Shown here piece after piece: positions 1 to 64,000 of a stretch of DNA of 64,000 bases. Made by a program: the position numbers and the translations under genes. Numbering within the stretch: the first letter of the stretch is position 1; each line of letters starts with the position of its first letter. The notes under the pieces are model-generated. The model searched no databases, was not told the DNA's origin, and was given only the letters and a program-made list of their open reading frames with translations. Source of the stretch: the human T2T-CHM13v2.0 reference genome, Homo sapiens; the NCBI RefSeq assembly GCF_009914755.1, contig NC_060932.1; one strand, given 5' to 3'.

Positions 1-40
1 AGACTTTATCTGATGCTAAAAAAATTTGCACAGGAAACAA

Positions 41-46
41 TTTATT
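41..46 (-). terminator. Candidate intronic polyadenylation signal AATAAA
   Basis: tttatt on +; about 108 nt after the read-through stop, followed on the minus strand by GU/U-rich sequence (ttgtttcctgtgcaaattttttt). Confidence 0.45.
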
Positions 47-153
47 CCATCTAATCTCTTTTTTCAACGTATTAGAGACTCTTGCTGTGAAAGGAACCTG
101 GGAAGCCTCTGCCACGTGCACAGCTGTGTAAGGAGAAGGATCTCTCTATGTTT

Positions 154-255
154 TCAGGGCTGACCTGCAGCAGAGACACCTACATATAAGCATAAACTTG
201 AGAAAGCAATGAGCACCCAGGGGAGACGGGGCTGCCGCTTGGGCTTGCTACTTAC
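154..255 (-). CDS. ZFAT: Alternative intron read-through C-terminus VSSKPKRQPRLPWVLIAFSSLCLYVGVSAAGQP* (truncated ZFAT, TR-ZFAT-type isoform)
   Basis: Frame stays open 33 codons past the exon 7 donor to TGA at 154-156; AATAAA follows at 41-46; matches my recollection of the described truncated isoform. Confidence 0.65.
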   Translation of the reverse strand, partial: VSSKPKRQPRLPWVLIAFSSLCLYVGVSAAGQP

Positions 256-510
256 CAGTGCTGTGTGAACTTTAAGATGTGCCTGTAGCTTATATTTATC
301 TGGAGTTGAGTAGTCACAGCCATCGGTGGGACACTTCAGCAAGATGTTACTGTGTTTCTGAATTACGTGGCGTTTAAGGCAGTTTTTGGTGATGGAAGAA
401 TAATGACACTGAGAGCAATAATACAGATGTTCCCGGGTGTGGGTGCGGACATGCATATCAAAATGCACTTGGTACCAAAAAAGTTTGCCTAAAAAAATAT
501 TTTCACATGA
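158..510 (+). ncRNA. ZFAT-AS1: Probable exon of antisense lncRNA ZFAT-AS1 (SAS-ZFAT) overlapping exon 7; boundaries approximate
   Basis: Strong + strand acceptor tctctctatgttttcag|G at 156-157; an antisense transcript over this part of ZFAT is known from the literature; the 3' end is not determinable from sequence. Confidence 0.4.
256..488 (-). CDS. ZFAT: ZFAT coding exon 7 (233 nt): GKLFWYQVHFDMHVRTH...KLQAHLKVHTAL, C2H2 fingers
   Basis: Acceptor tttttttag|GC completes CEYC-G from exon 6; donor CTG|gtaagt is a near-consensus site. Confidence 0.97.
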
Positions 511-1296
511 GAACAAGGAAGTTTCATTTTGACTGATTTTGAATTTTTTAAATTATTATTATTTTTTATCTACAATATCTATCTCCCTCTTGCGCTTGTC
601 CGGGTCACCCTTCATACTTTTCACCACATTTCTGTCTGAAAATTACTCTTCAAAGGTGGGAGGTTGCAAATATTAAGGGTGCTACTATTTTTTGCATGAT
701 GTTAGGGCCCAGAGAGGAGGAAGCCAGTGTTTACTGAGAACCAGTTATGGCTCCAAATACCATGATGCACATGCATAAATCTACAAATCTCTAAGTTCTA
801 CCGGCCCTCCTGGGACAGCAGGTCTGGAGCTGGATTTTCTATATCCTGACCACCAGCTCCCCAGGAGTTCCAGGAGCCATGCTTTCATTGTGAGTTGCAG
901 GGTGCTATTTGGGACCTCCCTACAGAGAGCTGCAGCCACTTTCATAACCTCTCTTGGCTGATATAGTAGTTGGCCACAATTTAAAGCTCAACTTTAAACT
1001 TGTCATGTGCCAGAAGAAAGATTCTTCTTGGTTAGAGTTCTGGTAGAGGTCATGGGTAACCCTCAGCACACACACCTGACCAGGCCAACACAGTCAACTG
1101 TGCAGCCATCCCGGCCACCTCCACAAGACTCCAAGCGCTAACGGCCACACAGGGTCACCGTTCCTATCTACAATGGAGGAGGATGGCTCACTTAGAAGGT
1201 ATTCTTTGCAAACAGACATGAGCTCAAATCAAATGCGAGGTGACCACAGCATGATGGTTGTGGACAGGGCCACGCACCGGCGCTGCCTTTCCTTAC

Positions 1297-2753
1297 CACA
1301 GTATTCACACTCCAGGTCTCCATAAACCTTCCGGATCCGCTCACACAAGCTGGTGTTCATTTGCTTCTTCTGTAAACTGTTCAGGACCTTCATGAAAGCG
1401 GTGATGCCTGACCGGTGCTCAGGGGCAGCTTTGCAAGAGTCAGGCTGATGTGTGATGGTGTCCCCACCACCAGCTACTGGAGGGAGGAGGTCTGAGGCCT
1501 CAGCTGGGTTTGACCTGAGACACCTGCTGGGATCTGGGTCACCAGCTGAAAGCACAGCCATGTTCTGCCCTTCCCCTAGGGGGCTCTGGGCGCCATGGCT
1601 TTCCTGATCTGACCCAGCACTCTGGGCCTTGGACAGCAGTAGTGTGATCACTTCACCTTGCGTCTGGACTGAGCTTCTGTGCTGCATGTCTGGGGGCTTC
1701 TCAGGAGCAGCATGAGCCTCTGCGGAGGAGGTATCATTTTTCAACAAAAAATCATCTGAAACCACCTCTTGAGAATGCAGGTCTGAGGAGGAGACCACGG
1801 TGGTTTCCAGCTCACAGGGTGGCAGGGCTGTGCTTTCGGCCTGCGGGGAGGCCAGGTGCACAGCTGGGGCAGGCATTTCCCCAGGGGCCTCCGGCTCCTT
1901 CCGGCCCTCCTCCAGCTGAGTGTCCCCAGGACAGGCCTCTTCCTTGAGTGCATTCACGCCCTGGAGGGCAAACTCCTCTTCCACCAGCTGTAGCTGGTCC
2001 CCCAGAGCTTCTTGCTGGATGTCCCCACCAGGTTCCAGGAGGCAGAAGCTCTGGTTGATGGAACTGGTGAAGACCAAGGCCTCCTGGGCAGCCCCGTGCA
2101 CCTCTTTGATGTGGGTGCGCAGCCTGATGGAGCTGACGAACTTCTTGCGGCAGACGGCACAGACGTACACGAAGGGGTGCTTCCTGACATGCAGTTCCAG
2201 CGCCTGGTACTTGGTGGCCCCATGGCCACAGAGCTCACAGGCAAAAGGCCACTTGTCTCCGTGGACCAGCATATGGCGGTCGCGGTCCAGCTCGTTCTTG
2301 AACTTGCGCTCACAGATGTGGCAGTCATAGAGCAGCTGCCGCTTGCCCTCCCTCGTCATCAGGCAGAGCTCGTCCAAGGCCTCTTTGACCTTCTTGTCCT
2401 GTGGGTCATGCGCGTCTCGGATGTGCTTGATGAGGTTCTTGACGTCAGAGTACTTCTTCTTGCAGAAGCGGCAGTGCTGCTTGATCTTCTTGTGCACTCG
2501 CTCGATGTGCACCTTGAGGTGGCCCTTGCTCAGGCAGGTGAACGAGCAATAGTCGCAGGCGAACTTCTCTCCAGTGTGCTTGCGCAGGTGCACATTGAGG
2601 TTGGCCTTGATGGCACTGGCATAGCTGCACTGGGGGCACTTGTATGGCTTTTCATTGGTGTGGATCCTCAGGTGGGCCTGCAGCGAGTGCTTGAACTTGA
2701 AGACCTTGTTGCAGTATTCACAAGTGAAGATTTTGAGCTGAGTGGGACCTAGC
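1297..2753 (-). CDS. ZFAT: ZFAT coding exon 6 (1457 nt): tandem C2H2 zinc fingers (CEYC, CPQC, CDYC, CRFC, CHIC, CELC, CAVC), low-complexity linker, and start of the next finger
   Basis: ORF 1229..2773 with HTNEKPY/HTGEK linkers; acceptor tgtttctag|G, donor TGTG|gtaagg. Confidence 0.98.
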
Positions 2754-3949
2754 CTAGAAACAGATGACAGCATGGTTACATCTGGAGACCTTGAATGTTC
2801 CTCATGAACTCTACATCCTTTTCATGAACCAAACACTAAAGGCTGAAAAGTGAACAAAACTGGACAGACGCTGGATGGGTGCAGTCACTCACTCAACAAA
2901 CAGGATCAGAGGGCTCGTGTGTGCCATGGTCCTTCAGGAGCTCACAGTCTTGGGGGAGGGAGGACAGGTTGGCAAATATTTGCATGACAGCGTGGTATGT
3001 ATTGATAGGAATATGCACACCACAAAAAAGGAAAGAGACCTCTAACCTGGATTAGGATAGCTGAGAAAACTTGAGGAAGAGATGTCTGTCTGGACTGGGC
3101 TTCAAGAAAAGGAAAGAGGGAGGCAAGAGAAGGAAGAAGGAAGAGGAAGGACAGGTGTGCCATCCACAACTCGCACAATAATAATGAGCTGTGTTCCAAG
3201 CTGATCTAGGTGGATTCTGTGATATTTTAACAGGACTAGTCTTAATGGAATGAATTCAGTCTGCTGCATAAGACTGGATGCAACCATCTTTTCAATAGCT
3301 TGGTTAAGCCAGACTTCCTATTCATTCAACCAACTGTTGGGGGTGACTCTTTTCCTTTCTGCAAGTTTCCATGTGAGGGCCAACCACTAGGGAATGACCC
3401 CTGGCCTTTCTTCACATCCTTACTTCTTCCCAAGAAAAGAGAACCAATGTGTTTGATTGGTGACTTCAGAGCAGGACCTAAGTCACGAGCTGAGCTCTGC
3501 CTATTTCTGTTGAGGATGTGCCTGCCTGGGGTGAGCATGGGATACAGCGGGCACTTAGCCAACTGGGCCTCTGTGAGCCTGGCTGGAGCAATCCAGGACT
3601 GCGGGTGGGAGAGAAAGTCTGTCTCACTCTGCAGGCAGTAACAGGAGGCTACTGCTGACTTGTACCACACTGTTCTCCTCCACAGCTCTGTCAGTAATAG
3701 AGCTGGCATGTGGCTCTCCATCTTCCTCCTCCTCTATCATGGTTGGTTTAGAACACAGATGGGGAAAATAGGGTTGCTGTTTATTAACTTTGTATTCCAT
3801 TTATTCATAAATGGCCACCATTTGTTAACACCTGCCAATGTGTTTCAGACACCACGTTAGATTTTACGTATGTGGTGAAGAACAAAAGCATGGTCTGCCT
3901 GCCTCATGAATTCTGTCTCTTTCACTAATGTGTGTGCTGAATGAGATGG

Positions 3950-4135
3950 TAATAATAACAGCTAATAATTATTGAGTATGTGTAGTATGATAAGCTCTAT
4001 GCTAAGTATTTAATCCCAACTGTATTGTTATACTCATTTTACAGATGAGAAAACTGAGTATTTGCCCCATGTTGTACAGTTAGTAAGTGGTGAAGTCAGG
4101 ACTTGAATCTAGGAAGACTCTCTGACTCTAGAGCC
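3950..4135 (-). mobile_element. MIR
   Basis: Core cattttacagatgagaaaactgag. Confidence 0.75.
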
Positions 4136-5084
4136 TACACGTGCATGCTTATCCTCTCTACCGCCTGAAATCACTGACACGCAGCGACCCTGCCCCAGAG
4201 TGACTGTACTGCAAAGAAGTCTCCCTGTGTGGGGTTTCCATTGCTGTTGGAATGGCCAAGCCTTGTTTCTGAAACCAGCAAATGACAGTCACCAAAGTAC
4301 CACAATAGGCACCAGGGACAGGCACTGACAGATGAGTCTAAGGAGGCAAATGAGGCTTCTTCTCCAGCCGTAACTGCTTTCTCTGGACAATGTGTCCAGG
4401 TTATCCAAAAAGGACCTCAAACATACTAATAATCAGGTTGTGCTATTAACCAGATACCATTCAACTGTACCCACTCTCACTGTAAAGTCTATAGTTATAA
4501 AACTATCCACAACACAGGTGGCCTTGTCTTTAAATTTAAAATATTTAAATGGATTGCAGTCCATAAATACCAGAGGGTACAATCCACATGATGTAATTAC
4601 AATATTTAAATTTGGAAGTTACTAGTATGCCTGCATGCTAAGCCCAAGGCTAATTTAAGGAAAGTAATTTGGATCTTTCTCAAATGACAAAGATATCCAG
4701 AAGGTGATACATATTATTGGCACAAAGAATGCCAAAGAAAGAAACCCTGGATTCATAACATTAATTAAATAAATAAATCAAGACTTTGCATATTTTCTCC
4801 TCTACTGCAAGATCTAAATGGTCTTAGGAGAATCTTTTGCTCTGACTTTTTGTATTATTAGGCAAATACCTGGTAATGCCCTTAGTGCCCAGGTTCCCCT
4901 CGAGGATAGTGAGTCTGATGAGGATGCTACACAGCCTCCATCTGACCCTTAAGTCCAAGTCATTGACTGTGACAGTGAACTGATGCCAGAGCTTCGATGT
5001 CCATGCGAGTTCTATGAAGTCACTTTATTCCAAATGCTGCCTCCTCAGAGAGGTACTCTCACCACTGCTTTTACAAAGGAATCC

Positions 5085-5409
<325 letters not shown>

Positions 5410-5582
5410 TTAAGAGGTCCTACTCCTTAATCCAGTTATTCCACTTATGGGAATTTATCCAAAAGAAAGAATACAAAATTCAGATGATGGTGCTCATGGC
5501 TCATTTTCCACAATAGTTAAGAATGGGAAGCTGTTCGAAGGTACCAACATAGGGAACTAGTTTGTTTGCACGTTTATCTTTC

Positions 5583-6125
5583 TTCACTTATTCATTCCCT
5601 TAAAAAAGTGTTCCAGGTACTCAGGATACAAAAGGGAATGAAAACAAGCACAGCCCTGCCCTCTGGAGCTCACCTTCCAGAAAGTGCCATAGGCCAGCCT
5701 ACGTACTAAATATAAAAGTAAGCAGACAAGGACCATCAGGCTCCCTGTGAGAAGGATAACGGCCGGACACTCTGAGAGTCCAGTCAGGGTAGATTGACTT
5801 GGTCTAGGGACAGGGAAGGCCTCCCTGAGGACAAGACATTTGAGCAGAAAGCTGAAGGACAGATAAGCATTAACTAAGCAAGAGGGAGGAAAGGCATCCA
5901 GGAAAAGGAAGCGGTGCCTGCAATAAGAGACTAAGGAAGTGAAAAGAGGCCCAGATGGCTGGAACAGATGGCAGCAGCAAGAGTACTGGGGAACCACAGC
6001 AGGTGGACAAGCCTCAGAGGTGGCAGGGCTAGTCTTGGAAGCCCCCTGCACCCCTAAGAGCAAGACAAAGCCTAAAAGGGTAACAATCAGATGAGCATTT
6101 TTAAAAGATCTTGTTGGCTCCAATG
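5583..6125 (-). mobile_element. L2 3' fragment
   Basis: ttattcattc...cagccctgccctctggagctcac...gggaaggcctccctgaggac, typical reverse L2 3' end. Confidence 0.65.
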
Positions 6126-6252
6126 TCAAGAGTTGAGTTGATAACACTATATCCTCATGAAGTTATGCCTTGTTGCTATAAAGCAAAATGTTTGTGATTC
6201 ATTTGAGTACAAAGGCATATAAATGTAATGTGATTAAGTTTTAAAAAGTGAC

Positions 6253-6571
<319 letters not shown>

Positions 6572-8548
6572 TTAAAAAGTGAGATACAAAATCGCTATAA
6601 AATATAAACTCAATTTTATAAAATACACATGCTGAAAAAAAGGCTGGGAGAAAACACATTTAAAATAATAAGTGGTTATCTTTGGGCAATAAGATCATAA
6701 ATGACTTTTTTTCCCTCAGTTTTCTGGACTTCCAAAATTTTTTATATAATAACTCTGTATCATTTGTTATGAGAGAAGAATTATATAACCTAAAAGTTTT
6801 TATCTGTATTTTACAAAGTAAAATCCTTACGCAAAAACATCTCTTTTATAGTTATCTTATAATTTGCACAATAAAATATTAATAGAATGCATGACAACAA
6901 AAATATAGCCTAGATCTGTTGATTAAATATTCAGTGTATTTACCTGTAACTAGATTAACATTTAGCTGAACCTCCCCCCCAACAGACCTTGAAATATTGT
7001 GAAGATAATTAATTAAGGTCTACAAATCAACCTGACTTGAAACACAGAATGATTTTAGAGACTTAATTCTATTATGAATTCACCAAAGGAATGAGTATTT
7101 TTACAACTTCATCAATAAATTCAATTGTTCACATTTACAAGAATAGAGGATTGAAGCTACAAATTAATGAAGCATACCACATGATATAATAATATAATTT
7201 AATGAGAGCACTACATGTGCCAGGCACTTTGCATATTTTATCTCTTATTCTCACTACTAAACTAAAATTCTATTAGACAGTCTTAAAATTGTGCAACAAA
7301 TGTTAGATGCAAAGTAACGTGTGTCAAGTTACAATGGAGTGTAAGCTTCATCAGGGCAGGGGCTGCAACTGTCTGATTCTTTGTCATATCACCAGTGCCC
7401 AGCACATAAGAGGTGTTCAATTTGTTGAGCTGAACTCATACAGAGTAGTCTAGAGCCAATCTAGGTCTATTTCATTCTGAAGCTTATGTTCTACTCAAAA
7501 ACACCCCATTTCTCTTCTTCCAGAAACAGAGGAAAACCACTGGCAACTGGCATTTTCTTTGTCTTTCCTTCTAGCTGGGAGAAATGTTTTCAGACCTCTG
7601 GGGATCAGAGTTTGTTAACTGACTTCAGCAGGTACAGGCTAAAGACAGACAATTTGGGGAGACTGTAGAGAAACACACTGGTTTGCTATGGGTGGTCAAC
7701 TGATCCAGTGTATCTGGAGGACAGTTTTTAATGTCAGTTAAGCACTAGGCACTCATATCCTTTGCTGTAGCAATTTCAACTCTAGCAATGGATTCCACAG
7801 GAGGTCTTGAAGTATGGAAAGATGTATACACCAAAACATTAATCACTGCATTGTCCGTAATAGTAAAAACTGGCTATATAAACTAAAATACATCCACATA
7901 ATAGCAAACACAGCTTTTTAAACTGTGTACTAAAAATGAAAGACTTTCAAGGTGTAGTAAGCTTTTAAAAAAAAGTTGAAAACAGTACTTTTGGTATTTA
8001 GTATTTGCAAAAAACAACAAAATTAAACCAATATATGTTAGTATATTTCAAAAAACTTGTAGAAGCACATGAACTAAACTACCTCCAGAAACAGTAACTC
8101 TAGGTTACTTTAATGCCACATCATATGGGACATGTGAGCCTTCTGCAACACACTTGTGTTACTTTTGAAAGTGGGAAGGAAATAAATATTTTTCTAAACG
8201 GTAGTAAGTGAAGCTATAAATGTCTAAAACTTTACTTAAGCTATGTTTCTATTTCTTTTTATTAAGGTAAAAAATAGTTTTTCTTTAAATAAAATGCTCT
8301 GGCTTCATTAAGCCAGTTGGTGCTCAGTTCTAAAAACATGCTACTCTGCAACACACTGGAGGCTCAGCGAGCACACCGAGGGCTGCCATGGAGGGGTAAT
8401 TCTACTGCTGAATCAAGGAGTCAGTATCTCTTATAAACAAGTTTATAAGCAGAATCCAAACGAACAAGCATGCTGATCCTTCCTGCACTCTGTGGAGTTC
8501 ACTCACATGCAACCTCTGGCTGAAGTTACACAGAACAAAACACTTTAC

Positions 8549-8699
8549 CTGCTTGACTTCATTGGTTGCTCATAAGGTGTCTGCTGAATGGCGTATTCCT
8601 GGTAGCCTCTCCGAGGCACCAGGTCTGCTGAAGTGGTCTCAGAATTTGTAGCTCCTGTTTCAGGGGGCCCAGCCTCCACTGGCACAATCTTGGTAGCAC
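8549..8699 (-). CDS. ZFAT: ZFAT coding exon 5 (151 nt): GATKIVPVEAGPPETG...QTPYEQPMKSSR
   Basis: Acceptor caatctcag|GTGCTA, donor GCAG|gtaaag; bridges exon 4 (phase 1) to exon 6 (phase 2); the true frame is not in the ORF track. Confidence 0.95.
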
Positions 8700-8967
8700 C
8701 TGAGATTGATGCAAAAGGCATTGCTTATTGAGAGGCATCGAAAGTGGGCACTGACCCCATCGCAGCAGAGGGGATGGTGCTGGGAAGTCTATTTCTATAC
8801 TGTCTGATACCCACGCAAGATAGTTTTCACTCAGCTCGCACATTTACATTTTTTGGGTGAGTGTGTGTGAGTGTGTGCATGTGTTTGAGAAAGGACAAGT
8901 TTTTCAATAATCTGTCTAAATGTCCTCTTGAGATATATTTTCACTCGATCTACTTATATTAAAAAGT

Positions 8968-9024
8968 ACACATATACACACACACACATATACATATATA
9001 TGTATATACATATACATATATATG
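8968..9024. repeat. (CA)/(TA) microsatellite in intron 4
   Basis: Direct reading. Confidence 0.9.
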
Positions 9025-10289
9025 TTACTTGCAAGGTTTTATATAGGATCACCCGTGTCAAACTGCATTAAAGAAAAAGATCCAATTTACCCCTTGTTTC
9101 TGGAATTGCAAAGGAATTATTTATACTTTTCACCCTTGCTTAAAGAAATATCAAAATACTACCACTAATTTTTAGAAAAATCATAGAAACTTTCTCTAGC
9201 AACAATTGAAAATAGGAAATTCTCTTCTGGGCTTCTTATTTTCCAGAATAATACTATTCTGAAGTGAGTAGGGCAGACAAAGTGACTTTCCAGAAAGTTC
9301 TTCTAGCCACACAATTTTATATGGTCTGTTCTCTACCGATCACCTTGGTCTGCAGTGACGTACAGAAGGAGAATTTATTCAGATTTTTCATTTTAAATAA
9401 TGAGTTACTCTTAGCATTGAAAATAGGTACTTAAAAGGCTGTAGCTGTCCTTAAAATCCTAAACTTAATTTTTAAATTTTATTTGACAGCAATCACCTCA
9501 AGCGCATAGAGAAAAAATATTATACTTTGAAACACTATTATAAACTGCTTTTTAAATTAAGGGTCCTATCCTAGAGATCTTTTTTAAAAATATAGTGTCA
9601 CATATCCACCAGCTATTTCATGTAAAAGAATACAGAGATGGAAATTTCTAGTATTATATTTGGTGAACCCTTCTAAAAATACAAAAAAAGATCAGAGGCA
9701 CCCCAGGATACCACCTTAGGACATTTCCCACTGTCTTGATCTTAAAAGAAAAGAAAAATGAGAATAGAACTCTAACCTTTGAGAGATGGAAACAGTGGGT
9801 ATCTATGTCAGTTTACATCTTTTCTATGTGCAGAGAGGAAAAAAATACAAAACAGATGGTGGGCAGAGTTAGCATGGGTTTTGGAGCAGCAGCCTGCATG
9901 CGTCTGGCTGAATGGGCTGGCCTCACATGCAGGACAGCATGGCTGAGAGCAGGAGGGGAAGGCACACACCCAGGAGAAGAGCTGGGTGAGGGGACGAAGA
10001 AAACTAACTGCTCCCGGAACCACTACTCCAGCAGGAGCAGCACGGCGGAGCTGTGGGACTACAGCAAGAGCAGCGGCCCTCACAGCAGCCCTCACAGCTT
10101 CTCCTCCATCCATTAACCACAACACCTGGGCAGTAAGTAAGTCTCATCCTCTCAAATTAGTGGGTGATTAAATGGAGAGCCCCACCAATGCACCAGCTCT
10201 GTGTTCTGACTCAGACTGTGACATCAGGCTGCCCTTGGCACAGACTTGCCAAGGGTCTTGCCTTTTCCTTTCCCGCTTGGTGCAGTCAC

Positions 10290-10475
10290 CTGGAATTGCT
10301 TCGTGTGCAGTTAAAACCACACTTATGATGGGTTTCTTCGCCCCAGAAAGCTGTCTGGCCTCCTTTCCTGAGATCTTCTGGACTTTCTCTGTTTTCTGTG
10401 ACCGTGGTCTTTTCGAGGCTTTTTCCCGATCATCTTCCTTACACTTCTTTTCTAGTTCAAGGTCAGACTCGTTAC
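10290..10475 (-). CDS. ZFAT: ZFAT coding exon 4 (186 nt, phase 1-1): GNESDLELEKKCKEDD...AHEAIP
   Basis: Acceptor ttgctccttag|GTAACG, donor CCAG|gtgact; frame continuous with exons 3 and 5. Confidence 0.96.
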
Positions 10476-13400
10476 CTAAGGAGCAAATACCAAGATGCAT
10501 AAGGTATCCTTTTATATCAGTGGCAGAGTTGGAGGGTAAACACTACTCTTTCACGGGACAGTAAAGGAAACACAGCTCTTTGGTCTGCAGTGCCACGCAG
10601 ACCACGGAATCACTGTAGGTACCACGGTGGCTCTTCACTGCTTCACTCGATTCAGTACATGTTCACTGCTCCCCGCCACAGGCCATCACCTAGGCCCTGG
10701 GCGTACACTGTTGGGTGAAGCAGACATAGTTTCTTGTCTTGTCTTGTCTTCATGAGGCCTAGCAGACTTCAGAATCATTAATAAACAACACTGCACAGAA
10801 GATAAGGTCTCCAAGATTTATATTCTAAGAAATAAATCATTCACTTATTCAACTTACACTTATCAGCTACTGTCTGGTGCCAGGCATGGTGGACAAAAGG
10901 AGTGATAAGGTACAGACCCTGCTCTTGAGGGCCCCACCGTGCAGGGGGAGAGGCAGACATGCAAACAGCACAGGCAGTCCAGGGCAGTCTGCTGCACACC
11001 GAATGAAATGAGCAAGGGTCTGAGATGGTTACAGGAAAGGATGGTAGATTCTCCACTTCGTGGGGAGGTAAACCCTTGGTTCACATAAAAAGCAAGCATG
11101 TGCGAAGCAATGGTCAGGAAATACAGGCAAGGGGTATAGGGCAAAGGAGGAGTGGGTGTGGTGGAAACAATGGTGTTCCAATCTAGGGACAGATGGCAGA
11201 GCCTAAGTATAAACCAGTGCCCAAGTATCCCGTGTGGTGACAACTCCATAGGAAGCAGGGAGACAGAAATAAAACCAGGGGAGGGCGTCAGAGCTGGGCC
11301 CTAGAGGGCCCTGAATGGCCATGAGAAGACTGGAACCTTCCTTTGGGGAATCGGGGGTGAAACATCAATGTACATGGAGACCAGTCAGGCCTGGGGAGGG
11401 GGAGAAGCTGGAAGGAAAGGAGGCTCAAGTTCCCACAGAGGACCAGCCTGCTGGGTCTTCTGATGGCTCACAGAGAGACTGGAAATCGAGATTTACATGA
11501 AATCTTCTGATTTTTCAAGGCTGACTCTAGTCTAAAATTTCTTAAAACAATGGAAGAGCAAAGGGAAACAATGCCTGGGGCCTGCCTGCTGCCTCTGGAA
11601 GGCCATGGAGAGCCACAGGTGTCTAAGCCGGGAAGGGCTGGATTATATTTGTGCCGCTGCTGCAGACAGCAAAGTCAACAGGTTCAAAAAATGTTGAAAT
11701 ACACTGAAGAGGGAACGTGTCAGCCACAGAAAGAACAACAGCTAATTCCACATGGCTACCCTTGGCATTAGCCTGAGGGGTAAGAAAAGCTTCGATATCC
11801 AAGTGAAGAACAAAGGAGCCACCTCTTGAATGCACACTATTTGAGAGCCATCTCTTGAATGTACAGTATTTGAGATCCCTAAGTGAGGAGGAAATATAGG
11901 GAAGGGAGGAAAAGGAGTTTTCTCTTTCTTAGAAATAGAGCCACAAAACCTCAAATAACCTGCCCAAAATTCACTTCCTCAGAACATATGACAAATGCAC
12001 AGGGAACAATTCCACATAAGCCTTTCTCAGCCATGAGTGTGGAAACGGATGAAGGGAAGCAGGGTGCGCAAGCGCAAGGTGGGGGTCCAGAAAGTGCTGC
12101 AAGGTCGGGTCATAGGGAGGTGAGATCGGAACCATGCAGTAATATGGCAGGAACAGGAGAAACCAAAGGGAGATAGCCAGAGTCCATTTGGTCCGTCTGT
12201 TTCCAGTGATTCAACTCTGCCTAAAGCCAGTACCCCAAGTAATTGTACCAAGGATTGCCTGAAGGGAAAAGATAAAATGGAGGAGTATTCTTTCTTAGGG
12301 AGGCAGGCTGGTTCGAGGAAAGCTCACTCAAGAGGCAAGAAAAAAACTCGGCTAATGGCAGATTGATCAAAACAAACATTCTAATTTTCTATGTTCTATA
12401 AAGTTTTTTTGGTGTTCGTCCCACAATCCAGGTGCTTGGACCATTTTTAGACCTAGTGAAACAGTTTTATAGAAGTTCTTTCATTCACTGGAAAAGGTCC
12501 TTAATCATATAACTAGTATCAGCACTAAATATGGTAACATTGAGCTAAAAAGAACGAATAGATGAGATCATGAATCAGACAGAACTGCATCACTCTCCAA
12601 GGCTAAACGGAAAAAGTCAAGACCATCAGACGTGTCCCTCCTTTGAAGAGCATGATGACTCCTATAAAGCCGGAGAATGAGGAAAACAAGTGATCTCAAA
12701 GTCACTGGCAGTGCCTACATTTTGTAGGCTTGATTTGCATCATGCCTAACAGCAGTTTTCATTTTATTTTACTTTTTAGTGCCTATAATAAAAACATTTC
12801 AAAAGGTCTACAAATTGTCTGAGTCACAGAAGTTCTTTTTGTGGCCTACATACTGGGTGATACACATGCATAAATAACTATAGCAGAATATATTGGATGC
12901 TATAAAAAGGTAGAAACAACATTTTACAGAATTTTTTGCTTTTAAAATGATGCCTTGCTTTATACCGGAATTCACCATGGGATACAATTCAATATGTGGG
13001 TGATATGCCAGGAACAGATTTGTTCACATTTAAAAAAAAGACCTGAGAATTAGAACTTGCCAGAAGCTCAACCCAGGTTAACAGCATGAATCAACAAAAA
13101 CCAAACGACATTCACCTACACTAATAAGAAGCAGCTGAAGAGATCACCACGCTCTGCAACGGATAAACTGTGTCTGGATAAACCGCGTCCGGACTCTGCT
13201 TTAGGCATTGTATGTTAGGAACACACTGCAGAACCGGGGGGCTGGACGTGGGTGAAGGTCTGGCGCCATGCCGTTTTAAAAGCCAATGGAGACCTGAGCT
13301 GGCGTTGGTGGAGAAGAGAAGACTGCACAAGAATCTCATCTCTCCCCTCACCATTCCTACAGCTCCAATTTGAGTTTCCTTCCCCACGGCTGCTTTGGGG

Positions 13401-15058
13401 TGTGCATTGTTGGTATCCACCCTACCCGTTCCCAATACCCGTCCCTCCTGGAGTGTGATGCCACCTCCCACTCCAGGAACTTGGAAAGCTGCTCCGTCTG
13501 AACAGCTAGGGCTACAGGACCCAAGCCTGGCCAATGGGCTCTGAGGAGAAGGGTCCAGGGACTTCCAGAAGTGGTTTTCCTTCCTCATGAGAAAAGTACC
13601 GCCTCTCTTCCTCAGCTGGGTATTGCTATGTCCACTGCCAGAACTGAGGCATCCACCCAGCAGCTAGGAGAGGCCAAGTGAAAGACCATGATAATGCCTT
13701 GGGCATCACAAAGAGAGAGGTGGATCCTGGGGTTTCCACGGCATAGATATGCCTCTGAACCAGCCCTTGAACCATTGTGCCTGGACTTCTTGTTACACGA
13801 GAGAACATTCTCATTGTTAAACTCGTTTTTAACCAGTGTCTCTGCTAACAGTATCTTGACTAACACACTCTCCGAACCATCCTCCTCCACCTAGACCCTA
13901 GAGGAACTGTTTTAAAAATCCAAATCTAATCCTGTCACTTGCCTGCTTAAAACCCTTCATCAGGCTTCCTTCCCATCTCCATTAGGAGAAAGTGCTAGGT
14001 AAAGTCCTCCAAGAATTGCCATAAATCCTCTCCCACTATCCCTGTACCATCAAGGCCATGACTTGCAAGCACACACCCTCATGTACTTATCTCCTACCCC
14101 TTTGGGCTCCAACAATGCTGAACCACAAGTTGACTGACACCCGGTCCTGTTTACAGCCCCTGGACCTTGGCACACAGACATGCATTGCACAACGTCCTGA
14201 TCCACACACCTCTGCTTGTCTGAGTGACAAGCCAAAAGGCAGCTCAGATTTCCCCTCCTCTGTGATACTCTGTACCCTTCACCTTCTTACCTCCTCCATT
14301 CTCCTTACACACACACAGAGCACCGAACCAACGGTTGGACTTTCCCACACTGCTTACAATTATCTGTTGACATGCCTTATCCATATTGTGACCTCTTGGA
14401 GGTTGGGTCCATGACTTCTTGGGATTTTATGAAGCCTAACGTAGGCCTCCAGAGGGCTAGAGCCAGACAATGAAGAAGACCTGCTCTGTTGTGTTCAGAA
14501 AGATGAAGCTAGGACCAATGGGTAGAGTCTCCTGCAATAGATCTCAGAGCAGAGAAAGGAACTTGCAACAGTTAGAGCTGTCCAAGGAAAGGGTGTTTTT
14601 CAGACACGTTTATGAGGAGGGTTTTCCAGGAAGTCACAGATACCATTGGAAATGCTATGGAAAAGACTCTGAACCACATGGGAAGTCAGACCAAACAACG
14701 TCTAAATCTCTAAATTCTAAGGCCCTCACATACAAATAGGTGGAACTATTACATAAGGAAGAAGGTAGGAGAAAGGAAGTTGCAGGGAGAAAAGAAGGAG
14801 AAAGAGTGAAAAATATGAGAGATAGTAAAAGAAAAACCTGGAAGAGACAAAAGAGCAGGGGACAGAACACCACGCACCTTCAACCCACTGGACCACACCA
14901 GCCTCAAATCTGCGCTGAGTGCAGGCTCTGGTCCTCCCCTCAGCCAGGGACAGTGGGGTTCTCCTTGTATCCCATGGCCCAAACGTGACTCTGGCAGCGG
15001 CTAAGGTGGAACCAGTGCTCTGGACACTGTCCAGGCAGACAATTCTGGGAGTCACCAT

Positions 15059-15311
15059 GGCTGGAGTGGTGCGATCTTGGCTGACTGCAACCTCCACCTC
15101 CGGAGTTCAAGTGATTCTCGTGCCTCAGCCTCCCAAGTAGCTAGGATTACAGGTGCGCACCATCCCATCCAGCTGATTTTTGTATTTTTTTAGTAGAGAC
15201 GGGGTTTCGCCATGTTAGCCAGACTGGTCTCAAACTCCTGACCGCAAGTGATCCATGCACCTCGGCCTCCCAAAGTGCTAAGATTACATGCGTGAGCTAC
15301 TGTGCCTGGCC
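15059..15311 (-). mobile_element. AluS, 3'-truncated and tailless
   Basis: Intact 5' end, stops at ...cactccagcc; no poly(A); flanked by gccatgg on both sides. Confidence 0.9.
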
Positions 15312-17654
15312 CATGGCAACATCTTGAGAGTCAAATCCCCACTACCTAGAGCAGGGACCCCACTAACAAGCCCTTGGCATTGCTCCTTCCCTGTCTCACT
15401 CTTCTCACTCCCCACTCCTGCTTCCTGGGAATACCACTCAGGTAAACTACCTGCAGCCAAAGCTGCTTCCAGTGGGGAACCTAAGCTAAGACTCTGCCCA
15501 CTCAAGACTGCCCCAAATACACACCTCCAAGCCCCCACATCCTTCATCAATTCTCTGTGGCCTCATGCAACGTGGATCCACAGTCCACGGACATTACATT
15601 CTATTCTTGAAAGCTTCAGAAGCTTCAACACTAAACTTTCCAACCGATTCAGGCACCATGGTGCCAGGCACCGCACTGAACAGCCTTGAAAATGGTTCTT
15701 GGAGATGATCTTAACTGATCCCTTGAGCCCTGGAGCACTGTGAAAAGAACAAGGCTCCCACAAAAAAGAACACGCATGCTCGCTCAGAGGCAAATGCCAG
15801 GTGCATTTAGGGAGTATCAAATAACTCCAGGTAAAACACCCAGTATGTGGGGGGTGGGAGGTGAGGCAGGAGAAGAACTGGCATGGAGACCCAGACGCCA
15901 CCCAGAGACTCTGGCCTACAAAAGCAGGTGTTTCATGGAGAGAAATATCAGGTTCTCCACCGCACTCCTGTACAAGCCATGCTCCTCACAGCCCTGAACC
16001 CAGCTCTCTCAACAGCCACATGACTGTGTGTTTCTCATCCCCAGCATTAGGTCTGGTGTGTCGTAGATGCTCAATACTTCTTCGTGGAAAGCAAGGAGGG
16101 TACAGGGTAAAAGAGAAAGACACTTTAACAACAGCCTTGTTAGTAATTTTCTGCCCACTCCCTTTTGGACACCAAAGTCCTCGTTCCCATTTGACCTGGT
16201 TGCTCACCAATTTCCCTATATCCTCACTTGACCCACCTTTGTACTTTTCAAAGTTGCGTTTTGTCCCCTGAAATGCCTCGAGGACCCGACCTAGAAGTCA
16301 TGCTGATGATGCTTTTCTGAGGGCTTGGCATGTCCCATCTTCAGTTCACATGTATCATGGCCTTTCAATAGGTGTTTTTCAATAGTCTCCTGCTTCCTCT
16401 GAATTGCTGACTTTTTCAACTTTTCTACTCTTTCCTGTCTATGCTCCCCTCCAGCTTCCTTTCTTCCTTTTAAAAATTCCATAGCTGTCGATGGGTTTTG
16501 CTTCTCCCTCTTGCACATGGCTGCTGCATTCAGTCATGCCGTGAGCTTGCTACAAACCAGCTGGCCTGAGCAGCACAGGGGCTGGTTAATGGAACCACTG
16601 CAGAGAGGTAGTGGGCATGCAGCACTCCGGAGTCAGAGAGGCTGGGTTAGGACACAACTTAACCACTTGCAAAGGAACTCTGGACAATTGATGAATCTCC
16701 CTAAAATCACTCATAAAAAATAAAATATAAATAAGGACCTCAAAAGATGGCTGTAAGGTGGAAGAACACAATTACGGGGAAAACCCCAGACACATATTAA
16801 ATATCTCATCAATGTTCGCCTTCTCTGCCTTTTGAAAACATATCTGGGACACCACCCCAAAGACTCTCTCAACCACACACCACAGCTACTCTCATTCCCC
16901 TGTCTTGGCAGCCACCCTGATGGGCACCAAATTTAGAAATCCTAAGAACCAGATGAAATTAAGTTAGTCGTCAGAGGCAATCTTGAGGAGAGCTTCCCAC
17001 CTCTGCTCTCAGCATCTGGTGGTTCTAGACAGCCATGAGAGCGTCCCATGCACCCACACACCTGGAGCAGGGACTATGGCTCTGCACAGTCACTCAAGAA
17101 AACCCCTACCTCCACATTCTCCCAATGAACAAAGCCCTCCTCCTATGTTGGAAATGCTTCAGTTTGTTCAATCCAAAATATCTTGTTTTAGATTCAGCTT
17201 TGTTTTTAAGACTTTTATCACCTCTACCATGCAAATTAAATAAATATACAACATAATGTCCCAGCTAGTATTAATAACAACAATTAAGATTAGATATTTC
17301 TTGGACAATGATATGACAACACACTAAGAACCACGACAGAAAGTCTGGGTTCTAATGTAGACTCAGGGACCCCAAGCCTTTAGGGGCAGATGGGATGGTA
17401 GAAGGTCATTCTGCACAATTTCCAATCATCAGGCAGTTATCACGCGACCATCTCAAAGGAATGCTGTCTACACTACCTGTGAACCACTCTGGGAACAGAG
17501 ACTTCACCACTACAAAACAGACAGTTTGTATGGTGACCTGCTTAGAAATAAGCTGCGCTGCCCAACCCACCTTGCACATGCACAAAAGCCCTCTGAGCTG
17601 CCGTAAACCACAGGCTTGATTCACTAAATTGCAGATAGTCTCGACCGTGATTAC

Positions 17655-18015
17655 TGACATAGTTTGGCTGTGTCCCCATCCAAATCTCAACTTGAATTGT
17701 ATCTCCCAGAATTCCCACGAATTGTGGGAGGGGCCCAGGGGGAGGTAACTGAATCATGGGGCCTGGCCTTTCTTGTGCTATTCTCATGATAGTGAATAAG
17801 TCTCATGAGATCTGATGGGTTCATCAGGGGTTTCCGCTTTTGCTTCTTCCTCATTTTTCTCTTGCCACCACCATGTAAGAAGTGCCTTTCACCTCCCGCC
17901 ATGATTCTGAGGCCTCCCCAGCCAAGTGGAACTATAAGTCCAATTGAACCTCTTTTTCTTCCCAGTCTCGGGAAGAAAAATGTCTTTATCAGCAGTGTGA
18001 AAACAGACTAATACA
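17655..18015 (+). mobile_element. THE1A-like solo LTR (ERVL-MaLR)
   Basis: TG...CA ends, tttggctgtgtcccc start, gactaataca end, caggggtttccgcttttgcttcttcctc core; TSD attac/gttac. Confidence 0.88.
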
Positions 18016-18874
18016 GTTACTATGAGCAAATTCATTGCTATGAGTTTTCAGGAAACACGAACAGAGAAGGACACTTTGCGACACCCATACTCCTGCTCCA
18101 GAGCCATTCGTCATCTTGTGCAATCGTGGCAACAGAAGAGAGGTGCAGCACTGGGGTTGTCTGAGTGTCTGCCAGCTTCCTACCCCAGGCTGTCCTGGTA
18201 TGTGTGGTGTTTGCTGCAGAATGAGGCGGGGAGTCACACCCCTGGTTTCCAGTCTCTGTGCATTTTTATTTGAAAAAGAGTGGCTGCTTGTGACTAGGGA
18301 GGGCCAGGTCAACGTTGGGTCTGATTTCAAGTCTGCCTCTTCAGTTTCTGTGCCTGCTTGCTGGTTACCCCCTCCTCAATTTGGTTAAATATTCATACCA
18401 AGCGTGTCTCCTCTGAAAACAGAATTTCTGTCTCCAATACAAAGTTTAACAATTATCCCCTACTACTAAATAAAATATTCTCTTTATGAGATGATTTTCC
18501 TTTCTCACTTTCCTATTTTCAAATTTTCTTAAGTGTCCATATTCAAACAAAATATCATTTCTGCACAAAAGAAATAAATAATTACTTGGAAATTATGTAC
18601 ACACTATAGCATTTATTTTCTCTTTACTAGCCACAGTCTGTTCAGCAGATACTTATGGAGTAGTCAGCACTGTTCTAGCATTTGTAATACCTTAGTGTAC
18701 AAAACAGAGAGAGAGCCCTGCCCTCTGGAGTTTACATGCTAGTGAGGAAAGAGACAATCAATTTAAAACATAATAAATAACTAAACCACACAGCACGTTA
18801 GAAGGTAATCATTTTACCTGAGTCTGGTAGAGTGCAGGCCTTTGGGAAGTAGGAAAAGTTTGTGTTGTTAAATA

Positions 18875-19229
18875 CAGATGCTCCTCAACTTATGATGAGT
18901 TACATTCCAATAAACCCATCCTAAGTCAAAAATATCATTGTCAAAAATGCACTTAAAACACCTAACCTGCCAAATATCATAGCTTAGCCTATCCTATCTT
19001 AAATGTGCTCAGAACACTTACATTAGCCTAGAGTTGGGCAAAACCATTTCACACAAAGCCTATTTTATAATAATAATAATATAAATTTTATAGTAATAAA
19101 AAATAGAAACAAAAATAAAAGATCAAAATTTCTAATTCGAAGTACAGTTTCTACTAAATGCATGTCACTTTCACACCATAGTAAAGTTGAAAAACCGTAA
19201 GTCCACCCATTGCAGTTGCGGACCACCAG
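18875..19229. mobile_element. MER47/Tigger5-type TcMar DNA transposon
   Basis: ta|cagatgctcctcaactta terminus; cttacattagcct and cgaagtacagtttctact cores. Confidence 0.8.
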
Positions 19230-22200
19230 CAACTGTGGTCTAGTGCCCTAAGCTCTGTCTGATCTAACAAACACATCTCACAAACACATCTCACACAAAC
19301 AGTCCCTACTGATAAGGACAGTTATTGTGAGTGGCTTGCCTGTCTATTTGTTTACTTATTTCTTGTTTGTCTCCCCTAGATGGATGTAAGTTCAGTAAGG
19401 CCTGGCAGGATTTAGCCTATTTCACTGGAAGTCTTCCACCGTGCCCAAAACATCATAGATAGTAAAGTGGGGAAAGACAGGAAGGGCCTCCAACCTCACA
19501 CAGTGGGAAAGTCATCCAGTCATTAAACAAATAGCAAGGGAAGGCCTCTTGCAGCCACTCAGGACGCTGCACATGCCACGGTCTCCCTCAGTCTCCACCA
19601 TCCTGGTGAGGCAGGACTGCTCCCAAGCCCCTTATAAAGATAAGGAGTCCGAAGCTCGGTGAGGAGAAGAGGTGACTGAGCCTGGACACTGTCTCCATGA
19701 GTGGTACACCCAGCATCACATTGAAGTCCAGCAGCCTGCAAGGTGAGCGCTTCCCACAACCCCTCCTGCCTCTGATGCTCTGCAGGAGCAGAAGTTTAGA
19801 AAGAGTGCAGAGAGGAACCAGCCGAACAGCTGGCTCCACAATGAGATGAGGTGATAGTCAAATGGCAAAGTGTAATACTGTGTTAAGGTGCTGGAGAGAA
19901 CAGAGGGGCCTGGCTAGTGGACTATAAGTGGTTTCAATAAAAGGCATTTTTGCTTTCACCACAGGCAGAGGTGTGAAAGGCTTACAGGAAGCTCAGGCAC
20001 CACAGCATGCAAACACTGCTCCTTTCCTTCTCACCCACCTCTCTCTGAGCAGGGGCTTGGGCCCAGCTGTGCTAAAGGCTGAGGTAGACGAAGTAAGGCT
20101 GGCATTTGCTCTGTGCATCCTCAGCCAAGCGCCCATACACAGCAAGAGGCCATTTGCTCCTAATCACTCCATGCAGATGAACGGCCCCACTCCAGCCCGA
20201 GAAGGCACGCTGCACAGTCAACTGCACAGTTGGCTCCCGGGTGCAACAGGCTGCTGCTCTGGCCTGGCATCCAGGCCCAGGCATTTAAAGTCCCCTATTG
20301 GCTTGTCAATGGTGTGCCCAGCTCTTCCAGCTCTGCAGTGATTCTCTGTGCTATGAAGAGGCAATTCTTGGGGATTGAAGAAAGCCAGAGTTCTGTTCAA
20401 CAAATAAATGCCTATCTCCCTTGCACTGAGATACAATGAACCTTCTGGTAATAAGCACGGCTGCTAAAAGTCACTCTTCCGAGATGGTAGGATACAGCGC
20501 AGGGCCAAAGACCCCCAGCTGAAATCCAAGCCCCCTAGCTGATGCTGACGGGGAATTTTGGATAATTTACTAACACTTGTTTCAGAGAAAACCCGGTTGA
20601 GTCCCTGGGCCTAGGCAGGGTGCTTGACAAAGAACAGCTGACAAGCAGATGTCTTTTAACAAACACATCCTAATGTGGAAAATAAGGACACCGAAGGGAG
20701 CCCCAGGGGTTTCTGGGCTTGCTGGGGTGACCCAGGTCAAACTCCAAGTCCTCTAGATGCCATTTTCAAAATGAACCCTCTTCAAATATCCTGCTTCTTC
20801 ATGTACATGTGCTAATTACACAGTTAATTCTAAGGTAGTATTTTGTTTTCATTGTATTGAATGTTTAAAAATATCTTCACTGAGCTCTAGAAAAGACTCT
20901 TTAGCCAAGAGAAAACAGAATGTAATTTTAGTGAGATCAATAGCTGAAATCTGTCTGAGATGCTTAAGAGGAAGAGCACACTAGATGACATCAAACCCCA
21001 GTGAGCTCTTTATGGCCCTACCCTGGGTAAGCCAGATCACAGGAAGGGAGGCCAGCATTAATTCCATCAGCAACAGTGGGTGTAAATGGAAATTTCTAAC
21101 AGTAGTCTATGCCTGTCTAGTATTTTCCCTTTAGTCAATATCACAGAAGGGAGATCAACTATACTATTAATACTATTATAATAACAATACCTTATCTTCT
21201 GAGTGGCACATGACAGTTTACAAAGCACTGTCTTGAGCATTAACTAGCACCTGTATCTCTACTATTATGTACATGGCATGTGTTTTTAACCAGTCTTTTA
21301 AGGGTTCACTTTTTTTCCAAGGCTCTTATAAATGTGCTCTTCCAGAAAACAAGGCCCTTAGCTGAAGTCCCCTTGTCCATCAAGTTTTACATCATGCAGC
21401 ACCACTGTCTGAATTCAGCTGTCATTGTCAGCATACTGGGATGGTAATTTTCAAATTTTTTTAACTGGCAGGAGCTTTTTCCTGCTTTTTAGGCAATCTC
21501 AATATAAATAATCTAAAAAAAGTACAATCTCTCAGATTAAAGTGAATGAGCTCCCTGCCAGCCTCCCACACCTGTCCTCAGTATTCTTCTAGTCCCAGCC
21601 ACTAAGCAACTCTGAAGAGCCCTGGAAACAGCATTAAAACTACTGAATTAAGAGGTACAGTGTACTACGTGAAATACGGCTTTAACAAAAAGTCACTGTT
21701 TTGAGAACGCATGATGAAAAACACAAGATTTGGAGTTAAAGGCATCTCAGCTAAGATCCAGGCTCTGCCTTTCAGCTGGATGAATTTGGAACACTCTAAA
21801 CTTATCTGCATCTGCAGAATGAGTCACTGTAAGGTTCACATGAGGGAACAGATGCAGAACCTTCTCACATGGTGAGCACACACAGTAGGCTTTCAGGAAA
21901 CACTGGCTGCATGCCAGTCTGTCGACTTCACGCCCAATTATATACATGAAAGTCCTACTCAGGCCTGAGGTTGGGATGATGACTTCTTTCTGGTTTCTTT
22001 CGGTTTGTATTAATCATGAGCTGCGACAGAGCCCCTTTCTCCCCCTACCACCTAGCTTTGTGCGTTTTCCCCAGGTGCTGATGCTCCAAGAACTGTAACT
22101 TTCACTGTGCAGCACTGCTCTTCAACCCTAGCACATTAGCATACTTCTTTATATTTCATTTCCTTTGGAAAAGACAGCATTTGAAAAAGTGATGACATCG

Positions 22201-22859
22201 CACAACGTGGAATGCAAACCTTAAAGAGGGAAGCAGATGTTGGCAAATGGTGTGCATGCCCCGCGGGGCTGAAGCCCTTTCTATGACGACAGGGTCTAGT
22301 GCCCCTGCAGGGAGTGAGATGTTCTGATGCAAACTGGAGGGGACCATTACTTAAGGAACAGAGACCCGAGCGTGTCCCTTTTAAGGGCAGATAATAAGCA
22401 AGCATCCAGAGTCCCCTGAAGTTCTGGTGAGGTCCTGCTTGCCCTTCCACGTCGCCCCTCCCCCCTCTCCACCCAGCTCCCAAGGCTGACCAGTAAGGAC
22501 CACACAATGGGCCCTACTGCTCTCTGGCTTCCAACTGGGTTTGACCAGTGGAGGCACCAGCAGGAGATGAAAGGAAATGGGGAAAGTCGGGGATGGGGAG
22601 CAGTATTTATTCTCCAGGCTCCCTCCCTGCCAGGTTATCACAGGCTGACCTCATCCTCTACCAAAGGCCACAGCTCTCTCCCTCGGTGTTCTGGTGACTT
22701 CTCTCCCCTCTTGTGTGTTTACCCTGCTTTTCCCAGCTGCCCTCGGTCCCACAGGTACACCATGACTTGATGCTGTACCTAGACCAGAACATACTTTTAC
22801 AAAGGGTCTCTTCCTTAGCTTCTCTAGTCACACATTTGAGCATGCCACCTGCCTCCTGT

Positions 22860-23935
22860 TGGTACCCTGATGGCTCCCCCAGGCCATCCTCTTAGTCATC
22901 TCTGGATGACTCCTCGCTCCATTCCCATTTTCATTCCCTCCCACTACAAGCATCTCCCACTGACCTCCTTCCACTGATACTGCTCCGGCTCAAGTCAGCA
23001 ACGAGGCACACCCCCAATCAATGGAGTCTTCACCCCAGCTTCCTCTCACTGAACTCCCTGAATCACTCATCATCCTCAACCCATCCGCTTCCTCCTTCAA
23101 GGTAGCCTTCCCTGCTCTCCATCCCTGGACACTCCCCTGTGGGGGCCTCAGGAGGCTGCCCTTGGTGGTTTATCCTTCTGCTTCCACCCAGTCTCTACTC
23201 ATGCCCCTCCTCCACTGAGGACCTCATGCTAGACTCCACGTGGGGCGGCATGCCCTCTTGGATATCCTGCAGTCCCCAGATCAATGTGTGGCCACAACTA
23301 ACTCACCCTCTTTCCTCCAAATCTGCATCTCCTCTGGGCTCTCAAGGTTGGCAGGGATGCCACCATTCACCCTGGTCCCCAGCCAAAACCAAGGCAGCTC
23401 CCCTCTGCGAACTCTGCCAGGTCCTGTGAACTGCACTTCCTTGACATCTCCACAATATGTCCCCTTATTTCAACTCCCACTGCTGGATTCAGATGCCACA
23501 GAACACTTCCCAGGATCACTGCATCAGCCTCCTCTGTGTCTGAGCAAATGCTATTTCCTCTTGCAAGGGTAGTACTCCCCTCCTCTCCTCCCCTCTTCTC
23601 CCTGCCCTCCTCTACCCCCAGCCCCACTCTTCAGTGCTCGACGTCTCTGTAGCCTTCAACTCTCTGCCCCAGCGAGCCACCAGAGAGCACCCACCTCACC
23701 TGCTCTCCAGGCTGCTAGAGAAGCCCCTTCCACAAGCTCTCCCAATACCTTGTGGAGCACCCACCAGCTGTTCCCCACACTTATCTCAGAGTGTCAGAGT
23801 CATTTCTGCCCAGCCCACTACACTCTAAGAAACTACTATACAGACCTCCATTCATGCGACATCCTGTAGTCAGCAACCACTCCATGCCTGGTACACAAAG
23901 AGTAGGCGCTCGGTGCCTCTGATGCACTCATGAAT
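22860..23935 (+). mobile_element. L2 fragments
   Basis: Pyrimidine-rich L2 phrases (ccactgatactgctcc...aagtcagcaacga; cctggtacacaaagagtaggcgctc...tgaatga). Confidence 0.55.
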
Positions 23936-24003
23936 GACCCACAGGAGGGCTCAAAAAGTTCCCATTCTTCTCAGCCCCTAACGTGCAGGCACATGTGCAC
24001 ATG

Positions 24004-24007
<4 letters not shown>

Positions 24008-24036
<29 letters not shown>
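24008..24036. repeat. (CA)n microsatellite
   Basis: Direct reading. Confidence 0.95.
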
Positions 24037-24040
<4 letters not shown>

Positions 24041-24190
24041 AACTCTGATGAGCTTCCCACACCTTACTAAGAAAAACAAAGCCCATTTGATACAAAATCT
24101 CTCAAGTAAGTTCCTTTTACCTCAAAATCTTCCTGTTCTTTGTTTACCATCCCACCTCTTCTAGAAGTGCTTCTTTAGGAGGGGTCCTGT

Positions 24191-24482
<292 letters not shown>

Positions 24483-27400
24483 AGGAGGGGTCCTGCTTTG
24501 TTTTCCAGCCCTACACTCTTAGTGCAGGATTTGCGTCTGAATTTCTTACCCTTGAATTCCCCACAGAACAGAGTATCTCACATGTAACTCGTAATTCAAA
24601 GTATGTTGAATTGGAAGCAGGCAACTAAAGAGTTTAATGTAAATGCAATCACACATTTGTAGAAATTAGTTCATATGCATTCATTTATAATTAACACTGC
24701 ACTAATATTCTAAAGTACCTATTCTAAATTGCCCAAGAACTAATTAAATCTCAGAATGCCCCAGAGAGTAAAGTGTTATCAGCCACATTAATAAAAAGCC
24801 CACAACAGTTGTCAGAACAGCAGACTGATAAGGGATTATATTCTGGGACTCTGCCACCAATTCACTCCACGCTGCTAATAAAGCAGTTTTAATTATTGAT
24901 TACACCCACACTGATTCGAACCTGCTGAATGTGCTCTTCCTCGCCCTCTTCCCTTAGGCTTTCTCGCATCCTCCTATCTCTCTTACTACAGGGGAAGAAC
25001 AGGCAGGCACCTGCTTCCAGCATGTGCTCTTCCCAATAAAGAGAAACTGCCAGGAAAATAAACCTGTGAAGGGCACGAGGCCATTGTCTCACAGGTCACC
25101 CATGGCGGCCTTACATACTAACTGCAGTGATTGTCCCAGACCTCAAATGTGCCTGCATTCCCCTATCTGCAGGCTTTTGTATGAACCATCACGAGAAAAA
25201 TGCCTATTCCATCTCCTTCTCCACCTTCTCCCCCAGTCCCAAGTCATCCTCAGAGATGGAGTTCAGGGCTACCTCCTCCTTCAAGAAGCCTTCCAGGAAA
25301 CGCTCCAGCAAGTGGTCCTGCCCTGCTCCCTCTGCAGGTGGTTCACCTCACCACATTTGGTTGTCTATTTACATCACTGTCCTCCTCCCCAGGCACTCAG
25401 CTGCTCAAGGGAATAGACTTGTCTTACTCAACTTTGATCCCCAAAGTCTGACTTGGTGCCCAACAATAGCACAAGTTCAGGAAGTGGGAGAAAAAAAGAG
25501 AAGAGATTCTGCCTGCTGCAGGAGTCTCACTCAGCCCTTGACTTTAGCCAATCTCCCTGTGATGGGAAGCCTCAGCCCTAGCAGTATGTCCAGATGTACA
25601 GGCTGCTGGGCACGAGCCGTGAGCCACGCGTTCCAGTACTTCTCCGGTCTCAGGCATGGTCACCGTGAGACCGTTAATTAGAGCAAAGGCCCCCTGTGCC
25701 ATGGGCTACATCACACTGGATCAATCGTGGACCCTCCACACTGAAAATCGCTGCACTTCAGAGAGCAACTGTAGGATGAGGCCACTCCCTTTGCCTCCAG
25801 ACACCAGCCTACCACATAGTCCCTGAGAGCCAGCAGCCGCAGGGTGACCTCCAAGATGCTGAGGAAGAAAGTCTTCCTTTCACAGTTCTGCTGGGGTGGG
25901 ATTCTGCCCCTGCAAAAGGCCCTGAGTGCCCTTTGGTCATTAAGAGTCACAATAAGCAGCAGTGGGAGAGGGGGGCTGCAGTGTCAGCCCTGTTTCTATC
26001 TGACATGTCTCTCAGGAAGACATCACTGCCAACAGGACTGGAGGTTTGAATTCACACGACTCTGAAGCAGGGGAGCGTGGAGAATCGGAGGACCACCCAA
26101 TCAGCAGCAGCATCCCTGAAGACTGATGGATCCACGTGGCAAGAGCTTGAGCTGGAAAGTCCAAGGGTCCTAGACCAGAATCCCTGTTCCAACAGGTACT
26201 CTCTAGCTGGGCTTAGGCAACTTCCTTCACCTAGCAGAGCCTCAGCTTCTTCATCTAAAAAAGAGAATGGTGCCCTGCCCCAGTGGTCGAATCAGAGCAG
26301 AGACACAGTGCCCCACACAGCAGCAGAGGCAGATGGTCACACAGAAGAAGAGGCAGCGTCACTGGGGAGCCCAGCTGGGGCAGGTGAGCTTCACAATCCC
26401 TGCTGAGCCAAGAACTGGGATTCCACGGATCTCTGGGAAGTTCTGGAGGGGATGGCTCAGGGAAGTTTGGAAGTGTGTAAACACAAGTATGTAAAACTCA
26501 GCAGCCTGGTTAACACTGCAGTTTGCTCATCCAGGCCCACCTCTGGGCATGCTGGAGCTCCCCATGGGCTCAAGGCTCTGGGGCCCACACTTTCTTCCTT
26601 CTCTAAACAACTCTGATAACGTAGCTTACTGTCATTTATCTGAGCTTTTTATCTGAACTATGTAAAGTATAAGAAGCTGCTGGAGTAATAAAGGTCATAC
26701 ACAGGTACTTTCACCAGGCAGATGTTTGCCGGGACTGCCTACATTGAGGGATTGTGCATGCCATAAAGAATGAGACAGAATTCATTAGCTAGCTTTGAGG
26801 GTACAGGGGGCTTCCCAGGAAGAAAGCTCTGCCTGCACAAAAGAATCCATAAGACCAGTGGGGGCCAATGGCATACAGAGACAGTGGCCTAAGACAAAGC
26901 AGTCTCAGGACAGGGTGAGATCCATCCATGTCCAGCAAGAGCAGGGGAGGGAAAGCCACGGGAGGCCCACCGGCAGGAAGCAGCCTGACCCCATGTATTT
27001 TACACCATTCTGGGAGTGCGGGCTTATAGGGAGCAGACTCAGAAGGAGAGCGGCCAGTCTGAAGACTGTTGCAAAACTGTCTGCATTAGAGGTGATGACA
27101 GTGGACCTGGGGCAATGAGAGGAAGGAAGAAATGTTGGCAGGACTGGGGACTGAGAGATTTGCAGATGAGACAAAAGGAGGAATTCGAGATGGCTCCAAG
27201 GTTTCCAATTCAAATGGCTGCATTAGATGGCAAACAAGAGGTAACTTCCATACATAACCCTTAAGTACCAGTGAAAAAACTGATAGCTGAAGCCGAAATG
27301 TGAAAAGCAGGAGAGCAGGAGGAAAAAGAACTAAAGCATCTGCAGATTCAGAAATGCATGGGAGCAAGTATAGATGGCAGCCAGTCAGCCACAACATGTA

Positions 27401-28519
27401 CCTACCCAGGGCCTCATCTGAGTCACTGGGCCACACCACAGAGAAATACAAATGCAAGGTATAAAATAATTAACTTTGGGTTTCCCACCCATTAGATATT
27501 GTACAGTTCTTGTGTCTGCTGTATGAGAATCCATATTTTCACTCAAAAGATATTCACTGAGCACTTGCTGTGTGCCCGGCACTGTTCTGAATGCTACAGA
27601 CAGAGCCAGGAAGTGATACACCCACACAGAAAAAGTTACTTGGTCTGTTTGTGCCGAATCCACCAAGGACTAGAGTCTGGCCCTGGACTTTGGTAAAGAA
27701 AAGAGAGATGTGTCCCTATTCTGTCCACAGGGAACCAGGCCGTGGTGCAAGTGTGGATTCCTGCCTTCTCAGTTTGGAGACAAATACACACACCAGCAAT
27801 TCCAACACACCGAGGCACGTGCGCGGCACAATGAGAAGCCCAGATCTGCTGGGAAGCTGAGCACAAGGGAGGGGGACTCTGGAGCTGGGCCTGGAAAGGG
27901 GAAATAAAGCTGTGACTTGAAGACCAGCAGGAATCACTGGCACAGGAGAGGGTTGTGGCATTCCATAGAGAAGGGACAGATGACAGGATGGGGCCCCGCT
28001 GGCTCAGGGGGCTTCTGCATATGCCAGGATCATTGAAGGTCAAGCATATTCAGAGGTAAAAGGGCAAACGGACATCACAAGCAAAAAGAATGACATGTAC
28101 AAGAGATGGTGAGGGCACAGGACACTGGAGGCTTTCAGAGGTTCACTGCAGATCTGGAGGTGGGCAAAGTGGGAGAGGGTAAGAAGTCAGGGTGCAGAGC
28201 AGGCAGCGGCTAGGTCCTAAGTAACATAGCAGGTTCTTAAGGCGCTTAGGCTGTCCCTGAACAGCAGTGGGTGTCACAAAGGGGTGCGTTCAGAGTAAGG
28301 ATAAGATGAGTTCATATGTCATAAAGATGCTTAACGCTAGGGAGACAAGGTGGAAGGTGAAAGGCATACAGCCAGGGGATGCCTAGGAAAATCCACTGAA
28401 ATTCGGGAATAAAAAAGAATTCTTCTTTACCTTTCTTAACTCATCCTTTTGAAACTTACCATTATAATACCATGTGTGTATTATAACACCTATAGCATAT
28501 TAATACAGCAGTCTATGTA

Positions 28520-28735
28520 TCTGAGCCAAAAGGCCTGAGTCTACATCCCTGGTCCATTGCTTACTACAGGGTGACACTGGATAGGATGCTTGCCCCAGTT
28601 TCCTCATCCATGAAATGGGAATAAAAACAGTAACTACCTCATAGGGCTTTTATGAAGAGGAAATGAATTAATATTTGTAAGACACTCAGAAGAGAGGCAG
28701 GCCCATAGTAAGAACTCTACAGATGCTTATTGAAT
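28520..28735 (+). mobile_element. MIR
   Basis: Core cagtttcctcatccatgaaatgggaataa...ctacctcatagggc. Confidence 0.75.
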
Positions 28736-29296
28736 TTTAAAAATGCAGCTTATTACTAAATAAATATTTAATGGGGATAAATCCCCCAAAATATCTGCAA
28801 ACCACTGGTGTACACAGAGCATGAATTGGGGTAAATAGGCAGACTGGAGCTGTCACAGAGTCCACAGAAAAGATGATGGACCCACGAGGACAACAGCAGG
28901 GATAGGGGAAGGATTGAAGTGATATTCAGCAGGTAGTCAATCGACCACGGTAAGTGTCGGGATGTGACGGGGATGTTTCTGGCTGAATGGTGGGGGCCAG
29001 TCAGCAGGATGAAATAGAGGAGGATCATCAGTTGGGAGCTGGATGAGTTTCGGATTGAACACACTGCATAACTTAAACTGCCTGGGGGACACCCAAACTG
29101 AAACATGGGCAAGGAAGATATTTGCAAGACATGAGAACACAGCTGGTGGTGAAATCAGGCAAATGGATAAGAACCATGCGGCCGTCACTAGTGACGGTCA
29201 CCAAGCATTTCCAGGGCTCCCCTACCCCGAGAATAGGGCAGAACTGCACTTCTTGGGCCCTTGAACTCAGGTGGGGCCATGTGATTCCCTGCTGGC

Positions 29297-29666
29297 TGAT
29301 ATAGTTTGGATTTGTGTCTCCACCCAAATCTCATGTTGAATTGGAGGAGAGGCCTGGTGGAAGGTGATCGGATCATGGGGATGGATTTCCTCCTTACTGT
29401 TCTCATAATAGTGAGATCTGATGTTCTCATGAGATATGATGGTTTAAAAGTGTGAGGCACTTCCCCCTTCATTGACTCTCTCTCCTGCCACCATATAAAG
29501 ACGGTCCTTGCTTCCCCTTCAACTTCTGCAATGATTGTAAGTTTCCTGAGGCCTCCCAGTCATGCTTCCTGTTAAGCCTGTGGAACTGTGAATCAATTAA
29601 ACCTTTCTTCATAACTTATCCAGTCTCAGGTAGTTCTTTATAGCAGTGTGAAAACGGACTAACACA
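29297..29666 (+). mobile_element. MSTA-like solo LTR (ERVL-MaLR)
   Basis: TG...CA ends; perfect 5-bp TSD ctggc; small deletion near the 5' end. Confidence 0.85.
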
Positions 29667-31873
29667 CTGGCAAGTGAACTGTGGAGAGAAGAAATGACAG
29701 ATGCTCTTCTGAGCCAAGGTGAAACCACCCAGGCTCTCTTCCCTCCTGTACCATGACCAGCTACCTTCAAGATGGTGGCTGCTCACTCCAGCTGGGTCCC
29801 TGAGTAAGCAGAGTCCCTGAGGACCTGCAACACCGACAAGAAAGCAAACACAGGAATATAGAGCCACTGTCACTCAGGGTAGCTCTGCTATCAGGTGTAA
29901 CCAGGTCTCCCCTTAATCAGGGACAGTGACATGATAGGCAGAAGAGGGGCCACTCACAGAGCAGGCAGGCAGGAGCAGTGGCATGAACTGGGCCATGCAG
30001 AAGCCACACTCACAAGTACGCCCAAGACCAAGCACGGCTGGAGACCACTGGGTTTCCACTCACCTAGTTAGTACAGAGGAAAAAATGAGGGTTTACAGGC
30101 AGCAAAAAGAAACAGACATTACCACTATCCATCTTTCCACAGACAAATGTGGGATGTTCAGAAACACATTTTCACCTGCAAATTTTCAAACATGACTCAC
30201 TCAAAACCATTTTCAGTCATGGCAGGTATTTATCAAGCCATCTGTTTTGCTAACACAAATACAGTAGAAGGCAGAGACTTGAAACACTGTAATAAAAAAT
30301 CATCATGAAGATTACAGGTGGATCTTAAGACCATAAAATGAATGCCTTGTCTTTGACAGGAAGAATTTAATGAGAATAAGAGGAAATTTTCACAACTCTC
30401 CTTGCCTAAGATGACCCCAGAAATAACAAGCTTAGAAAAGTTCAGAAGTCACTTTTATAAATTTGACATATTGATTTCTGTAGGCTGCAAAACATTTTCA
30501 AAACACCAGCTGTTCTACATAACTACAGGAAAAAAAAATCTCTTTTCCTGGTTTCTGCTACCATTCAAATGCAGAATAAAATAAATAAATGTTGAAAACA
30601 TATCAAAAGAGTTATTTTAACTTGCCATGGTTCAGGGTAAGAAAAAGTTTATTTTGTTTTCTTCTAATTGTTTTAACAAGCTATAGAGCCAAGGTCAGTT
30701 GTTTGAAATGTCACTAGACTGCTCTTGACAGAGCACATATTAAAACAATTACTCGAGAATTTTCCAAATTGTGATATTGTGCTTGGCAAACTAGAGAACA
30801 CGGTGCAATCACATGGATGCCAGCCACAAGGCAGCTGGGCATAAGGTCATTTCTGCATATTTTAGAGCTTCAACCGTGGCTGGAAAGGAAAAAACACCCA
30901 GAGCGTCTATCTTTCCATTTGGTATTTGTTAAATTAAAGTCAATTTAGGTCATTCAAATCAATGGAATAGGAGGCCATTTTCTCTACTGCTATTCCTGGA
31001 GGAAGCCGATAATCTGATTAGAAAGGACCCTGTCTGTCTGCCATTGCTGAAGAGACTGCCTAATTATTACAGAGTAGAAAATAAGCATCAGGAATCCACA
31101 CAGGGTGCCACTTCCATCGCTTATAAGGTTAGACAAAAATATGACAGAGACATGCTGAACTGGAGAAAATCTCCATCCATGAGGTAGAAATGAGAGTGGT
31201 CTTAAGGCACAGACGTGATAGAGCAAACTGGTAACGGGGCAGGAGTCGGGAGACACGGGCCCCAACCAGCCCCAAATGAGTCATGTGACCTGATCATCAT
31301 CGCTTCTGCATCTCAAATTCTTCAGTCATAAAATTAGAACTTAGGTCTAAAAGGGGAGTTCTTTAAGCCAACCACAAAAGGTCACATACTGTGTGAGTCC
31401 ATTTACACAGTGTTCCCAAAATGACAAAATCACACAGTTGGAGAACAGGCTGGCAGCTGCTAGGCGAGGGTGACAATTGAGGGACAGGGTGCCTGGCCCT
31501 GTGACAACAGAGCAGTTCTGCCTCCTGGTGGTGAGCACAGGCCATACTTGTGAGTGGCAAATTGGCAGCAAGCCACGCGCACTCAAAGGCCAAAGTCCTG
31601 ATTCTGATACTGCGCTAGAGTTGTGTAGGGTGTAGCCACTGGGGGAGACCAGATGAGGAACACATGGGACTCTTCTGTATTATCTTTGTAGCTTCCTGTG
31701 AATTCATAATTATTTCAAAACACAAAGTTTTATTTTTTAAGGGGTTTTTGAGACTTTGAACTGCCAGATCTGTATTTTCTCCGTGGACCCTATCTATGAC
31801 TTCAAATATTTTATCTACTGAATTATATTTATTAAGATAATTCCTTTCCCTAGATTTATTGGTCAAATATATA

Positions 31874-32298
31874 CAGTTGACCCTTGAACAACATGGGTTT
31901 GAACTGCAAGGGGAAACTTATACTGAAATTTCTTCCATCTCTCCGACCTCTCCAGAAAGACCAACCCCTCCTCTTTCTCCTCAGCCTACTCAACATGAGG
32001 AGAATGAAGATGAAGATCTTTATGATGATCCACTTCCACTTAATGAACAGTAAACATATTCTCTCTTCCTTATGACTTTCTTAGTAACATTTTTGTTTCT
32101 CTAGCTTACTTTATCATAAGGAAATAGTATATAATACATATAACATACCAAATATGTGTTAATTGACTATTGGTAAGGCTTCTGGCCAACAGTAGATTAT
32201 TACTAGTTAAGTTTGAGGAGAGTCAAAAGTTATACTTGAAAATAACTGTTGACAGTGGGATGGTGCCCTTAATCCCCACCTTGTTAAAAAGTCAACTA
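31874..32298. mobile_element. Tigger2a (MER28)-like TcMar DNA transposon
   Basis: TIRs cagttgacccttgaacaa / ttgttaaaaagtcaact with TA flanks; gatgatccacttccacttaatgaa core. Confidence 0.85.
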
Positions 32299-32379
32299 TA
32301 TAACTGCCTTACTTCACAACTTACAGAAAACAAAAATGCAATGTCCAAATGAATCAAAGATATACATAAAACCATACAG

Positions 32380-33392
32380 ATAACAGAGAAACAGAAGCAT
32401 TTTTTTTAAATTGGAGGGGATATGAGGTAAATTTTGTAAACTATGATAAAAGGGCAAAAAATGTAAAAGATACATTTGACAATACGATACAAACAGTGGT
32501 GACAATACAGAAATTTAAAACTCCAGCAAAATGCAAAAGGAAAAAAAGCAATGCTACAAAGAAAATTAAAAGACAAATGACAAATTGCAGAAAATATTTT
32601 CAGCATATATGATCATTCAAAGGTATAAGTAAAGTGCATGAACACAGAATGCCCCCAATCACACAAAAAAACACAAATAACTAAAAACTGTAACAGAGAT
32701 AGCCCACTAGTGACCAAGGGGCAACAAATTAAAACAATTAAAGCAAACTGTTCACAAAAGAGACTGGCAAGGACAGAGGCTGACACAACCCAGGATGAAA
32801 AGGATAAAGGCTATCTGAGGACATGGCCCATGACGGAAAAATAATTGATACGCACATTCTACAGGGCAGTTTGACAATACGTATGCGCGTCAAAATGTAA
32901 AATATGCCCTATTTGCATTTTCCTAATGCAAAAGAAAAAAAAAAGCAATGCTACAAAGGAAACTAAAAGATACACTTACAGACTGTGTGATCTATCCAAG
33001 CGAACTGCTGAAACTATCTGTGTCTCTGTTTCCTCTTCTATAAAATGGGAATAACAATAGTGCCTACCTCTTAGCTGCTATGAGAATTAAAAGAGCTATT
33101 AGCTGTAAAACACTGAGAAACAGCAACTGCAAAATAAAAAGCACTAAAAAACAGCTCGTTAAATAAAAACTTAACAAGCATTTCATTATTAGTCATTTAA
33201 GATAATGGCATAAGTGCAAAAAATAATAATAATAAATCTGAAATGCATGCTCAGGACTGTTCACCTGAGTAGTGCTTTTTGATCAGAGAGAAAATTTTAA
33301 AACAATTCTAAATGCCCATCAACTAGAGACCAATGAAGCAAAATGAGGTATGCCCATGCATATGAAGAAATGCTGTACAGCCTTTAAAAATG
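32380..33392 (+). mobile_element. L1ME-like remnant, interrupted by a templated insertion
   Basis: Degenerate L1 3' ORF2 phrases (aaaagacaaatgacaaattg..., ctaaatgcccatcaactagagac). Confidence 0.55.
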
Positions 33393-33537
33393 ACAACAAG
33401 TAACACTGTTTTGGGTAAGGACACACAGCAAAGCGGTCAAAAGCACAGACCCTGGAGCCAGCCCACCTCGCTCACAACCAGCTCCACCACATATGGGCTG
33501 TGTGACCAAAGCCAACGGCTGAAACATCTGTGCCTTA

Positions 33538-33921
<384 letters not shown>

Positions 33922-34665
33922 TTAAGCTACCATGAGAATTAAAATGACTATTAGTTGTAAAACACTGAGAACAGCAACTGTAGCATAAAAAAGCGCTAGA
34001 AAACAGCTTGTTAAATAAAAAATATTGTCATGAAAAATTTATCTGCCACATTAGTGAGTGAAAAAAGATCACAGAATATTATGAATAATCTCAGTTCTGA
34101 AAAATACATATGGGTGTACAAAGAATGGAGGAGGGCCTTCTCTTTTTCGGTGTAACAGTCATTGACCCCAGGCAGTGAAATTTTGGAATATTTTCACTTT
34201 CTTAGTATTTTCTGTTTCATTACAGGTATTAAAAACTAAAACAAACAAAAGTAATAATATCCAATAGGCATTCTCAGACACTTCTGGAATATAAGTTGAT
34301 GTGAGCTTTCTGGGGAGAAATCTGGCAATATTAACACACTTTCCAACCCAGCAATCTGGTTCTAGGAATTTATCCTACAAAAATCATAACACAAGTCTAC
34401 AAATATGTATACATATTGACACACACACACACACATTTAGGAATAGTTATTAAAGCAGTATTTACAACAGTGAAAAATTGATAAAAACCTAAGTTTTCAT
34501 CAAGTGTACCCTGGTTGCTACAAAAAACAGAATACTTTATGTCACTGACAAATGATGCCACAGAGCCACACGGAAAGATGGTTTTGGTGAGGGTCTTGAA
34601 CATGCGGGGAGAAAGACTCTGTACTCTGCTGTGATGGGGAGACACTAAGGCACTCTGTTTTAGAG

Positions 34666-34998
34666 CAGCAGTCCCCAACTTTTTTGGCACCAGGGACTGG
34701 TTTCATGGAAGATAATTTTTCCACAGATGGCGGGGTGGGGTGGTTTGGGGATGAAACTGTTCCACCTCAGATCTCAAGCATTAGATTCTCAATAAGGAGC
34801 ACGCAACGTAGATCCCTGGCATGTGCAGTTTACAATAGGGCTCATGTTCCTATGAGAAGCGAGTGTCGCAGCTGATCTGTCAGGAGGCAGAGCTCAGGTG
34901 GTAATGCTCGCTCACCAACCACTCACCTGCTGTGCAGCCTGGTTCCTAACAGGCCACAGACCCGTACAAACCTGCGGCCCAGGGATTGGGGACCCCTG
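34666..34998. mobile_element. MER1B-like hAT-Charlie DNA transposon
   Basis: TIRs cagcagtccccaac / attggggacccctg; perfect 8-bp TSD ttttagag. Confidence 0.9.
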
Positions 34999-35430
34999 TT
35001 TTAGAGAGTTGACCCTAAGGGCAGTGCAGACTGGGGAACGGCCACAGACCCAGCTGAACTTCTGGGCCTCCAGGGTCTGTGCTGTTGACTTTGAGCCTCA
35101 AACCCAGAGCTTGACCTGAGGTCTGGAAGAATGGAAAGCAGAAAAATTTAGTGTTGCCAAAGAGCAAAGTCTCTGATTTCTAGCCACAATTGTGCAGAAA
35201 GTCCAGGAGTGTCTCAGAAGGAACCTGACAGGAAAAACCCTGTGAAGGTACAAACAAAAGGGATTCTCGAGAAGACAGCAGAAAATGATCGGAGAGAACT
35301 AGATTCTCTGAAGGGCTCAGGCAGTGCAGAAACTACAGACAGCAGAGCTGCCTCGATGGCTAGCACTGATTAAAATGCAACGTCGTTACCTAGCTGTGCC
35401 GGAGCAGGGGGCATGCATATGTATGCATGT

Positions 35431-35512
35431 GAGACAGAAAGAGAGACAGGGAGAGAGAGAGAGAGTCAGGGAGAGAGGGAGAGAGAGAGAGAGAGAGACA
35501 GGGAGAGAGAGA
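35431..35512. repeat. Degenerate (GA)n purine tract
   Basis: Direct reading. Confidence 0.9.
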
Positions 35513-37294
35513 GTGTGCATGCACGCACAAGAGGGTGGGGGAAAGACTCTGTAACCCAAATCCAGTGATTAACAAATCACTGGAAATCAGAGCTTCGGGT
35601 TCAGGGGAGGTCTATCCTAATCCTTCCTCTTTCAACCATCTCATTTCTAAAATTATCTTTATTTCCCAAAAGGACTTTAGGTTCTGAAACACGATGCAGA
35701 TTCTTCTGAAATGACAGCACTCCGGGCCTACAGCTCTCACACGGCAATTACTCAGGCTCCATTTAGGGACAGCTCCACCTCCTTTGATCCTCATGGGTTA
35801 TTTTCATGAGCCCGTGCAGCCCCACAAGGTTTTACATCATTGCCTTGAGAGTTCTTTATGAGAGGGAACAGTGTCTGGTATTTTCTACAACTTGTACAGA
35901 TGTTGGCAATGAGCCTTGGCCACCAACCTAGATGCTCCATAAATATTAGTTGATGAGTTACTCAATAATTCACCCAAACTATGATAGGGTTTTGCAAACC
36001 AAGAGTCTTGCTTATTGTAGGGAGGCATTTATGGTGAGGAATTTAAGAACAGGGGTCAGAGTAGGATGGCCTGGGTTCAAAGGCCAGGTCCCCTTACTAA
36101 CTAAAGGACCCTAAACAAATTACTTCATCTCTCAGAGTCTAAACGCCCTTATCCAGGAAGCAGGAAGGATGACAACAATACTGTATCCATGTGGTTATGA
36201 ACGGCTCACTGTAATAGCTGGCATTCACTTGGTGCTTTTGATATAGCAGGTACTACTGGAAGCACTTTCTAAGTCCTATCTTACTTAATTGTCAAAGCAA
36301 CCATAGGAGACAGGACTGCTTTTATTCCAATTTTACGGATGAGGAAACTGAGGCAAAATTAAGTTAATAAGTGCTGAAGCTGGAATGCAAACCCAGACAG
36401 CCGTAACCCAGAGCCTATGTTCTTAATGAGAACTGCTTCCCACATAACATGGTTAGCACAATACAAAACAGAAAGAACTTAAACATGGGGTACAGTTTGA
36501 AGGCTTCAAAAATGGTGCAAGGACTCAACAACAACAGAACCCACAGCAGAGGCCCTAACTGCTCCAGCGTAGCCTTGCTATTTCATTCCTCCGACGAAGG
36601 CCATCTGCAGACACACTACCCCACAGCAACTTCATTCCCTGACCACATCTATCCGCCTTTCAGCCTCTTTTAGAAGCTGCTTCAGAGCTGAAGCCTAGTC
36701 AAGAATGTATCTGAAGGAGGCACCCGATAGTCTTTATTTTCTTCAAGAATGCCCACTGAAATCTAGTCCTCAGCCAATGCTGGCCCATCGAGGTCCCTCA
36801 TAGGAGCCTTGAGGATCCTAATCTCTGCACTTTGGCCCACATGGCCCCATCCATCCACTAAGACGTCCTTCCTTCAATTCAATGCCACCCAAACTGTGAC
36901 ACCAGATTCACTCCTGACTTTCCATCAGAATGCTTTCTCCTGCTGACAATTTGTTATCGATTAACATGATGCATTTAAAACCTTGTCTTCTTTCCCAGAA
37001 CATAAGCTCAGCAAAGAGAGAGGCTGTGTTTTACCATCCCTGCAACTCTCAAAGCATCTAGCAAAGCAGTCCCCTGACCTGCATGCCATGGGCATCAACT
37101 CCCAGATGACACATTCACTTCAAAGACTACTTACGGTAGTAGTCATCATTAGGAAAATAAGCACTTTTCCAGATGGGTGAGAGCTGAATAAATATGTGCT
37201 ATTTCCAAGTAAAAACTGACCCAGTGAAACCTGATATTAGCAGATACACCTCTTCATAAGAAATTGACATGTTCAGCCCTTTGGCAGCATTTAC

Positions 37295-37546
37295 CTGCTT
37301 CTCCTTCCTCCTCACCCAAATTCAGCACGATAATGCAGATGTGCTTCCGCAGCTGGCGCGTGTTGGAGAACTTCCGACAGCACTTGCTACACTCCAAGCT
37401 GCTTGGAGGCAGGCTGTTCCCTTCCTCCGGAGCCAGCGGGCTGTCCTCAGTCGGACTCACGATGTTTTCTGCCAGCTCCTCTTCTGTGCTGGACTTCTTC
37501 GTGGACCCCTTAGGCCTGCCTCTCTTCCTCTTCATGACCAAAAACT
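37295..37546 (-). CDS. ZFAT: ZFAT coding exon 3 (252 nt, phase 1-1): AT-hook KRKRGRPKGS and finger CSKCCRKFSNTRQLRKHIC
   Basis: Acceptor tttcctctgtag|AG, donor GCAG|gtaaat; GRP AT-hook core visible in ORF 37254..37610. Confidence 0.97.
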
Positions 37547-38257
37547 CTACAGAGGAAACAAGAGGGCACAATGGAATCACGTGAGACGGCAGTGCAGGGT
37601 TCACAATCACCCTCCAAGTGTGAGGATATGTTCAGGTTTCACGTTTCATTAAAAATGAAAAGTCTAAAGTGATTCCAGACATTAACAGCTGCAAACAATT
37701 ATCGTTGGTGCTAATATCATTGCATCTGTGTACTAATGGGTAATCAATTTTCTAATGTTCTGATTCAAGACCATCAGTTTATCAGCATCGCTGTACATCT
37801 TTCTCCAGCAATGCTGACAGGATTTTAAGTTGCGGCTGTCAACCCCCCGTTCACAAATCCTGCCCCTTGTTAAGCACCATTTCCACTGAAATCCAGTTCT
37901 CAGAAACTGCTTAGGGACTCCTTTGCAAAGCGTTCTCAAAGGCTGCTGAGCTTGTCATGCCCTTAATGAGTTACAAAACTATTCAGATTATTTCAAGGAG
38001 TCATAATTATTAGAGTCAAATTGTCCTGGCAAGAAAAAGAAAAAATAATTACAATCTAAAGCCACAAATTATAGCACTAAAGACAATAACAATATTTTTC
38101 CAGTTTCCTAGCGACCTAGTGATTTTCAATGGCATGATCACAGCTGCTTTAGAGCAAGTTTAAAATCATTTTACAACTTGTGTTTCTTCTCAATTAGTGT
38201 TAATTTTTAAGGCATTCATCTCCGGAATGAAGGTGGGAATTAAGAGGGGTGAGCGGG

Positions 38258-38562
38258 GGCCAGGCGCGGTGGCTCACGCCTGTAATCCCAGCACTTTGGG
38301 AGGCCGAGGTGGGCGGATCACGAGGTCAGGAGATCGAGACTATCCTGGCTAACATGGTGAAACTCTGTCTCTACTAAAAATACAAAAAAAAAAACATTAA
38401 CCAGGCGTGGTGGCGGGCACCTGTAGTCCCAGCTACTCAGGAGGCTGAGGCAGGAGAATGGCGTGAACTGGGAGGCAGAGCTTGTAGTAAGCTGAGATCA
38501 CACTACTGCACTCCAGCCTGGGCAACAGAGCGAGACTCCATCTCAAATAAAAAAAAAAAAAG
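38258..38562 (+). mobile_element. AluY-like
   Basis: cggatcacgaggtcaggagatcgagac, gagaatggcgtgaac; TSD aaga(g/t)gggtgagc. Confidence 0.92.
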
Positions 38563-39733
38563 ATGGGTGAGCAGGGCAGGGAGCAGAGCATCTCATCCAG
38601 TTGTGTGAAGGTGGAGGGGTGTGGTCTTCAACGATGAGACTTAGGAGATGTCCCTGAGCGAGACCAAGCAGAGAGCCGCCAGCAGCCTGGCTGACATCCC
38701 CAATGCCAGTCATCTGTCTGGCAGAGGAGTGGCACTTCAGCAACCCTCTTTGAACCTGAACATTGGGGTAGAGGAAGGAGTACTAGATTCTGGCACCATC
38801 TTGGGTACACGTGCATCTGTAGAATGTCTCTCAGGTCCCTTCCTGCTCTCTCTAAAGCTGTTGCTCTGCACAGTAGGACACCAGCCACTTTATCTACTGC
38901 TATTACCATGAGGACCCGTTAAGTAAGTCACTTGTGCTCACAAATCAGAGAGGGAGGCCACAGGGGCAAAGGGGAGCAGAGATGGGCAGAACAGTCTGGG
39001 GCAGAGTCTGCAGGGACACAACAGCCTGACCACAGGGAATCTGAACAAAGAAGCCTGCCTTGGTACGGGGTACCCAAGACCTCAGGGAAACCTGGCACCA
39101 GAATGAAGCAAGAGATTTCCTGGGAAAGGAGGGCCCTTGCTGGAACAGAGCTTCAACCAAACTGCAACGCCACTGGTGAGTGGGTCAGCCTTGGCTGAAA
39201 GATCCAAACCAGAGTCCTGCACTAAGGCAACCAGCGAGATTCCTGCCTTCACTCTATCTCCCTGGGGCATGGTGGGCAGGGGAGCACAAAGAAGAAGAAG
39301 GTACTTAATGATAGGAAGGCAAACCAGATAAAACAAGGGACAGAAGGCCCTGGGAGCCCTCCCTAGATTTAAACAAGGAGAAAAAAGCCTGTGTTTACAG
39401 GAGAACCAGCCTGTGTGCAAGGGAGATGGGAGGAAAGAAATACAAGGTACAGAGTAAGAAACCATTTCCCTTGGAGTCTTTAAAACTTTTCTCCTTATTC
39501 TTCTTCACAACAACGTGTACTTGCACAATCTACTGAAGCAGCAATTCATATCAGAGAAGCAGAATTAGCAGAGAGGCTACAAAACACCCACCTCGTGTCA
39601 TGTCAGCTGAGTTCCAGAAACAGGGTGCCTAAGAGTTTACTGAAGCCTGCGGCCCAGGTCTAAACCCAGTGACAGACTCTGCCATCCCGCAGACACAAGC
39701 CACTCCCCTGAAACACTCTATGAGGATGTGATT

Positions 39734-40215
39734 GTGAGTGAAGAATTAACTTTACCCAAAGAGAAGTCTGGCCTTTGCCCTTGGCTACAGGGAGGTGATT
39801 TCTAGGCCCCCGGATGTCCCTCCTGATGTCCTATGTTGTAGTTGGGAGAGAGGTAACTTTGCTCAGGACTCCATGGGTGGACCAAAAGCTCCACGTCTAG
39901 AACCTTCCCAGTCTGCAACTTTACCCACACACCTCTCTCCCTTTAACTGGCTCTCTGATTTGCATCCTTTGAGTATAATCAAATTATAATCATGAGGACA
40001 GGGCTTTCCTGAGTTGTGTGAGTTATTCTAGCAAATTATCAAAGCTGAGAGAGGCCGCAGGGACCTTCCAAATCTGTAGTAGTAAGAAAGAAGTAAAGGT
40101 GGTCCAGGAGACCCTCCAAACTTGTGGCTGGTATCAGGAGTCTTGGGCAGACTTGGTCGTCTTGCGGAGAACTGTGCCCTTAAGCTTGAGTTTGGCAAAC
40201 TTACTATTGCGGGGT
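39734..40215. mobile_element. MER21-like ERV LTR remnant
   Basis: gtctggcctttgccc...gggaggtgatttct and ctttcctgagttgtgtgagttattctagcaaattatcaaa resemble MER21-type LTRs. Confidence 0.55.
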
Positions 40216-43200
40216 AGCCAGTGTTTTCTCCACACAGACTCAATGGAGCACAGACAGCCACAGTGTTTGCACTTGCTGGAGCACAGCACAGCGTGTGGTA
40301 CAGCAGACATCGTGAGTCTCCACTCCCCCAGACTGGAGACTCCTCGAAGGCAGAGTCCCTGTCCTGATTACTTTTTATCCCCCTCGCACCTAACCTGGTG
40401 CCCTGAGCAGCAGGCAGCCAGCAAATCTGGGTGAATTAAACTGATGAGCAATGCACAATTAATTCCAAGGCAAGGAAAAAATAAAATCGGCCTGAAAGCT
40501 TTGGAAAACCTCAAACACGATGGTGACAAAACTAATCTTCCAGCTTGCTGCATCCATAATTCAGATCCTCAAGACCAATTAGCTAGCTAAAAATGAAATA
40601 TTCATGAATGAACTTGAATAATTTAAGCTCTGAAAATGAGTTGCTGCTGTCAACTACTCGCATTTTATGGCAGAGCTGAGAATCTTGGGACTGGGCAAGG
40701 AAAATCATGTAACCTCTAAATCAAAACATTTCAATGGAGTTAGCTTTAATTCCTCTTCCTCCCTCTGAATTCCTTTATTTAATCTGTCACTAAACTCTAT
40801 GGACTTTGCCCTAAAGATGTCTCTCCAGTAAATCCCCTCTCTGTTCACACAGCAACCTCACCACCCAGATGCCTGCACACGGTGTCCAGATTCCAGCCTC
40901 CTGCTCTGGGCTTTCTCTGCCTCCATCCCTCATCTGTCATTCCCTCACTCTAGAACCTTCCATTGTTCTGGATGATTTTGCCCACAACTCTCAGGCCTGG
41001 CCTTCAAGGTCCTTTAGCACGTGATCCAACCCTGCACATATGCACACACAGACACACACACCTGCACACACACACACATTCAGTGACCCCACTTCCTTCT
41101 TCCTCCCCCTTAACTGCTCAGGGCAATTTTCTAGACCTCCCCAAATATACACAGAGAATCCCCGTCTCTTTTCACTTACTTGTACTATTCTCCCAAGCTG
41201 TGACCACCTCCTTCACTACCAATCAGAGACCAAGCCCCAGTTCAAATCCTAACATGTCCGGTCCAGTTAAGACCTCAGTGCCTCCTCCATGAGGTGTCCC
41301 CAGCTAAGTGAGCAGGATGACTACCCCCACAGCTTGATGTGAATTACAGTGTGAGCCACACACACGTAGGGTGTGTATGCGCCCACACCACTCCCTGATT
41401 GTTTCGATTTTTCCCCACCTTTTATGACAAACCCTGAGGTCTGAGCTGGCCTTTTAATTCCTGGGTCCCACAGGGTCTCGAACGGAGCTGGATGTGGAGT
41501 AGATACAATTAATAAGTACACACTGATCCACTGTTTGATGATAGAAAAAGAAATATCTGGAAAAGAAGCCATTTCCTGTGTCCCCAGTTTCCAAAAGGAA
41601 GAAAGGGCTGAGCCACAGTGCCTCTTAACTCTGCTCTAAATCCACAGTTTGGGGACAACTTCCTCTTAGTCAGAAAATCATCCTTGCAGATCCAAGGCCA
41701 AAAACTGGCAAGGGGCAGAGAATCGGCCAAAGGATTACTTCTAACTCAATCAAAACACAACGTGAACACTATGAAAAAATAGCCCAACATTATCAACAAT
41801 TTAATAACGTAAGCCCTTTATTTGTGCATCACTCAAGTTTGCAAGGCACTTTCCCAGCTATTATCTCATTTTAGCCTTATAAAAATCTTAAGAGATGGAT
41901 GCAGCAAACACAACGTCCTCAATGGGAGAAGAAACAAGGGACACAACGGTTCAAGTGGCTTGGCGCATCTTCCAGAACCAGCTGCTGAGCACGCAGAACT
42001 GGAATTTGGGTTTCCTTATTCCCAGTCAAAAATGTATCTGCAGAATCACATACCCCTGAAGCATGGGTAAGAAAAGGTCAGCACTACACACTTTAATAGA
42101 GACAATCTGTGCTGTGCAGAGAATGCTGGCTTGGAGCTGGACCGACCTGGGTTCAAATCTCCCCTGAGCCTCCGTTTCCAATGCGAAAAATAAACACAAA
42201 ACTGCCTCTATTTTATAGAGTCACTACTGATAAAAGCAATCCATTACAATGCTGGGCACAGAACTCAGGAGATGACTGATAAATGGCAACTGTTTAATAT
42301 TATGGCCATAGTCATGAAGATTCTGACTTAGAATATCTCTTTTAAGAAACTATTATCCTCCCACCTGGTCCACAGTTAGATAATGTGATTTCTTGATGTA
42401 CATGCATTCTCATTCATTCTGACTCAATACGCATTTTTTCCTTGAGTTCTTCATTTTAAAATAGCTCTCACACCAGGAAATCCAATGTAGAATTAAAGGC
42501 ACACAAATTTTATTATGCCTAAAACCCTGGATACGGCCAGCTTCCCAGCACTCGCACAGGGCAGCTCAATCTCTAATCACACCAACTCAAGAATTTTGGA
42601 AAATCCTGAAAGACTAACATTTTAAGGCCCTGACAGTCAATCTCCCTGACGTTTATTTCCAAAGCTCAGGAAGCAATAGGAGAGACAATGAATTATTTAT
42701 CATAAATAGGGGAACACAAGCCTCTTAGGTTTATGAGGAATGCAACATCCCCTTTGCAGGGACAGACTGCATCCTGTTCCACAATGCCAGGCACCAGGGA
42801 GGCTGAAGGCATCCCAAGCCTGCTCCTTGTACTTTTACCAGCCATATCGTGGAAATGCCACGTAAATAATGGTGATAACTAATCATTATTAAGCACATAT
42901 ATCTCAGGCACCATGCTAAGCACTTCACATGCACGTCCTCATTTAATCCCCAAGGGAGGCATTAGTATGATCCCCATCATATAGTAGAGGTCACTGAGGC
43001 TTAAGAAGATTAACTTATTTGCTCCAAGGTCAGGGAATTAATAAATGGCAGAATCAGGAATTGAATACAGACCTGTTTGCCTCAAAGTCAGTGAACTTCA
43101 TACCCATGTCATAGCAAGTCCTTTGGACAGTTCAATTAATATCTAAGCACAGAAATAATATACTTTGACCTCTTCACTAAGTTCTGCAGGAAAATGACGA

Positions 43201-44234
43201 TAGTCTCATGCAGTGACAAGCTTCAGTGTGATCCCACTCCCTGGGCTGGAAAGTACACGGATGTAAGGTACAGGAGGGTACAATGTCTAACAGGCAGTCA
43301 CTATGGACTAAGGCATCATGTATGAACATGCACTTGTCTCAGAACCTATGAAAAAGGTCAGTATCTTATCTCTCTTTGACAGGTGACAAAAGTCACAGCC
43401 ATGCCACTTGTCTAAGTCCCCAGCAGAGCCTCAAGGCTGTGGTGCAGGCTGTACCCTGTGTGAGGCGGTGATTGAAGACTTACCAGGGCCAAATTCCACT
43501 AGCCAAGCTGTGTGCTCCGGCACTGGCTGCATCAGCCCTGAGCACGTTTTATGTTTGTTCACCCAGAAACAGCTCCTGTTACTAGCTCATCCCCTCAGAA
43601 TGGGGGCGCCTTTTGTAATCTGCACAAAGGTCCCTATGTGCCAGCCAAGGCTCCAGCAATCACATGAAAGCTCCAGGAATGGAGCCTAAGTCTGATTCCA
43701 AGACGTGTGCCCTTTCCACTACACTGCGCTGCTGACCAGGGCAGATCAGAGTGCTCAACATTCGTACATGCACTCAGAATGACTGGATTTGTGGTAAATG
43801 CCCAGAAGAGACAACATACAGATTTAAACATAGACATCAACTTCCCCTGGGAAGCCTCCTTTTACCCTCACATTAGAGGACGTCTTTAGCAGCCTGAACT
43901 TAACCGCGCAGAGGCACTCGCCCTGCTGCACTGAAACTGCCTTTTTGCCTATTTGCCATTCACCAGCTAGGGGGCCAGAGTCAACAGCCTGTGGGCCCCT
44001 CCTGCAGCCCCAGCACCTAGCACAGCACCCAGACATACAGCAGGCACCCAACAAACAGTTAATGACTAAAGAGATGGAAAGGGGGAGGGGAGAGGAGAGG
44101 AAAGATAAGAAAGGAAGAATTCCTGCAGAGGGTCTGAAATCAGAGAGAAAATGGGAGAGCCAAAACGAGGCTCTCGGGAGACCCATGTACATTCTTCCTC
44201 AATTGCCCCAGCCTCCATCAGGATAAATGAATGC

Positions 44235-44837
44235 ATGCGTGTGCACACACACTCTCACACACACATGCTCATACACACCCATATACAAAATCATACACGT
44301 GCACACACATATCCATATACACAATCATACACACATACACAAGCACCTATACAACCACACACACATGCACACTCACACACGTACACAACCACATACACAA
44401 CCCATGTACACAACCACATACACATGTGCACACTCCCAAATGTACCGTATACACAATCTCACACACAAACGTGCACTTACACATGTGCCCACAACCACAC
44501 ACACGTGCACTTACACATATGCCCACGACACACAGCACACTCACAAACGTGCCCATATTCACAATCACACACACATGTATACTCACAATGTGCCCAGATA
44601 TGCAATCACACACATGCACACTCGCATGCGCACATATACAGTATCACACACGTGCACACTCACACACCATCTATATACACAATCACACAACGTGCACACT
44701 CAAACGTGCCTATATACACAATCACATGCACACACACAAACACACCCATATACACACATACCTGTGTACTCACAAACACACCCATACACATACACACAGA
44801 GATATGATCACACACACGCACATGGGATCACACACAC
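44235..44837. repeat. About 600-bp degenerate (CA)n tract, UG-rich on the ZFAT pre-mRNA
   Basis: Direct reading; produces spurious His/Thr-rich ORFs in all three + frames. Confidence 0.95.
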
Positions 44838-45599
44838 GAGAATGAGCTTGGTCCATTAGGAAATTTCTTCTTGGATCACAGCCAGAGGTTTGATGAGGAA
44901 AAGAGAAGGAAAATGAAAGGTCTTTCTGCAGACCACTTCCTACATGAGCAAAAAAGATTAAAAGGCTATAAAATAAACCAGAGGATTTCAGTGGCTTCAC
45001 GTTATAACGAGAGACCAAAATAATAAATCAATTACTACTCAGTTAAAGGTTTAATTAAACCATTTCAAGTAGCTCTCAATTTAAAATGAATTGTGAAGGT
45101 TAAACCTGAATGAAAATCATTAGAGAGAAACTAAGCCTCTACAAGCCTCAAATTTTATGAACTTTCACAAAGAGAAAAAGAAAGACTTGAAGTTCATAAT
45201 GAAAGACTTTTTAAAATTTTTTGTCATGTTAAGAGGCTGAGTTTAACTAAGGAATTCATGCTTTTTAAAATTAAACTACACAGACAAAAGTAGTTTAGTA
45301 TACACACACACACAAAAAAGAAAACACACGGAAGAAGAATTTGTCAAAAGTAAATTATTTAATAAAAGAAAATAATTTATAAAAGTAGGCTCAATGATAA
45401 GAATTTGATTATTCCTGGACTACCACCATAACATGCAAATAACATCAAATCAGCTGGGCCTAAATCCCTCCCTCTCACTTACTATATAGGTAATCTTGAA
45501 CATGCTGTTTTAACTCCTCTGAGTCTCTAAGCCACATATTCCTCAATTATAAAATCTGGGCATCAGCCAGGAAATAGATGTGAATAACCCTATAAACCA

Positions 45600-48008
<2,409 letters not shown>

Positions 48009-48980
48009 AAAGAGAGAGAAGGATCTGAAAGATAAAAGAACTATCTCAAATCAATAGCCTACCCTTTCCAACCTAAGAAAAAAAAACAGAAGCAAGCTAA
48101 ATCCAATACAAGCAGAAGGACAGAAATAATAATGCCTAGAATGGAAAGAGATTATATAAAATATAGAAAAAGAAAAGAGAAAATCAACAAAACCAATGTT
48201 TTTCAAAGATTAAGAAAATGCCAAACCTTCAGCTAAACTTACCAAGAAAAAATAGCAAGACCTAATTTGTTAAAATCAATAATGAAAGGGAGAACATTAC
48301 CATTTAATCTTACAAAAATCAAAATAATTATTAGAGAATATTAAGAACAATTATATGTCAACAAATTAGACAATCTAGACAAAATGGAAAATTCCCTAGA
48401 AAGACAAACTACTGAACCTAATTCAAAAATAGCAAAGATGCATACACCTATAACAAGAGATTGAATCAGTGAAAAAATAAAAAGCCCAGGACCAAATAGT
48501 CTCACTGGTGAATTCTACCAAATGTTTAAAGAAGAATTAACACCAATACTTAAAAATTTTTCCAAAAAATAGAAGAGGAGGGAACACTTCTCAAGTCATG
48601 CTATGAGGCCACTATTACCCTGAAACCAAAACCAAAGACATCAAAGACTCTAGACCAATATCTCTTATGAATATAAATGCAAATATGTTTAACAAAATAC
48701 TAGGAAACTGAATCCAGCAGCACAGCAAAAGGATTATGCAACATGACCAAATGAGATCTATCCAAAAGTTACAAGGGTGATGCATCCTGGCATGTAAAAA
48801 CATCAGTGTAATATACCATATTAATACAACAAATAAGAAAAAAAACCACATGGTCATCTCAACAAACTCAGAAAAAACATCTGACAAAATCCAACACCAT
48901 TTTATGATTTAAAAAATAAACAACACTCAACAAACCAAGAATAAAAAGAGCTTCCTTAACCTAATGAAGAACATCTATCT

Positions 48981-48982
<2 letters not shown>

Positions 48983-49022
<40 letters not shown>
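48983..49022. repeat. (CA)n microsatellite within L1
   Basis: Direct reading. Confidence 0.95.
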
Positions 49023-49024
<2 letters not shown>

Positions 49025-49613
49025 ATCATACTTAATGGTAAAAGACTGGATACTTTCTTTCTAAGATAGTATCAGAACAAGAATGTCCACTCATCATTTC
49101 CACTCAACCCTGTACTGGAGTTTCTTGCCAGGGAAATTGGGCAAGAAAATAAAATACAAAGAATCCAGATTAGAAAGGAAAAAGTAAAATTATCTCTAGT
49201 CACAGATGACAAGATTATATGTAAAGACTCCTGAGGAATACACTAGAAAACTAATAAACAAGTTTTTAGAAGTTTTTTTAAAAAACTAATAAACAAGTTC
49301 ACAAGATCTAATAAACAAGTCCAGCAAAATTGCAGGATAAAATATCTATATACAAATAACAGTTGTATTTATAAACTAGCAATGAGCAATCTGAAAATAA
49401 ATTATGAAAATAGTTCCATTTACAGTAGCATCGAAAAGAATAGAATACTTAGGAATTAAAGTAATCAAGGAGGAGTAAGACTTGAACATTGAAAAATACA
49501 ACACATTGTTGAAAGACATTAAACAAGACCTAAATTTAAATGGAAAGATATTCCATGTTCATGGATTGGAAGGTTTAAAATTGTTAAGATGGCAGTAGTC
49601 TCTAAATGGATCT

Positions 49614-50317
49614 TGATACAGCTTGGCTCTGTGTCCCCACCCAAATCTCACCTCGAATTATAACCCCCATAATCTCAACATGTCAAGGGTGGGACCAGGT
49701 GGATGTAATGGGATCACTGGGGCAGTTTCCCCCATGCCGTTCTCGTGATAAGTGAGTTCTCATAAGATCTGATGGGTTTATAATCGTCTGGCATTTCCCC
49801 TTGTTTGCACTCACTCTGTCCTGCTGCCCTGTGAAGAAGGTTCCTGCTTCTCCTTTGCCTTCTACCATGACTGTAAGTTTCCTGAGGCCTCCTCAGCAAT
49901 GAGGAACTATGAGTCAATTAAACCTCTTTTCTTTTTTATTTTTTTTCTTTTTTTTTTTTTGAGACAGAGTCTCGCTCTGTCACCCAGGCTGGAGTGTAGT
50001 GGTGCCATCTTGGCTCACTGCAACCTCTGCCTCCTGGGTTCAAGTGATTCTTCTGCTGCCTCAGCCTCCCGAGAAGCTGGGACTACAGGCCCACGTGCCA
50101 CCACACCCAGCTAATTTTTGTATTTTTAGTAGAGACGGGGTGTCACCATAATGGCCAGGCTGGTCTCGAACTCCTGACCTCATGATCCGCCCACCTCAGC
50201 TTCCCAAAGTGCTGGGATTACAGTCGTGAGCCACTGCGCCCGGCCTAAACCTCTTTTCTTTATAAATTACCCAGTCTCAGGTATTTCTTCACAGCAGTTT
50301 GAGAATGGACTAATACA
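49614..50317 (+). mobile_element. THE1D-like solo LTR inserted in L1 ORF2 and interrupted by an Alu
   Basis: TG...CA ends; perfect TSD gatct. Confidence 0.85.
49932..50245 (-). mobile_element. AluS (Sg-like) inserted in a THE1 LTR
   Basis: Poly(T) then reverse Alu; TSD taaacctcttttctt. Confidence 0.93.
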
Positions 50318-51399
50318 GATCTAATGCAATCTTTATCAAAAATCCAACTGTCTTTTTTGAAGAAATAGACAAGCTGATCCTAAAATTCATATGGAACTGC
50401 AAAGGACCCTGAAAAGTCAAAACAATCTTGATAAAGAAGAACAAAGTTGGAAGATTCAAACTTCCCCATTTCAAAACTTACTACAGTTACAGCCATCTAA
50501 ACAGCATACTACTGACATTAGAAGAGACGTATTGATCAATGAAATAGAATTAAGAGTCCAGAATTAAACTCATACATTTGTACTCAATTGATTTTTGACA
50601 AGGGTGCCAAAACCTCTCAATGGGAAAAGAACAGTCTTGTCAACAAATGATGTTGGGACAACTGAATAACCACATGTAAAAGAACAAATTTGGAACCCTA
50701 CCTCACATCATATGCAAAAATTAACTTAAAATGGATCAAAGACTTAAATGCTTAACATCATTAATCATCAAAAATGCAAACCAAAACCACAATGAAATAC
50801 CAGTTCACATTCACTGGGATGGGTACAAACCAAAATGTGAAAATTAACAAGTGTTGGCAACGATGTGGAGAAATTGGATCCTTTATATGCTGTTGACTGA
50901 AATGTTTTTAAATGGTGCACCTCCCATTGAAAAAAGTTTGACAGTCCTTGAAAAACTTAAATATAGAATTGACATATGACCCAGCAATCCCACTCCTTGG
51001 TATATATCCAAGAGAAATGAAAACAAATATTCATGTGAAAACTTGTAAACAAATGCTGATAGAAGCATTATTCAGTAGCCTAAAAGTGAAAACAACTCAA
51101 ATGTCTATCAAAAGAGGAATGGATACACAATATGTAGCATATGCATACAATGAAATATCACTCAGCCATAAAAAAGGAATGAAGCACTGATACATGCTAC
51201 AATATGGATGAATCTTGAATGACTGCTTAATGGGTACAGAGCTATTTTTGGAGTAATGAAAATGTTCTGGAATTAGGTAGTTGTAGAAGTTGTACAATCT
51301 TGTAAACACACTAACACCATTGAATTTTGTATTTTAAAATTCTTAAAATGGCTAATTTTATCTCATATGAATTTTATCTAAAAATAACAGGTAAAAAAT

Positions 51400-52905
51400 A
51401 GTGAACTGGAAAATGGATCAGAAGTAAATACGCAGAATGCAGCACAAGATAAAAGCAAAGAAAACATAAAAGTTAGGGTAAAGGTATAGAGAAGGACTAG
51501 CAAATATTTAAGTCACAGAAAGATAATGAAGCAGAGGCAATACCAAAAGGCAGAACAGTTTATATTCTTCTAAAATTTATAAAAATCATAAATCTATAGG
51601 TTTAAGAAGACCAACTAACATCGATGTAAAAATGTACTTAATCCTACCTGGATGCATCACAGTAAAACTTTAGAAAACCAAAAACAAAGAGACTAGGGAA
51701 TTAAAGCACTTAAAGTCAGATTGACAGCTGGCATCCTAACAACAATAAAAGCCAGGATTCAATGAAATAATATTTTCAATGTGCTGAAATGAAAAAAAAA
51801 AGCCAACCTACAATCCTATCCCCAAGAAAAATATATATTAAAAATAAAGACAATAGGCTGGGCATGGTGGCTCACGCCTCTAATCCCAGCACTTCGGGAG
51901 CCTGAGGCAGGCAGATCACGTGATGTCAGGAGTTCAAGACCAGCCTGGCCAAAATGGCAAAACCCCATCCCTAGTAAAAATATAAAAATTAGCCAGAAAT
52001 GGCTTGAACCCAGGAGGTGGAGGTAGCAGTGAGCCCAGATCGTGCCACTGCACTCCAGCCTGGGCAAATGAGCGAGACTCTGTCTCAAAATAATAATAAT
52101 AAAGGCAATAATTAGGACCACATCAGATAAACAATAACCAGGAGAGTTCATGATGAGCAGCTCCATTCAGATTTCTTTACAAAGAAATCTAAAGTGTATT
52201 CTATAGCAGAAAAAAACTCATCCATGGATGGAGATGGAATGGATGCAGAGCCAAGGACTGAAGAGCCGGAAAGTCATAAATATGTAGCTAAATCTAAATG
52301 AACACTTACTGTATAAAATAATCATTATCATGCATTGTGAGGTTTAAAATGAGTACACACAGATTCTCTAAAGACAAGTGTTAATATTTTCTATACAAAG
52401 AGCTCCTACAAATCAATAAAGAGCAAACAAAAACATAGACAACTGATATGAACAGTAATTCACAGATGTGTAAATAGCCATTAAACAGTAAACATGGTCA
52501 ACCTCACTAGTGACCAGCAAAATGCAAATTAAAATGATACACCATTTTTTGTCTATCAAATTGGCAAAAACTCTTTAAAATAAGATAATATCCTTGGGTT
52601 GATGTGGATATGGAAAAACAGAAGATCTTAGATCCTAGTGAGAATATAAATGGATAAAACCTTTCCAGAGAGCATTCTGATAAAACCTAGCAAACTTTTC
52701 AATAAGCATACCCTCTACACAGCAATTCTCCTAGGAATATAGCCAACGTGAATGCACAATGTACAATGATATTCATGACAACATTTATTGTAACATTATT
52801 TATAATAGCACAAAATTAGAGAGAAAACATATGTCATCAAAAAAAGGTTGAGTAAATTATGCATTATCCATAGAAGTAAATACCATACAGACACTAAAAA
52901 AAATT
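51400..52905 (+). mobile_element. Very old L1 remnants (ORF1-like then ORF2/3' region, L1ME-like)
   Basis: A-rich degenerate L1 phrases (aacctcactagtgaccagcaaaatgcaaattaaaa...). Confidence 0.55.
51856..52103 (+). mobile_element. AluS with internal deletion of the start of the right arm
   Basis: aaaaattagccagaaatggcttgaaccc skips about 55 bp of consensus; TSD aataaag(a/g)caata. Confidence 0.9.
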
Positions 52906-52979
52906 AGGACATACAAATAATACAGTATTGTGTACTTAACATTTGCTAAAAGAGAAGGTCGGGTTTTTGGTGGGGTTTT

Positions 52980-53085
52980 TTTTTTCATTATTATTATTAT
53001 TATAATACTTTAAGTTTTAGGGTACATGTGCACAACGTGCAGGTTTGCTACAAATAGCAAAGACTTGGAACCAACCCAAATGTCT
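52980..53085 (-). mobile_element. Very short L1PA insertion with an inverted segment
   Basis: Reverse L1PA 3' end (atactttaagttttagggtacatgtgcacaacgtgcaggtttg) joined to forward ORF2 sequence (aatagcaaagacttggaaccaacccaaatgtc). Confidence 0.8.
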
Positions 53086-53093
53086 TTTTTTAA

Positions 53094-53444
<351 letters not shown>

Positions 53445-53836
53445 TGATAGATAAATGAGTTAGCTTGGCTGTGACTTCACAATGTATATGTATATCAAAA
53501 TATCACATATACACCGTAAATACATACAATTTTTGTCAATTATACCTCAATAAAACTAAAAAAAGAAATTAGGAGACATGTCGGTACTGAAATGAAGAAA
53601 TATCCAGTACATACTGCTGACATTTTTTTAAGGCTGCAGAACACATATTATGATCCCATTTTTGTTTCTTATTAAATAACAAAGCAACTAACAGTGTATT
53701 TATGTTTACATATGCAGACAAAAAGTCTGGAAGAACACTTGTTAGCACCATTATTTCTAGAACTTGGAGAGCAGTTAGAAAAACGTGCTTTCCCCATATT
53801 ATATTGCTTTAATTTTCTTTTACAGCAAGATTTCAG

Positions 53837-54133
<297 letters not shown>

Positions 54134-55187
54134 TTACTCTTATAATTGGAAAAAAAAGTACAAAGTAAAAGTGTAATTGCTTTGATGGGTTTACCCACAT
54201 AGTATATTCGCCCAGTAGAAGCACCAAAGTCAGTCTGGAGGAGATAAGGGAAGTTTTACAAGTGTGGGTTCACCTGCAACACCACGGAGGGAAAAAGGAG
54301 CCAGGGGCCTAGAGGACCTCCAGCTGTTCGGCTATAGAAGGAGCCTACAGTACCAAGAGAAGGGCCCCACCAGTGAATCCATGCTGCCAAGGGCACTCCA
54401 CAGAAGTCAGGGGTCTTATACTCGTCAGAAGGATCCCCAGGTCAGATGAGTTTGAGGAGCCCTGCTTTGGGTGGCAAAAGCCACTGAAGTTTCTTGAGCA
54501 AAGGGTGACAGCTGGGACGGAGGGAGGGCAGCAAGGCCCAAGGCAAGAAAGCAAGGACAACAAAATGTAATTCATTCACTGGACACACACGGAAGGGGCT
54601 GTACCCTGTGTCAGGCCCCATGCCAGGACCTGAGGCTAAGAGCTGAACAGCCCAAATCCCTTCTTTGGGACATTTCCTGACAAGCAAGAGAAACATAGAG
54701 ACAAATGAAAGCACACCCAGGTGAGACAGAACTGAAACAAGTCTAGTTGTGGGGTTCTGGGAGCCCAGAGAAAGGTCCTGCAGCCCCACTTGGGACCAAA
54801 AAGTGTTCCTCAGGGTGACCCCAAGCTGAGTGAGTCCCAGCCACATACAGGAGTGAACCAGCAAGAACACCTGCAAGGGGCTTCCCAGGCAGGGGTGGCC
54901 TTTGCATTCAGTTGCTCCTCCGCCAGCAGTCGGGGAACCGTGGCTGTAGATCAGTGATGAGAGGGAGGAGAGGGGCATGGGGGACGGTTGAGAGGGAGGT
55001 GAATCTCCGGGAAGGGGCAGGAGCTCAGGGCCAGCTCCTACATGAATGGCACTGTCTCTCACTAATGCTGGTTAGGCGTGGAAGGGTGGAAGTCGGAAAA
55101 TGCACCTTACAACACTGACACTCATAATTCTATGTGAATTCTGCTTTTTTAGCATTTATTCATTTCCTATTTATAAAAGAAATGAAA

Positions 55188-55478
55188 GGCGGGGTACGGT
55201 GGCTCACACCTGTAATCCCAGCATTCTGGGAGGCCTAGGTGGGTGGATTGCTTGAGTCTAGGAGTTTGAGACCAGCCTGAGCAACATAGTGAAACCCTGT
55301 CTATACAAAAAATACAAAAATTAGGTGGGTGTGGTGGCGGGTGCCTGTAGTCACAGCTACTCAGGTGGCTGAGGTGAGAGGAACGCTTGAGCCCAAAAGG
55401 TGGAGGTGGCAGTGAGCCAAGATCACGCCACTGCATTCGAGCCTGGGCAACAGAGTGAGACTCAGTCTCAAAAAGAAA
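55188..55478 (+). mobile_element. AluJ
   Basis: ggattgcttgag...gcttgagccc J-type positions; TSD-like aaaagaaatgaaa. Confidence 0.9.
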
Positions 55479-55695
55479 ATGAAAAAAATAAAAATTAAAA
55501 TTTCTCTCTTATCTACAACTCATTTAGAAAGAAGAGAATCTTAATAAGCAAAGAACTAAAAGCTTTGCAAGAGCCAGTCTAGAAGTTCTTTCCACCTTGA
55601 TCCACATGGCTTCGATCTGCCATATGAATTGGACAAGAGACATTATCCATTTTTCTGAGTCCATATACATTCAACCCCAGAGGCAGGTACCCAGA

Positions 55696-55814
55696 TGAAA
55701 CCCTGTCTCTACAAAAAATACAAAACTTAGCTGGGTGTGGTGGCGGGCACCTGTAGTCACAGCTGCTCAGGTGGCTGAGGTGAGAGGAATGCTTGAGCCC
55801 AAAAGGCGGAGGTG
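55696..55814 (+). repeat. 119-bp Alu internal fragment, a local copy of 55290..55408
   Basis: About 8 mismatches in 119 bp by eye; shares non-consensus substitutions with the adjacent AluJ. Confidence 0.85.
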
Positions 55815-56359
55815 ACTAAACACAGTTCTTGACTAAAGCCCTCTCTGTGAAGCTATACTCTTCAGAAAGCAAGTCACTGACTGCTCAGCAGGGAAGTGGG
55901 CCATGGAGAGTGTGGGTGTCACAAAGCTTCTGGCCAGGGGTCAGGACTCACACAGGCTGGGTGGGCAGAGGGAGGGCGCTGAACTGCAAGGCCCCTGGCA
56001 CCAAGGAGGTTCTGACTCTCACTGTCCCATGCAAACTTTCCTCCTCTACCCCAAAGCAAAGGGTCTCAAGTGTGCGCTACTGGTTGAGACGCAATTACAC
56101 ATAACTTTCCTCCTCACTCCTGCTTCCTCTAAATGGGGAGAGGACAGGTCTGCTCACAAGGCCTGTGAGGGGCTGAGCACGCCATGGACACACACCCTAT
56201 TAGCTGACGGTGATGACAGAAGTAAGAAATACTAACTGCTGCTCCTTATTCACCCACCACTAGCTTCGGGTGCTGCATCTTTTTCATTTTTCACTTTATG
56301 CCACTAACAGTAACTCTCAGAACTTCCTAACTTCCCAAAAACTTAATCTTCTGTCAGGC

Positions 56360-56800
56360 ATGTTTCTCTGAGAACCCTGGGAATGACCAGAGGGACTTAT
56401 TAACCAAAACATTTTTTGTCTGGAATCTCTCCTTGTTAATGGTGTCCGACAGATGATGAATAGCCAGCCTATTTAGAAATGCCAGCCTGAATATTCCCAG
56501 GAAAGAGCCAGTGGATTATTAGTGTGGCTGATGAACTCTGCAATGGGACACTGACTGCTATGCATTGGGCTTCTGCACAGGTGCCCAGCTGCTGTCCTTT
56601 ATCTTAGTGTTTTGTGAGGATCTTTGCAGCGGTTCCTCATGTGCTATATGTTTTCTCTGTCTGTGGGGACCTAATTACAGTGCCTGGATGGTTTCTCTGA
56701 TCCGTGCACCTGCTGCATCGGATAACCACACAGTGACAGATGTCCAGACACTACAGACAAGATGCATCTCACTTTGCACGCTGACTGTGAACCCAAAGGA
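56360..56800 (+). pseudogene. Possible decayed GPCR TM4-TM7 segment
   Basis: One frame with several stops: FFVWNLSLLMVS (TM4-like), YALGFCTGAQLLSFILVFC (TM5-like), ICFLCLWGPNY (TM6 WxP), TVNP (TM7-like). Confidence 0.3.
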
Positions 56801-57382
56801 TTCTGTGCAAATCAAAGCTTTGCAATGTGAATCCTTGTTCCAGGTTTATAGGAACAGTTGGAAAATGCTGTAAGATTATATAGACTTATTTATTAATCAT
56901 GTACGTTAGAACAACAGCTTCCTTTTATCATGTTCTGTGTGCCAGGCATCATCTTAGGTCCTGTAGGCATATTCTTTAACTTCATCCTCACAGACCCCCT
57001 TGTAACCAGCATATTTCTCATCATTTGTCCAGATAAGCAAAGTGAGGCTTGGAGAAGTAACATCATTGGCTTCAGGTAATGCAGCCAGTAGGTACTAGGG
57101 CTGGGTTAAACCCACACTTGTCTGACAACAAGCTCATGTTTTTCACACTATTGAATACTGCCACTTCCATTCATTCTTTCATTCATTCATTTGCCAACCT
57201 ACAGGGGGCTAGGTATGGGATTTCAAAGGCACAATCTTATTTGAGCATATCTACAATTGGAGACTTATTGTGACTTCTGATTTGGAAATGTGGATTTTCT
57301 AGGCTTCTGCTATGCCCACGGAGCAAATCAACATCAACAGGTGTGTCAGAAGGTATCCTGCCCCACCCCCCAGCCCCCTTAC

Positions 57383-57559
57383 CATCTCCGGTTTTGCTTG
57401 AGTTGGGGGGTTCAGGTGTACTCAGAGGCCTAAGGGGAATAATAATCTCATCAACATTAACCCCTTCTTCCATGTGCTTCTCTGAAACGTGGGAGAGGAG
57501 TTCCGACTGATTTGGTGAGAAGAGGTTACAACATTTACACATAAAGATGGCCGTGTTTT
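57383..57559 (-). CDS. ZFAT: ZFAT coding exon 2 (177 nt, phase 1-1): (E)NTAIFMCKCCNLFSPNQSELLSHVSEKHMEEG...SKTGD, first C2H2-type finger; contains an in-frame Met usable as an alternative start
   Basis: Acceptor ttttccttacag|AAAACACG and donor GATG|gtaagg read on the minus strand; translation matches the ZFAT N-terminus I recognise; in frame with the next exon. Confidence 0.97.
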
Positions 57560-57877
57560 CTGTAAGGAAAAAAAAGGAAAATATGTTATTTCATCTCCAC
57601 ATAAACAATTATTACTTCCAATTGCCAAAGACAATACCGAAAGCTGCCCTTCTGAGCCATCACCAGCCTCTACCAGATTGTGTCTCTCTGGCAGTCACCT
57701 CCATGGCAGGCCACTCACTTTCATCTTCAGGGAGATCCAGGGGCCAGAAAGTTCTTTATTCAGTATCTCAACCCTCAGTCCTTCTGGATAGTGTCTAATA
57801 CAAACCTTCTTGTTACCCAAATCTACTCATCAGCCCAGATTCTGGGATAAGTACAGCCAAGTAAAAAATAAATATGC

Positions 57878-58202
<325 letters not shown>

Positions 58203-58679
58203 TCAAATGACTGAACTGCACACTGATGGCAATTAAGCAGTCTTGCTAGATTCTCTCAAATTACGCACAAGGAAAAGTTGACCACAATAGCATTTCTCAA
58301 CAGCCCAGCACCTTTCAATGAAACGGCAGGAATTTGTTGCCTTTTTAAAGCCACTGAATTCCTATTTAAAGCACTCTCATTGTTCAAAAAATTTACCAAT
58401 AGTTCATTATGTTCATCTCATTATACTAGGCAGGAAGACATAATAAGGGAAATAAAACACTCACTTTTTAGACTGATAAAATAATTATAGGTATATACAA
58501 AATATTAAATTCAGGATTCAATAACAATTAAAAGCCAGATCTTTGTATTATTATTTTTACATTCAGACTGAAAGGAAGTGGCTTTGTCCACTGAAAAGGA
58601 CAATGGCTTTGGAGCCAAAAGGCCCAGGTTAAATTCCCAACTCGTCCCTAAATGCTGGAAAGCTGAGGACCTCAGAGAA

Positions 58680-58990
58680 GCAGTCATCTGTCAGTTGCTG
58701 GAATCCATAGGAACTTTGGGGATGGAACTTGCCTATTCAGCAGCAAGAACCCAGCAGACACTCAGAAAGCACAACACTGACTCGGCGCAACTCTGCACCC
58801 ATGGTGTGCCCTCGCCCAGCAGCTGGACGGCTGGCAATCCACACCTGGCTCCCTTCGGCATCCCCCTCACCAGCCTCCTGGGGAGGCTCAACGCTGCCTG
58901 GAAGTCACATGCAACTTCTACGCCATTTACTGCCTGGTGATGCTGGACAAATACATGGCAATCATACAAGCTCTGCGCTCTCTGGTGATG
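58680..58990 (+). pseudogene. Decayed class A GPCR fragment (TM1 to TM3/ICL2), galanin/allatostatin-A/somatostatin receptor-like
   Basis: In-order motifs across frameshifts: AVICQLLESIGTLG(N)GTCLF (TM1 GN), W.PFG (ECL1), RLN..LEVTCNFYAIYCLVMLDKYMAIIQALRS (TM3, DRY-like DKY); GC3-rich codons. Confidence 0.6.
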
Positions 58991-59004
58991 GTGAGCAAGT
59001 ATCT

Positions 59005-59575
59005 CATCCTCCTCGCTCCTCACTCTCAACAGCTGACCTTGCTTCATATCTCACTGCAAGCAGCCAGAAAACAACTGCCTCTGCCACCCCTTCCAGCCCG
59101 CCTGCGTCTTCAGCTGTCTCCCCACCTCGCTCCTGCTGGTTTGAAGGTGGGCATAGTGAGGGGGACACAAGGTGTGCGGGTGAGAGCAGTGGCCCACCCC
59201 AGAGCAGGGCTATCATATCTCTGATATTGTCTGGAATTGCTGGTTCATGGAGATACTAAAAGCAGACCAACACTTCACTTGTGTGATCATTACTTTCAAA
59301 TTCTCTAAAGATAGCGCATGCCTGATTGCCTGCACCCAGGAAGATGCTCCCACATCCCTGTGTGAGAAGGCTACTAGACAAAGGGTGCATGATGGCTTGT
59401 GCGTGCAGAACTCACCCTCTCTGATGATTGTTCTCCAGGTCATCAATTCTTCCCTCTGTACTAGATCTTTCCATTGGCCTATAAGCATACTCTTATTCTC
59501 CCATCTTAAAATGAAAACAACTCCTGATCCCCACTCCCCCAACCCATTTCTCTCCTCTTTACAGTAAAACTCTCC
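59005..59575 (+). mobile_element. L2 fragments immediately downstream of the GPCR-like relic
   Basis: cctcactctcaacagctgaccttgcttcatatctcactg and catcaattcttccctctgtactagatc...ctcccatcttaaaa. Confidence 0.55.
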
Positions 59576-60370
59576 TACCAGAAAGAGGAAATGAGGAAAG
59601 GCAATAGGCCAACCCAGCCTTGCTGGCATGAAGGTGGAGCTCTTGGAAGGCACTGGAGTCCCAGGAGCAAGCCCCTCCCTGGGTTCACAGAAAGACTTTC
59701 TCCGTGAATTAGCAGGGAGGTAACGACCTGAGAGAATTCTTTCCTACCAACAACACATGAAATCAAAATTTAACAAAGCAGAACATTGCTTCGCCAATGA
59801 AAATCTCTCACAGATACTGCCAATCGATATTATTTTTTTCCAGGAAACGTTCTATTCCTAAGGAACCCAAAATGCTTCCCGAACAAGAAGAGATTAGAGT
59901 AATACATTTTTCTTTATAGGAGGCCAAGTTGTTTCCAATGTGCTTCTTGCTAATCCTACAATAATCCAATGATTTAGGCAGAAAGGGTTTGTAATCCCCA
60001 GTCCAAAGGTAGGAAACTGAGGCCGAGAGAGGAAAAGCAACTTGCTCAAGTCATTATGGGCAAGAGGCAGGGACCAGATTCTCTCCTACCTGCATTTGAC
60101 AGGAGTTATGTTTGGCTACAGCCCATGAGCTGAGTTCCTCCAAGTTATAGCTAAAATACTTAAGACTCTACACCCAGCAGCATCTGAAATAAAACTCATT
60201 ACAGCAAAGAGCGTAATCCCCAAAGCACATATCAACTTCAACTGTGTTCATTTCAGTGTCCATTGAGCAGTAACCACAGGTGGGCCCCACCCCAGACACT
60301 GGAGACAGAGATGAATCAGGCATGAGGTCCAGGCCCTGCCACAAGAGGAGGCCACCACATCACTGAACAG

Positions 60371-60472
60371 ATAGACATGTCACAGAACAATCCCATGTAA
60401 TGGTTTTTACTGAAATTATTTTATAGACATGTCACAGAACAATCTCATGTAATGTTTTTACTGAAATTATTT
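60371..60472. repeat. About 52-bp tandem duplication, 2 copies
   Basis: atagacatgtcacagaacaatc(c/t)catgtaatg(g)tttttactgaaattattt repeated. Confidence 0.92.
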
Positions 60473-61802
60473 CCCAATACCTGTAAGTATTCTTGGTTCC
60501 TAGGATGCTCTCAGGAAAATGGGAATTCTGTGACATGTAACAGAGCTGAACTTCTGGGGACCACAGGGCTATTACAATGGGTCTCCTAGTTCAAAGGTAC
60601 ACAAAGCACTGCCCAGAGATTACATAAATAAAACTATTTTGCATTTGTATATGACAAAGTGTTGGAGACTACTGGAAATAAACTACTGCTCAGCTATTCC
60701 ACACCACCTGAAGGCCTGAGGACCCTGGGTGGCACCTGGCCTTGGCCATCTGTTATGAATTTGCATTAACACATGTGTCTGTGTACTCAGCTCTCTCAGG
60801 CAGGGAAACTGGACCTGGAGCTCCCGAGGTGGAGGCAGAGACAAACACAGGAACCTGGAACGATTCTCACATCACAGAAGGCTCCGCCACGTGACGTGGG
60901 CCATGAGAGTGGGGTGGATACCGATCTGGACAGGCTGCCATGGACAGGAGAGGCTTCTCAGCCGAGAGACAACCAGAGCTCAGTGCTGCAGGGCAGTGAA
61001 ACTCCAGGAAGGGCGCGTGGGCAGGAGACATGCAGGCTCAGGGAGGAAACACACAGAGTGTCGTGGAGGCAGGAGGGAGGGAAATGAGTGGATCTGCTGA
61101 CAACACAGGGACCTGCGCCCACAGGGACAGAGATCCCCAGCACAGTCACTGGGCAGGCACTGGCAGCTCCTGAGAGAGCCAGCAGTCCACCAGCAGAGCA
61201 AAGGCAAGGAGAAACTGTCTGAAGGGGCTGGCCCTGAAGGAGAGGCCCCACGTGCCTGAGCTGTGCCAGCTCCCCTGCGTGTCCACACCCTGGATTCTGC
61301 AATGGCCCCATCACATGGCTCCCCCTAGAATGTGAGGTCATTGGAAACAGCATCTGGCTAGCCTTGGACACCTCGGTGCACCTGGAGGACAGCAAGTGGC
61401 CATGGCGGAATGAGGGAGGGAGAAGGAAGGAGTACATTGGCCCAAGACGGGTGGGACTGACACCAAAGAGCCTGTCCAGGGATGAGAGCAGAGATGATGG
61501 CCTGAGACACAGGTCTGCAGAGGAGTCAGGCCAAGCAGGCATGACACCATCACTGACTAGACATGGCCAACAACAGAGACAGGGGAGGCAGATGTGCCCC
61601 CAAGGGAGCAAGGACAGGTCTGATGGGCAGGATCAGGTGGTTGTGGGCAGGACATCAGGATGCAGATGCCTACTAGGAGCAGGCAGCGCAAGACGGGGTG
61701 GGGTTCAGCTACAGTAGGGCAGAGAAATGGGGTCAGCACGCAAGGAGGAACATCAAGCCTAAAGATGGAAAGTGTCAAGAAGCCAAATCCTTCCAAAGGC
61801 CC

Positions 61803-62161
61803 TGTCCCAGTCCATCTGAGTAGCTATCACAAAATGCCACAACTGGGTGGCTTATTAACAGAACTTTATTTCTGACAGTTCTGGAGGCTGGGAAGTCTGA
61901 GATAGAGGCATTGGCAGAATCAATGCTTGGTGAGGGCTGCTTCCTGGTTCATAGCTGGTGCCTTCTTGCTGTGTCCTCACATGGTGGAAGGGGCAAGGTA
62001 GCTCTTTGGGGTTTCTTTTATAACAGCAATAATTCCATTCATGAAGGCCCCACCCTCACGACCTGACCACCTCCCAAAGGCCCCACCTGCTAGGCCATCA
62101 CATTAGGGGGTAGGTTTTGATCTATGAATTTTAGGAGGAAACAAACATTCAGCTCATAGCA
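61803..62161 (-). mobile_element. MaLR LTR (MLT1A/MSTD-like)
   Basis: cagttctggaggctgggaagtc, ccacctcccaaaggccccacc, ends in catagca. Confidence 0.8.
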
Positions 62162-63285
62162 AGCAAGAAACAGAAGACCCAGTCCTTAGTGACAGAGAAG
62201 GCCCTTAGGGAGAAGGTGGAAGAGAAGAGGGGTTGCTCCTGAAAAATGCAGCAAGAATGGGGAGGGCAGGCACTGGATCCAGACATGAGGAAGACACTGG
62301 TAACCTCAAAAAGTGAGATTTCCCTAACATGGCCACAGAGTCGCACAAGGTGGCTGAGATCAAGGCAGGGATATTCAGAAAGCAGGCACCCTCATCAGGC
62401 CTGGGGAAGGTTTGCTCTAATAAAAGGAAGCATCCTTTGGCCGGCTGGGTGACAATGGCCACCGCCAAGCACTGGCTACACTGGACAAATGACTTTTACC
62501 AGCTTTCCAAGACTTTCAAGCCTTTGAGTAAAAGGCCAGCATCTATATTAAAATTACAAAATAATAAGAGGTCTGGTCAGCAGGGAGGCAAGCGTACAGA
62601 AAGACTGTGCAGACAGCATGTAAAAAGGCCAGAGGGGAGGCAGCCCAGTGTGTCCTGAGCCTCCACATCTCTCTAGCCTGCAAGGCAGCCTCTTCTGGGT
62701 CATCCGCCCACAGAGGACGGCTCAGAGGTTTCCAGGGAGTCTGGTTTTCGGGACCAGCCCTATGCCCAAGACCACTTCTCCCTACAAAGTTGCTCTGCAG
62801 CGCAGACATGCACGCACAGACACGCACAAGGGTGGTGGAGTCTGCTGCTCTCATGAACAAATACTGCCATGGCAAAGGGGCCAAGAGCGCCAAAGACACT
62901 CGCTCATAACTTCTGACCAGTGGTTTTCCTCCTTGAGATCCTGCCTTCGTGATCGTCCAAAACTAGAACTGGGATTGTGCACTAAGATATTCAACACACA
63001 AGCAAGTTCCCAGAAGCAACCGAAGTGCTCAGCAGTGGACAAATCCTGACACTTACAAAACAAATTATGATACAGCCACTGAAAATCATATTTCAAAGAA
63101 CACTGAATGGCACAGGGAAACGCTCCTAATGAACACTAAGTTTTAAAGAATGGAATACTCAGCTATTTGGTATGAATACAATTTTGTTATTAATGGATAG
63201 ATATTATTTATGAATAGATGGAAGGAAGGAGAGCTGGCCAGGATTAAAGAAAATATACCAAAATTTTCACTGTGAAACTTTTTTA

Positions 63286-63615
<330 letters not shown>

Positions 63616-64000
63616 TTAAAAATCGGAAACACTGCTAGGCACGGTAAAGGATAACACAGCAGACCCAACATGGTTCAGCAGGATCCACTCTAAGCTGCTC
63701 AGGCAAGAATGGTGTCTTATTCAAGTCCATGTCCCCAGCCTGGCACATGATAGGTGTTCAACTAATGAGGAAGCTGAGTCGCACGCTGCAAATCATGAAG
63801 ACCGTGAGCAGAGGAAAGGGGAAAGCCTTGGCTGAAGTGCCTGGGAAGTTACGGGAGGAGGCACTTGAAAGGATCTTGAAAGGCAGCCAGACCTGCACAG
63901 GAGGTCACGGAAGGGGCTCCCAGACTCCAGAATGCATCAGGCATGGGCTCTACCCCCCACTCCACCCCTATGAACACTCCCTCATTCAATCCCCCACCTC

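What the first reader, a model, noticed from the sequence alone, without database searches (positions are those of the whole stretch)
44235..44965. Candidate TDP-43-repressed poison exon running into a 600-nt UG tract (intron 2)
Seen on the minus strand: a good acceptor tttaatcttttttgctcatgtag|GAAG (exon start 44939) and a strong donor CAG|gtatgt inside the repeat (exon end 44762), defining a 178-nt exon. In the ZFAT frame it reads GSGLQKDLSFSF...CVWVCL then TGA (44770-44772). A weak donor CTC|gtgtgt at 44838 would instead give a 102-nt in-frame insert of 34 aa. About 500 nt of UG repeats follow. Established: TDP-43 binds UG repeats and represses adjacent cryptic exons. Inference: TDP-43 loss would divert ZFAT to NMD or create a neo-peptide.
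Basis: partly seen in the sequence, partly recalled or inferred. Interest (0 to 1): 0.7.

Follow-up and report, generated by a model that had tools for sequence, protein, structure and literature searches.

The report
Catalogued TDP-43 cryptic exon in ZFAT

Summary
These are the acceptor before 44939, the donors after 44762 and 44838, the in-frame TGA at 44772-44770, and a 611-nt tract that is 75% G+U.

Published RNA-seq tables already hold a TDP-43-dependent cryptic exon here. Brown 2022 lists a novel-donor junction, chr8:134637712-134645005 (hg38). Its usage rises from 0.008 to 0.271 on TDP-43 knockdown in iPSC cortical neurons. Brown 2025 lists that junction and its partner, chr8:134645052-134657561, in 3-4 knockdown datasets. 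The donor junction is flagged 'Dark cryptic' under UPF1 knockdown, and both junctions are 'Never observed' post-mortem.

The exon is therefore 48 nt. The only AG|48 nt|GT fit near the right offset is window 44869-44822 on the minus strand.

In the ZFAT frame the exon reads E-E-I-S and then TAA (44858-44856). Its donor sits inside a 596-nt cluster of 147 TDP-43-type hexamers, the longest cluster in the window.

Verdict: the idea is right, the exon boundaries are wrong, and the event is already catalogued. Direct TDP-43 binding is inferred, not shown.

The parts
44822..44869 (-). 48-nt TDP-43-repressed cryptic exon. It is the published hg38 chr8:134645005-134645052 mapped onto this window.
   Evidence: It is the only AG|48 nt|GT fit with an hg38-minus-window offset (134600183) close to those of the flanking exons (134600166 and 134600178).
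44870..44871 (-). Acceptor AG of the cryptic exon (ctggctgtgatccaag|AAG). The pyrimidine tract is weak (10 of 16) and position -3 is A. A second AG 3 nt downstream (exon start 44866) makes a tandem acceptor.
44820..44821 (-). Donor GT of the cryptic exon (CAT|gtgcgt, 5 of 7 consensus matches). It is the first GT with at least 5 of 7 matches downstream of the acceptor, and it lies inside TDP-43-type hexamers.
44856..44858 (-). TAA premature stop in the ZFAT frame, the fifth codon after the exon 2 junction (E-E-I-S-stop).
44894..44894 (-). Candidate branch-point A (CTCAT), 25 nt before the exon start, with no AG between it and the acceptor.
   Evidence: (motif match only, an inference) and the sequence.
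44243..44838 (-). 596-nt cluster of TDP-43-type hexamers: 80 YG, 56 YA and 11 AA, covering 60% of the cluster. It starts 17 nt before the donor and runs downstream. It is the presumed TDP-43 binding region.
   Evidence: using the hexamer sets given in the methods of PMC12667841. The tract is degenerate, with 12-39-nt periods.
44762..44939 (-). The motifs are present, but neither form appears in the catalogues searched.
57383..57559 (-). Upstream ZFAT coding exon, the partner of the cryptic acceptor junction. It leaves 1 nt of a codon.
   Evidence: Hub annotation.
37295..37546 (-). Downstream ZFAT coding exon (hg38 chr8:134637461-134637712), the target exon of the MAJIQ splicing event.
   Evidence: Hub annotation.

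Best explanation
This is a TDP-43-repressed cryptic cassette exon of ZFAT: 48 nt, at window 44869-44822 on the minus strand. It lies between coding exons 57383-57559 and 37295-37546.

Its weak donor (CAU|gugcgu) and the last 17 nt of the exon lie inside a 596-nt degenerate GU-rich tract. That tract is dense in the UG-like hexamers that TDP-43 prefers.

With normal nuclear TDP-43, protein loaded along this cluster hides the donor, and probably the many donor-like GU sites further in. The exon is then skipped (usage about 0.01). When TDP-43 is depleted the donor is exposed and about a quarter of junction reads use the exon.

The exon brings a TAA stop four codons in. The transcript would therefore encode only the first ~65 residues of ZFAT plus EEIS, and it is a substrate for nonsense-mediated decay.

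What is shown, from published tables: the two junctions, their dependence on TDP-43 knockdown in 3-4 iPSC-neuron datasets, and the UPF1-knockdown flag.

What is shown here: the mapping, the stop codon, and the motif cluster around the donor.

What is inferred: that TDP-43 binds this tract directly and acts by masking the donor, and that the exon is a non-adaptive by-product of a minisatellite rather than a regulated switch.
For: 1. Brown 2022 (PMC8891020), supplementary files 2 and 6. For the splicing event on exon chr8:134637461-134637712, the annotated junction falls from 0.992 to 0.729. The novel-donor junction 134637712-134645005 rises from 0.008 to 0.271, with probability 0.98, and is flagged cryptic_junction TRUE. 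The main text defines cryptic splicing as junctions under 5% in controls, with 4 controls against 3 knockdowns.

2. Brown 2025 (PMC12667841), supplementary file 2. The same donor junction is listed in Brown-i3Cortical, Seddighi-i3Cortical, Vargas-i3LMN and UPF1-i3Cortical, and the 'UPF1 KD NMDi' column reads 'Dark cryptic'. The acceptor junction 134645052-134657561 is listed in three datasets. [quoted passage not shown]

3. Mapping. Only one AG|48|GT pair lies near the expected offset, at 44869-44822. No AG acceptor exists in 44874-44886, which is where strictly intermediate offsets would place one.

4. The stop TAA at 44858-44856 is in frame.

5. A 596-nt cluster of 147 hexamers spans the donor. 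Density is 241 per kb against 12.4 per kb in the rest of the intron, and it is the longest cluster in the window.

6. A 2026 review (PMC13343711, passages read) says predicted TDP-43 sites often lie close to the 3' end of cryptic exons and act by steric hindrance. Brown 2025 reports TDP-43 CLIP enrichment inside cryptic exons and around their donors. Hallegger 2021 reports that regions over 100 nt rich in YG/YA motifs are bound in a condensation-dependent way.
Against: No CLIP data over this tract could be seen. The Hallegger table of binding-region coordinates is not held, so direct binding is untested.

The tract has no long pure UG run (maximum 10 nt). A perfect 41-nt (UG)n at 48983-49023 in the same intron has no catalogued cryptic exon beside it.

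ZFAT mRNA rises slightly on knockdown (log2FC +0.33, padj 0.0048), so there is no net 'poisoning' at gene level.

Both junctions are 'Never observed' in the post-mortem cohorts, at 0 samples. Neither has a TDP-43 sensitivity value for the SH-SY5Y or SK-N-BE(2) lines.

No ZFAT entry was found in the files searched for Ma 2022 (11 of 17 files) or Sinha 2025 (3 of 4 files).

The mapping rests on the T2T sequence alone, because hg38 could not be read. It implies that hg38 is 17 nt longer than T2T below the exon and 5 nt shorter above it.
Confidence: 0.75

Rival explanations
1. One reading: the TDP-43-regulated exon is the 178-nt exon 44939-44762 (stop at TGA), or the 102-nt in-frame exon 44939-44838 giving a 34-aa insert.
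For: The motifs exist, and on a crude consensus count they look stronger than the used ones: acceptor pyrimidines 12 of 16 against 10 of 16, and donor 6 of 7 against 5 of 7. Before the acceptor junction was known, a simple coordinate shift put the published donor (37546+7293 = 44839) one base from the weak donor at 44838.
Against: The published exon is 48 nt. No junction starting 134645xxx other than ...005 and ...052 is in the Brown 2025 catalogue, and only 4 distinct ZFAT junctions are listed. No 48-nt exon can start at 44939.
Confidence: 0.04
2. The exon is induced by TDP-43 loss only indirectly, for example through another splicing factor that changes after knockdown. On this view the neighbouring GU tract is a coincidence, or is bound by other GU-binding proteins.
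For: No CLIP evidence was seen here. The review notes that TDP-43 targets include other RNA-binding proteins such as ELAVL3, which could create secondary cryptic exons. The event is listed only for iPSC-neuron datasets.
Against: The donor lies inside the longest TDP-43-motif cluster of the 64-kb window, about 19 times denser than the rest of the intron. This is exactly the arrangement reported for direct targets.
Confidence: 0.13
3. The mapping to 44869-44822 is wrong. On this view hg38 and T2T differ inside the repeat, so the published exon corresponds to other bases or does not exist on the T2T haplotype.
For: hg38 could not be read. The implied offsets (166, then 183, then 178) are not monotonic. 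The tract has 34-39-nt periods that could vary in copy number.
Against: The fit is exact and unique in both length and splice dinucleotides. All other 48-nt AG...GT pairs imply offsets at least 249 nt away. Lengths of 44-52 nt give only variants that share the 44869 or 44866 acceptor, plus two outliers. The non-repeat part of the exon is single-copy in the T2T genome search.
Confidence: 0.06

Closest known systems
UNC13A cryptic exon (TDP-43-repressed, NMD-sensitive)
   Same: It is an intronic cassette exon, silent in controls and included on TDP-43 knockdown in the same i3Neuron dataset. It introduces a premature stop, and NMD inhibition raises its detection (Brown 2022 passages; Brown 2025 passages).
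   Different: UNC13A mRNA and protein fall on knockdown and the exon is found in patient tissue. ZFAT mRNA does not fall and its junctions were never seen post-mortem. No disease-risk SNPs are known here from these calls.
ATG4B and GPSM2 cryptic exons flanked by UG repeats (Ling 2015)
   Same: Nonconserved intronic exons next to UG repeats, repressed by TDP-43. ATG4B is named as a known NMD target in Brown 2025. The UG-repeat adjacency in Ling 2015 is recalled; that paper was not read here.
   Different: Here the UG element is a 596-nt degenerate minisatellite-like cluster, not a clean (UG)n microsatellite.
In-frame cryptic exons that give neo-peptides (HDGFL2, KCNQ2)
   Different: The ZFAT exon has an in-frame TAA, so no internal neo-peptide is made. 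HDGFL2 and KCNQ2 are classed as NMD-insensitive.
Condensation-dependent TDP-43 binding regions (Hallegger 2021)
   Same: The cluster is over 100 nt and dominated by YG- and YA-containing [UG]n hexamers (136 of 147), which matches the class described.
   Different: Membership needs iCLIP counts with wild-type and condensation-deficient TDP-43. None could be seen for this locus.

Membership tests
TDP-43-repressed cryptic exon | Junction usage under 5% in controls and induced by TDP-43 depletion | tested here: met
   Read from published tables, not from raw reads. Usage rises from 0.008 to 0.271 and the junction is flagged cryptic. It is listed in 3-4 knockdown datasets.
TDP-43-repressed cryptic exon | Both flanking junctions detected, defining a cassette exon that is not annotated | tested here: met
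   Junctions 134637712-134645005 and 134645052-134657561. The hub annotation lists no exon at 44822-44869.
TDP-43-repressed cryptic exon | UG/GU-rich TDP-43 motifs close to the cryptic splice sites | tested here: met
   A 596-nt cluster of 147 hexamers starts 17 nt before the donor. G+U content is about 4.9 sd above the window mean.
TDP-43-repressed cryptic exon | Direct TDP-43 binding at the site (CLIP) | not testable with these tools
   The Hallegger 2021 binding-region table is not held; the 2 small files that are held have no ZFAT. POSTAR3 and ENCODE are not available.
TDP-43-repressed cryptic exon | Not conserved between species | not testable with these tools
   No other vertebrate genomes are on hand. 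The non-repeat part of the exon is single-copy in T2T.
TDP-43-repressed cryptic exon | Seen in tissue with TDP-43 pathology (needed for disease relevance, not for membership) | tested here: not met
   Group 'Never observed', 0 samples with at least 2 junction reads.
Poison (NMD-triggering) exon | In-frame premature stop upstream of further exon junctions | tested here: met
   TAA at 44858-44856. At least five coding exons follow within the window (hub annotation).
Poison (NMD-triggering) exon | Isoform rises when NMD is blocked | tested here: inconclusive
   The donor junction is labelled 'Dark cryptic' in the UPF1-knockdown column, while the CHX and SMG1i columns are blank. The same junction is visible without NMD block in three other datasets.
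Poison (NMD-triggering) exon | Host mRNA falls when the exon is included | tested here: not met
   ZFAT log2FC +0.33, padj 0.0048, labelled upregulated. Ribosome footprints show no significant change.

The most novel reading that the evidence does not exclude
The 596-nt GU-rich minisatellite may be a condensation-type TDP-43 landing pad whose length varies between people. hg38 and T2T seem to differ by 17 nt below the exon. That variation could set how easily the ZFAT stop-exon escapes repression. It would tie TDP-43 dosage to the level of a transcription factor that matters mainly in lymphocytes and placenta (that role is recalled, not taken from a call). It might also contribute to trait associations at ZFAT.
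Probability: 0.05. Interest if true: 0.5.

Novelty: already known. Interest (0 to 1): 0.3.

Why it matters
It shows that reading raw sequence can point to a real TDP-43 cryptic exon: the right intron, the right tract and the right consequence. It also shows that picking splice sites by how closely they match the consensus chose the wrong ones.

For biology the gain is small. The event already sits in two published supplementary tables. No paper holding 'ZFAT' and 'TDP-43' in its text discusses it (4 papers, judged from titles and abstract starts only). It is not seen in patient tissue and it does not lower ZFAT mRNA in the knockdown model.

The useful additions here are:
- T2T coordinates for the exon;
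- the stop codon;
- the finding that the donor lies inside an unusually long degenerate UG cluster.

Tried and rejected
1. This was rejected once the acceptor junction showed the exon is 48 nt.

2. Supplements with no ZFAT entry:
- Ma 2022: 11 of 17 files searched, the rest not fetched or unreadable.
- Sinha 2025: 3 of 4 files.
- Cao & Scotter 2022: one 786-character file.
- Hallegger 2021: 2 small files, with the binding-region table not held.

3. The supplement of the Seddighi preprint could not be read. The journal version was not found by PubMed id. Those files may hold the exon's reading-frame class.

4. Full-text searches found 0 papers with 'ZFAT' + 'cryptic exon' + 'TDP-43', and 4 with 'ZFAT' + 'TDP-43'. 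None of the 4 looks relevant by title and abstract start, and they were not read.

6. MaxEntScan, SpliceAI and Pangolin are not available. I used only a count of matches to MAG|GTRAGT and a pyrimidine count. These are crude, and the consensus is recalled rather than taken from a call.

7. The window file is not soft-masked, so it says nothing about repeat class.

Full report
**Observation.**
- the acceptor ...tgctcatgtag|GAAG, with first exon base 44939;
- the donor CAG|gtatgt, with last exon base 44762, giving 178 nt;
- the weak donor CTC|gtgtgt after 44838, giving 102 nt;
- TGA at 44772-44770.

The upstream coding exon 57383-57559 is open only in frame 2 and leaves one base over.

The 'UG tract' (44235-44845, 611 nt) is 74.6% G+T, but it is not a clean repeat. 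The longest pure TG run is 10 nt. Tandem Repeats Finder reports overlapping periods of 12-39 nt at 64-88% match.

**Is it more than chance?**
- The tract is. It is the most G+U-rich 600-nt stretch of the window on the ZFAT strand, at 0.747 against a mean of 0.538 and sd of 0.043. It carries UGUGUG/GUGUGU hexamers at 103 per kb, against 5.0 per kb in the rest of the intron.
- The splice-site pair is not. I used a crude count of matches to the recalled donor consensus plus pyrimidines at -20 to -5. They are built on two donors, 44762 and 47912.

**What published data show.** No paper in the library has 'ZFAT', 'cryptic exon' and 'TDP-43' together in its text. The 4 papers with 'ZFAT' and 'TDP-43' look unrelated by title and abstract start. 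The supplementary tables do list the locus.
- *Brown et al. 2022* (PMC8891020; files 2 and 6; CRISPRi TDP-43 knockdown in iPSC cortical-like neurons; 4 controls against 3 knockdowns). The tables report a splicing event on exon chr8:134637461-134637712, which is window exon 37295-37546. The annotated junction to 134657561 falls from 0.992 to 0.729. A novel-donor junction, 134637712-134645005, rises from 0.008 to 0.271 and is flagged as cryptic.
- All 17 readable files of that paper were searched in the end. ZFAT occurs in 5 of them. ZFAT mRNA is slightly up (log2FC +0.33, padj 0.0048), and ribosome footprints are unchanged.
- *Brown et al. 2025 preprint* (PMC12667841; file 2). It has 10 ZFAT rows covering 4 distinct junctions, two of them in this intron.
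- The junction 134637712-134645005 is listed for Brown-i3Cortical, Seddighi-i3Cortical, Vargas-i3LMN and UPF1-i3Cortical. Its 'UPF1 KD NMDi' column reads 'Dark cryptic'.
- The junction 134645052-134657561 is listed for the first three datasets only.
- Both are in the group 'Never observed' post-mortem, with 0 samples.

**Mapping to the window.** The two junctions define a 48-nt exon, hg38 134645005-134645052. The hg38-minus-window offset is 134600166 at exon 37295-37546 and 134600178 at 57383.
- Among all AG|48 nt|GT (or GC) pairs between 44400 and 45400, only 44869-44822 has a nearby offset (134600183). The other four pairs are at least 249 nt off.
- Trying lengths of 44-52 nt gives only variants on the same 44869 or 44866 acceptor, plus two outliers.
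- No AG acceptor exists at 44874-44886, where strictly intermediate offsets would need one.
- I could not read hg38. The mapping is therefore the most parsimonious one, not a proven one. It implies that hg38 is 17 nt longer than T2T between exon 37546 and the cryptic donor, and 5 nt shorter above the exon.
- The non-repeat part of the exon is single-copy in the T2T genome search.

**Anatomy of the real exon.**
- The acceptor is ctggctgtgatccaag|AAG. It has 10 of 16 pyrimidines and an A at -3, and a second AG lies 3 nt further on.
- A CTCAT branch-point-like motif has its A at 44894, 25 nt upstream. This is a motif match only.
- The donor is CAT|gtgcgt, with 5 of 7 consensus matches. It is the first GT at that level downstream of the acceptor.
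- Joined to exon 57383-57559, the exon reads E-E-I-S and then TAA at 44858-44856.
- The exon length is a multiple of three, but the exon still truncates the protein.
At that lower level the intron holds 176 AG...GT pairs. Context, not consensus match, therefore marks this exon.

**Mechanism.** I used the hexamer sets printed in the methods of Brown 2025 (YG, YA and AA classes) and joined hits separated by 30 nt or less.
- The tract forms one cluster, 44838-44243. It is 596 nt with 147 hexamers (80 YG, 56 YA, 11 AA) and 60% coverage.
- The next longest cluster in the whole window is 105 nt. Density is 241 per kb against 12.4 per kb in the rest of the intron.
- The cluster begins 17 nt before the donor, and the donor GU lies within its motifs.
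- The tract also holds 11 of the intron's 47 GT sites with at least 5 of 7 donor matches.
- Passages read in a 2026 review say TDP-43 sites often lie near the 3' end of cryptic exons and block splice-site recognition sterically.
- Brown 2025 reports CLIP enrichment inside cryptic exons and around their donors. It also reports that interrupted UG tracts downstream of the donor typify 'late-responsive' events.
- Hallegger 2021 assigns regions over 100 nt rich in YG/YA motifs to condensation-dependent binding.

My reading is as follows. TDP-43 coats this cluster and hides the donor. Loss of TDP-43 exposes the donor. The resulting transcript carries a stop and is at least partly removed by NMD. 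Direct binding is inferred, because the table that could have shown it is not held.

**Points against, or limits.**
- There is no gene-level drop in ZFAT mRNA.
- The junctions were never seen in patient tissue.
- Both rows are blank in the SH-SY5Y and SK-N-BE(2) sensitivity columns.
- The event is absent from the files searched for Ma 2022 (11 of 17) and Sinha 2025 (3 of 4).
- A perfect 41-nt UG run at 48983-49023 in the same intron has no catalogued exon beside it.
- The Seddighi supplements could not be read.

**Verdict.** The event is already catalogued, though not discussed in print as far as searches show. I rate it as already known, with modest interest.

Noticed in passing
window 48983-49023 and 24008-24036 (minus strand): There are pure (TG)n runs of 41 nt (same intron) and 29 nt (next intron). 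These are cleaner TDP-43 sites than the tract, yet the Brown 2025 catalogue lists no ZFAT junction near the 41-nt run.
   Followed up: partly
window 47912-48135 (minus strand): A donor-like site after 47912 (6 of 7 consensus matches) pairs with four good acceptors (47998, 48024, 48072, 48135).
   Followed up: no
window 39592-39694 (minus strand): The exon listed for other ZFAT transcripts has no AG before 39694, so it looks like an alternative first exon rather than a cassette exon.
   Followed up: no
window 44866-44871 (minus strand): There is a tandem acceptor, AAG|AAG. Using the second AG would give a 45-nt exon with the same TAA stop still in frame.
   Followed up: partly
window 44235-44845 (minus strand): The tract is rich in donor-like sites. 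It holds 11 of the intron's 47 GT sites with at least 5 of 7 matches, and GTGAGT occurs 5 times against 2 in the rest of the intron. These could act as decoy or alternative cryptic donors.
   Followed up: no
hg38 chr8:134590355-134599730 and chr8:134599862-134600436 (at or below the low end of the window): Two further ZFAT junctions are in the Brown 2025 catalogue, from Vargas-i3LMN and Brown-SKNBE2. They are seen in up to 59% of control tissue samples (from 2% to 59% depending on junction and cohort), so they are not specific to TDP-43 pathology.
   Followed up: no
window 37546-44822: The mapping implies that hg38 carries 17 nt more than T2T between the downstream exon and the cryptic donor. 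This may be a length difference in the GU-rich minisatellite. It is an inference from coordinates only.
   Followed up: no
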